Source of the DNA: Lytechinus pictus
Lineage: Eukaryota
Assembly (NCBI RefSeq): GCF_037042905.1
Contig: NC_087245.1
Coordinates: 16,618,001-16,682,000, forward strand
Length of the DNA stretch: 64,000 nt
Direction of reading: 5' to 3'
Made by a program: the position numbers and the translations under genes. Under the pieces are notes generated by a model. That model saw nothing but the letters and a program-made list of their open reading frames with translations. It was not told the DNA's origin and made no database searches. The first letter of the stretch is position 1. The number at the start of each line of letters is the position of its first letter. Below are positions 1 to 64,000 of this stretch, in pieces.

Positions 1-338
1 AAATTAAGTTTCCACGCTTCGCGCCGTAAGAGGAATTATTTCAAATTCTTCAAGCTTTTCCCATTTTTGGGGCGCTCATAATCTATTACGAAACAATTTT
101 GTTTTAATCATAGCAAGTCAATATTGAGTTGATAAGGGTACTAGAGACGCAAGAGACTCCTTCTTTTGATTTAAATTTGATGAGATATCGAAAACTTCGC
201 GCTCCGCACAGGAGGGGGAAAACTCCCCCCTCCCTGCACCCTCCCCCTAGGGAGCACACTTCGCGCGCCCTGTAAGTGTTGGCATGCTTCGCGTGCACTT
301 ACTGTCCCCTCCAAAATTGAATCCTGGCTCCGCGGTTG
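1..338. mobile_element. Truncated end of a non-autonomous hAT-like element (same family as 6456-7806)
   Basis: Aligns by eye to 7510-7806; ends CCTCCAAAATTGAATCCTGGCTCCGCGGTTG versus CCTCCAAAATGAAATCCTGGCTACGCGGCAG. Confidence 0.7.
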
Positions 339-1974
339 GAATGGATGAATGTGTATTTTTGTTTTCTTGAATTTAGGTCAACACAGGGAGATCCAAATGT
401 GTGGTACATCTATTTTAATAGCATGTTATCTCGATCATCATGATAGATATGACGGAGCTTGTGATCTGACCAAAGTGAAACTACAATTGGATATTGTGGT
501 TTGTAACCACATACATATAAATAATGTTTGACTCTTTCATCATCGACCCCCCAGGGAGAAAACATTATATGGGGGCTTGGGACAATTTAGCCCCCCCCCC
601 CCCCGAAATAAAAAAGGATCCCAGGAAAAGCTTATCCAATAGCAGATTTAGGTAGTACAGTAAGTTGTGAAATGTAGCCCCTGAAAATAAAATATTAATT
701 TTTTGCCTGCAAACTCCGAATGTGAAAACCTGTCAAGATCTCATTAATCCTTTCAATTACATACATGCAATTCAAACATAAAAAACAGGCCATTCATTCC
801 TAGTTCTGTTTCTACATGTACAATGTACGATGGGGGGGGTCGGGTGTCCGGACACTTTATATTTTTGAAGCCTTCTTTTTTGTCTTTGGAAATTTACACT
901 AAAAATATTAATTCAATAGTTATAATCATCTTCGATTTTGTTCTCTCTAATATTTCCTAACATTTTCTACTAAAAATTGATAAAACTTCGCTTGTAAATT
1001 TTTCCAAATGACTTTCTAAAATTGACCGTCCGCACACACAACCTGTCCGGACACACAACAACTGGGTATACAAGCACTAGCTGAGCTGTCTCTGTAAGAG
1101 ACTATAAAAATCTTTCAATGAATAGAATAATCCCCTGTCCTATTAGGTTGCTAATCCTCTATATCTGTTACTTTCATGCACGCTAGCCAGGTGATGATAT
1201 TCCCACCACCACCACCACAACAGAAAACATTGTTACAATGTCTGAAATGTGCACAAGAAGGAGAAGGCTGTTGCTGGAGAAAGTTCCACCAATTTAAAGC
1301 TCCTTGGTTCCACCATGGTTCCACATACAAATGATTACCATCACTTGATGAAGCTATCCAGATCACAACTTGTACCATGGCTTCATCATGGACCCTACCA
1401 TGGTTCATGGTACTACATGTAGTACAGTAGCTTTTCTTTTCCAGGCTGGGAGAGTTTATGACTGCTTTGAATACAGCAGAGCTTTTTGGCGAGACCACTT
1501 TTAAATGGAGCACAATTACATCTTAATTATGTAGGCCTATGTTACAGAATGGGGGGTTGTGAAATGAGCACAAACAAAATATCTAGGGCAAATGAGGACG
1601 GCCTTTAAAGGTCAAGTCCACCCCAGAAAATTTTTGATGTGAATAAATAGATAAAAATCACTAGCATAATTGTAATTGAGGTGCCAAAACGACTTTCAAT
1701 TTTGATACCAGTAGTTGTTTTGGCACCTCATAGGTCATCAGCAATCCTGTATGTATGAGACCTATCAATATTCACTAGTTATTTTCAGGTCCATTATCAA
1801 TGTGTGTACGAACACTGCAATGTACGGATACATGTAGGCCTACATGTACTGTACATGTACATACCAAAACTGCACTGAATCAAGGCTAAAAAAGATAATC
1901 TTATTTGTCCTTCAAACCAGGGATTAATACAATTGATTCATCTGGTACCCCCACCCCCCTCTGGTAGCCTTTCT

Positions 1975-2908
1975 CAGGGGCGGATCCAGCTTTCGCCAAT
2001 AGGGGGGGCCGAAAAATATTTTCATCAACATTTTTCCCGATTGGCCGCTATAATCTGATTTTTTGTTGGTTCTTTAGGGGGTAGTCCTAAGTAAAGACTG
2101 AAGTTTTAGTTTTTATTGTTATAAACAAGATAAGGTATCTCATGGGTCTTAATATAATATGCGAGTGCGAAGCGCGAGCAGAAATTTTAATATAGTAACG
2201 TGAAAAGGGACTCAATTAGGACTGTTTTCAGTGATTAATGGATACAGTATCACCAATTAAATAATGAGTGTGCGAAGCGCGAGCTCAAAATTTTTGATAT
2301 TCCGACCTGAAAACTTGACAGTCTAAGCACGTTTTTATTTAAATAAAGAACAAGATGTGTCTCAAACATATAAATGCGAGCGCAAAGCACGAGCTTAAAT
2401 TTTTACTGACATAATGAAGGGGCATTTTGAGAAATTTTGGTAAGAATTTCCAAAGATGATAGGTATCTCACAAATCAAACAATGTGAGCGCGCAGCGCGA
2501 GCTTAAAATTTTTATATATATTAACAATTGGTATAAATCAAACAAAATAATGAAAGCTTGATGCTCGAGCTAAAATATTGTGTGCAAATTGATTTCAGAA
2601 CTGGACATATTAAGTGCCATTTAATCATCTTGAATGAGATTCATTACACAGGCAATGCGAAGCGCGAGCGAAATATTTTATATAAATTCTATTTTCCAAT
2701 TCTTCCCCCACCTTTTTCTTGTTTCCTTTTGGGTCGGGCCGGCCGTTACGAGGCTGTAAATTACACATCATTGGTATAATACCTCTTTCTTACTTTTCTT
2801 TCTGTTTTTTATCGTTTCTATCAAGTTAAAGAGTACACTTTTTTCTGCAGGTTGCCAAAATATAGGGGGGGCCGGGGCCGGCTCGGCCCCCTCCTGGATC
2901 CGCGCCTG
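1975..2908. mobile_element. Non-autonomous TIR DNA transposon (hAT-like ends) with internal GCGAAGCGCGAGC subrepeats
   Basis: TIRs CAGGGGCGGATCCAG / CTGGATCCGCGCCTG; TTTCT on both flanks; same TIR family as 35433-35670, which has a perfect 8-bp TSD. Confidence 0.75.
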
Positions 2909-4713
2909 TTTCTCATAACAAAACAAAATTAAGGTACACAGAAAAACAAAATATAAATCAGAGATCATTCAAACTCTCTATCCATCCATGATGATGATGT
3001 TACATATGTATTCACATCCGGGGAATAATTTTCATGGTATCGCATCGCAATTTGCTCCACATTTTTGAAAGACTGAGCACTATGCATTAAGTCTTTTGTA
3101 TATAGCACATGTTTACATAGGACTGTACATTAGGCTTAGTCGAGAGTTTTTCTCTTATGACCACAAATGCTATTCAAATTTGTAAAGCAAAATTATTCCC
3201 TGACATCTATTAACAAATTAATGTCAACTTCAAATATATCATATCAACTTTTCTTGTAATTCATGTTATGAAAGACAGGAATGTGCTGGTTACATACTGT
3301 GCAGTGACTGCATACTGTAGCATATATGAAAATACATGTTCAAGAGGGCCAAAAATTCATGCAAAGTATGAAATAATATACACAAAGACCTACATGTACA
3401 TGTGCATAAAAACTTCATATGAGAAAACATATATCATGAATAAAATATTCCATCAGGTCCGAGTTGAAACATAAATGTCTATATAGACAAAAACAAGATA
3501 ATTTGGAAATATAATTCACCCTTTGAATATAAAGTCTATATGGAAATCCTGACCTGGGGTACGACCAACAACAATGAAATGTCAGGGGTGGGCTACATGT
3601 TACAGTATAAAAAGCAATATTTCAGACAATACACCAAATAAGAATTAGTAGGTATCGCAATATGTAACTTCAATAGTGGTCAAGCATGATAGAAATAGAA
3701 CAATCTCTTGAATACTTATTCTGAAAATTTTGGAGAATAATGCATTAAAATAATTGCCACATTAAGCAATTGAACTTAATAAAAAGTTGGAATTTACTGG
3801 CTTGAATATACAAAAAGGTCTGAATACAGGACTGTATACTATACGCAGGCTGTGGAAGACTACACATTATTCAACATTGTGTGCACACAACTGTTTATTT
3901 AGCACTGTCCTCCACCCAGTTCACTTTCCTAGAATGCAATCAAGCATATCGATAAAAGCATTGATCGACATCAGATACATTATTTGTGCAATAGGAAACA
4001 AACTGATAGTGTTGTATTAAATATTGAATAAAATCATTGGTTTTTACAGCATTAGCTGGTGAAGTGAGATATTTACCTACCTACAGTAGATATTGAATAA
4101 ATTTATTGTACAAATATTGCCTACCTACAGTATATAACATTTCCTCTCCCCGACGGAGTTATATTTTTCCCAAAGAATTATATTTTGCCCGAAGCATGCA
4201 GCACTGAGGGAAAATATTCTCCTGAGGGAAAAATATAGCTTTGGAGGGGAGTTTGAATTTTATTTATTAAAAGGATAGTCCACGCAATATCTGTTATATT
4301 ATATAGTCTTTGTGGATTCACCAGATCAGAGATTGCATTCATCATTTGGCTCTCTGATTAACCCGAAATTCTTGCTGCAGCTCTGATCCATCTACGTCAT
4401 AATATAAATTTTTGGAAAATACATCAAGCGCGTTCTTCATGCAATCGCGTTCACAATAGCGCGTACATCAAATAAACTACCTCATTATGCAACTTGTAAG
4501 CAGCGAGTGACGTCACCTTAGTGAATATAACGCTGCAATTGACAATACAACGCATTTATTCACTGAGGTGACGTCAAAACCTAGAATATAACAGATTCTA
4601 TCCTTGCAGCTACATGTACATGTGATGGAATATTGACCTACCATCAGTGACATACTTCTCCATAGCCCATATTCCTCCAGGGGAAACAAAGGGATCTGTG
4701 AATAGGCAAGGGC

Positions 4714-5280
4714 TCGGGGGGGGGGGGGGGGCACTTGCATTGATGAGTGGATACCATGCGCGACCCCTAAAACACGTAAAAAGGATGTCTTTTTCAAGAT
4801 AGGGCACATTACGTAAGTAATGTAATAAGGGTGTCAAAAAAAAAATGAAAAAAGGGTATCTATTTCGCTCGAAAAGCTTTGTGTTTAGGGTCAAATTTGC
4901 AAAGGTACAAAAAAGACTAAAATGTACTTTTTGCCCCAACATTCAACACTAAGTGTTTAGAGTCCGATTTGCATGAGGTGTGGGATGTGGGGCCGTATTC
5001 ATCCCAATAATGTAGGTAAAGGTAAAGCCGAAGACCGAGGTCTGTGACATACAACAATTGAAATTAATCGCTGTACTTGTTTAGGGTTCAATTCAGAGAA
5101 TACTTGCCAAAGGTAGTATCGTTTTGCTTCCAATACTTGTTAAGGGTAGGGTTTCACATGCCAATACTTTTTAAGGGGTGCATTTTCAGAATATGGAAAA
5201 TACTTGTTTAGGGTGCTTTTCGAGACCCCATGGTCGCCCATGGTATCCACTCGTCAATGGAAGTGCCCCCCCCCCCCCGG
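4714..5280. mobile_element. MITE with poly-G/poly-C ended TIRs
   Basis: TIRs G(n)CACTTGCATTGATGAGTGGATACCATGCGCGACC / GGTCGCCCATGGTATCCACTCGTCAATGGAAGTGC(n)GG; GCAAGGGC duplicated at 4706-4713 and 5281-5288. Confidence 0.8.
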
Positions 5281-5705
5281 GCAAGGGCAGATCCAATGTG
5301 GGAAAAGGATTCACCCCCCCCCCCCAGCAACAATATTCATGTACATGTAACATTGTTAACTCCCCCATGTGGGTTGGGGGTCAAGTCAGGAAACCCCTTT
5401 TTTGCTTGTCGAACAAAAATTTGTGGAACAGCTAGCACATCTAACACAATAGCAGTGACGGGAAATTATTAAAAATAGTATGAAAAAGCAACAAGGGGAC
5501 CGCATGCCCCTCTCATTCTCATCCATTTTTATTTGACAGTACAGTGTTCATGTCTTTGATACATGTACCTGATACCACAACGAGAGCATGCCCCCATCAA
5601 AGCCTTTTGTAATACCCCAATACATGACAATGCTGCTACCACCACTCTCGTCTCACATGTAAACAATCATAGTCATACACAGACACTCTCGATTTCTTAA
5701 CTCAC

Positions 5706-5766
5706 CCATCAGAGTCATCGCAAGAAGAATGGCAATATTTAACAATAATCCTTTATTGTCAGCCAT
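5706..5766 (-). CDS. First coding exon (signal peptide) of an unidentified secreted or membrane protein gene continuing left of the window
   Basis: ATG in ACAATGG context encodes MADNKGLLLNIAILLAMTLM(G): a basic residue plus a hydrophobic core. It ends in a consensus phase-1 donor G|GTGAGT and lies next to a relatively CpG-rich, repeat-free region (5800-6400). Confidence 0.65.
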
Positions 5767-6169
5767 TGTGATTAATGTCAAATGATTGTCCAAGTCAAAA
5801 TCGACGCATGGTATGCAATCCCAGCGCAACTGTCCTTTGGTGGAGCTTTTCAGGCAACTTTTCCCTCGTGAGAAGCTGTATGAAGCGTCTGTTTTCGCAA
5901 GTCAGCTGCTCTGCTGCCTGATTCGATCACCGAGATAGGGTACGGGGTACCACGGGAAACAAAGGGGTGAAGAAACGGATCACTGCACACCGACAAACAG
6001 AAATAACGGGGAACTGCATGAACAAAAGATGAAAGGGGGTATTATTGTTTGGCCAAAGAAGTACGTCATCAGCTCACTGTTAATTTCCAAGTTGGTCTTG
6101 ATGGCAAACACGTCTGATTGTCCTCGTAGCAAATATAAACGCACTATCAGATGAAAATACTTGTTCATG

Positions 6170-6400
6170 CCCTCACAGTGCAGTTGCTGGATATATCGGA
6201 ATAGAGTTCGGAGCTAGCCTAGCCAGCTACTTGCAGCGCGGTGCCAGTGCTCTGATGACACGAGCTAGAGAGTAGAGATACCGGTACTAGGCCTTATATG
6301 GCGCATATCGCTTTGAACAGGACTGGTAGCTGAGCGAACGGAAGTGCTCGTCCTTTTGCTTTCTAATGAAGATAGCAATCCCGAAAGGACCCGAATAGGC
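6170..6400 (-). promoter_or_regulatory. Putative promoter region of the minus-strand signal-peptide gene
   Basis: CpG-enriched, repeat-free segment upstream of the ATG at 5766; ETS-type CGGAAGTG at 6339-6346. Confidence 0.35.
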
Positions 6401-6455
6401 TGTGGATGGTTCATTATTCTAAAACGCAAGTGATCTTTTATCATTGGCCTAGATC

Positions 6456-7806
6456 CAGGCGCGTAGCCAATGGGGGCGGTCGCCCCCCCCCAAACGTCCC
6501 GAAAAAGAAAAAAAAAAGGAAATTAAAAGAGAGGAGAAAAGGAAAAGCGAAGGGAAGAAAGGTAGCTTTACTGTTTTCTTTTTATTCTTTTTGTTTCTCA
6601 AAAGAGAAACTCCTTCACTCTTGCTCTAAATTTATATATATGAATTTTGCTGTTGTTTCCCTCACCCTTTCTCTAACCCTGTTTTCCACCTCAGCTATAT
6701 GTGTTTCTTGCCGGTTAAAGTTCAAATGTATACATTAGGGTATGGAATTAGAGTAAGGTTATAGGCCGAAGTATATGAAGCTATCTTCTTTTTTTCAAAT
6801 TGATCGAGCAACTATTCTGGTCGGGTCGGCTCCGGGCGGGTAAAATCTTTATATCAATATTTCTGCCGTTACCTCCATACAGGCAACTTAATTCTCCCGC
6901 TTTTCAACTCATTACTAAACCGAACCATCATTTGGGGGCAAACAGGTTCAACTAATTTAAAAAGAGGAAGGTATACAATAATTCGTGTCATAAAAAAGTA
7001 CAATATTTTTTTATTAAATTCTATTAAACTCCAAGTCATTTCCCTGCACATTCATCTCCTGTCCTGTTTTGCGCCCTCAGTTTGACATTTTTAATGACCG
7101 GCACTTAAGTTTTTATCATTCAAAATGAAGCGCTTCAGGATAAGTCAAAGAAATTATACGTTATCCTTTTTTATATAATTTCAATAAATCACAGAAGTTT
7201 CAACTTTTTGCGCACTATTTTCCTTGTAATAAAGTTCAATAATCTTAGAAAATCAATTGAATTAGAGCCGATAGGGTATTAGAGAGATATCTGCATTTGA
7301 TGAAACGTCCGCCCCTTGAAATTTCAGAGTTTCATTGCTCTGCGCGGGGAGGAATATCTTCCTCCCGGCATATATACCCTTATCCTCTGTTTTGCGAGTT
7401 AAAGATATGCACTGTCGCTAAATTGTTTGTAATCAAATCTGATCTTTTCAAGGGAAGCATTCAATATAGCTTAGAGAATACCATTTTCTTTGCAAAAAAA
7501 AAATGATAAAACGCTTTAGCCACCGCGCTTCGCGCGGGGTAATTATTATTTTAATTTCGTCCATTTTATCCCTTTTTGTGCGGTCACAATCACTTTTGAA
7601 AACAATGTTCAAAATCACAATGTTGTCAACTGAATTGGAGCTGATATAGGTACTATATAGAGACAAGAGAGACGACTCCTTTTCATTTTAATTTATGAAA
7701 CACCGAAAGCTCACCCACCCCCTAGGTATAGCGCTCTTTAAGTGTTCGCACACGCTTCGCGTGCATTTACCGCCCCCTCCAAAATGAAATCCTGGCTACG
7801 CGGCAG
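6456..7806. mobile_element. Non-autonomous hAT-like element
   Basis: TIRs CAGGCGCGTAGCCA / TGGCTACGCGGCAG; degenerate 8-bp TSD CCTAGATC/CCTATATA; second partial copy at 1-338. Confidence 0.7.
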
Positions 7807-10785
7807 CCTATATAGATCTGGTCCGAGTTATAGGGAGGGGGTGAAAGTAATATAGTGATTGAGTGATATAAACTTTCAAAAACTTGCATGGGGTCTTTCT
7901 TCAAAAGGAGCAATTACCTTAAACGTGAACATGACTGTATAGGCCTACATAGGCCTACTAACATCTCAACTTTGCCCGATAATGGCAGTTCCTCATTATG
8001 TGTTTTCATGTGTTTGCGACACGTACATGTTCAACCAGGGGCGGGCAGATCCAGGATTTTCCAAGGGGGGGCACATTTTCCCGATGAAAATTTGACAAGA
8101 AAAAAAAAGTTTTCATCTAAAATTGAAGGTCATTTCGTCCGCGGAAAATTTGACAAGCAAAAAAATAAGGGGGGGGGGCACACACTTAAGTATATACGTA
8201 AATACAAAGTTTGATTATGGCTCTCAAAGGGGGGGGGGGGCACGGGCCGGCTTTGCCCCCCCCCCTGGATCCATAGGCCTACAACATCACCTAAATTACA
8301 GAAAGGGTTAATTGTGATCATGCATATAGGGCCCATCAATGTGCAGATCGAGAGAAGCGAGTGAGTAAATTTTCAGAAGTTGGAAGACTAAATGGCGTTG
8401 GAAACCATGCAGGGGTCCATTAATGCCTTATAAGAGGTGTATGAAATAACTCTAATATTGCGAATGGTCTCAGTGATACTGAAAGAAATTGCTTTCAGTC
8501 TTTGAAAATAATAACGTGCATAAATTATAAAGACACTAATGCACCGTGGCTTTGAAAATGAAAGGGGAATAGTGCGTTGTATCAAAATGACTAAATAGCG
8601 ATTAAATTGTCAATACTTATTCAAGTATATTTGTCAGATTTTTTCGGATAGTAATGGAAAAGGGGGTCCTAATTATCGAGGAGAAGGTTGATATACCTTC
8701 TGAAAATGAATTTAGGGCATCACTTATACCACAATTTAAACTTTCCAAAGTGGAAACAACTCATAAAAATATAAGTTGAGAGGATTTATGGCCACATGTG
8801 CATTGTATCAGTGGTAGAGGGTGTCACTTTCTTGAAGGAGGCGAATACACTCATTGCAATATGATTACTTTGATGCAAACGAAAATGAAAGATTGCAGCA
8901 AGGGAATATATAATTAAAATCATCTGAACGATATTCAGAGATGAGGTAAAATTGAAAGTTTTAAAGAAAAAACTAATTTAACTTCTGAAATACTGATTAT
9001 TTTTTGTTGTAGAATATTATTTGAAGTCTAGTTTATGAATTGAAGACTTTTTTTAATATGGAAAATGTTGATATTTTAAGTTTCAACAGTAATGATTCAA
9101 TGAAGGCCACCAACCTTTTCTATGAAGCATGTTGTAGGGGTGTATAAACCACCCCTAATCTCAAATGATGTGTTGTGATAGAACCCTTCCCACTTTGCGC
9201 CAGTGTATTTAAAGCTCGATGATATTGAAACAATTATTTAGTCGTTGGTTGAAATTCAGAAAGAGCTCATAGTCTTGTGTCGCAATAGACACACTTTGCA
9301 ACAAGGCAAAAATGATCATTTTAAATGAGAACAAATATGTATACGTTCAAACAATTATTGAGGTAAGATTAAGCGAGAGAGCAGTGTGACCGCGGCGAGA
9401 AATTTTGCCTTTTCGGACGAGAACCGGTAGCCTATACTCAGCATGGTATATGGCCGTAAGAAAAATTTGCCAATTTGAAGATGGATTGAAAAAATGGAAA
9501 TAGCCATATTGATTATTAGGTGATCAAAAATGATTTTTTTTTTCTTTCGAAAAGTGGGAGCACGTTGTAGGGTCATCACCCCTCTTCGAAAATGGGGGAA
9601 ATATTTATTTCTTAACTTACCCCTGAGATTGAACGGTGATGTTAATGTTGAATCCTACACAAATATGCTAACTGCTTTTGACTATTGATAATTATGAATG
9701 TAAAACACTCCCGTAAAGTCTGAAGAGCCAAAAGAAAATGAGGGTAGAAGTGTGGTATATGGGGCAAAATTTTCGAATATAAGTCGCAAGTGATCGAATG
9801 GAAAGCTAATTTTGCGATAGATTTTGACTTAAAACACAATCAGGCATTAACATTTATCCTTTTCCTTTTTCTGTATTTCTATTTCTCTTCAATTTTTTTT
9901 TCTACGTTGGGTTTTTTTTTGTTAGAGGGAAAGTGTCCCAAGTCCAATATGAGTGTCCAGTTATATGTATGGCTGCAAAACCCCAGCATTTTTCTCAAGC
10001 GAGCTTGACTGATGAATGAGTGAAAATTGATAAGTGATTTTATGACTGATACGCGAGCTCCATCTACGACAGAAATCCGAATTACTTTGATATCTAGCAT
10101 GTTCTATTCAGTTTCAAGTAACCTGCCGTCACTCATTATATTCATATGATTCACTGTAATCAGCTTAATCATTATCAACCGATAACATGAAAACAGTCCC
10201 GAATAATTCAGTTTATATGGTTTTTTAATTGTTTGATCGCTTCAGAGTGGATTGGGAATTTCAATTTCAAAAATGAAAAAAAAGTGATGAATGGCCGTAT
10301 GATGATATATATTCATGATAAGAAACGTGGGTTTGTATTTTTTTTTCTAAAAGATTTTGTTTGCAACACTTACTGATTAAGCATCGAGATTTACCATTTA
10401 GCTTACGAAGTCCCTATTTTGTTGTTGCAACCAATTGCATTTCGATAGTTGTCATGGTTTTATGGCATGCGAACGACTTACGTGATTGTGGGGGCAGAAA
10501 ACATTGTGTAATCGGAAACATTAATTTGTTTACTTCGTTGTGTTTATTTGTTTACGTATTTGATAAGGGCATTATCTTAAATATATTCATATATTGTGTT
10601 TATTTATACATATATATCATAAGATAGTAGATGAAAATAATAACTCTCCCTTTGGAATAAAACAAAATCTTTAACTTATATTTCTGCATGGCTTTGCACA
10701 AGAGTAAACTGCTTGCGCCCATGAAATGACGGCATCCATTCGATATCACATCCACCATTGTCCACTCACAGACAGATCAGTAAAA

Positions 10786-10793
10786 TGACGTCA
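10786..10793. promoter_or_regulatory. Palindromic CRE-like site upstream of the tamalin-like ATG
   Basis: TGACGTCA about 450 bp 5' of the start codon; the motif also occurs inside repeats elsewhere, so support is weak. Confidence 0.25.
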
Positions 10794-11243
10794 TATCCTT
10801 TCATCATTCCACAGCACACATCCAGTACAGTCAAGGGGAAATACCGCTCCACGGCTCTCAATTTCCAAACACTTATTTTACATGCCGACTGAAAAGACGT
10901 GGAAAGCGCGGGAATTTTACTCCCTACCTGGATGCAGCACGATCTGAGCGAGGTTATCAAACACACGTTGTGTTGCATTCGATTTTGAAACCAACTCGGA
11001 AGGAAACTCGACCTATATCCGATACAACAACTATTGTTTTTGTCTTTTTATTGAAATAGAAAGGACAGCGGGAGAATATTATTTCGAGATTACATGTCAG
11101 TGACTGATATAGAATTTACAGTATCGCGATATCTAACGGCTATATTTCATCGTCAGCTTGATTTACATGAATTTATTGTACAGGGGTAATGTGAATCGTA
11201 ATTTTGGAGGAATCAGAGGAATATTTTGAAGGTAGCTGTCACA

Positions 11244-11309
11244 ATGAGAACTCTTGAGAGAAAGAAGAAAATTTGCCGGAAGGAATCTCTTTTAAATACG
11301 TCTGGGCTT
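11244..11309 (+). CDS. GRASP: Tamalin/GRASP/CYTIP-like PDZ scaffold protein, exon 1
   Basis: ACAATG start; MRTLERKKKICRKESLLNTSGL; phase-0 donor GTAAGT; phase-compatible with exon 2; basic N-terminus reminiscent of tamalin. Confidence 0.65.
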
Positions 11310-13168
11310 GTAAGTATTTTAAAGTCATATTTTGTTTGTCTCAGCAGTACTTTTAATTTTATTGTAGTCATTCAGTCATTTGATTTCTGCCCTCCAGTAT
11401 AATAGCCTGCTTAAAAATGTCATTTGATATAGGGGCCTGCTGAGATCAAAAAGTATTTGGTCCTTAACTGCGGTCCTTTATCATTTTCCAATTCTAAGCA
11501 GACAATTCACCGTATAGTTTTATGTTGCAATACTACTTTATACAATCTTATCAATGAATATAATTCTGACATTTTTCGATGATATATATGCACTGTACTT
11601 TACATGTTTTCTATGCTCCTGAATATTATTCTATATTTTCGTTGGAAAAGAGAGAAAAAAAACCACCTTTGAAACTGAGAAGTTATTTCGATGATAAAAG
11701 TTTTGTAACAAAATAAATATAGTTACTACTGGTATTCGAACCCTGGAGCCACCGTTTTTTCTTCCTTTTTTTTTAATTTGGGGGGGGGGTGTGACAACTG
11801 ACAAGCAAACGCAAAAGCATGAAAATTCTGTCTGACAAGCAAAATGTTTTTGAAAGGAGGAGGTAACGAACGCGTCCGTAGGCTCCATTTCGTTTTTATC
11901 CAGTCATTAGTTTGGCCAGGGGCACTCTGAGATGCAAGGTGGTTATTTTGGATATTTATCGGTATGTTCTTATATTGACTAGCATTCCAAAACTAATTAA
12001 AGTAAAATTCGTTTTTGCATATGTTTCGGATAGGTCTGTGTGGAAATACAACCCAATGGATGAATATATGAAATTATTGCATAGTGTATACCAAAGGGCG
12101 ATGTCACTCGTTAGTCATTATAGTGACGAACAGCTAATTCTTGTGTATGCCGATTTCGACATATACCTCTCTCCGACTCCATCATGTCCATGTTCACCTG
12201 TTAACGCCCATACCTCAATTAGTAAACAAGATCACCAAACTGTAGACCCTATAACATGATTAACCCACCCGCTGCCGTGAGAGAGGAAGGGGGGGGTGTC
12301 ATCACTGAGTTGACGGTTGTCCTTTTTAACCCATGCGATGTGAGTTAGGACATCTTCTACACGACCCGACACTACTTTATATGTCCGTTGTGGTAGTCAG
12401 TGGGTTACCTGCCGAAGGTCGCCCTTACCTGGTGGGGGTAAATCACTCGTCGGATATTGTTTAGGGGTTGGTTGTTTTCAGGATGCGTGAATCATAAGGT
12501 GAAAAGTGAGGCCTGATTAGCGCCTTTTTACCCCAGTCTCCTGTTATTATAGTAGACGTCGAGGGATAGACATCCCCAAAACACACCTCACCTGTCTTCA
12601 GTGAAAGTCGGTCTCCTGCAGGTGATCTTCCTGCAGTAGCCATTTAGGGGCCCGTTTCATCAAGAACTTATACGATTATGTTATTTTTATCACCTATACC
12701 ATAGCATTGCTTGATTTTGATTGGTAAAGCTGATCCATGTTACCATGTATACCATAATGTAAAATATCATAATCGAAATGCAATCATGGTTATTATGATA
12801 CTAGGTATTAATATGCAATAATCATAAATCAGGACTATATTTATACTAGTGTAACAATAATCAAATCGAAATACCCTCTTTTGTCATTTTAAACTCAAAG
12901 TCAAGCAAGAGAGCAAACCAAATCTTTTTATGATTTATGGTTTAAACAAAGCATTCGTTCAAATCAATTTCTCAAATCTAATTCATACTCAATCCGGTAC
13001 TAAATACAAAGGAAGCCTCCGATATTTGAATATACACACATGCGAAGGTCGAAAGATATTGTTCCTCACTACTCCATCTTATTTTTTTTTGAAGCTCAAC
13101 CTTTCATTCACCCCGATTTCGCCGGTCCGTCTTTCTCTCGTGCTTCCCCCTCTCCCCCTCCCTATTTA

Positions 13169-13593
13169 AGCTCGTCTCACACTATATGCGATCCGGTGCG
13201 ACGCGATTTTTTTTTCTTCAAGAAATCGCATTTTGCATTAGATATGAAAGTTCCAAGAAGTAAAATCATTTTATTTAAAGTTTGGCATATTGTTAAAAAA
13301 ACAAATCATATTTTTACTTTGCGGCAAGCCCTATAATAGTCGGAGTAGAGTCCAAATCGGCTTCAAGTCGCAGCCGATGATGACGTCATTACGATTTGGA
13401 ATTGAATTTGTTTTTATTCATCCAGGGAGGCTCTAACTGGACTGAATTTCGATTTCAGTAGTCCTACCACTATTTTGAACTCTGATCCGTAATATTTTAT
13501 TAGTTGGAATATCAATATCAAATGTTATCATAATTAATTTGAAATTCGGATTGCAACGAATCCGGGAACGAATCGCATAGTGTGAGACTGGCT
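13169..13593. mobile_element. PIF/Harbinger-type MITE
   Basis: TIRs AGCTCGTCTCACACTATATGCGAT / ATCGCATAGTGTGAGACTGGCT flanked by TTA on both sides. Confidence 0.7.
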
Positions 13594-13615
13594 TTAAGGA
13601 CATGCTCATGAAATA

Positions 13616-14950
13616 CAGTGCGTATAAAAAAAACGGGACATATTTGAAAAGTCTATAAAATTTTTGTTTCGAATTATGATCTCTATATTTTGGTGTCAAT
13701 AGGTGCTCTGAGGTCTTATCCTTCAAATGCCATTAAAATAATTTAGTTTCGTTCATGCTTGAGCGAACAGGGAATGTTTTTGTCTGGGGTTAAAAAGGAG
13801 GCTTGCGCCAAATGGCATAAAATGATTAATATGATGGTCGGTCTTCTTGCTAATGAACAGACTTCCTCTTAACCTTTTCATTATCTTTGCCATAATTTTC
13901 GAATTATGCGGTTAAAATTCATTTCCAACTCTACGTAATTGCTTGAATTGTTCTGTTGTTGTTCCTTTTTGATATGTTCTCTTTTAGCTTTAAATATTCC
14001 TTCTTTTTTTAACCGAAGTATGGGAGAGCGTGTTTTTTTTCTTAAAATCCTTTCATTATGTGCTACAAAGGTTATGGTGCCTTTGAACAGTGGCATACTG
14101 ATGGGTGGGGGCTCGGGGTGCTCCCCCTCCCCCCCCCCCAACAAAAAAAATCATGACAAAGAAAAAAAAGTGGAAAGGAAAATAACAGAAAACATAGTAA
14201 GTGAAATGTAATATAATTTTCTGAATTTAAAAAAATTGATATTTTAATAAAAAAGTGGAATTTTTTGCTTGCTCGCTTCACAACTTTTTAATACATTTTA
14301 CCAGATCTGCCATATCTTGCTCCTTCAAAATTGACTCAATACACCATTGCCATTGAAAGACATGAATCCTTTCCTGTTTGTCCTGTCAAGCACATAATTA
14401 AACTTCGTAAAGGATTCAATAACCCCTTGAAAATAGGATTCATATCTTTTTTAGGTACCATGACATAATTTGTTTCACATAATAAAAGGATTTGAATAAT
14501 TACAAATTCTCCTAATTAATAATGCAAATCTTCTTACTTGGGTTGACAAAGAGTCTTCCTTTCTCACCTATGAAGGAAATTCCAAGGTAAAATAAGTTAA
14601 AATGAAAAACAAAATATTTCAGGTAAATAAATAAATTTGTAAATGAAATTTGACAGAATAATTCGAACATTATGGCAAAAATAATGAAAAGTTTAAGAGG
14701 AAGTCTGCTGATTAGCCAAAAATCTAATCATCAGATTTCTCATTTCTGCCATTTTGGCGCAAGCCTCTTTTTGAACACTCGACAAAAAACGTCCCGTGTT
14801 CGCTCAAGCATGAACAGAATTTATTTTTTTTAAATGGCATTTTAAAGATAAGATCTCAGAGCATCTATTAACATCAAAATATAGATATAATGATTTTAAA
14901 CAAATTGTTTATAGACTTTTCAAAACTGTCCCGTTTTTTTATACGCACTG
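13616..14950. mobile_element. Non-autonomous Tc1/mariner-type element with ~300-bp TIRs
   Basis: TA|CAGTGCGTATAAAAAAAACGGGACA ... TGTCCCGTTTTTTTATACGCACTG|TA; inverted similarity spans 13616-13924 versus 14642-14950. Confidence 0.85.
14088..14349. mobile_element. hAT-type MITE nested in the Tc1-like element
   Basis: Ends CAGTGGCATACTGA / TCAATACACCATTG; TSD CCTTTGAA/CCATTGAA (7/8). Confidence 0.65.
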
Positions 14951-16611
14951 TATACTTAGTAATTATACTTGCTTGTAATGAGCTTGATCAATTTGTGACG
15001 AAAAAAACTGATAATTGATATTTAAAGAGAGGTGCACATAATCCTAGCCTATCAAAATCATATACGTTTTTTCATTGTATACAAAATTGAGGCAAAATGC
15101 ATTATCATTAAGAACAATTATATAGATGAATTAGCATGAATAAATCTATATATACAAATAAACACATAGATAAATGAATAAATAAAGAAATAAAGAAACA
15201 ACTAAACAAAAACATAATTGAATAGACTTTATACAACTGGTCAAATTTGATGAAAGAGAAAAAAATGTGTTCTTTTTTTTTTTTATTTCATTGGTTACAT
15301 TTTGCCTCATATAGAGTGGCCAACACAATGTCTCTCTGAACTTTTGAACACAGCTCATTCAGTTAGTTGCCAGGAATCGGAAATCGTGTTTTGAAACGTG
15401 AAAACATTGATTTTATAGGCAGTTAAACTGAAATCGAAAGATGATATATAAAATAAAAACAACAATTACGAGTGTGTTCCATCGCAACATTTCCAAAAGG
15501 GACTGATTGCAAACGAAATGTTTGAAGGAGATAGCAACATATTTACAACATAATATGTTGCCATTTCCCACAAACATTAATACGTTCTACCATATCCTTC
15601 ATACAAATTCATATATTAAGAACATTGGTGGAGATTAAACATTGGATAAGACGAAGGAATTAAGTTTTATAATTTCACTGCCAAAGAACGAATCCTTACA
15701 AGAAAACTTGACCTCAAAAATTTTCGAGTATCTGACGTCATATCCTGACTTGACGCATTAATTAATCATTTTACTCTCACAGATTTAGACAACATCTATT
15801 CTAGTGCTTAAGACGTTTCCATAGATATTTCTATACATTCATATTGTGTAATACATGTTTTTGTCGATGAATCAAAATAATTATTTATGCTTTGTACCCT
15901 TTGTTTATTACCATGCAGTTATGATATTGCAACGAATTTATACTGTGATTATTTTGAATTATTTTCTGTGGAAATGAATTCATATGAATCTTGAATCTTA
16001 AAGACTACAACATCGCTTGTAATGAGCTCGAAACGGTTTGTTACCCCTCCCCCAAAAAATAATAAGAAAGAAAATAAAAAAATGAAAAAATAAACAAACA
16101 ACACAACGCCATTTACATGATTTAGCAATTATTGCCATAGCGGAATGGTATTCCCGATTATGTATTACATTTTTTTAATGGTGTTATAAATATCGGCGAA
16201 TGATGGTTTCGGCTATCACGTTCTTGAATATATGTCGGATTTTTTTCATCATTTTTGTGTTGCAAGATTGAGATAATTCTATATATAGGTCGATGATACC
16301 GAAAAAAGTACACGCCCTATAAAGTCCGGTTTTAGGTCTACCTATTTTTCACAAACTAGTTTTTGCTAAAAATTCAATCAACAAAAGTATGTGATCGGTG
16401 TACTAGGTTTATAAAACCTTGTAACTTTGATCCAATCAAAATGTTGACCATGGGAACGTAAACCTAGATATAATAATCATCAGAAGTTGGGTTTTGAATC
16501 ACTTTCGATATAATAATAACAGGTTATTCAAGTTCACGAGTACACACCTTTGACTGGAAAAGGAACGCCATCTAGAAAATAAGACTATCAAACACTTGCT
16601 GCTATATTATG

Positions 16612-17289
<678 letters not shown>

Positions 17290-18126
17290 ATATTGGTGTG
17301 GAAGGAGTTTCTGTAGAGGAAATGCAGTAAATATTAAACATTTTTGTGAGCAGCCAATATTTTCATTTATACTTTTCACACTTTTGTAATATTATATTGT
17401 CATGGCAACTATAACTCCTTACAATCACTCTTTATCCTAGTGAAATCTGGGTTTAACTATTTGTGACAAGTTCATGAAATTACTGTTTGAGTCTTGAAGG
17501 TCGATATTCATGCTGTCATGAATGTATGACATGCTGTTACTTGGGTGGAAGGTGTAATTAATGAGCTTTATTGAAACATTAACGTGCCTTAGAGAAAGAA
17601 GGATAAATATAATCTTATAATTGTATCCTAATCATAGCAATCGGTCTGACAGACAACAGAATACATGTCCAATTTTACATTGCCTAAGTCAAGGAACTAT
17701 TACTCATCGAGTCTTAACCCCTCCTGCACCATCTTATTTGAAAACAGTTGTCTTATTTCCAGACCTTTCAGAAGGATTTCTATTAATGCCCCACCCTCTT
17801 TTTTCAATGATACGTTCAGTTGTTGTTGTTTCTCTTATATTGTGAATTCTGATAAGTTAAAACGTCAGTCTCTTAACTATATCCGAAATGATAATATCTA
17901 ATAGTGCATTGTTCATATTGATGCGAGTAAAGAGAAATATAGAAATATAATCTGCAGTCATATTATTTTTGCACTGTTTGTAAAAATTGATTTTGAAAAA
18001 AAAAACATTTGGATATCCCAATTCCATGATTTCGAGTATTGGTTTTTGAAATTTCTTAGTATGAACACACCTTTTGTTAGTAATGTTTTACGCTTCTTTT
18101 CTTTATTCCTATAATCAATATTGATA

Positions 18127-18325
18127 CACTCTTAAAATGTTGGGCAACATACTGTCCACACAACAATTGGTTAAAAATATTATCCAACTCTGGGTAGTTT
18201 TTATCCAATACTGTGTAGTTTTCACCCAAAGCACACATTATTGGTTTAAAACTTCCCAGAATTGGATAAAGTTTTAACCAATAATTGTTGTGTGGACAGT
18301 ATGCTGCCCAACATTTTTAAGAGTG
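18127..18325. mobile_element. Palindromic MITE with TA TSD
   Basis: TA|CACTCTTAAAATGTTGGGCAACATACTGTCCACACAAC ... GTTGTGTGGACAGTATGCTGCCCAACATTTTTAAGAGTG|TA. Confidence 0.85.
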
Positions 18326-18733
18326 TAACGAATTATATTCCACTAAAAATAGCGTATCTGCAAAATGCAATACATTCCATGAACTGGCTTATAATTTACC
18401 TAATTTTTTAAAAAGAAAATGGCTTATAATCTATTACAATCGTCGTCTGAACTTTATTTTTGATTGAATCGAAAGTTAAAAAGAATCAAATCATGTGTTT
18501 CCTGTTGTAAAAAAGATGATATGAAAGTACGAAAAGAATGCAGAAAATACCCTTTCACTTTGTCTACCAGTCAACGACATGGAAGACCTTCATGCCCATC
18601 CTCCCTTCCTCTTGCAATCACCCCGGCGCTCATCTCTCATTAACTAAAAAAAATGTGATGGCAATTCACTTATCTATTATTACTCATACTTGCTATTTTG
18701 CAATGGTCATCTTAGGGTAGTCTGAATACGAGG

Positions 18734-18882
18734 AATAATAATAATAATAAAAAGATAATAACAATAACAATGATATCAATAATAATATCAATAATAATAA
18801 TAATAATGATAATAATAATAATGATAATAACAACAATAATGATAATCATCATCATCATAATAATAATGATTATAATAATAAT
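18734..18882. repeat. (AAT)n-type microsatellite
   Basis: Imperfect AAT/GAT/CAT/AAC triplet run. Confidence 0.9.
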
Positions 18883-20269
18883 TTAAAAAAAAAAGAAGCA
18901 ATCTGAACAGAACAAAACAAAAAATAAAAAATAAAAAAACCCTGATCACTTCTGTTCAATCAATCAAAAATTAATGGCAGCATGATCATTCATGATGTAC
19001 AAAGTGGTCTCCAAATGTATTCAAAATGTGAAAGGGAAACATACGTAAAATGAACAGAACGTCAAAGCAACACAACAGTCGGCTTGAAATTGAAATATCA
19101 TTATCTTCGAAGCCATATTTTGGCCTCTTTGTTTCTTCTGAGGAGTAAGAAAATGTGAAAAATGATATATGAGTGCATTTCATTGTAGACCGATGTGGGA
19201 ATTTGCTTTACAAATAAGAGGGGGCACAAAATGGTGATTGATTTTGTCATGCATAATGTTTTGATAAACAAGCCCCCCCCCAAAAAAAAAAAAAAAATTC
19301 TCACTCCCGAAAGAGACCCCAATTGACTTTAAAACAAACAAAATATAATTTTCATCCTCACTTTATACAAAAGGCGGGTAAAGCAATGTTACTCCTAATT
19401 GGGGGCATGGTCCTAGGAAGCGGGGAGCTCGGACACCATACGCAGCACCCTCGGGAAAAAATGTTGATATGCTAATGTATATATATAAGACCAAAATCTC
19501 AAAATCCCCTTCATTTTGGAGAGAATTTTTATTTTTTATTGTCAAATTTTGCTTGTCACAATTTTTATTACCAAAATCCCCTTCATTTTGTAATGAACTC
19601 CCTCCCCCTTGTTTTTTAATTTTTTGTTTGCTTGTAACAAACCAGCACCCCCTCTTTTAAAACTTTCCCATGCCCTTGGGGATCATAATTTGACTATATT
19701 GGGGGCAAAATTGGGGCAGAAATACTCTTGTGCGCCCCCAATCCGCGCTTGGTATAAATTTATTATTGAAACCTCATAGCTATATCGCGCGCAATAATTT
19801 TGTTTTTAATGAAAGTGAAACTGTAGTTTTTTTTCCGATGCCAACTCTCAAATGAAACTGCCATTGAAATAATTATACTCAATTATACAAATGTCACGAG
19901 TAGAAATAAATTATTTATAATATCCAGACTGGCTGTAAATAGATACATCGCAACAATGTAATTGATAAGTGGATTTGATGATATTCAATCTTTTTTTCTG
20001 TTGTGCTATGTTTAGGCAGCATTGTGATATGAGTCATGTGAGTTGATAATGTCCCTGTTCATAAAACCATAGGTTGCACATATAGAATCATACAAGTCAT
20101 GCTTAGGAATTTATGTGAATATGAAATTTATCTAGCTCGAAACCATTATGGTGTATATATTTAGAAAAATCTTCGTTTCACGAGTCAATTAATTTTAGTG
20201 TTTTATCTGAATGGTGACTTGGATTTCTCGTTTTCCTCCTTTCTTTCTTTGAAAATAATGGAACAACAG

Positions 20270-20331
20270 CTCACAGAGGAAACGTTACAGGACAGACTGA
20301 TTAGAACAGACGAAAGGGAAAATTTCAAGAG
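20270..20331 (+). CDS. GRASP: Tamalin/GRASP-like, exon 2
   Basis: CAG acceptor downstream of a pyrimidine tract; LTEETLQDRLIRTDERENFK(R); phase-2 donor AG|GTAAGT exactly bridges exon 1 (phase 0) and exon 3 (phase 2). Confidence 0.75.
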
Positions 20332-21204
20332 GTAAGTGGAGTGTTCTAAAGCCAGTGTAATGATATCCAAGTCCTTAATCATTTGGGAGCGCATAGAGCC
20401 GTTATTTATAATGTGTTATGCACTATAAAAGAACTGACTGTTATTATTAGAATGTCATAGAAAATAATGGACAATTTTTTGACATGGAAATTTGATTACC
20501 TTTTCGGTTTTAATATGGATTGCACAACTGTGCACAACATACTACACGAAGCCTCTTAATGATACACAATTTAGGAGTTCAGTTCCGTTACGCTTATTGA
20601 ACCACGTGATTGAACTATCTATATTACATCATGGGTATAGACTAGACACATTTCCATGGTCAGTTACCATGGTATCATAAATATTTCAGTCTCGCTGTTC
20701 CATTCTTTTAGAAAGAATAGGGGATAATCAGCCCTTCAAATGGCCTAGAAAGTGAAATAATTTCACAAAAGTGTGAAGAACGCAGTCACTTAGTGGCTAT
20801 TTCTAGTCTTTTCCAAACTCGTCTGTTTTTTTTTTTTTTTTTTTAGTGTATAGTGCATATACAGCCCGATATCACAGCATTCCCAGCATTACAACTTATT
20901 TGGCCTGTGTTCATAGTAAAAAAAACAAGGATCGGGGACTTTGGCCAGTGACGACATAAAAGAACAATGATGGATTAATTCAAGCTTCTTTTAAAAGTAA
21001 ATGCAGAGAAAAGAGAAAGATGGTGCCTCAGAGACAAAGAATACTCGATCCGTTAATTAAGCATAATTAATCGGACATGCTCTTCTAATGGGCTAAATTT
21101 TATAGGGACGACATGGTTAGCATGGTTTAGAAGCGTCAAACCTCGACCCAACCGCAACATAATGAATGAAAGAAGAATGTAATATGTAGAAATAAGGAGA
21201 CATC

Positions 21205-21207
<3 letters not shown>

Positions 21208-21241
<34 letters not shown>

Positions 21242-21342
21242 GCTCAGAGAACGGAAAGGAGGGAGAGAGAGAGGTGGAAGAAGGAGGAGAAAAAGGTGGA
21301 GAAGAAGAAGAACAAGAAGAACAAGAACAAGAAAAAAAAAAG
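21208..21342. repeat. (GA)n and purine-rich simple repeats
   Basis: GA dinucleotide run followed by GAA/GGA-rich tract. Confidence 0.85.
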
Positions 21343-24040
21343 AATTCAGATTATGAATGACGTATTTTAAGAATAGTGGTCCTTATGACATTCCCTTTCT
21401 GTTGTATGGCCTGCGTCCCTAATGACTAGGGGGCTACACCATTATAGCTCAAAACTTAAAAATAAAGTAATAATGATGAACTAGAGATTACGATTTCACC
21501 AACTTGCGATTTGGGAAACAGAACATGTCATTTGTTTTTAAATTGTATGGCGTAATATGCTGCCCACCTCTTCATAATTACGTAAAAAAGGTTTATAAAT
21601 GTCTAGCAGAAAAAGAACAATATACAGTTAATGCAAATTCAATGTTCTGTTCCCATCCTGGCAAACTAATGAAATCATAATCCTCTTTATAATCGTTTCT
21701 TTATTGTTGCATTTTTCCATTGTAATGATTAGTCGCAATAGGGGAAACTCATTTTTTGAAACATCACTGAAATCATGGTATTTATAAACCATTTGTATTT
21801 AATAAGAGATAAAAGATAAAGTCTTCTCGTAATTTAACTAGACGGTATATAAAGACTCTCATGCAGAGAATGACATAATTAATGTTCGATGAATAGTAGA
21901 CACCTGTGAGGCCGCGGAACCGGGGGGGGGGGGGGGCTTCAGCCCCCCACTTTTTTCCAAAACCGTGTACAAAAACGTAAAAATGACCATATGATTGTGA
22001 TTTTTAGCATGGTCAGCCCCCCACTTTGAAAACCGTTCCGCGGCCCCTGCTGTCTATGTATTCATCAAACACATATAGCTTCTGTTATACTTGACAAATT
22101 TCTTTCCAACGTCTTAAGAAACCGCATGATGTTTTTTTTTTACTTGTTCATGGTTAAACAGTGGGCTTAATACGCCTATGATTACTTGTAGTTTGGTTAA
22201 CCGCCATGTTTTAATTAGAAATGGAAAGGAAATGGGTGGAAATAGGCGGGTTGATAAGTGTGAGTAAACGAAGAAGAGAATGACAGATGTACAGAACCTT
22301 TCTTCTAAATGTGGGTTGGTATACTAAACCAATCATAAATGGCTATTTCCTGCATTTTCTAATGAAGCAGGGAAAGAAGAAGCCGAGGACAAAGCGGGAT
22401 AATAATAATAATAATAAAATAATATTGATAATAATAAAAAGAAGGAGAAAAAAAAGAAGAAGTAGAAAGGGAAGAAGAAGAAAAAGAAGAAGAGAGAGGG
22501 AGAGTCTAAAAGCAAAAGAAGGCGAGAAAGAGAGATAAGAGAGAAATAAAGAGAAGCATCATCAACAAAAGAGGCATCGACTCCCCATCAGGTCTGGATG
22601 AGCACGACTTACAAAAAAAAATGTCATGTATATTGGGGTTATAAGGCTGGATGTCAAATATTATGTTTCAAAGATTATCATTGATCGCTTGTTTGTTCAA
22701 AGAGCGTTATCAAGGCCTGACATCTCACTCGAAATCCTCCTTAACATCTTCGATTCTTTTTTTAAGCGGAAGTTAATTGGTAACCATCACTCAAGAAATC
22801 CCTCCCCCAAAATAGTTTCTATCTTCAGCCTTGGGAATGATACATCTCGTCTGAACCCAAGCTCCCTGTCTCAAAGGTTTACCTGTCATAATATACTCAA
22901 CCCGACCTCAATCTTAGTCCTATTGATAGATTTTCTTGTAAATCTATGGTCAGGAGACACTCTTTATTCCTCCCTTGCTGGGATAGAGATGGTTGATTCT
23001 AGATCATCCCATTGAGTCCTTGGGGTTTGGTAATACAATCCCATCATCAAGGAAAGATAGGACAGTCCCAGTGTGTAGGAGTGTCTAATGGTCTCATCTC
23101 AAAATCCGAAATATCTTAAGTTCACACCAAAAGTGACTAATCATAGCAAATTGCGCGTCTTTCCCTCTTGAAAGTCCATAAGACTATAATTTACCCTCTA
23201 AATGATATGGAGAATACAGTGCGATCCATTAATTTTGTCCTAAAATTCCCATGACCCGATGACGTTGTATAGTCACTAAGCTTTCTCATCACGAATCTTA
23301 TATATAGTATATACTGCATGAATCCATTGTTTTGTGAATAACTAGAGTTTTGAACAAAAAGAAAAGAAAATAGATTATTCAAAACATTTTCTCCGTCTGA
23401 ACGTGGGCTATACTGTAAAAAAATCACTTGTCTTATAATCGTATTTCACTATATCTTCTTCGACTTCTAATAAGAAAACGTTATTTGGCGCCACTTTGAC
23501 GTTCATGGACCGTAGTTCTAATTGTCCCCCTGTCCCCAGCTGTTTTCCGAACAAAGAAAGACAGAAAAACCCCATTGTCCAATACATAGGTGTGAGACTA
23601 ACAGCATACATATGGCATATTCTGCAATTTTACAAGATTTCAGAATATTATGTCTGCCTATGTCATCATTCTCTAACAGAGTTTAGTTGAATTAAAGTTA
23701 GTTGGAAGTTGTAGTATTCACCATAACATTTCATGAATCTATAGCTGAAACAGTTATTAACAGTCAATGTTGACCTATGGTAAATTTAAAAATATATATA
23801 TTTGTATCGATCCTTCATCTGTTCTATTTTCATCACGAATGATGCAGCTACATCTTCTTTCCATTGAAGATGGAAATGAAATGCTAACTCATTCGTGCTG
23901 CTCGCAAACTCCCTTAGGAATAATTTCAGGGCTTTGGTTTATGAATGATTCATGCATCAAATCGAAAGACTGTTCTCTTCCTTCACCCGCAATCGTGACT
24001 ATTTTGGATGTGACTGCACTAATTAATTTCTCAATTCATA

Positions 24041-24198
24041 CCTCAGTCACATCTCCCCTATACGGCGGCGGTACAGCGAGTCGAAAACAGCCGTTTTAAC
24101 ATTTTTTTACCATACATATAGGTGGTTTGAATAAAAATTAATAAAACGGCTGTTTTCGACTCGCCTTACGGCCGCCGTAGGGGGAAATGTGACTGAAG
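24041..24198. mobile_element. Small hairpin MITE
   Basis: TCAGTCACATCTCCCC...GCGAGTCGAAAACAGCCGTTTTA is inverted against TAAAACGGCTGTTTTCGACTCGC...GGGGAAATGTGACTGA. Confidence 0.8.
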
Positions 24199-27059
24199 TC
24201 CAAAGCGCTGTACTCAGAAGCGTATGGTGTGTTAATCACAGACTTTGATACATGCGTGCAAATTGAAGGCATGCGTACACTATTTACTGTAAGGCCAGGC
24301 AGTGATGACTCCCTATCATGTCTAATGTCCTTGGGGGATTTGTCACTTTTTATTTAATTTTACTGGGATTAATAACCTGGTTTGTACTCATAAACATGGA
24401 TAACTAATGGTAATATTTAAAACAATGATGATTATGATGATGATGATGATGATGATGATGATGGTAATAATAATAATAATAATAATAATCATATTAATGA
24501 TAATAGTAATAATGATAATAATAATAACTATAAACAATATATAACAAGATATAATGGAAAGAATAAGAGACTCCGAAGAATATGAATATTAAAACTATTG
24601 GAGTGATCACGTAATGTAAAATCTTAAAACAAACAACTCGGTAAAATTGACTAGACCAGTAGTCAGCTGGGTGTAACTGATATGTCTAGTCACACTTCTG
24701 AATTATATTCTAGTCAGAAATAATTCTGTTCTAGTAAAATACGACTAGAAAACAGTCAAATATGACTAGAATAACAGTTGCACACAGCTGAACCTATAAA
24801 CTAATCGTTTTTTACTGATTTGTTTTTAGAGTGTATTTCGTTTTAAAACAAAAGTGATGCTACGAGAATTAATAATCACCATAATGAAAATAAGAAAATG
24901 CCCAATCATATCAACATCTTTTCCTGTCACCAGCATTAGTTGACCTTATAGAAGCGATCAAACCATGGAACAGAAAGTACTTTTGGTGTGGAGCTGATAA
25001 CTCATTTTAGGTGTTTATCTGGTTCATTTGAAATAGATCCATCATGGTGCCAATATGGAAGATCAGAATGACAATCGTATAACGTCAGACACACAAAGAC
25101 AAAATATTCGCCCGGTAATACTTCATAATCATAACAATTATTGATTGTGTCATGAAAAGTAGGGCATTTATGCGTTTCACTCATGCCAATCATAATATCA
25201 GTGGCGTCGAGTGACGTGAAAATGTGAGGGGATGAGTTTGGATGCTATTCGCTCTTCCATAAAAGTTTCGAGAAAGTGAAGCGAGTAAGCCAAACAAATA
25301 GACATTTCAGAATATTTTGCCAAAGCTTTGGAAGTCTACTGGGTATATTCAAAGAAATTTAATGATAATCATAATAATAATGCTAAAAAAAATGAATACA
25401 TTGAGTAAAAAAAAGATTTTATGAAATATTTAGGGGTCTCCAGCCCCAAGCCCCACCAGTATTGACCAATGGTAGTTGGGAACGGTAGCTATAGCCCAAA
25501 GAATTTGAAATGTAGTTGTCAACATCACATTTCTTTGCTTTCTATTAAATTTCATTGAATATCCGGTTGATTCGACTCTTCATAATATAATATATCCTTT
25601 CTATACGTCATGTACATGTACATGATCTATGGCAAAATCGATTACTTGTTGATTGGAAGATGTTGTCCATGCTCTATAACCATAATAACCGCTCGCTTCG
25701 ATCGCTTGCATTTTCATCGCAATAGTAAAACGTACAAAACCCCCGCTTTAACATCATTGCCTCATTTTGCCCCTGCAGACAGGATGCTAATACCCACCCC
25801 AACCCAAAGCATTACCAATCAGTCTGATCAAGGTTACTTCAAGTTTCGATTTTATCTGAATTTGAAATCTAGAGGGACTCGTGTGTACACTTAATAAATT
25901 TGACTAGGAAATTATAAGTCATGAATAATGTCTTTCTGTTTCCCATTAAGACATCCGTCGGATTTCTTGTTTTTTTTTCTTCCAATTTTCCTTTTGAGCT
26001 GTTGTATATAGATGACTAATAATTCCCACCAACAGCAGTCGTTTAAATGTTATGACTGTAGGCCTACCTAAACAGAAATAATACTAAGTTTAAAAACAAC
26101 AAACTAATATTCGATATTACTTTTTTATGCTGCCAGTAATACTTCTTTTCGTACAGTCAATACAATGAAAATTTTATAAAAGTAAATGAAGATAAATACA
26201 TAATTATGTTAATAGATGAATGGATGACATGACAAATGAATAAATAGATAAACAAAAATAGATAAGTAAGTAATGTAAAATTAACTGACATAGATGATTA
26301 TACAAAAACTAAAACTAAATGAATAAATATGTAAATCAATAAATAGATAAACAAGCATAGATAAATGAATGAATGAATGAATAACAGCTAAATCGAGTGA
26401 TAGATAAAAAAATATATATAAAAATAATGAATAAATATTTAGTATATAATTCAATAAATATATGAGTTTTCTCATTTATGAATAAATAAAACAATAATAA
26501 TAAAAAACATTTCAGATTAAAAAATATACATGTAAATATTACATGAAAACAATATGAGAAAGCAGTTTCTCGTGTTGTTACTGTTGTGATTTCCTTCACG
26601 TCTTTGATTCATTCTGCATACAAAGACAGAGGGTAAAACCACGCCCTTTATGGACGTCGAGGGTATACACCCTGACATCTCGTGGATGGGACCTCTTATT
26701 ACTGAACATGGGTGAATATCAGCAGGTTGCCCTGGCCTCGGAAGGGCACATTTTCCGTTACTATTATCTGCCCCCGTTGGGTATTCCGCCTTACCTGACG
26801 TTAACCCCTCCGATCTCCCTCTTATACTGGAAATAGGTGCACGCCAATGGCAAGAGTGCATCCTTGTATCTTTGTATTTCGAAAATTTGTGTATGACAAA
26901 ATACATGCCCGACAATGCAACGAATTGATGTGACGTAGAGGAAAGTAATTCAAAGTAAAGGAGACCGTATGAAAAAAAATCAATCAGCGAAACCAATATT
27001 TTGATTATATATCTGTTTTTGTTTGGCTCAGTAATGATTTTGACTTTTAGTAGTTGTAC

Positions 27060-27268
27060 AGAAGAAGAAGAAGAAGAAGAAGGAGGAGGAGAAGGAGGAA
27101 GAGAAGGTGAAGAAGAAGAAAGAAGAAGGAGGAGAAGGAAAATAAGAAGAAAAAGAAGAAAAGGGAAAAGAAGAAGAAGGAGAACAAGAATAATACAAAG
27201 AGGAAGAAGAAGAAGAAGACGGAGAGGAAGAAGAAGAAAGGGGAAAAGAAGAACAAGAAGAAGAAGAA
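27060..27268. repeat. (GAA/GGA)n purine-rich microsatellite
   Basis: Triplet run; accounts for the poly-E/R and poly-F ORFs. Confidence 0.92.
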
Positions 27269-27858
27269 TGAGATCAAAGATTTTACCGCTATATTAATAA
27301 CTGGTTGAGAGAGAGAGAATAAAAAAATTAAGAGCATTTGGAGATAGCGACCATATTACGGTCGTAATAAAGAGCAGGTGTTGCCAAATTACAAACAGGC
27401 CACATCCGTCCGAACAGGCTGGAGATCCACTGATTGATCTCGTTGTAGACTTGAATATGTTGGCTGTCTTCCCCGTATATCACATCATTGCTCATCCCAA
27501 TATATCAACCTTAAATTTACTTGATATTTTCTTATATTTGTATAATTTATATAATGTCGGAAAGCAAAACAGTTTTGTACGGGTACAAGTGTGTGAAAGA
27601 GAGAGGGAGATCATTATACAATTCCTGTAAACAAGTTGATATAAGCCTCACATAATTATCATAAAGTGATTAGAAATTACCTGCTGAAGTGACAGACACA
27701 ACACTATAGAGTTTACAATTAGGGCCTCTCTAAGAAAGTAATGCGACAATGTTATTTTTCCCCAATATTTTGATCATCATAATAGGTCAAAAGAACACTT
27801 TATTAAGACGCATTCATTTTATATCTCCAATTCGTTCCTATTTTTCTATTAATTCTAG

Positions 27859-28013
27859 GAGAACGATCATCGTCGAAAAGCAAGCAGGAACGTTTGGATT
27901 TGAGCTTCAGACCTATGCCATACATCACAAAGGACGAAATGAATTAGAGCTATGTACCTATGTATGCGACGTTCATCCCGATGGCCCAGCCTACCTAGCC
28001 GGAATGAGAGCAG
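27859..28013 (+). CDS. GRASP: Tamalin/GRASP-like, exon 3 (PDZ N-terminal half)
   Basis: TAG acceptor and G|GTAGGT donor; RTIIVEKQAGTFGFELQTYAIHHKGRNELELCTYVCDVHPDGPAYLAGMRAG resembles the tamalin/CYTIP PDZ signature (TFGFEIQTY...HH...TFVC.VH..SPA.LAGL..G). Confidence 0.92.
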
Positions 28014-28493
28014 GTAGGTATCGAGATACCATGAAGGGATTCTAAAATGTGATTTAGTCCATAATTATGATACACTCATTGCAATTTTATATCTTGGTGA
28101 GAATCATTTGTCTATTGACGCAAATTTTAATATTGCCAACTCTCTTATCAAATAGTGTACGATGCGAATAATGTAATAATATACTTTGCGTTCCTACTGG
28201 TGTCCCACAAGGTTCTATTGGTGGACCATTTTCACCGCCGCAACTGGTCCAAATATTTAATACGATGGAATGGAATATTTATACAGATTAATATGTGCGG
28301 AGTAGATCGAACTATATCGTCAAGTCAATAATAGTTGTATGAAAGCGTATTGATATTGTTCTAAACACAATTCTATACATTATTAAACATTAAATTTTCA
28401 ACATTTAATCTTTAATCATGTTAATGCTAGATTATGCATGTAGTAACCCATACATACATGTATTCAATTTTGATTGTTATAGTAATACCATCT

Positions 28494-28591
28494 CATGTAA
28501 TTATTCTAGACATATTCCACTTTGAAATCAAACATATCACATCATGTAATTATTCTAGACATATTCCACTTTGAAATCAAACATATCACAT
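28494..28591. repeat. Exact 49-bp tandem duplication
   Basis: CATGTAATTATTCTAGACATATTCCACTTTGAAATCAAACATATCACAT twice. Confidence 0.9.
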
Positions 28592-31500
28592 CGTTTTCAT
28601 CTTACATAACTTACTTGTTGCTTTGAATATCGATGCCCATCGATGTGTTTGTGTTCAACAACAACATATTTTGTTATTGACAGCATACTTAGCGAGTTTT
28701 CTCATCACATTCACTTTATTCACATACTATTTGTACTTGAGAACATGTCAACGTAAGGGAAAGAAGACATTGTATTCATGTTTTTTGCGAGTGTTCCATT
28801 TTGTTGGAACATTTCGCACCAAGGACCAAACTGAATCATCCTCATGCTCGGATAGCCAACTTCCTGTAATATAACTCTTCATGCCTCGACTAATCTTTTG
28901 TCATGACACAGTTACCATGGTAACCACAATGAATTGTAATCAAACGCGACAGCTACTGTCTGCCCTATAGAATTTATCGAACCCGCCCAAATCAAACCAT
29001 AGGCCTATCAAGTGACGCGGAATCGACTTCCATGTTGATTTCCACGCTGTTAGGTCCATAATTTACAAATTACAACTGATTTTGTATGTTGGTAAAATCG
29101 ATAATTATTCCTGATTATTGATTTTGAACTATGAAATTTCTTAATGGGCGTCGAAAGGGGAGTCAAAACAAATATTATTTTCATTTCAAAGTATCAGAAA
29201 GACGCTTCCCTAGTTAGAAACATCTTTTCAAAAATGTCGTGTACAGTAACAGTCACATCCAATGATCGTCAACCTATCTGCTTTCAAAACCACTTAAACT
29301 TTCATCATCTTTCGAGGATGATTAGGCGAAAAGAGGTTCATTTAAAGATAATCTATAAGTAAAAGGTGGACGTTGAGAATATGTGGAGACGGTAAGGGCT
29401 TAATGATATGGGTCATCTTTATCGTCTTCAGACGGATATTGGACGATTTACAGGTCATTGGACCACTGCAAAATTAGGGCCTGAGTTTCTCTCCCTCATG
29501 TGCTGTTAAACAATAATTAGTCACTCCTCCCTCACTGTACGAGAATCTTCTGCATCGATTATTGATCTGGTAAAGATATAATGTGAGGAGAATAAGGCGA
29601 GACATGCGAGGACAACTTAGCACGAGAAACTTCGTCATTTGTTAATTGTTTGTCAAAGTTTTTAAAGTTTAGAAGAATCACGGCATATTTTCTTGCTGTG
29701 AAGGAGACTGAAGCTTTAGGCTTTGTCTTATCCAACTACATGCATCAAGAGTACACTTTACCCTATACCCACATCTGAAAGAGTTCCGATTGACTGTGAC
29801 AAATATCACACTGTACAATCACTGTAGTGAGGTTGAAACGAAGAAGACCTTTTGCTTTAAAAATATATCTAGTTAAAAAATTAATTGATTAAATGCAGAA
29901 GATCTTAAGGAAGCATGATTAGAGAAAAATGAGAATATGCAGTTAAAATTTCCAGGTTCACCTATGCACGAGCTGTACATGCAGAACAAGATCTGTTTAA
30001 AACACCAAAAAGAAAGGACTCAAACTTCAAAGAAACTCTGCTTTGGGGGGGGGGGTGGTTAACGGCTTCAAATTCTGACAGTTTAGGAAATATCAATCGT
30101 TTAGATAAATCAGTGAGATATTAATGCATCATCATGGATAAGTAAATTTTCTTTTTACAAATATAAGTGATGGCCAAATCAGGGAGATATGAACCGGTCC
30201 TCCATGACCCTATTGTTAATTGAGCTTCTGCTGACAGAGAATCTTGCCTGTTCTGCATTCATTTCTTCGTTGACCAAAGCTCCGTTTGATAATTCTCATT
30301 AGATGAAGTGCAAAACTTTGTTTGAATGTTCAAAATACCAATCATTCTTTGGCAAGACGCTCGACTCCGAATGATATTCCTATCCTAACAAAAATAAAGC
30401 TCTCGAAGGTAGGTGGTGACGACGCCTTTGCCTATAATAGGTCAGTGAATGCTTGTTGATTCTTTCGAGGCATCGCTCCCAGGACTTCCGAAGGAAGGAA
30501 AACTGGCATCCAGATTGTGTCTACTCTCGCTGGCGGGTAACATTCGTGTAGGAAGATTTCAAGACTTTATAGGTTACAGACGTTCAGCTCATGACAGTAA
30601 GATGAATATAAGACGCATGATGTTTGCCTCGCTTGGAGAAACTCGGTCAATCTGGAACATGCTGGTTAAAATTATACTTGCGTGACAAGAGGAGTTCCTC
30701 AATATAATCATAAATTGGTAATAAATTATTACAGTGAGTTTAAATGGGTAATATAGGAAATAGGAATGAGTAGAGGGGGAGGGAGAGAGGGACGAACTGA
30801 AGGAGAAAGGAAAATAGTAGGTGAAGGTGAGATCCCGATGTATGCATGCCATCAGATAACATTGATGAAGACAAGTGAGAGGAAATGCACGGATGCTTAC
30901 GAGGAAGATTACAGACTATTCTTCCTTGTCTTGAACCTTCTCAAAATGAAACGAAAAGCTGGAAGTAAGAGTTGAAGGCAAGAACTTGGTTATAAGAAGT
31001 TAATTTTGGTCTAGATGACACAGAATCCGATGTTAGTGAATTCCTGCTTCCTTCTCCACAAGCACTTGAGCCATGATCTCGTATCATTCATTGACAGAAC
31101 TGGGTTAGACGAGTTGGAAATATGTTCCCAACCTGTCATACTGAAAACTTATGGAACTTCCATGCATCACGAAATGAACGTCTCGTCACATCGAAGATAG
31201 GCCTAAAGATCATCAGCAATTTTCCTGATATTGTCCAGGTATGGGCACTTCCGTATCACATCATTACTTCCGGTCCATCTCCATGATCTCAGTAACTGCT
31301 TATCAAAGTTACATGTTACTTGTTCCGGATTTCCACTAATATTTGACCAACATTTCGAAGGATGACGCGAAAGTTCCTTCAAGTGCAACTGGACAGGATC
31401 CAAGTTTTTCTTGCTTTCGTTGTGTCAAAGACTTCTTGATGAACTCTAGCAACGAATGTTTGCTCAACAAACACTATTCCCTCGTTAAGCCAGCTTGTGT

Positions 31501-31651
31501 GGTCTTGGCTAATATTCGGAAGTATAATGTTAAGTAGAAATTGACCATGACGTTGCATTTAAGGCGCAATTCTGTTAATTCAAACATTTCGATGGTTTGC
31601 ATTGTCATGTTTTCGAATTACAATGAGTATAATATGTCGGAGTCTTGTATT

Positions 31652-33139
31652 CATGGCCCTGGAAAGCGGGGGTGCTGGCACCCCCAAAATTTTCCTTGGG
31701 GGTGCTTTGTGTGTTATTTTCCATAGGCAGCACCCCCTGGAAATCTGGTAGGTATGACAAATGACAGAAATGTAATGAAAATGAACGTTTTGTAGGAACC
31801 CCCCTTCAGAATTTTCCTACACAGTGTTGAAATAGTGCTTTAATTTTTTTTTTTTTTTTCAGATCGGAATATTAAATATTTTCAGCTTGCGCTCCGCGCT
31901 CGCATTATTGATTTTCTTGAGAAAAAAAAAAGTATTCTTTCTATCTTAATCTAAACAAGCGCATGCATGTTTATTCAAATATACGCCTTTTTTTATTTAA
32001 AACATGCTTAAATTATGAAGTTTCAGATCAGAATATCAATTTTTTTCTGCTCGTGCTTTGCGCTCACATTATTAATGTAGGAAGAAACTTAAATATGTTA
32101 AAACCCTCAATAATTTCAAACTCTCTGTTAAAAGACATTTCCTCAATCTTGCCTAGGCCGATCAACTGGGATGCAATACTATTCCCCTTTCAGGACTGAT
32201 GCTATAAACTATCATCTCTTTTTTTATATATTACTTTATATAATACTGTTATCACTTTATACGTCTGTACTTTAACAATATCAAATGGACTGATGATTGT
32301 ATATGTATTATCACCATTAATTGTTTTTAATTGTATATAATTGTATTGTTTGTTATCCAGGGCCTCATGGAAGATCAACTTTTGTTGAATGAGCTACCCT
32401 GGTGAAATATGAATAAATAAAAAAAAAAAAAAAAAAAAAAAAAAATACCCATCCTTTTCCTGATTCACAGAACTTGAATTGTTGAAATATGTATCGTCTT
32501 CATGGATAACTGCAGTCCTTATAACAGGTCCCTTTTCGATCAGGCCAGGACGTAGGCTGTATCAAAATTTTCTGCTCGCGGTAATCGTGCTCGCAGTAAT
32601 TATTTGTTACATCTTGTTCAGGATCACAAACATTGCCCAAATTGTTCAATTATCAGCACAATATGAAATTTCCACAATTCTTGGTTCGCGCTTCGCGCTC
32701 GCATTATTCTACAGTTGAAATATGTATCGTCTTCATGGGTAACTGCAAACAGTCTTTATAACAGGTCCCTTTTCAATCAGGCCAGAACGTATATATTAAG
32801 AATTTCTGCTCGCGCTGATCGCGCTCGCAGTAAGTATTTGTTATACTGTATACGCTTCTTGCTCAGGATCACAAACATTGCTCAAAAAGTTCATCTGAAT
32901 GCGCTATAAAACCATCAAACTTGACATGAAAATAATACTAAACATATAAAATTGTATTTTTCCGTATGCTTCACCTGAAAAGTTCTGTCTTATGTGTGTG
33001 TGTGTGTTTGAGGGGTACCCATGCATGTGTGTGTATATAAAAGAACAATGAAAAACTCAATTGTGCCTCCCCAACCTATGAGGAGAGATTTCAGCCCATT
33101 TCAGCACCCCAACTGAAAAAAATCGTTCCGAGGGCCCTG
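31652..33139. mobile_element. Non-autonomous hAT-like element with GCGCTCGC subrepeats
   Basis: Ends CATGGCCCTGGAA / TTCCGAGGGCCCTG; TSD CTTGTATT/CGTGTATT (7/8); related copies at about 51170-55720 and 61950-63330. Confidence 0.8.
32088..32445 (+). mobile_element. 5'-truncated LINE 3' end with poly(A) tail, nested in the hAT-like element
   Basis: Interrupts the host repeat relative to the copy at about 62030-62100; terminal stem-loop CCAGGG...CCCTGG, then AATAAATAA and a long A tail. Confidence 0.65.
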
Positions 33140-34006
33140 CGTGTATTTAAGAAAAAATAACCTCATTGACACCAAAAAGAATATATATGTCACTCTCTAC
33201 AAAATTATGATATTTCTAAGTATGAATAACTTGAAGGATATGGAGAGCAACGTATACAATTCAAACCCAAGTTGCAGTGTTGTCTTATATATATATTTTC
33301 TTCTGATAATTGAAAAGAAATTCATAGTGGTAAGGCCATATCGGGTTAACTGTTTGGCTTTTATGAATATGGATGCTGCGGAGCAATGGTGCGAGTCCAT
33401 GCTAAAATGAATTATGACTTTGTATGACACAAATAGTCCGATTGTATCTTTCCTCATAGCTTAAATAATTTATGTTAATTTACGATAACGGGTCCCATGA
33501 GCCATTAGGGGTCAACTTGTCTCGAACATGAACTCTATACCGTATCATTGCACATGCTGGAGAACATTAATTCTTCTAATATTTCCTCTTCTGATGGCTT
33601 GGAGATTCCGTGAATTTTTTTTTTACGAAATGACTGCGTATGGTCGTTAGAGAACTTATATCTGCCTCTAATATCATGAACATATTCCATATCGTGAGAA
33701 AGCTTCTCGGTCTCCATCATGGATACTACTATCGTGAGAGTGATTAGGAATTTATATGTCTCCAATAAACGAGGAATGGTCCATACGGAAGTGTTCAATG
33801 AGGAACACGATTTAGCAGTCTGATTCATGGTCCGCAACTCCAGTATTCATCGTTCTTGATTTGATTTGATTTGACAGCTACAGAAGGATGCTCTCATCTA
33901 ACTTTATCCTTATTTATCTCCTACTTTTAGTTCTCTTTTGTACCTATATCCCCCTTGTCGTCCTCTTGACCCCACCCCTTACAAACTCTCTCTCTTGATA
34001 GATATA

Positions 34007-34243
34007 CACTGTAAAAACTGTGGTGTTAAAACTGACACCAGTTGGTGTAAATAGAAGACCACACTCTGAGGTGTTAAAATTACACCTAAAGATTGAGCAT
34101 AACACAAGAGAGTGTAAATGTAACAACCAAAGGTGTTGTAATAACACCTATAAGTGTTGAACTAACACTATAAATTTAACACAGGAGTAAAATAACTGGT
34201 GTGGTCCTCTGCGTATACCGGTTAACACCACAGTTTTCGCTGT
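34007..34243. mobile_element. MITE with TA-flanked CACTGTAAAAA ends
   Basis: AAAACTGTGGTGTTAA ... TTAACACCACAGTTTT inverted repeat. Confidence 0.7.
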
Positions 34244-34532
34244 ATACTGTTGCGAGTAATCAACATAATCTTCTTTGACATTATGTTGATAAGATAGGAA
34301 TGTAATATATTACTAGATAACTTTCACTTCAGTGTGCCATTTTATAAAGTTGTTCGTTCTTGTTGAGTATTGTCTATGCAGCAGGGTTCGCCCCTAAGAA
34401 CATGACTTGTATCAATAAATTCATGCGTAACTTTAAAAACAACTTCATGAAACAACAACAACGGGCTTCGATGATTAAAAACAAACAATGGAATTGACGG
34501 TTAAACGTATTTCATGAAAGAGGGGAAAAGTA

Positions 34533-34778
34533 CACTGTGAAAACTATTGGGTAAAATTTTAACCAGCACGAGGGTAATTATGTGTCCAACCAATTTTGGG
34601 CAGTATTTTACCCAATGCGAGAAGCATATTGTCCAGAAAGGTTAAAAATAAGCAGAAATTACTTTAGAATGGGCAAAATTCTCATCACACTGGATAAATG
34701 AAAATGCCCAATGTTCATGTAACGGTTGCACACATAATTACCCTTATGGAGCATTTTTACCCAATTATTTTTAGAGTG
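34533..34778. mobile_element. MITE related to 18127-18325
   Basis: CACTGTGAAAACTATTGGGTAAAA ... TTTTACCCAATTATTTTTAGAGTG. Confidence 0.65.
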
Positions 34779-34979
34779 AACTTCATTTCAAAGCGATTCC
34801 TCAATTCTCATTGTACTGCTTCACATTTCTTCTCGCTATTTAATGTTAATTTTCTTAAAATTATAAAAGTATATATTCTATAAGAGTGAAAACAAAAATA
34901 TGTATTAGCTATGATCTTTATACTCAGATGTCCATCTTAAATTGATTTTGTTGCCTTTTCCCCTTTTTTTCTGTTTCAG

Positions 34980-35073
34980 GTGACATTATTCTGTCGGTGA
35001 ATGGTATATGTGTTGAAAGATCTTCGCATGAGATGATCGTCCATCTTATTACTGTTTCTCCAAACTCTCTAAG
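34980..35073 (+). CDS. GRASP: Tamalin/GRASP-like, exon 4 (PDZ C-terminal half)
   Basis: Long pyrimidine tract plus CAG; (G)DIILSVNGICVERSSHEMIVHLITVSPNSL(R) fits the PDZ GD.I..VNG...H..IV pattern; donor AG|GTAAAA. Confidence 0.92.
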
Positions 35074-35432
35074 GTAAAATATCGACCCGTTTTTCAATAA
35101 TAACCCCAATCACTTGACAATAGCTCCTTCTTAATTATTGCTACTTTCCTGTTAAGTATATAAAAATAGTTAATGGATGAAATTCATGTGGTGCGTTGAT
35201 CATTTTGCTTGTGACATATGCACTAAATGTTGTAAAAAATACAACTGGTGATGCAAAAATAGTAAGAATCAATATTTATTACTGATTAAGTAATAAAATG
35301 TTAAGTTTTCTCGGTCACTTTTGCCAAAGTCATCTAAACTATTATTACCTCAAAGGACCAAATTGTGTAAAAGAGTGTTATATACTTTCACCTCTGTATT
35401 TCGAACATAATTATGTAAGGATGTGTTACATA

Positions 35433-35670
35433 CAGTGGCGGGTCCGGGGGGTACATCCGCCCCCCCCCCCCCTTGAGAGCCATAGTCAATTTTTCTGATT
35501 TAAATATGCCGCTCTTACACAAGTGCCCCTTGAAATTGAGAACTTGTTTTGCTTGTCAAATTGTACTTGGACGAAATTACCTTAACATTATGGTGAAAAC
35601 CTTTTTTTTTCGCTTGTCAAATTTTTCTCGAAAAATGTGCCCCCTTTGGAATTTCCTGGATCCGCCCCTG
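35433..35670. mobile_element. hAT-type MITE
   Basis: TIRs CAGTGGCGGGTCC / GGATCCGCCCCTG; perfect 8-bp TSD GTTACATA. Confidence 0.85.
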
Positions 35671-36998
35671 GTTACATAGTATTTACAACAATGCTTTGAA
35701 GATTTCATATCACAGATGTTCTTATCTTGGGAATGAATACGTTCGATGTAAAATCAGTGGTTCATGTTTCGTCCTCACCATCTTTTCACGAAGATGTCAT
35801 CTGGGCTTCCTGTGAAGGATTTTTCGCGCCAAATTGGCAGAGTATGAAATAAGGAAATGATCGTCTGCTCAGCCGATGTTGTCAACGTTCATTTAATGTT
35901 ACCAGCTGAACATTGATTCAATGCCTCGCTCCGATGCGATTGTAATATTAAATCAAACATTATCGTGTGTATAACGTCTGCTTTTAACTATTGAAACGAA
36001 ATGGGAAATAAGAATATACTAAAATAAATCATGATGGATATTACTGTAATTAGTACATACCAACTCACCTAATTATCAAGAAATTGGAATGGATATATAA
36101 CAAGAATGATAAAGAAAATATGATTACACAGAAATAGCCAAGAAGTGAGTTCACGTTCGAAAAGATAAATCAACAAATTTTTCGTGGTGACTTCAATGGT
36201 AAAATTTAATAATGTTAATAAACATGTTGTAAGACTCTGCCCTTTATCTGCCTTGAAGATGACAATAGGCAGTAGCATATTAAATAAAATCAAATAAAAA
36301 TAAAATATCAAGTTAAATAACATCATAAAACAAGCAAAACAGAAAGAACACAACTTCGATTGATTGAGCCTTTGATGACAAACATAAAATAAGTTTGTTC
36401 TCTCTTGTATTGTTTGTAGCTTTAACTTTCTTGGCGGGAAAATCCGCTATTTTTGCGGAATCATCCCTGCGCTGTCTGTGTTAATCGGATGAACACATGG
36501 TGAAGGTCGAACTGTCTGCTATACAATATCGTGAACCTTTTCCGATTGGAATCACGAGAACTTCTTCATGTTCTAGAAAGGGGTTGTGGATTGGGTGTGG
36601 CCGAGGAAGAGGGTTATATTCCACGAAGAGTCTATAGATAATATCATCATAAAACATCCTTCCTGATTGCTTTATAGAATTATTTTGCAAAAGAATCACA
36701 AAATTCGCATCATTCTTTATTTTTGCAAGCTTGAGAGCCATGAAGTCATGTAGTATTTAGAGTGAGGAAACAATCTGTGAAATTAATGCGTTTGGGAAGA
36801 GGTGATTTTAACCTATAAAGCGATAAAGACGAATTCCATTGATAAATCATATTTTTGATAAGTCGCTTATTTTAAGCGATAAGTCATTTTTTGATCGCCT
36901 GTCGAGGTGCATAATTTTAGGGTCAACACGCATGCTTATTATGTTTCGATCAAGTGCAATTTATGATATATTACTCTTCAATTACATTTTTTCTTTAG

Positions 36999-37065
36999 AT
37001 TGGTACTTCTCTTCGAAGACTGTGTGAAGAAAGTGGAACACAACAAAAAGCTCGTCAAATTAAAG
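36999..37065 (+). CDS. GRASP: Tamalin/GRASP-like, exon 5 (start of coiled-coil)
   Basis: TTTAG acceptor; (R)LVLLFEDCVKKVEHNKKLVKLK; phase-0 donor AAG|GTACGG; phases fit both neighbours. Confidence 0.88.
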
Positions 37066-37624
37066 GTACGGTAAAATCCTATGAAATATGTATTTTAATT
37101 GAATATAGAGTGTACATTTACTCTAAAGCGTGTTGAATTTAAAGCCAAGATTTCCAAAAAACATCTATTGTCTATAAGACTGCGTTACAATCTTTGGTCT
37201 GAAAGATACATGATTTGGCATGTGCCAGGTCGCAAATGCATTAAATTAAAATTGTGTAGGTATATTTTTCATCAGCATTAAAAATAATATTTTATGTATC
37301 ATTGTGAAAAGAAAGTGCCAAAGTTCGCAAATGTGCCCCTTTGAAAGTGAAGACATTTTTTTTAATTTTTTTTTTGGGGGGGGCTTTTAAACTTTTTTCG
37401 TGGACGAAATGTCCTTATTTTTTGTTGAAAATCTTTTTTTTTTTGCTTGTCAAATTTTTCCTAGGGAAAATGTGCCCCCCTCCCTTTGGAAAATCCTGGA
37501 TCCGCTCCTGCATAGCATCCTGGCAAATCATTTGTAGTCTAAATCAATCCCAATTCTTACAATTGAAAATTTGCGATTGATTGCTCATGATCTGCTTTTT
37601 GCAAAAAATTGTTGAAATTCTTAA

Positions 37625-38222
37625 AGGTCAAGTCCACCCCAGAAAATTGTTAATTTGAATCAAGAAAGAAAAATCAAACAAGCATAACGATGAAAATTTC
37701 ATCCAAATCGGGTGTAAAATAAAAGTTATGACATTTATATGTTGCGCTTATTTCTCAAAAAACAGTTATATGCACAACTCAGCGATATGTAAATGAGAGA
37801 GTCGATGATGTCCTTCTCTCACTATTTCTTTTGCTTTTTATTGTTTGAATTATATAATATTTCAATTTTTACAGATTTGACAATAAGCTTAGACCAATTT
37901 GACTTAACAATAAAACTGTTGAAATAATGATAATTTCATATGTTCAGGGAGGAATACAATTTTGTTTCACATGACAAGGAGGACAAATCAGATTTTTTAA
38001 AATAATAAAATACAAAAAATAGTAAGTGGGTGACGTCATTAGTCTGCTCATTTGCATACCGATCAGGATGTGCATATAACTGTTTTGTGAAATTAGGCGA
38101 AACTTTAAAATGTCATAACTTTCTTATTTTACATCCGATTTTGATGAAATTTTCAGTGTTTATGCTTGGTGGATTTTTCTCATTTTATTCAAATTGGCTC
38201 TTTGTTGCGGTGGATTTGTCCT
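37625..38222. mobile_element. Kolobok-type non-autonomous element (TTAA TSD)
   Basis: TTAA|AGGTCAAGTCCACC ... GGTGGATTTGTCCT|TTAA; a truncated 5' copy is at about 1609-1670. Confidence 0.8.
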
Positions 38223-38867
38223 TTAACCAGATCCATAAATATAAGCAAAATTTTGGTCCAAAATTACTTTTGATTGCAATTTACAAGAGTGGCACTTTTT
38301 ATAAGCCTATACATATTGCCACACTATTTCTTCTTTCTTTCTTTTTGAGGGGGGGGGGGGTATAACATAACATTAAAAAGGGAATTTACTATGCGGGTTT
38401 CGTAATTCCTGATTTTTTTCCTATTTGTTTTGCGTCTCAAATCATTTGTTATTAACTGGGAAGGAAGTTAAAAGAGGAAAGTTTGCATGAATTTTACAAA
38501 TTAAGCCAAACGGGAAACATTTGAAGGTAAAGGAACCTGGTTAAAAAAAACAGACATGTGACCCAGGTTTCGATTTTATGGAAATCGTTAAAAAAAGAAA
38601 GCAGACGAGCGATATTAACACATTGCTTCTGATATTTATTTCATTTCTTTTTTACATGTTTGAACAGATAAAACAAATGCTTATTACATACATACATAAC
38701 AGGTACTATAGCGCGTTACCAATCATAATTATGATAAACAACTAATAATAATAATAATTACCCAGCACAAACCAACTATCCCTTGACCATTGTCATTGTA
38801 TTTATTTCTGTTGATCTACCTTACATTCTATCAATCAATCTGTTTATATAGCAATATATCTATTAAT

Positions 38868-38904
38868 CTATCCATCTATCTATCTATTTATCTATCTATC
38901 TTTA

Positions 38905-38965
<61 letters not shown>

Positions 38966-39011
38966 GTCTATCTATCTTTATACAGATTTATTAACCTGTC
39001 TGTCTATCTAT
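38868..39011. repeat. (TCTA)n microsatellite
   Basis: Tetranucleotide run just upstream of the last exon; accounts for the IYLS repeat in ORF 38790. Confidence 0.92.
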
Positions 39012-39029
39012 TTATCTTTGTTGCTACAG

Positions 39030-39287
39030 AGAATGTTGTATGATAAAAAGCTAGCATATCGCGCCCTCCAAGCCCAAGAGAAACGAGTGATGCTAGGATT
39101 GGCGAGATATGAACTCAATAGCATGACATCACTAGCCTCGGATGACAGCGGTTTCTATTCATCACCGGGATCATCCCAGCTCAGCAGCAAGTCACAGTCA
39201 ATGAGCTCCATCAGTTCAGGAGGGTTCAATTTATCACAGATTCCTGGCAACGAGAGTCTAGAACAAATTGCTCTGTTGGACGTCTAA
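39030..39287 (+). CDS. GRASP: Tamalin/GRASP-like, exon 6 (leucine-zipper region, Ser-rich tail, stop)
   Basis: CAG acceptor; RMLYDKKLAYRALQAQEKRVMLGL resembles tamalin [24 protein letters not shown]; ends ...IALLDV TAA; spliced CDS 702 nt = 233 aa. Confidence 0.9.
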   Translation, partial: RMLYDKKLAYRALQAQEKRVMLGLARYELNSMTSLASDDSGFYSSPGSSQLSSKSQSMSSISSGGFNLSQIPGNESLEQIALLDV

Positions 39288-41023
39288 TAAGTTTTGAAAA
39301 TGGACACTACTGACTTTGCTCAAATATGAACTAATAGTTGACAATCCGATGAAAAACCAATGGTGACCGTCACAAGAATGAAAGTTTCATGAACTTTTGT
39401 GCTTTAAAGTCTGATCGTTGTGAAATGATACGACTAAGTATAAATAAGAAGAATGGACATACGATAATGCCCGTTCCTTTACCATGCATGCATGGGTAGA
39501 TTTCTCAACATCAGACCTCCCATCATTGGCATAATTATTGTTTGATGAACAAAATTCAAAATTTTTCGAGGAACACGCCCCCTCCCCTCCCCAGGTCGCC
39601 GCCCCATCGTATTGTGTCTGTTTTGTTTTACGCAAAAGGGGTGATCTAATTTTTGACCCTATAAAAGACACTCTCTCAAATCATAACGCCAAAAGGGTGA
39701 TTACATGTTTTTTAAAAGTATATTGACAAGAAATGTGTCCTCACAAATTTTGCCCCCCCCCCCCAAAAAAAAAAAAACGCTGGTAACATCTTAGCAGAGC
39801 TTAAGAAGCTAGTTATTATGTTTATTATATTGTTCTGTTCGTCTTCTATATTTGACATGTTTGAAGGGTATCGAAATAAGATGTACATAATCATTTCCTT
39901 ATTAGGTAATATTTTCATATCCTTTTGCCATGTTGTAGGAGTGTGGAAGCATCGCGATCGTCAACAACATGAAGAAGAAAAAAGGAACGCTTACGCGTTG
40001 CCATTATTATTACGTGATTTGTGCAATATAGGTATTTCAGTAAGTCAATTTACCATTAGTTTCGAATCTGCAAGCGTTCTTGCCTGTTCAGTATTTTATT
40101 TATACCAACTGAATGTCTACATGCAGATTTATATTTGCATTTTTGTTACAATACATGTATTTAACTTGAAGTTCCCATTATATTATTATAAAGTTGTAAT
40201 CACTACACTGAGAATTTCAATTGTCCGGCAATTATAATGTTCTGGTTGTGTTTATCTGTATCTGTCTGTTCATCATGGTCTTTAACGGTTTCCCCGTCTT
40301 CTCTCTTCTCTTTTGTCAATTATTATGTTTTGTTTGTTACAAAACAGAATGTCGAAAAAGAACAAGCATGATTAAACAGGTATATCGTGATCATTCTACA
40401 TGACTTGTATTCGTATTAAGGCATGTTGGGTTCTTGAAAGCGGAAATCTTTTTTTTTTGACGTCAAATTGGATCTAATTTAAGCAGAAAAGAGAACTAAA
40501 CATATCGATAACATTTTAGCGAAATTCATTTAAGATAATGGATTCACGATTTTCTTTTAAATTTGTATTATGATGTCACACGCGAGCTGCTCTCATTGTA
40601 CACAAAATTATGTGGAGAAGCTCGCAAGTATAACGTCACAGAATTAAGAGTAAAACGTAATTCTGTTATCCTTGTATGACACTACCCCTCACATAAAGAG
40701 ATGGAATCTATTTTACTGCAATTGAATGTCTCCGCCCAATCCTCCACTTCGCAGGAGGCAATCGAAGATCACCAGGCTGTGGTTTAAAAAATCGCCATAA
40801 CACCGCCAGCGACCGTGTTGACTCCGCATGCTAACCGTCACTGATATTTCCATCTGCCATGAACCTTGAAATTTTCTGGGAACCGCCCCAAATCAAAGTA
40901 AAACAAGAAATCAAACTTTAATATTCGTGGTTCTTTTGGCGGTTTGGAGTGGTCTGTGTTCAGAACGCAGAAGGGCGAATACATGATTTTACCTTGATAA
41001 CACGGGATACATCAATATAATAT

Positions 41024-41182
41024 GGGGAGCGTGTCATCAACATTTCAGTCTGACAAGTTGTCAGGTCAGACAACTTTCTTTGATAATGATTGGCTGAGAG
41101 GCAGTGTTACCATAGTTTCTGTCAGATATAACAGTACTTGTCGGATAAAACGTCTGACAAGTACTTTCTTGAAACGCTCCCC
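41024..41182. mobile_element. Small MITE
   Basis: GGGGAGCGTGTCA ... TGAAACGCTCCCC inverted ends. Confidence 0.75.
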
Positions 41183-41274
41183 TGATCATATTGATGAAGC
41201 TTTACGATTTGGTGGCGGAGTTAACACGGAAGTATATCAGCTTCATCAAGGAGCCAAGCGGTGGAATTGCGCTT

Positions 41275-41493
41275 TATAATAATGATAATAATAATGATAA
41301 AAATAATAATAATAATAATCATTTGTATAGCGCCATCTATGTAGAAACACTCTATTCCGAGGCCCATTGTTATTATTATTACCCCGGCTTTAGCTCGAGC
41401 TGCCTTTCAGCGCTCGTGCATTTAAGGAATTAATCCTCCCGGGTACCAATTCACTTCACCTGGGTCGATTGCAGCACAGTATGGATAAATATC
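41275..41493 (-). mobile_element. 5'-truncated SINE/retroposon with (ATT)n tail
   Basis: Absent from the paralogous segment at 56635-56760; flanked by TTGCGCTT/TTGCGTTT; (AAT)n at the left end. Confidence 0.65.
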
Positions 41494-42865
41494 TTGCGTT
41501 TGAAGCGTAGTAGATAAAAAAAAAGCTGAAACCAAGTGTCATTTCGACGTCACACATGAATAAATTTAGGCATTTCTTAGATGACGGTTCATGATGTGAC
41601 TGCCCCATCCAGTGTGCCTCCCTTTCCAAAATAACCTGCGCGTCATGTTTTATCCAATTTAAATTATGTTTGTTTATCTAAATGAATAGGGTCTATTTTG
41701 TGTGAAAATGTAATGTAAATAACGATGAAATGTAAATAACTATTTTAGTAACAGATGATATAAATAAAAACTGAGTTAATGTTAGTTTTTTTGTTTTCTA
41801 TTCGCTTGTTTTTGTTTTTTTTGTTCGTTTGCGTGTTTTTCTTTTGGGGGATGGTTCTTTTTTATTATCATTCGGAGATGAGTTTATCAATGAAACTTAT
41901 TTGGAAAAGAGAAAATGCTCTCATTCCACACTGATATGGGTGGGAGTATGTGTGTGTGTGTGTGTGGATAACGAACACCTTTTGACAACCTATCAATAAC
42001 CACATATAATTTCTTTGGCGATATATGAAAAGAGATAAAAAAGTAGGCACTACCCTAAATTCTGATTTACGACCTGAATAATCATAACGTAACATCAAAA
42101 ACAAACAAACAAACGATAAACTCGCTAAAACTATTGGAATGAATATTTTGTTACAGTAAAATAATGTTCTTTCATTTGATGTATACACTACAATTCTTTC
42201 AAGCTAATGAGTTAGTTTTGTATTTTCTTCAAAATATAAATTTTATTTGGCACATATCACAACGATATAAAAGTAAACTTCTTAATTCATTTCTAGAAAA
42301 TGCCAATACGAAATTTATATCACCCAAAATAACTTTATAGTCATGTACATTTTGTGGACATCTACAGGAAACTTTCTGATAATTAGGCATGAGCAGAAAT
42401 CACAGGGGGGACGCGTCCCCCAATACTAAAAATAGTAGGGGGGGGGGACAAAATATCAAATGTCCCCCTACTATTTTTGGTCTTTTATGATGGAGAAAAT
42501 ACATCATTCACAATCGAAATAATACATGTTTATTGAAATAAATGACCTTACATTTTGGGTGAAAAACTTTTTTTTTGCTTGTCAATTTTTTTGGTTAAAA
42601 CGACCTTACATTTTGGGTGAAAATCTTCTTTTTTTTGGTCAAAGTTTCCAGCCCTTGGTCCCCCCTACCTTTGGCAATCCCACAACACATTTCTTAAGGG
42701 GTTAGAATTGAAACTTTCCAGACACACAGACACTCCGTACTTTCTTTTAATTATCGAGCTTTAGAAATATTAACTCACCCGCAAAAGGGGACAATTAGTG
42801 AACTTTTTCATTCATGAAAGATGAAATAAAAGTTGATATTGAAATTTAAAATGAGACAGAAAACC

Positions 42866-43070
42866 TTATTCTGGTAAGATATCAGGGTCGACGCCAGTCG
42901 CCTTGCAGGTGATATCCCAAAGTTGTTTGGCAACTTGCTCGTCTTCAGCCAACTTAGACTCCTTTCCCAGGCTACAGTTGGTAAAGTATCCGCCAGAAAG
43001 TTGTGTGATTGATTCGTCGATAGCACAATAGATAGTGGTTTGGGCGCCATCCTTCTCATTTCGCAAGAAT
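42866..43070 (-). CDS. Retinol dehydrogenase 11-14-like SDR, copy 1, exon 5 (last)
   Basis: CAG acceptor; FLRNEKDGAQTTIYCA...SGGYFTNC...AEDEQVAKQLWDIT...PE*, typical of the RDH11-14 C-terminus. Confidence 0.92.
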
Positions 43071-43141
43071 CTGAGCAGAAACGATAAGCACATTTTGTTA
43101 GGATATTTTAGGTTAAGGATAGAATGACAATCAAATCGACA

Positions 43142-45014
43142 AAATAGTCGACAAAGAGCTCAGGAAGGCACGACGAGAATTCATATCGGATCTATCGGTT
43201 CAAGTTAGGATTTCTGGAAATACATTAAAACCAGACGAAAGGATAACGTTGGGATCCAGAGTCTTAAGACTGGAAACCAAACCATTACTGATGATCAAGG
43301 AAAAATCAGACATACTGGCTTAGCAATTCCAAAGCGTATTCTCCAGAGATGTTGGCCAGACTCCTAACCTACCTCAAAGGAATTTCCCAGAATTCCTGAG
43401 ATTGACATTGCAACGAGTGGTATCATAAAATTGTTGAATAAACTGGATACCTTAAAAGCTGCAGGTCCAGACAACATACCAAACCGTATCCTCAAGATTG
43501 CAGCTAGACAATTAGCTCCTGTTCTGCAATTCATATTTAGGCAATCATATGACCAAGGACTTCTTCCTGATGATTGGTGTAAGGCCAACAATGCAGCTAT
43601 CTATACAAGAAGCGCGCAAAGAGTGAAGCAGCCAATTATCGTCCCAAGTCCTTTACTTATGTATGCTATAAACTGATAGCATATAGCCATGATAGCCAGC
43701 TGATGAAACATATTTCCACGAACTCAATCATTTCTGATTACTAACATGCTTTCCTACAGGTTAGATCATGTGATACACAGTTGATTGCTACAATCCATGA
43801 TCTTGCTTCAATCCACAACTGTAAGGAAACGTGTGACATCGCCATCCTTGACTTTAGAAAGACATTCGATGTTGTTCCGCATCAGAAACTGCTGCAGAAA
43901 CTACAAATGTTTGGTCTCCGCAACACGAATCTTGAGTGGATAAGATCCTTTCTGATGCGTCGCTTCCAAAGGACATTGGGAAACAAAAAACATCAAATTG
44001 GTTACCAGTCTTGAGAGGTATACCGCAGGGTACAGTTTTCGGCCCGCATGTTTTCATCATATGACCTTACAGAAACGATATGTTTTACAGCAAGGCTGAT
44101 TAAGCCTACTGACGACTGTATACTCTACAATACCATATCCAGCCCCTCCGATGAGAAATTGCTACAAAAGGGATCTTGACAGCCTTGTCAAGTGGGCTAG
44201 CACCTAGGGATGAAATTCAATGCATCTAAGCGCTCGGCTATGAGGATATCTGGAATATCTAGGAAGAAAGATCCAGGCCATACGATATCACTCTTCTAGG
44301 AATACAACTTAGGGAGGTTAACAGTCATGAATACTCGGGGATCTACATATAAAATAATCCGAAATGGGATAAATAGACACAATATGCAATATCAAATAGT
44401 AAAAAGGTCTTAAACTTTATCAGAAGAAACTTCAATCACTGTTCCAGAAAGATAAAAGAGCGTCTTTATCACACCTTGGTGATACCCCATCTCGAGTATG
44501 TTTGCATTGCATGGCAACCAAGTACAATCAAGAATCTCAAATCTTTTGAAATGGTACAAAGACGGACTTCTCGACTCGTGATGGAGAAGTACAGTAGAGA
44601 AACCAGCATTACACATATATGTCGGAGACACTGGGCCGGAACTCCATAGAGGACGGAAAAAAAAAATATCATCTTCTTTAAGATGATACATGGAGAACTC
44701 CACCTAGATCTACAAAATACACCTCAAATAAGGAAACACGACTGAGACGCCCAAACGATGAACAATTCAAGGTGAACTCTACCTTCATATCAACAACACA
44801 ATTAGCCAGCTCCTTCTTCCCCGAAACAATCACCATTGGAACAATCTCAAAAAAGAAAATATGATCACTTTAAGAAGCTCTGAAACCTACAAAATCCAAC
44901 TACAAAAGGCCCTCCAAAAACCCAAACCCCCAAACCATAGGTAATACCATCACTCTAGTCAGCCCCGAGCAACACTTCCTGGCGGAGGACTTCGGGGAAA
45001 ACGTCTCCAAGGTG
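43142..45014 (+). mobile_element. Decayed 5'-truncated CR1/L2-type LINE (reverse transcriptase pseudogene) in RDH copy 1 intron 4
   Basis: Frameshifted fragments KAAGPDNIPNRILK...DW.KAN, DIAILDFRKTFDVVPHQKLLQKL, GIPQGTVFGP, DDCILY; 3' stem-loop CCCCGAG...TTCGGGG; absent from the same intron of copy 2. Confidence 0.9.
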
Positions 45015-45617
45015 CATCTCCATGATAACATAAAGAGACGACATCTAACAAAAGGGTCTATTAAACTTTCTGCCACATCGGCCTGGTGGTTCCCCATTGG
45101 ATGGTGTGGATGGATTAGGAGGCAGTGTATTAATTTAAATATTGCATAAAATAACGTATATCATACCTACATGGCGTAGTGGTATAATCAATGCACTGTG
45201 AAGTAATTGTTTCCGTCTTAATTTATTGGATTTAAAAGCGAAAGAGTGCATGATCACTTTTGTTTTTACAAGAAAAGGAGCTGTTCCTCATTCTAAAAAT
45301 AATAATTCAATCAGTGGTGTTAATCTCTTTCATGTGTCTTAAAATTATAATGTTCCAACAAAATAACTTGTCTCATAATCTGAGAAATGACATTTCAATA
45401 TTAAGTAATGGCCTTCCCATATTTCTTATTATTTGCTATATAGCCCAATCGTTTTCTCATGACCCATCGGAAGTTCCTTTGTTCTTTCGGCAAATTATAA
45501 TTTTTTTTACAAAGACATTATCCAAATTTTGTATTTTCATGTTGCAGAAGACTGAATTACAAAGCCTAAATATACATAGTATGAACGGCTGATTACAAAA
45601 AAAGGAAACGAACTCAC

Positions 45618-45825
45618 ATTAGAAGGGGCATTCCCACCAAGTAGAGAAAACGTAATATTCCGGACCGTACGGTAACTCGACTGGACTCCCAGATGTTAGT
45701 GTATACAATCCCGGGATTTACTGAATACGCTGTGACACCAGTCCCCGATAGGCGGCGTGCTAACACGTTAGTGAAGTGAATATTTGCCACTTTACTTTCA
45801 AGATAGCGGTTCAACCCAGATACTC
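45618..45825 (-). CDS. RDH-like SDR, copy 1, exon 4
   Basis: Catalytic YxxSK (YLESK), ARRLSGTGVTAYSVNPG; CAG acceptor and GTGAGT donor. Confidence 0.92.
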
Positions 45826-46511
45826 CTGTTAGTGGTAAGATACAATTCTCATTGGTAATTTAAACTTGCCGTATTACAAACTGATATCGATCTCATTCTG
45901 TAAGGTCAAAGTACAAACCTAATTTTGTAACGCACCAAGTTTGGTATACATTTTTAGCAGCGGGAAATGGGAGGGGGGGGGGGTAGGGCAGGTTTTAAAT
46001 ATTGTAATAACATTTTTGGGGCATGAATGTCAGATTGGAACAAATATTACTACATGTTTTCTCCAAAATTGTGATCGAAGTAAAAGAGCAATATTTTTGT
46101 AATTTCTCCCAAAGATTAAGAAGGAAATTGAATATATACTCATCTAAAAATATAGGCCTACTCATCTAACAGGGTAGGCATACTAGTAAGAGGACAGAAT
46201 AACATGAGTTCAACTCTGTGTAAATTGTGGTGTAAAAATACAAATTATATATCCAAATATTCATAGGGTCATTTTAAGAGACAGGGGGGGGGGGGGCTTC
46301 AGCACGGGCGGACCCAGGGGGTGGTGTAGCTACCATTACATGGATCCACCCTTAAACTCCATCCTCAAATCCAATCATGATAACAAAACGGTGCTGATAA
46401 GATTATTTAATAATCATGATTCGCGACGGAAATGGGTTAATCAAAATTATTGTTATCATGTACCATTATGATGTTTATCATCTTTTATCCTAATACCCTC
46501 ATTGTCATTAC

Positions 46512-46712
46512 CTTTGCCTGATATATCTGTGTAATCAATTTGTTTGATCCTGAGGTGACCGAACGATGATACATTGATGATCCGACTGGGGGCACTCTTC
46601 TTAATAAGCTCAATCAACGCCAGAGTTAGCACGAAATGACCAACGTGATTCGTTGCCATGGTGGTATCATAGCCTTCTGGCGTCAGACCACGGTCGGAGA
46701 AATTGACCAGTC
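46512..46712 (-). CDS. RDH-like SDR, copy 1, exon 3
   Basis: ATNHVGHFVLT...KKSAPSRIINVSS; phase 1-1, 201 nt. Confidence 0.92.
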
Positions 46713-47068
46713 CTGTTTGTGTTAGATTTAAATACACATTTAATTAGCCAAAGGATAAAGGAGAAGGAGAATTTTAAGAAGAAGATGAAGAAGAAAAAGC
46801 TTGAAGGAATATATAAAAATGCAAGAACTTTCTCGATGATGTAATTTTTTTTACTATTGCTTGTTGAATTTCTTCCATTTACCCAAATCAGCTCGAGTTG
46901 GACTTAGCCTATAAAAAAAATGTTTAGTGTGAAATTCTCAAATGAGGCTTCCTTTTCTTCATTCTATGAGTTTTGCTGGATTTCGCACCCTAAACAAATT
47001 TTAAACCTATAACTTAACTGAAACTTTAGAATGTTAAATTATACAAAATCAGTTCTATGATCAACTAC

Positions 47069-47311
47069 CTGCATTGTTTATGAGAACGTCAAGTCTCTCC
47101 TCTCCTTTTAGAATTTCGTCTGCGCACTTTTTGACTGAATTCAAGTCTGATAGGTCTATTTGCTTGAAGATGACATTTTCATTTGATGATCTCTTGCGGA
47201 CATCGGCCACTGCTACTTTTGCTTTTGTTGGGTTGCGACATCCCATGATAACCCTAGCTCCTCGGCTAGCAAGGTCAATAGCAGTCTCTCGACCAATACC
47301 AGCATTGGCAC
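47069..47311 (-). CDS. RDH-like SDR, copy 1, exon 2
   Basis: (G)ANAGIG...RGARVIMGCR...DLSDL.SV...LDVLINNAG Rossmann-fold motifs; phase 1-1, 243 nt. Confidence 0.93.
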
Positions 47312-48100
47312 CTGGAAGATAAGAAAAATCTGTCATTTTTTTTAAACCGTGAATGATAACTATTTTTTGGAAAGAAAAAACAAAAAACATGAGAATAAAG
47401 ATATCATGATGCCTATTTTAACTATAGCCGAGCTTTGGTAGCTGTATCACAGCTGTGATGATTACCGGGGATGGTTAATGGATCAGATGCATAAAAATGC
47501 ATTGATGGCGAGCAATTGCTTCAAGCACAAGTAATTGCTAGCCAAGTAAAAATCATGCCTCAGCAAATGCTTAATTTCATATGCATAACCCTTGGCTAGC
47601 CCTTGAACCCTGAAAAATTGTTGGGAGCTAGCAGTGAATTGATGAGAAAATTTTCAAAATTTAAGAACGAAAAAGCTGTTTTGGAGCACTTTGCAGCATT
47701 AGTAGGATGCTTATGACAACATGTACTTCATATTTTTTTATTTTTCAAAATTTCGGAGGTGGGACCAACTCACTGGAGGCAAATGCCCCCCTTGGTGCCG
47801 TCACTGGTCTGGGGTAGAGCCCCCGGAACCTCGTATCTTTAAACATTGCAGATTGCAAAATGGTCTGCTCTTTCATTTGGAATTTGATTATTGTTGAAAT
47901 GAGTTTAAATGTTTACTACTATTTCTTTCGATCTTGGTGATAACTTAGCATTCATGTTCATGCGAAATTGCCGCGAATCCAGAAATTGTCTAAGCGGACC
48001 TTTATATCCTTTTACTTGGTCATAAATACATATATTTTACATTCCCCAAATTATAAAGTAAATAAACAAACCAATGAAAATTACATCTTTGAAAAATTAC

Positions 48101-48338
48101 CTGTTATAAGAACTGTCTTTCCTCTCAGGCTGATGCGACTGTTCACTCGACGGGTACCTGGATGCCATCTTAAGGTTAATCCTCTATTGAAATAGCGATA
48201 TACAGCATGCGATGTGAACACGGTGAAGACGATGCTAGGTAATATACCAAGGGCGACTTTAACAGAAAGAGAAGAGTTGTTAAGCCATTCCAAAGACTGT
48301 TGCAGAAACATCGTCCCGTAATCTTCAACGAGCTCCAT
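48101..48338 (-). CDS. RDH-like SDR, copy 1, exon 1 (N-terminal membrane anchor and start of TGxxxGIG)
   Basis: MELVED...hydrophobic VALGILPSIVFTVF...LRGKTVLIT(G); donor G|GTAATT; spliced CDS 1095 nt = 364 aa with no stops. Confidence 0.88.
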
Positions 48339-49484
48339 GCTAATAACCCCAAATCACTGTATATAAGCTGGGCAAGTAAACGTGGCTATAATATAGGACC
48401 TATGTTTATTTTGAATACGCGCGTTAACGAAAAAAAAGCCAATAGAAATAAATATGAATGGATATTTTATGTTCATTGTGCTTGATGGTTAATCCAGAGG
48501 TCATGCTATACAAAATCACAGTCAGGCCTGTGTAACGTTATTGCGGTACATGTATGCAGGCCCCAGTCGCCGATCCGTGGGGGAGTGGGGATGGCGAGGG
48601 GCCTTCATTACCCCCTCCCCCCCCACCACCACCACCACCATAAAAAATACAACTCAAATAAATAAATTGAAATAAATATTGTTATAATTAAGAAACAATA
48701 GGAAATAAAAAGGAAATAAAAATCAAATAACAAAAAACACGAAAAGGCAAAAGTAAGAAAGCAGTAAAGAAAAGGGAGATGGAAACATGATTGCATGGAG
48801 AGAGAAAAAAAAGAAAAGTTAAATAGGAGGAAAGAGAGGGAGAAAAAGGAAATGGAGAAGAGAAATTATAAGGGAGGTCATAGAGGGTGGAAAAGGTAAG
48901 AAAACGGGAACGGAAAAGGGAGAGAAAGAAAAAAAAGGAGAAGGGGAAGACAGATGGGAAAGAAATGGGGGGGGGGGGGGGACGAAGAAGTAAAGCAAAG
49001 GAATAGAGGCGTAGATGAAAGGGAAATTCATAGAAAGAAATTGAAGCAACGGACGTGATATGGAGAAGGGGATAGAAAAGCGGAGGGAAGAAAAACGAAA
49101 ATGACAGTCTCTCCCCACGAGAGTAAGTTGAAATGAAGAGTGAGGACTCATTAAGCTTAAGTGTTATTCCTCGTTTCCCCCTTATTTTTCCACAAAGGAA
49201 TGGGGGGGGGGGGGTGGGACACTTCGGCTCTTGCTTTGGGGGAGCGAGGCCTCGTCCAATCCCCCTGTAATATTACAGGAAAGAGAGAAATAAAGAAATT
49301 GGGTGGGAAAAGGAAATACTAGTAACAGAAAAAGAGGGATAATAATCAGTTGAAAGACAGAGGCTTTCTTACAAATTATAAATCTAGAAACGCAAAAGCA
49401 ATTGCCTTCTCTCGTGAATAGTGGGGATGTGGAAATATGACATAGGCGTATCCGGGGGGGGGGGGGGCGAAGCAGCTGCGGTAT

Positions 49485-49698
49485 GGTGGTGGTGGTAGTG
49501 ATTTTTAACCTGATTGCTAAGAAAGCATGAATGCTTGTAAGCAAGCAACCAGAGGACCGACGGCTTAAGGTCCTCTCCGAGGGACCTGGTAATGATGATT
49601 AATGCCTTACCAAAGGGCACTAGCGCACCAATTGGGAATCGAACCCGGGTCACCGGAATCCGAATCCCCCGCTCTACCGACTGAGCTATTGGTGGCTC
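49485..49698 (-). mobile_element. tRNA-derived SINE
   Basis: Minus strand has A box TAGCTCAGTCGG and B box GGTTCGATTCC, followed by a non-tRNA body and a (CAC/CAT)n tail. Confidence 0.85.
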
Positions 49699-50072
49699 AA
49701 AATAAAGAGAATAAAAGAGAATAAAAGGGGGTCTCAGGGAATTAAACAAATGAATACAAATAATACGAAAAGGGAACTAAAGGGTAAAATGCACAAGAGA
49801 AAGTAAACGGATGAAGTTAAGTGCAGAAAATAAAAGCAGGAGAATATGACAACTTGAAACCTCTTAGGTCACTATATCAAAGAAAAAAAGTTCATTCGCG
49901 CTTCGCGCTCTCATTGCCCGTTTCATGAGAAAACATATCATATTCAAAATGATGACAATGCACTTAAAATGTCTCGTTTTTAACCCTCAATAATATAGAA
50001 AGAAAATATACTTCTGCTCGTGCTTCGCACTTTTATTGGTTCCAAGATAAGCCTCCTAGTCCATGTATTCTA

Positions 50073-50365
50073 CACCGTTAGAAAATTTCTACTTAAAAAA
50101 ACAAAAATTCCGGCAGCAGAGTCTCGAGAACACTTGTAATCTTACTGCACCCTGTAACCTTACATTGTGCAAAATTACAGAAAATTAATTTTTCGTGTAT
50201 GTAAACTATTTCCCCCCTTTTTAAAACAGACCTGTTGTGTAAAATTGTAGAAAAATTGTATAAAAAAATCCTGTAACAACAATTTACAGAATGATTTCGT
50301 TATTTTTTTTTCTGTAAAATCTTTTTTTTTTTCTTCTGTAAAATCTTCTGTGTTTTCTAACAGTG
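50073..50365. mobile_element. MITE with TA TSD
   Basis: TA|CACCGTTAGAAAA ... TTTTCTAACAGTG|TA. Confidence 0.75.
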
Positions 50366-51430
50366 TAGATTAAAAAAAGTGATTAGAATGTCCTGTTTCC
50401 GTGTTTGGTTTAGTCCTGAATAGTAAAATAAATAGCTTGCGTTTCGCGTTCTTATTTTGTGTATACTTAAATGGGTTATAATCTTGTTCAAGAATTTGTA
50501 CTAATAGTCCAAAAAAGTTTTATTTTTTAGGAAGGCTTATTCCTTTAGTGACAAACATGTACTCGTCTTCGCGTGTATTGGATGCTAGAGGTAGCAAATG
50601 AAGACACCGACGCTCTCGTCATTGACCTCATAATTACTAACCTCTAATTGGACACAAGCGTCACGAAAAATGATATCGATAAGCCATAATGATTGCGTAA
50701 CGCCAAGAAGACAAACATCAAGGAATTCAAGAGCGATCATCGTGAAATTTATTTATTTTATTTATTTATTTCAAAATATTTATTCAGGATAAAAACTTGT
50801 ATCAGCACAATGGCTGTTTTACATCATGGTCCTGAAGGACAAAATATAATCAGTAAAATAAATTCAATATTCATAAGATTAATATACTAGCAACAAAGCG
50901 AATTCGCAAGTTCGCAAGATACAACATCAGACAAAAGGTGTACGCTGTAAAGAACCAAATTAAGATCACTGTCAAACATGAAGGTTTTCATCCGTGAAGA
51001 CTTTAACATCGATCAGACAAGAAATCATCAGACAAGCTCTGAAAACTGACGCGATCACGAAAGCGTGGAAGATATAGACGGCAGGATCCACGTCAGACCG
51101 TCAAGAACGTCACAATCCGAACCCTGTAGCAGATCTCGACAGACTTTAACATGGCCATGGGACATATGGGGAGCGGGGAGCTATTTTTTTTTCTATGGGG
51201 TGCTGCGTGTGTTATTTTCCATAGGCAGCACTATGAGGCGCCGAATGTACCAATATTATATAGAACAATTATTTGTTATATAATCATTATTTATTAAATA
51301 ATAACTATTATTTATATATAATTTACATTTTATTTGTAAATAACTACTATTATATAAAATATCATTTCTAATTATTTATATATAATTCCAAGTAATACTT
51401 CATTATTTGTAAATAATAATAGTTCGACAT

Positions 51431-51790
51431 TCCATTATTTATAAATAATGATTATTTGTTTTTCATTATTTATAAATAATGATTATTTGTTTTTCATTAT
51501 TTATAAATAATGATTATTTGTTTTTCATTATTTACAAATAATGATTATTTGTTTTTCATTATTTATAAATAATGATTATTTGTTTTTCATTATTTATAAA
51601 TAATGATTATTTGTTTTTCATTATTTACAAATAATGATTATTTGTTTTTCATTATTTATAAATAATGATTATTTGTTTTTCATTATTTATAAATAATGAT
51701 TATTTGTTTTTCATTATTTACAAATAATGATTATTTGTTTTTCATTATTTATAAATAATGATTATTTGTTTTTCATTATTTATAAATAAT
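51431..51790 (+). repeat. 31-bp tandem repeat, left foldback arm (11 units plus a partial)
   Basis: Unit TTCATTATTTA(T/C)AAATAATGATTATTTGTTT. Confidence 0.95.
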
Positions 51791-54700
51791 TTGTTGAGTT
51801 TTCCATTATTTATAAATAATGATTATTTGTTAAATAATGAAAACGTCTACTTCATTATTTATAAATAATTTTTTCGAGTGCACCATTATTATCATTATTT
51901 ATAAATAATCATTATTTAATGTTCGAGTTTTCCATTATTTATAAATAAAGATTATTTGTTAAATAATGAAATATCTACTTCATTATTTATAAATAATAAT
52001 TTTGTTTCAATATCCCATTATTTATAAATAATCATTATTTATAAACAATTTTTACAGTTTGCCATTATATACAAATAATCATTATTTATATACAAATAAC
52101 CATTATTTATTAAATAATGCCATTATTTATTAAATAATGCCATTATTTATTAAATAATGGAAAACTCGCTATAACATGCAAATGTGGGACCGCCCATGAT
52201 ATGAATATTCATGATGCGATTTCCTTTTTCGTGATTTTTCTTCACAAATTTTTGTCCATTTCCTCTTCATAATGACATTTCTTGAAGCAATTTTCTAGGG
52301 ATATGGTCTGATTGTAATATTCTTCATTTTCTATATAACTTCGTCTTCGTAGAAATATCAAAAAGTGTAATTTTATACGATTTTTCCTACAGTTCACAAT
52401 CCCCATAGGCGCGCGTGTACGGTAGGGACAACCGGTGAATCGACGGAGTGCTCTTCATCGAAATACTACGTTGGTTGGTCCCCGGAAGTGGCGGGCGGAA
52501 TTTAGCCCGAATCCTCGATGGAAGTCGATCAAGTGCATATGAGCTGAGAGAGTGAAATATCAGTGTACTTGTACAGGCCCTTCTACTTTTTATAAATATT
52601 TCTTGTTGCTTTTTTTGTTAAGTTAATTTTTCCTGGTGTAGAGATAAGTTTCAGTTCTAATAATGCACTTCAAATACATTTTGGAGTGTCTGTTTGAGGC
52701 GTTTGGGGCGATTTCACCCTAGCCCCAAAATGCTCGCAACGACAATACGGGGGCATGATGACCCCTAAATTTTTAAAAACTTATTTTTCTATTGAAAATT
52801 ATCACAAAATTCACCAAAAGTGTGCACGAAAGCCTTCGTATTTCACTTTTAAAACTCCAAAAAGTGCCCAAATGACAAGCTTGGTCGCTTCGCTGTGTCG
52901 CTTTCAACTTGAGAACGTTTACGCGTCTGCTTCCCCCCCCCCCCCCCCCTCCTGCGAAAGAAATTCTGTATACGGCCATGCTCTAAAGAGCCTGGCACAT
53001 TGATTTATGTATACTTTCATTTTCATTATTTTTATCTCATTATCAACATGGCCTTACGCAGAATTTTTTACAGGGGGGCCGGGGCCGGAGCATGACGCGC
53101 GTAAACTTTCTCAAAAAAATCTTGAAAGCGAGACAGCCACGGGACCAAGCCCAAATGACAAGCTTGGTCGCTTCGCTGTCTCGCTTTCAACTTGAGAACG
53201 TTTACGCGCGTCTGCCCCCACCCCCCGAAAGAAATTATGTGAACGGCCATGCCCAAAAGAGCATATGGCACATTGATTTATATGTACTTTTCATTTTCAT
53301 TATTTTTATCACATTATCATCATGGCCTTACACAGAATTTTTACCGGGGGGGGGGGGGGGGAGCAGCTAGGACGCGCGTAAAGTTTCTCAAAAAAATCTT
53401 GAAAGCGAGACAGCGACGCGACCAAGCTCAAATGACAAGCTTGGTCGCTTTGCTTTTTCAAGATTTTTATGAGAAAGTTTACGCGCGTCCTGCTCCCCCC
53501 ACCCCCCCCCCCCCCCCGGAAAAAATTCTGCGTAAGGCCATGATGATAATGAGATAAAAATAATGAAAATGAAGTATACATAAATCAATGTGCCAGGCTC
53601 TTTAGAGCATGGCCGTATACAGAATTTCTTTCGGAGGAGGGGGGGGGGGGGGAAGCAGACGCGTAAACGTTCTCAAGTTGAAAGCGACACAGCGAAGCGA
53701 CCAAGCTTGTCATTTGGGCACTTTTTGGAGTTTTAAAAGTGAAATACAAAGGCTTTCGTGCACACTTTTGGTGAATTTTGTGATAATTTTCAATAGAAAA
53801 ATAAGTTTTAAAAAATTTAGGGGTCATCATGCCCCCGTATTGTCGTTGCGAGCATTTTGGGGCTAGGGTGAAATCGCCCCAAACGCCTCAAACAGACACT
53901 CCAAAATGTATTTGAAGTGCATTATTAGAACTGAAACTTATCTCTACACCAGGAAAAATTAACTTAACAAAAAAAGCAACAAGAAATATTTATAAAAAGT
54001 AGAAGGGCCTGTACAAGTACACTGATATTTCACTCTCTCAGCTCATATGCACTTGATCGACTTCCATCGAGGATTCGGGCTAAATTCCGCCCGCCACTTC
54101 CGGGGACCAACCAACGTAGTATTTCGATGAAGAGCACTCCGTCGATTCACCGGTTGTCCCTACCGTACACGCGCGCCTATGGGGATTGTGAACTGTAGGA
54201 AAAATCGTATAAAATTACACTTTTTGATATTTCTACGAAGACGAAGTTATATAGAAAATGAAGAATATTACAATCAGACCATATCCCTAGAAAATTGCTT
54301 CAAGAAATGTCATTATGAAGAGGAAATGGACAAAAATTTGTGAAGAAAAATCACGAAAAAGGAAATCGCATCATGAATATTCATATCATGGGCGGTCCCA
54401 CATTTGCATGTTATAGCGAGTTTTCCATTATTTAATAAATAATGGCATTATTTAATAAATAATGGCATTATTTAATAAATAATGGTTATTTGTATATAAA
54501 TAATGATTATTTGTATATAATGGCAAACTGTAAAAATTGTTTATAAATAATGATTATTTATAAATAATGGGATATTGAAACAAAATTATTATTTATAAAT
54601 AATGAAGTAGATATTTCATTATTTAACAAATAATCTTTATTTATAAATAATGGAAAACTCGAACATTAAATAATGATTATTTATAAATAATGAGAATAAT

Positions 54701-54794
54701 GGTGCACTCGAAAAAATTATTTATAAATAATGAAGTAGACGTTTTCATTATTTAACAAATAATCATTATTTATAAATAATGGAAAACTCAACAA

Positions 54795-55061
54795 ATTATT
54801 TATAAATAATGAAAAACAAATAATCATTATTTATAAATAATGAAAAACAAATAATCATTATTTGTAAATAATGAAAAACAAATAATCATTATTTATAAAT
54901 AATGAAAAACAAATAATCATTATTTATAAATAATGAAAAACAAATAATCATTATTTGTAAATAATGAAAAACAAATAATCATTATTTATAAATAATGAAA
55001 AACAAATAATCATTATTTATAAATAATGAAAAACAAATAATCATTATTTATAAATAATGGA
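54795..55061 (-). repeat. 31-bp tandem repeat, right foldback arm (8 units plus a partial)
   Basis: Reverse complement of the left-arm array. Confidence 0.95.
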
Positions 55062-57633
55062 ATGTCGAACTATTATTATTTACAAATAATGAAGTATTAC
55101 TTGGAATTATATATAAATAATTAGAAATGATATTTTATATAATAGTAGTTATTTACAAATAAAATGTAAATTATATATAAATAATAGTTATTATTTAATA
55201 AATAATGATTATATAACAAATAATTGTTCTATATAATATTGGTACATTCGGCGCCTCATACAGCACCACCTGGAAATCTGGCAGGTATGATAGATGAAAG
55301 AAATGTAATGACATTGAACGACGTTTTTTTAGGAACCCTCCGCCAACTTCAGAATTTTCCTACTGCTTAAAATAGTGCTTAAATTCACCCTTTTTCAGAT
55401 CGGAATATTAAATATTTTCAGCTCGTTCTCCGCGCTCGCATTATTGATTTTCATAATTAAAAAATGTATTTAGAATGCCTATACCTATCCTGTTCATGAT
55501 TACAAAAAGTGTTTAGAATGTCCAGTTTTTAGGTCGGAATGTAACATATTTTAACTTGTGCTTTGATTGTTGAGATATGTATCGTCTTCATGGTCCTTAT
55601 AAAAGGTCCCTTTTCGATCAGGCCAGAAGGTATATCAAAAATGTATTTGTTACATACACATCTTTGTTTAGAATCACAAACATTGCTCAAAATGTTCAAT
55701 TTTCCTGAACCTCGAGAAAAGCGGGGAACCACCCTAAATAATCAATGTTTACTTTCCGTGCTTCTCATGGCAGTTGAAATTTTCCGTGTTCAAAAAGCAG
55801 TTCACCGTGCATGCCGTGTTATGAACGTCGAAATCATGATATATTTATTTATTCATTCATTTATTAGAAAATATTTATACAGGATAAATATATCAGATCT
55901 ATTGCTGTTTTACATCATTGTCCTGAAAGATTAAAAACACATAAAGTTACAATATTATGATAATGATAATACTAATAATGGTCTTTATCAAGCATCAGAA
56001 CATTCTTGGCAGCCAATGGCTGGATTACAAATGTTTTTAACACGGTCAAAAGATTCACATATAAATTTGATAGAACAGTGTACTACAAAATATACAAAAT
56101 ACAATATATTTTTATATACATATGAAATATAATTAATCAATATACACAAAAAAGGGCGAACTCCATCCAACCTTGCAAAGATATCTAGAAAAAGGGAAAC
56201 ATTTGATTGGTGGTACGGTATGAGGTTGATTAAGCAGTTTGAAAAACAAAGATATTAAACTGACAAAGGAGAACAAAAGCGTAACAATGGGCACAGTAAA
56301 TGGGATTGTTGGTAATTGGATTAAAATGGGGGTAAATAAAACGGTATAAAGATACAAAAGGCTCTTTGCAAAGCTGAATGGAGCACTGAACTAAAGTATG
56401 AGACATTGTTCGAAACTTTAAACTAAACTCAAAACGTAATCAAAAAGACCCATGCAGCCGGCCCCAGCAACAGGCTGATCCGAATGAATAGAGAAAAGAG
56501 AAAGAAGCATGATGTTGGATATCCCAACGGTTTCCACTCTATGATGGAAAATACATTTAAATGTATATATAAAAAAAGAAGTATCCACACATGGATATTA
56601 CCCGCATCACTAGTCCGCTGGTCAGATTTTCCTCCCTGATTATATACATGATGAAGCTGCACGATCTGGTGGCGAAGTTAACACGGAAGCATGTCGGTGT
56701 CATCAAGGAGCCACACGGTGTCATTGCGTTTGAAGTACAGAAGCTGAACCCAGGTGTCATTTCGACATCACACTTTGAGAAATTTAGGCATTGTTCAGAT
56801 GTTCAGGATGTGACTACCTCATCCAATGTGACTCCATTTTCCAAAATACCTCTGCCGGCTTTGCGTCAAGTCTTATCCAAGTTAAATTATGTTTGTTCTT
56901 TTTAATCAAAATGAAAAGGGTTCATTTATCTAAAGATTATTGAAAATAATGATTTATATAACTATAACTATTTTAGTAAAAGATGATATAAATAAAGAAA
57001 AAAAATGAGTTAATGATATTTTTTTTCTATTCGCTTGTTTGTGATTTTTTTTTTGGGGGTGGCGAATTTATTCTAAGATGAAATTTTAAATAAAACTGTA
57101 TTTTGGAAAGAGAAAATGCTCCCATGCCGAACTGATAATTTGGGTAGGCGTGTGTGTGTGTGTGGATGAGGAACACCTTTTGCCAACTTATCAATAACCA
57201 CATATAATTTCTTTGGCGATATGTGAAAAAGGATGGGAAATTCAAAAGTAGACACCCTGTCCTCCTTTTCTGACCTAAATTCTGATTTACGACCTGGATA
57301 TCATTACGTAACAAAACAAACACAAACAATAAACTTGCCCAAACTTAAATTGAAATGACTATTTTATCACACTCAAATAATGTTCTTTCATTTGCTATAT
57401 ATATACATTACATTTCTTTCAAGCAAATGAGATGTTTTGCATTTTCTTCAAATAATATATTTCGTTTGGCACATATCACAACGATATCAAAGTAAACTCC
57501 TTCATTCATTCATTTCTAGAAAATTCCAATACAAAATTTATGTCACTCAAAGTTAATTTATAGTCATGTTCATGTGTTGACATCCACAATCAACTTTCCG
57601 ATAATTAGGCAACCCCAAATTTCTAAGGTTTAA

Positions 57634-58568
57634 GGACGTTCCACAGTTATGTTTGTGCGCATTATGATCTGCGCATATTTTACACTCTGCGCGCTGACGT
57701 CGCAATGAATGAACAGGTGATTAATTAGCTGCAGGTTTGAGCTGATTTTTTTCATCTTCTGCACTTTAACTGCAGATCCTATGTGTTATTTCTTGAAACT
57801 AAAAAATGGAATTATTCCATGGACCATTCAAAAAAAATTCTCTACAATTTCAAAATACTTTACTCTGCAGTGCTGCCAAGAATCACGAATATTACCCCGA
57901 GTTTAAATAAATGGTAGAGTGGTTTTGATTTTTTCTTCACATAGATACAAAGCATTCGGCGCATTTTTGGTGTTTTAAAAAGCACATTTGCTCTAATAAA
58001 AATTCTGATAGTTTAAAAACAAGCACATGAACCCCTATTTTTTAATGTTTGTACCTTTTAGGTATACCTTCCTCTACAACTCTGCAAATTTTGGTGAAAA
58101 TGACATGGATTTTGAATAAAGTGCAGCATATATTGTACGTTTGTAGTTTGTTACTGAAATTTCAAATTTTTTAGATTGGGATTTTGTTATCTTATACGCC
58201 ATTTTTAAGAACTGGCAGTGCTGTTAAACCTAAAATTGCAAACAAATAGCACTATAAATAGATTCTCCATTCTAACGATACAATTATTAACTCTCTTGCG
58301 AAATTTGATGACTTTTTCATGTATTTTGAATGAGTATTGGAGGTTTAAACTCATTGTAGTAATCTTGGGCGGTCTAAAAATGCCAAATTCTTTTGAATGC
58401 GCAATTCTTAAGAACATCAATTTGGGTGAACTTTGAAGCTCTGTAGCAAAAAATCAAGCACATGGACCTATGTTAATTTTTGCATATTTCGAATATTAAG
58501 GGTCTAAAGTATCTATGAGCAAAGTTTGGTGAAAATGACATGGATTTCACTTTAACTGTGGAACGTCC
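57634..58568. mobile_element. Kolobok-type non-autonomous element (TTAA TSD)
   Basis: TTAA|GGACGTTCCACAGTTA ... TAACTGTGGAACGTCC|TTAA perfect 16-bp TIR; absent from the paralogous 3' flank of RDH copy 1. Confidence 0.88.
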
Positions 58569-58997
58569 TTAAAATGAATAGGTCTTGATTAGATTTGGAA
58601 ATATTTTGTTTAAAAGGGATATTTATAAACATCAATTATATAATTTATATTTAATTCAATTCAATGTTCTTTTTAATCGCATAGAAATATGCACAAGTCT
58701 GTACAGACATAAAACACAATATTTTACATTCAACAAAATAATAATTGAAATAAAAAAATGTAATATACATGCAGGACAAAAGGAGGAAAATGGTGGGCTA
58801 ACTTGAATTTGAATGAAAGAATGCATGATTTCAATGATTACGGTGGGGTAGGCATTGGAACTATCCAGGCACACATATTTTCTTTTGATTATGGAGCTTT
58901 AGAAGTATTACACCTTCACCGAAAAGGGGGACAATTGAAATATTTCATTCATAACAAATAAAAAGTACATATAGAAATTAAAATGAGACGGAAAACC

Positions 58998-59205
58998 TTA
59001 TTCTGGTAAGATATTAGGGTCGACGCCAGTCGCCTTGCAGGTGATATCCCAAAGTTGTTTGGCAACTTGCTCGTCTTCAGCCAACTTAGACTCCTTTCCC
59101 AGGCTACAGTTTGTGAAGTATCCACCAGAAAGGTGTGTGATCGATTCGTCTACAGCACAGTAGATAGTTGTTTGGGCGCCATCCTTCTCATTTAGCAATA
59201 AGAGT
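58998..59205 (-). CDS. RDH-like SDR, copy 2, exon 5 (last)
   Basis: LLLLNEKDGAQTTIYCAVDESITHLSGGYFTNC...PE*; paralogous to 42866-43070. Confidence 0.92.
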
Positions 59206-59978
59206 CTGAGCAGTAAGGATAGTTGTATTTGTAAGGATATTTTGGGGTTTAGGATAGAAATAATCAAATTGACATCTCCATGATGAAATAAAACGATTAT
59301 GTAGATCTAACGTGGACTGAAGACGATATCAAATAAAAGAGTCTAAATTTTCTGCCACACCGGTCTAGTAGTTCCCCATTTGGTGGGGTGCACGGAGGCG
59401 GGGGTGGTGCCTCAATCTAAATAATGCATAAATAAAGTATATAGGCCTACGTGGCGCAGCGGTATTCTGAAGTAATAGCTCCCGGGTTCATACCTTAGTC
59501 TTGACGTGGAAATAATTGTTCTTTTACTGGATTTAAAAGTGAAAGATGGATCATTTCTTTTCACAAGAAAAAGAGCTGTAAGCCCGTTCCTCATTTTATA
59601 CATTAATTTCCTCATTTTAAAAATAATGATTATTAATCAGTGGAGTTAAACTCTTTCATGTGTCTTAAAACTCTATAGTAAAAAAAGGAGAATAAGATGT
59701 CTCATAATCTGGGAAGTGACATTTCAATATTCACAAATCTTTCGCTTATGTAGGGTTATTTGGTAATTTGTCTTCCCCTTTATTTATTCATTGCTTTTCC
59801 CCAATCATTTTCCCATGACCCGTCTGAATTTCATTCGTTCTTCTAGCAAAGGATTTTTTTTTACAGACATATCCATATTTTTTATTTTTATGTTGCAGAG
59901 GAATTAGCCCAAGCTGAATTATAAAGCTTAAGTATGAACAGCCCATTAAAAAAAGAAAAGAAAAGAAAACGAACTCAC

Positions 59979-60186
59979 CTTAAAAGTGGCATTGTCAGTG
60001 ATAAGATATCGCGGAACATTCCGGGCTTTAAACTGACCCTGCTTGACTCCCAGATGTTAGTATATACAGTCCCAAGATTTACCGAATACGCTGTGACACC
60101 AGTCCCCGATAGGCGGCGTGCTAGCACTTTAGTGAAGTGAATATTTGCCAGTTTACTCTGTTTGTAACGATTAAATCCAGATACTC
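59979..60186 (-). CDS. RDH-like SDR, copy 2, exon 4
   Basis: Catalytic YKQSK; same 208-nt length and splice sites as copy 1. Confidence 0.92.
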
Positions 60187-60795
60187 CTGTAAGGATGAAA
60201 TACAATCCTCCTTGTTGATTTAAACGTGCAGTATTATTAACTGATATCGGTAATCATTTTGTAACATCAAAGTACAAACCTATTTTGTAACACACCAAAT
60301 TTGGTATACATGATTAGCAACTGGTTAAGGCGTGCTAAATGTTGTAATAACATTTGTAGGGCATGAATGTCAAACATAACATGTTTTCTCAAATATTGTG
60401 ATCAAAGTAAGAGAGCAATATTGTTGTAATTTTCCCCAAATATTAAGAAGGAAATTGAATATATACTCATCTAAAAAGGGTGGGCCTAAAAGGTAAGATT
60501 AAAAAATAACATGTGGTCCACTCGGTGTGTGTAAAAAACATAATATCCATATATTCGCAAGGACTTTTTTAGAGGGGGGGGGGGGCAGACCCATGATAAG
60601 GGGAAGGAGGTGTAGCTACACTTACATGGATCCACCCTTAAACTCCATCCTCAAATCCATAACAAAACGGTGCTGATAAAATTACCTAATAATCATGATT
60701 CGCGACAGAAATGGGTTAATACATTATCATCATCATAATGTGTATCATTACATGTTTATTATCATCTATTATCCTGATACCCTCATTTTTATTAC

Positions 60796-60996
60796 CTTTG
60801 CCTGATATATCTGTGTAATCAATTTGTTTGATCCTGAGGTGACCGAACGATGATACATTGATGATCCGACTGGGGGCACTCTTCTTAATAAGATTAATCA
60901 ACGACAAAGTTAGCATGAAATGCCCAACGTGATTCGTTGCCATGGTGATATCATAGCCTTCTGGCGTCAGGCCCCGGTCGGAGAAAGTTACCAGTC
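60796..60996 (-). CDS. RDH-like SDR, copy 2, exon 3
   Basis: ATNHVGHFMLT...SAPSRIINVSS; 201 nt. Confidence 0.92.
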
Positions 60997-61387
60997 CTGT
61001 TTGTGTAAGATTGAAATATACATTTAATTAGCAAAAATGAAAAGAAAGATAGGAAGAATGAGAAGAAGAAGGAGGAGGAGGAGAAGAAGACGAAGAAGCT
61101 TGAAGGAAAATATAAAAATGCAACCTCTCTCTCAATGATATAAATTTCCGTGGGCCTACTTGTTAATGCTTGTTGAATTTCTTCCATTTACCCAAATCAG
61201 CTCGAGATGGACTTGGCCTTATAAAATTTCAGGTGTGAAATTCTCAAATGACCCTTCCTTTTCTTCATTCTATGACTTTTTCCTGGAATTTCCACCAAAA
61301 AAAAAAATCTTTCACTTCTAGCTCGAAAACAGACATGTGAAAATTTTTAAGATGCAGCCTATACGATCAATTAAAAAAAAACACAAC

Positions 61388-61630
61388 CTGCATTGTTTAT
61401 GAGAACGTCAAGTCTCTCCTCTTCTTTTAGAATTTCCTCTGCGCACTTTTTGACTGAATTCAAGTCTGATAGGTCTATTTGCTTGAAGATGACATTTTCA
61501 TTGGATGATCTCTTGCGGACATCGGCTACTGCTACTTTTGCTTTGGTCGGGTTGCGACATCCCATGATAACCCTAGCTCCTCGGCTAGCAAGGTCAATAG
61601 CAGTCTCTAGACCAATACCAGCATTGGCAC
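61388..61630 (-). CDS. RDH-like SDR, copy 2, exon 2
   Basis: GANAGIG...LINNAG; 243 nt; donor G|GTTGTG; exon 1 not found in the window. Confidence 0.92.
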
Positions 61631-61949
61631 CTGGAAGATAAGAAAAATCGGTCATTTTTTTTAAAACCGTGAATGATAACTATTTTTTGGAAAGAAAAAA
61701 AAACATAGATGAGAATAAAGATATCATGATGCCTATTTTAACTATAGCCGAGCTTTGGTAGCTGTAACACAGCTGTGATGGTTACCGGGGATGGTTAATG
61801 GGTAAGATGCATAAAAATGCATAAAATGCATTGATGGCGAGCAATTGCTTCAAGCACAAGTAATTGCTAGCCAATTAAAAATCACGCCTCAGCAAATGCT
61901 TAATTTTATATGCATAACCCTTTGCTAGCGCTTGAACCCTGAAAAATTG

Positions 61950-63330
61950 TAATTCTCAAACAATTGATGCTAGCGCGAAGCGCAAGCGGAAAAAAAAGAG
62001 ATTTTGGACCTAAAACGGGACACTCCATTCATGTTTTGTAAGTCATGAATAGGATGGGTGATTAAGTATTTTCCAACATTGATAATGCGAGCGTGAAGCG
62101 CAAGCAGAAAATTATTGATATTCTGATCTGAAACTTGATAATTAAAGCACGTTTTAAATAAAGAACAAGCTGCGTATCTCAATATCAATAAACATGTGTG
62201 CGCATGTTTTAGATTTAGACCTAGAATCAGGGCATTCTGAATACATTGTTTAATCATGAAGATCAATAATGCAAGCTCGAAGCGCGAGCTGAAAGCAATT
62301 TAATATTCTGATCTGAAAAATGATTAATTCATGCACTTCTTCAAGCACTGTGTAGGAAAATTGTGAAGTGAATTTGAACCACACTTAATCGATGATGCGA
62401 GCACGGAGCGCGAGCTGATATTAAAAAAAAAAAATTATTTTGACCTAGGACCGGGACATTCTAAGAAAATTTTGTCATTATATGAAAATGATGACTATCT
62501 TCTTATTATTCCTAAGCGTGAGATGAAACTTGTCGATATTCCATTCAGAAAAAGGTCAATTTAGTTATTAGGAATTCATAAAGATGCTATTTTCTTATTT
62601 ATTAATCTAATATGCTTAATGAGAGCATGTAATTTGTTGATATTAAGATATATATGAAAACTGGACATTTTAAGCATTTTGTAATTATGAATATGACGCA
62701 TGGATTAATATATGTTTAACAATTAAAGCGAGCGCAAATCGCGACCCCAAATTTTTTATAAGCTTAATAATGAAAAGGGGATATTAAGTAGCTTGTCATA
62801 GAATTAAGCTGATAGGCTTACGTTTTTACACTGTCACCTGAAAAGGGATATGTTGAGAACTTTATGGAATACTCGTAGACAATAAGAACTTGGCAAATCA
62901 AATAATGCAACCCCGCAGCGTGAGCTGAAAATGTTGATATTTACACCATAAAACGGACATTTTACAGAGCACTTTAAAAAATCAATTTGTAAATAAAAAA
63001 AATAATGTAAGATCGATATCGGAGCTGAAATATGTTTTGTATATTGACTTCAAAACTTGATATTTTAAGCTCCAGCCTATTGAGCAAGATATGAATCTCA
63101 ACGAACAGTCAATTCGAGCGCGAAGCGAAAGCGAAAATATTATATAGTGACATGACATATTTTTTTTTTTTTTTGGGGGGGGGCAAGCCTTCCCCTCACC
63201 TTATTTTATTCACTCGTCTTCCTCCTCTTATTTTCATCTTCTTTTTCCTCCTCTCTTCCCCCTTTATTTTCTTTCTTTCTTTCCTCTTTTTCTTTGGGCC
63301 CTTCGGGTTTCCCTGGAGATCCGTCTATGT
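61950..63330. mobile_element. Large GCGCGAAGCGCGAGC-subrepeat element in RDH copy 2 intron 1
   Basis: Similarity to copy 1 intron 1 stops at about 61950; the sequence is the reverse complement of the family at 31850-32900; boundaries approximate. Confidence 0.65.
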
Positions 63331-64000
63331 GTGAAAAACTTATAGGCATAGTGATTGTTATGATTTTCCCGTTTCAAATCTGTGCTCTCATTTTCTGAGA
63401 AATTATGTAAAACACTTTAAGCAAGAAATGTAAATGAAGATGTAACTAAGGCCCTACCAAATGTATTTTTTTCAGCAGAATATTTTTGGGGCAACAAGCC
63501 CACCCCCCTGCCCCCGTAGATACGCCCTATCAGAAAGCAATTAGTTAGCGGTTTGAACAATAGCGACGTCACGCTGGTGTGAACACGCTCACAGAAGAGG
63601 CAGAACTCGAAAGCAAAGGTGTGTCAGTGCAAAATTATTGTTGTTTTTATCATAAAACATCTTTTCCTTAGAAGTGGTGTCAAACTTGTAAATTTTCAAT
63701 AAATTTACATATTTGGCACTCGGCATTCTCTTCATGGTTAAATAGAATGCCTAGAATGTCCAGTTTTCTGGTTAGAATATCATCGTGCTTTGCTCTTGCA
63801 TTATTCGATTGGTGAGATATGTAGCCGCTATTCATGGGTCTCTAAATGCAGTCTATAAAAGGTTCCTTTTCTGGTCAGTATGTAAAAAAATTCAGCTCGC
63901 ACTTCGCGCTTGTGTTAATTCTTTAGTTAGAGTCACATCCTTTTCCCATGATTACAAAAACTGCTCGGAAAGTTTAATTACATGAAATTTCCAATTGAAT

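Follow-up and report, generated by a model that had tools for sequence, protein, structure and literature searches.

The 64,000-nt window of Lytechinus pictus DNA analysed here, in which all positions are counted from the first letter, carries two tandem retinol dehydrogenase (RDH) 11/12-like genes, both on the minus strand, at 42869–48338 (copy 1) and from 59001 to at least 61637 (copy 2). Exon 1 of copy 1 is 100% identical to a protein named for Lytechinus pictus, and an exon neighbouring the element described below is 99% identical to a retinol dehydrogenase named for that species, which makes the host a Lytechinus sea urchin; for copy 2 no first exon was found within the window. An intron of copy 1 holds a stretch of approximately 1.8 kb (about 43150–44900, plus strand) that is absent from copy 2 and that looks, by eye, like a remnant of a LINE reverse transcriptase in decay. 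A foldback element of 4,029 bp (51232–55260) separates the two genes, with the 5′-end of copy 1 on one side and the 3′-end of copy 2 on the other. Its distance from the copy 1 ATG (48338, minus strand) is 2,894 bp, in agreement with the distance of about 2.9 kb upstream that had been given in an earlier, sequence-only reading of the window. Nothing was seen that would tie the element to the RDH gene or its expression.

The element begins with TATGAGGCGCC and ends with GGCGCCTCATA, and the inverted match of the two ends cannot be extended outward by a single base. The terminal 20-mer has only two sites in the window, namely the two element ends, and two matches were found in none of 100 shuffles. 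The sequence CAGCAC abuts the element on both sides, at 51226–51231 and 55261–55266 (plus strand), and forms an exact 6-bp target site duplication (TSD), a length that comes from one insertion only. The left arm (51232–53131, plus) and the right arm (53456–55260, minus) are 99.8% identical over 1,717 aligned bases (51232–53045 vs. 53544–55260). They differ by four substitutions (51891, 52775, 52837 and 52954) and three gap events (a 93-bp array indel, 3 nt in a C-tract and 1 nt at 53015), and only in the innermost ~85 bp (53046–53131 vs. 53458–53543) does the likeness fall to 89%. The sequence-only reading had described near-perfect arms flanked by a duplicated CAGCAC. The duplication is exactly as described, and the differences it listed at 51891, 52837, the C-tract and the array are all present, but those at 52775, 52954 and 53015 had been overlooked, and the description does not hold for the innermost part of the arms.

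The insertion interrupts a dispersed repeat, of which the left part is found at 51126–51225 and the right part at 55267–55464 (both plus). An uninterrupted copy lies at 31650–31928 (plus), where positions 31721–31745 read CCATAGG-CAGCAC-CCCCTGGAAATC with a single CAGCAC (31728–31733), and in four public sequencing runs the uninterrupted repeat likewise continues beyond 51231, in 142, 145, 52 and 5 contigs, respectively. Together these uninterrupted copies fix the ends of the element and its 6-bp TSD. When the insertion is removed in silico, the flanks align to the repeat at 31721 across the site, with 69% identity over 450 columns and ~80% in the right flank. The copy at 31721 is thus another member of the dispersed repeat and not an orthologous empty allele; the sequence-only reading was right that this copy defines the ends and the TSD, but it took a paralogue for the empty target site. 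In the four runs examined for an empty allele (X3, X12, X14 and X7) the unique left flank was not covered along its length. Short inverted motifs of the host repeat itself flank the insertion point (51216–51231 and 55267–55276). As a consequence, automatic tools overrun the true arm ends by 16 bp, and they could misread the TSD in similar copies. Farther out, a short repeat tail is found on both sides of the element (50747–50839 and 55843–55930, 82% alike).

Each arm runs from a 31-bp end through degenerate AT-rich sequence, a 31-bp tandem array and more degenerate arrays to a 705-bp inner domain. The 31-bp array has 14 copies with 10 perfect units in the left arm (51399–51831, plus), and 11 copies with 7 perfect units in the right arm (54754–55093, minus), which has one 93-bp unit fewer. 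The variants within the array follow the pattern TTCTTCTTCT (T,T,C) and make up a 93-bp higher-order repeat, and the 93-bp indel between the arms is exactly one such higher-order unit. The 31-bp unit contains the 18-bp palindrome CATTATTTATAAATAATG, which occurs 16 times in the element and nowhere else in the window. In the left arm, the degenerate AT-rich arrays (51832–52160, plus) have periods of 129, 20 and 17 bp and share an ATTATTT core with the 31-bp array. They are followed by the inner non-repetitive domain (52161–52865, plus; 38% GC, 29 CpG), of which family copies were seen in four runs.

The centre of the element (52866–53719) is built with a 277-bp period from units that each consist of an imperfect ~200-bp palindrome and a ~65-bp spacer. 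The order is a half palindrome, a spacer, the palindrome M2 (~205 bp, 53047–53251), a spacer, the palindrome M3 (~220 bp, 53321–53542), an inverted spacer and a half palindrome, and the 324 bp between the arms (53132–53455, plus) form an unpaired loop. DNA folding of 52780–53810 gave a single long stem from which two hairpins branch, at −505.6 kcal/mol, a value obtained without a shuffle control. The strand switches at about 53455, within the right half of M3, and 6 bp are deleted where the strands join. This right half is chimeric: its loop side is of the right type, while outward it consists of an inverted left-type half that includes the insertion of the left half. In this outer part the diagnostic letters outside the G-tract follow the left half of M2, although the overall identity of the right half is slightly higher to the left half of M3 (91%) than to that of M2 (88%). 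In their CATGGCC ends and G-tracts the palindromes of the centre are similar to short inverted-repeat elements found in the host. They lack a TSD, and in the aligned public runs they showed no dispersed flanks, so that the capture of an element of that kind is no more than a guess.

The longest stop-to-stop frame in the element is 127 aa, and among the 6 of its 34 frames that were scanned with Pfam none scored above the cut-off, the best being DUF6165 (E 0.028, below the cut-off). This is in line with the sequence-only reading, which had seen no credible ORF and had proposed a young, non-autonomous, modular foldback with an outer array and an inner domain. No transposase was found within the 64-kb window. 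Four microRNA-precursor matches in Rfam were all far under the gathering scores and are accounted for by the hairpins. A match of the terminal 20-mer in metagenome contigs was confined to 20 bases in unrelated DNA, and five matches of the terminal 16-mer in viral contigs ended with those bases; both were set aside as chance. The conclusion that the element is a real, recent, gene-less and non-autonomous insertion with mirror-image arms is supported.

Seven public sequencing runs, from seven studies (24 were listed), were compared by means of two stretches of the element that are free of long repeats; the listing of runs by record gave no RNA holder. In run X3 a contig matches 51232–51400 with 0 differences and continues into a different 29-nt flank that begins exactly at the terminus, which identifies a second insertion and a mobile family. 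The contig depth in X3, a rough measure, is 54.7 at the element end; it is 49.8 and 42.2 in parts of the centre that are present twice and 23 in the spacer that is present once, about the 2:2:1 that the layout of the element predicts. The inner arm reaches 86–111, about twice the depth of the present type of centre, as in a multi-copy family with a variable middle, and this suggests a sister subfamily. Across the M3 junction X3 has a depth of only 1.5–7, which marks the present centre as a rarer variant, and X1 has a 133-nt contig over 53439–53560. Joints and depth peaks in the runs at 52933–52953 and 53495–53519 were disregarded as effects of C-tracts. In X12 and X14, where the organism is labelled differently, many contigs are 85–92% alike to the arm end 51246–51400, and thus the family is likely to be older than the present copy and to occur in a related species as well.

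Run X23 is a raw RNA run that was sampled to about 6 in 100, while for X3, X1 and X8 the type (DNA or RNA) is only guessed. A>G and T>C together make up 92 of the 121 variant places in X23, and G>A and C>T only 8. The corresponding fractions for A>G and T>C are 31 of 45 in X1 and 4 of 21 in X3, with a Fisher p of 1e-6 between X23 and X3, as far as the guessed types of X1 and X3 allow the comparison. The changes are consistent in strand: at sites that include 52290, 52625, 52673 and 52697 A>G was seen solely in reads whose first mate lies on minus, and at 52418, 52423 and 52449 T>C solely where it lies on plus, whereas 52319 and 52721 vary on both strands and are family variants. This fits A-to-I editing if the library is of the usual stranded type, and such editing is the likely source of the A-to-G changes in X23. 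As the X23 reads lack the letter that the present copy has at 52721, the RNA signal comes from other copies of the family and not from the present locus. We suggest that transcripts through family copies would fold into long hairpins that ADAR then edits, which we regard as quite likely. Palindromic DNA transposons are described as ADAR targets, and hyper-editing is documented in sea-urchin RNA (PMC5625713). The palindromic Harbinger repeats of Xenopus tropicalis described there are likewise self-complementary DNA transposons with hyper-edited RNA, but they belong to another superfamily and measure about 200 bp, against a stem of 1.8 kb here (PMC5625713).

As to the superfamily, the element has the termini TAT..ATA and a 6-bp TSD (in its one insertion), and these are the marks given for IS3EU, namely TA..TA ends and usually a 6-bp TSD (PMC10045372). 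For GingerRoot the literature reports a 6-bp TSD in 72 of 77 elements and terminal inverted repeats (TIRs) of 100–150 bp (PMC6839031), and the 4 kb of the present element lie within the GingerRoot range of 3.9–12.9 kb. The arms of 1.8–1.9 kb with internal tandem arrays are unlike those short TIRs. An IS3EU-like repeat that contains an internal repeat of 182 bp has been noted in a paper that calls the group little analysed (PMC11934779). IS3EU families of rust fungi end in TAYGG..CCRTA (PMC12730594), whereas the present element ends in TATGA..TCATA and has no transposase; as TAYGG is described for the rust-fungus families only, it is not a superfamily-wide criterion. Judged by its ends and TSD, the element has probably been moved in trans, by cut-and-paste, by an IS3EU/GingerRoot-type DDE transposase encoded elsewhere. 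Such a transposase would recognise the TAT..ATA ends, excise the element and insert it with a 6-bp stagger, and the AT-rich palindromic repeats may, by analogy with Galileo, add transposase binding sites.

For the mirror form, we lean somewhat toward a fold-back template switch at the internal palindrome M3. The ancestor would have been one-ended, with tandem 277-bp units. At M3 the nascent strand would have switched onto the complementary palindrome half one unit back, and copying of the left arm in reverse would then have yielded the second end and the 324-bp loop. As the 85 bp next to the loop are only 89% alike, the strand switch is older than the identity of the arms, which have since probably been kept alike by copying from arm to arm, through gene conversion or gap repair. 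Both arms have A at position 52721, where X3, X1 and X8 show G throughout their depth, as do 17 of 17 X23 reads; the site is not a CpG, and one mutation has therefore likely been copied between the arms. At 52775, 52837 and 52954 the family letter is retained on one arm each, so that these look like fresh mutations. Since contigs drop rare variants, the case for arm copying rests on the one clear site at 52721. We also considered, as a rather doubtful extension, that the mirror form is part of a life cycle in which the central palindromes are a turn-around site and one arm templates the other in the course of transposition or afterwards, so that each new copy would start with identical arms and hairpin RNA would feed control of the whole family by ADAR or small RNAs.

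In structure the element is a foldback, with long inverted arms made up of a tandem-repeat outer and a non-repetitive inner domain, and it shares with FB, Tetris and Galileo these modular arms, a short variable middle and the lack of an ORF; long modular inverted arms are also known from TU. The TSD of TU is 8 bp and the termini of Polintons are AG..CT, whereas the element has a TSD of exactly 6 bp and ends in TAT..ATA. The TSD thus differs from the 8–10 bp of Mutator-type foldbacks (FB, Tetris and TU) and from the 7 bp of Galileo, and CAGCAC is not GTAGTAC. The sequence-only reading had made no use of the ends for classification, and what it said of the foldback class accordingly holds for the architecture of the arms and not for the Mutator or P type of the foldbacks it named, given the TA..TA ends and the 6-bp TSD. 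The published comparison gives a TSD of 8–10 bp for Tetris, which is Mutator-type (PMC4079207), and one of 7 bp with the consensus GTAGTAC for Galileo, of the P superfamily (PMC2775673). The centre of 277-bp palindromic units is a further difference from these foldbacks. A classical Mutator- or P-type foldback is therefore improbable, even though the flanking, outer tandem-repeat and inner domains and the variable middle are shared (PMC4079207). It is hardly more credible, and if anything slightly less so, that a non-autonomous derivative of a Polinton/Maverick was integrated here by a Polinton integrase. Polintons are indeed described with a 6-bp TSD, with long TIRs, which measure 584 bp in one copy from a lizard, and from sea urchins (PMC3014272), all of which would suit the element, but its termini differ, it is gene-less at 4 kb, and the ORF survey (6 of 34 frames by Pfam) found no gene of that group in it. 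Ginger has a 4-bp TSD and TGT ends (PMC2836005).

A third alternative, in which the element is real but an unclassified transposase moved it and its mirror form came about as the TIRs gradually lengthened and were converted, instead of by a single switch, is unlikely, yet carries more weight than the preceding two. The foldback form is said to have arisen repeatedly through loss of the transposase and elongation of the TIRs (PMC4079207), the identity of the arms drops toward the loop, and the termini depart from TAYGG. Against this stand the single sharp strand switch within a pre-existing palindrome and the match of the ends and the TSD to a superfamily that is already described (PMC10045372). 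An assembly artefact of chimeric fold-back reads is unlikely, and is the least probable of all these explanations. It is true that the palindrome is near-perfect and that no record in the compared runs spans flank, arm, centre, arm and flank. On the other hand, the host repeat resumes in register past an exact 6-bp duplication, which a fold-back read artefact would not give, the arms differ by 4 substitutions and 3 indels, X3 has the same end beside another flank, and pieces of the centre are present in X1, X3 and X23.

Taken as a whole, we favor as reasonably probable a recent IS3EU-type insertion whose mirror form arose by a fold-back template switch, with subsequent copying between the arms and edited RNA from the family. 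The element is a foldback of a design already known, with IS3EU-type ends, and no new system. Searches of mainly freely accessible papers listed neither an IS3EU foldback nor a paper on the present family, and IS3EU consensus sequences in the supplements of papers may bear on a family match. If our reading is true, IS3EU/GingerRoot joins the superfamilies that yield foldback elements. In the present copy, a clean case, the point of the strand switch can be read, and across the family it can be tested by counting how long inverted arms form and stay identical. In Lytechinus, palindromes of this kind probably give rise to long double-stranded RNA and to rearrangements, and complicate assembly.

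Elsewhere in the window, an older inverted-repeat element of ~1.3 kb is found at 13613–14953, with arms ~80% alike over 360 bp and ends reading TA-CAGTGCGTATAAAAAAA; it looks like a short element of the Tc1/mariner type. A (GTA)n-type microsatellite of 680 bp, with about 229 units, occupies 16612–17289.
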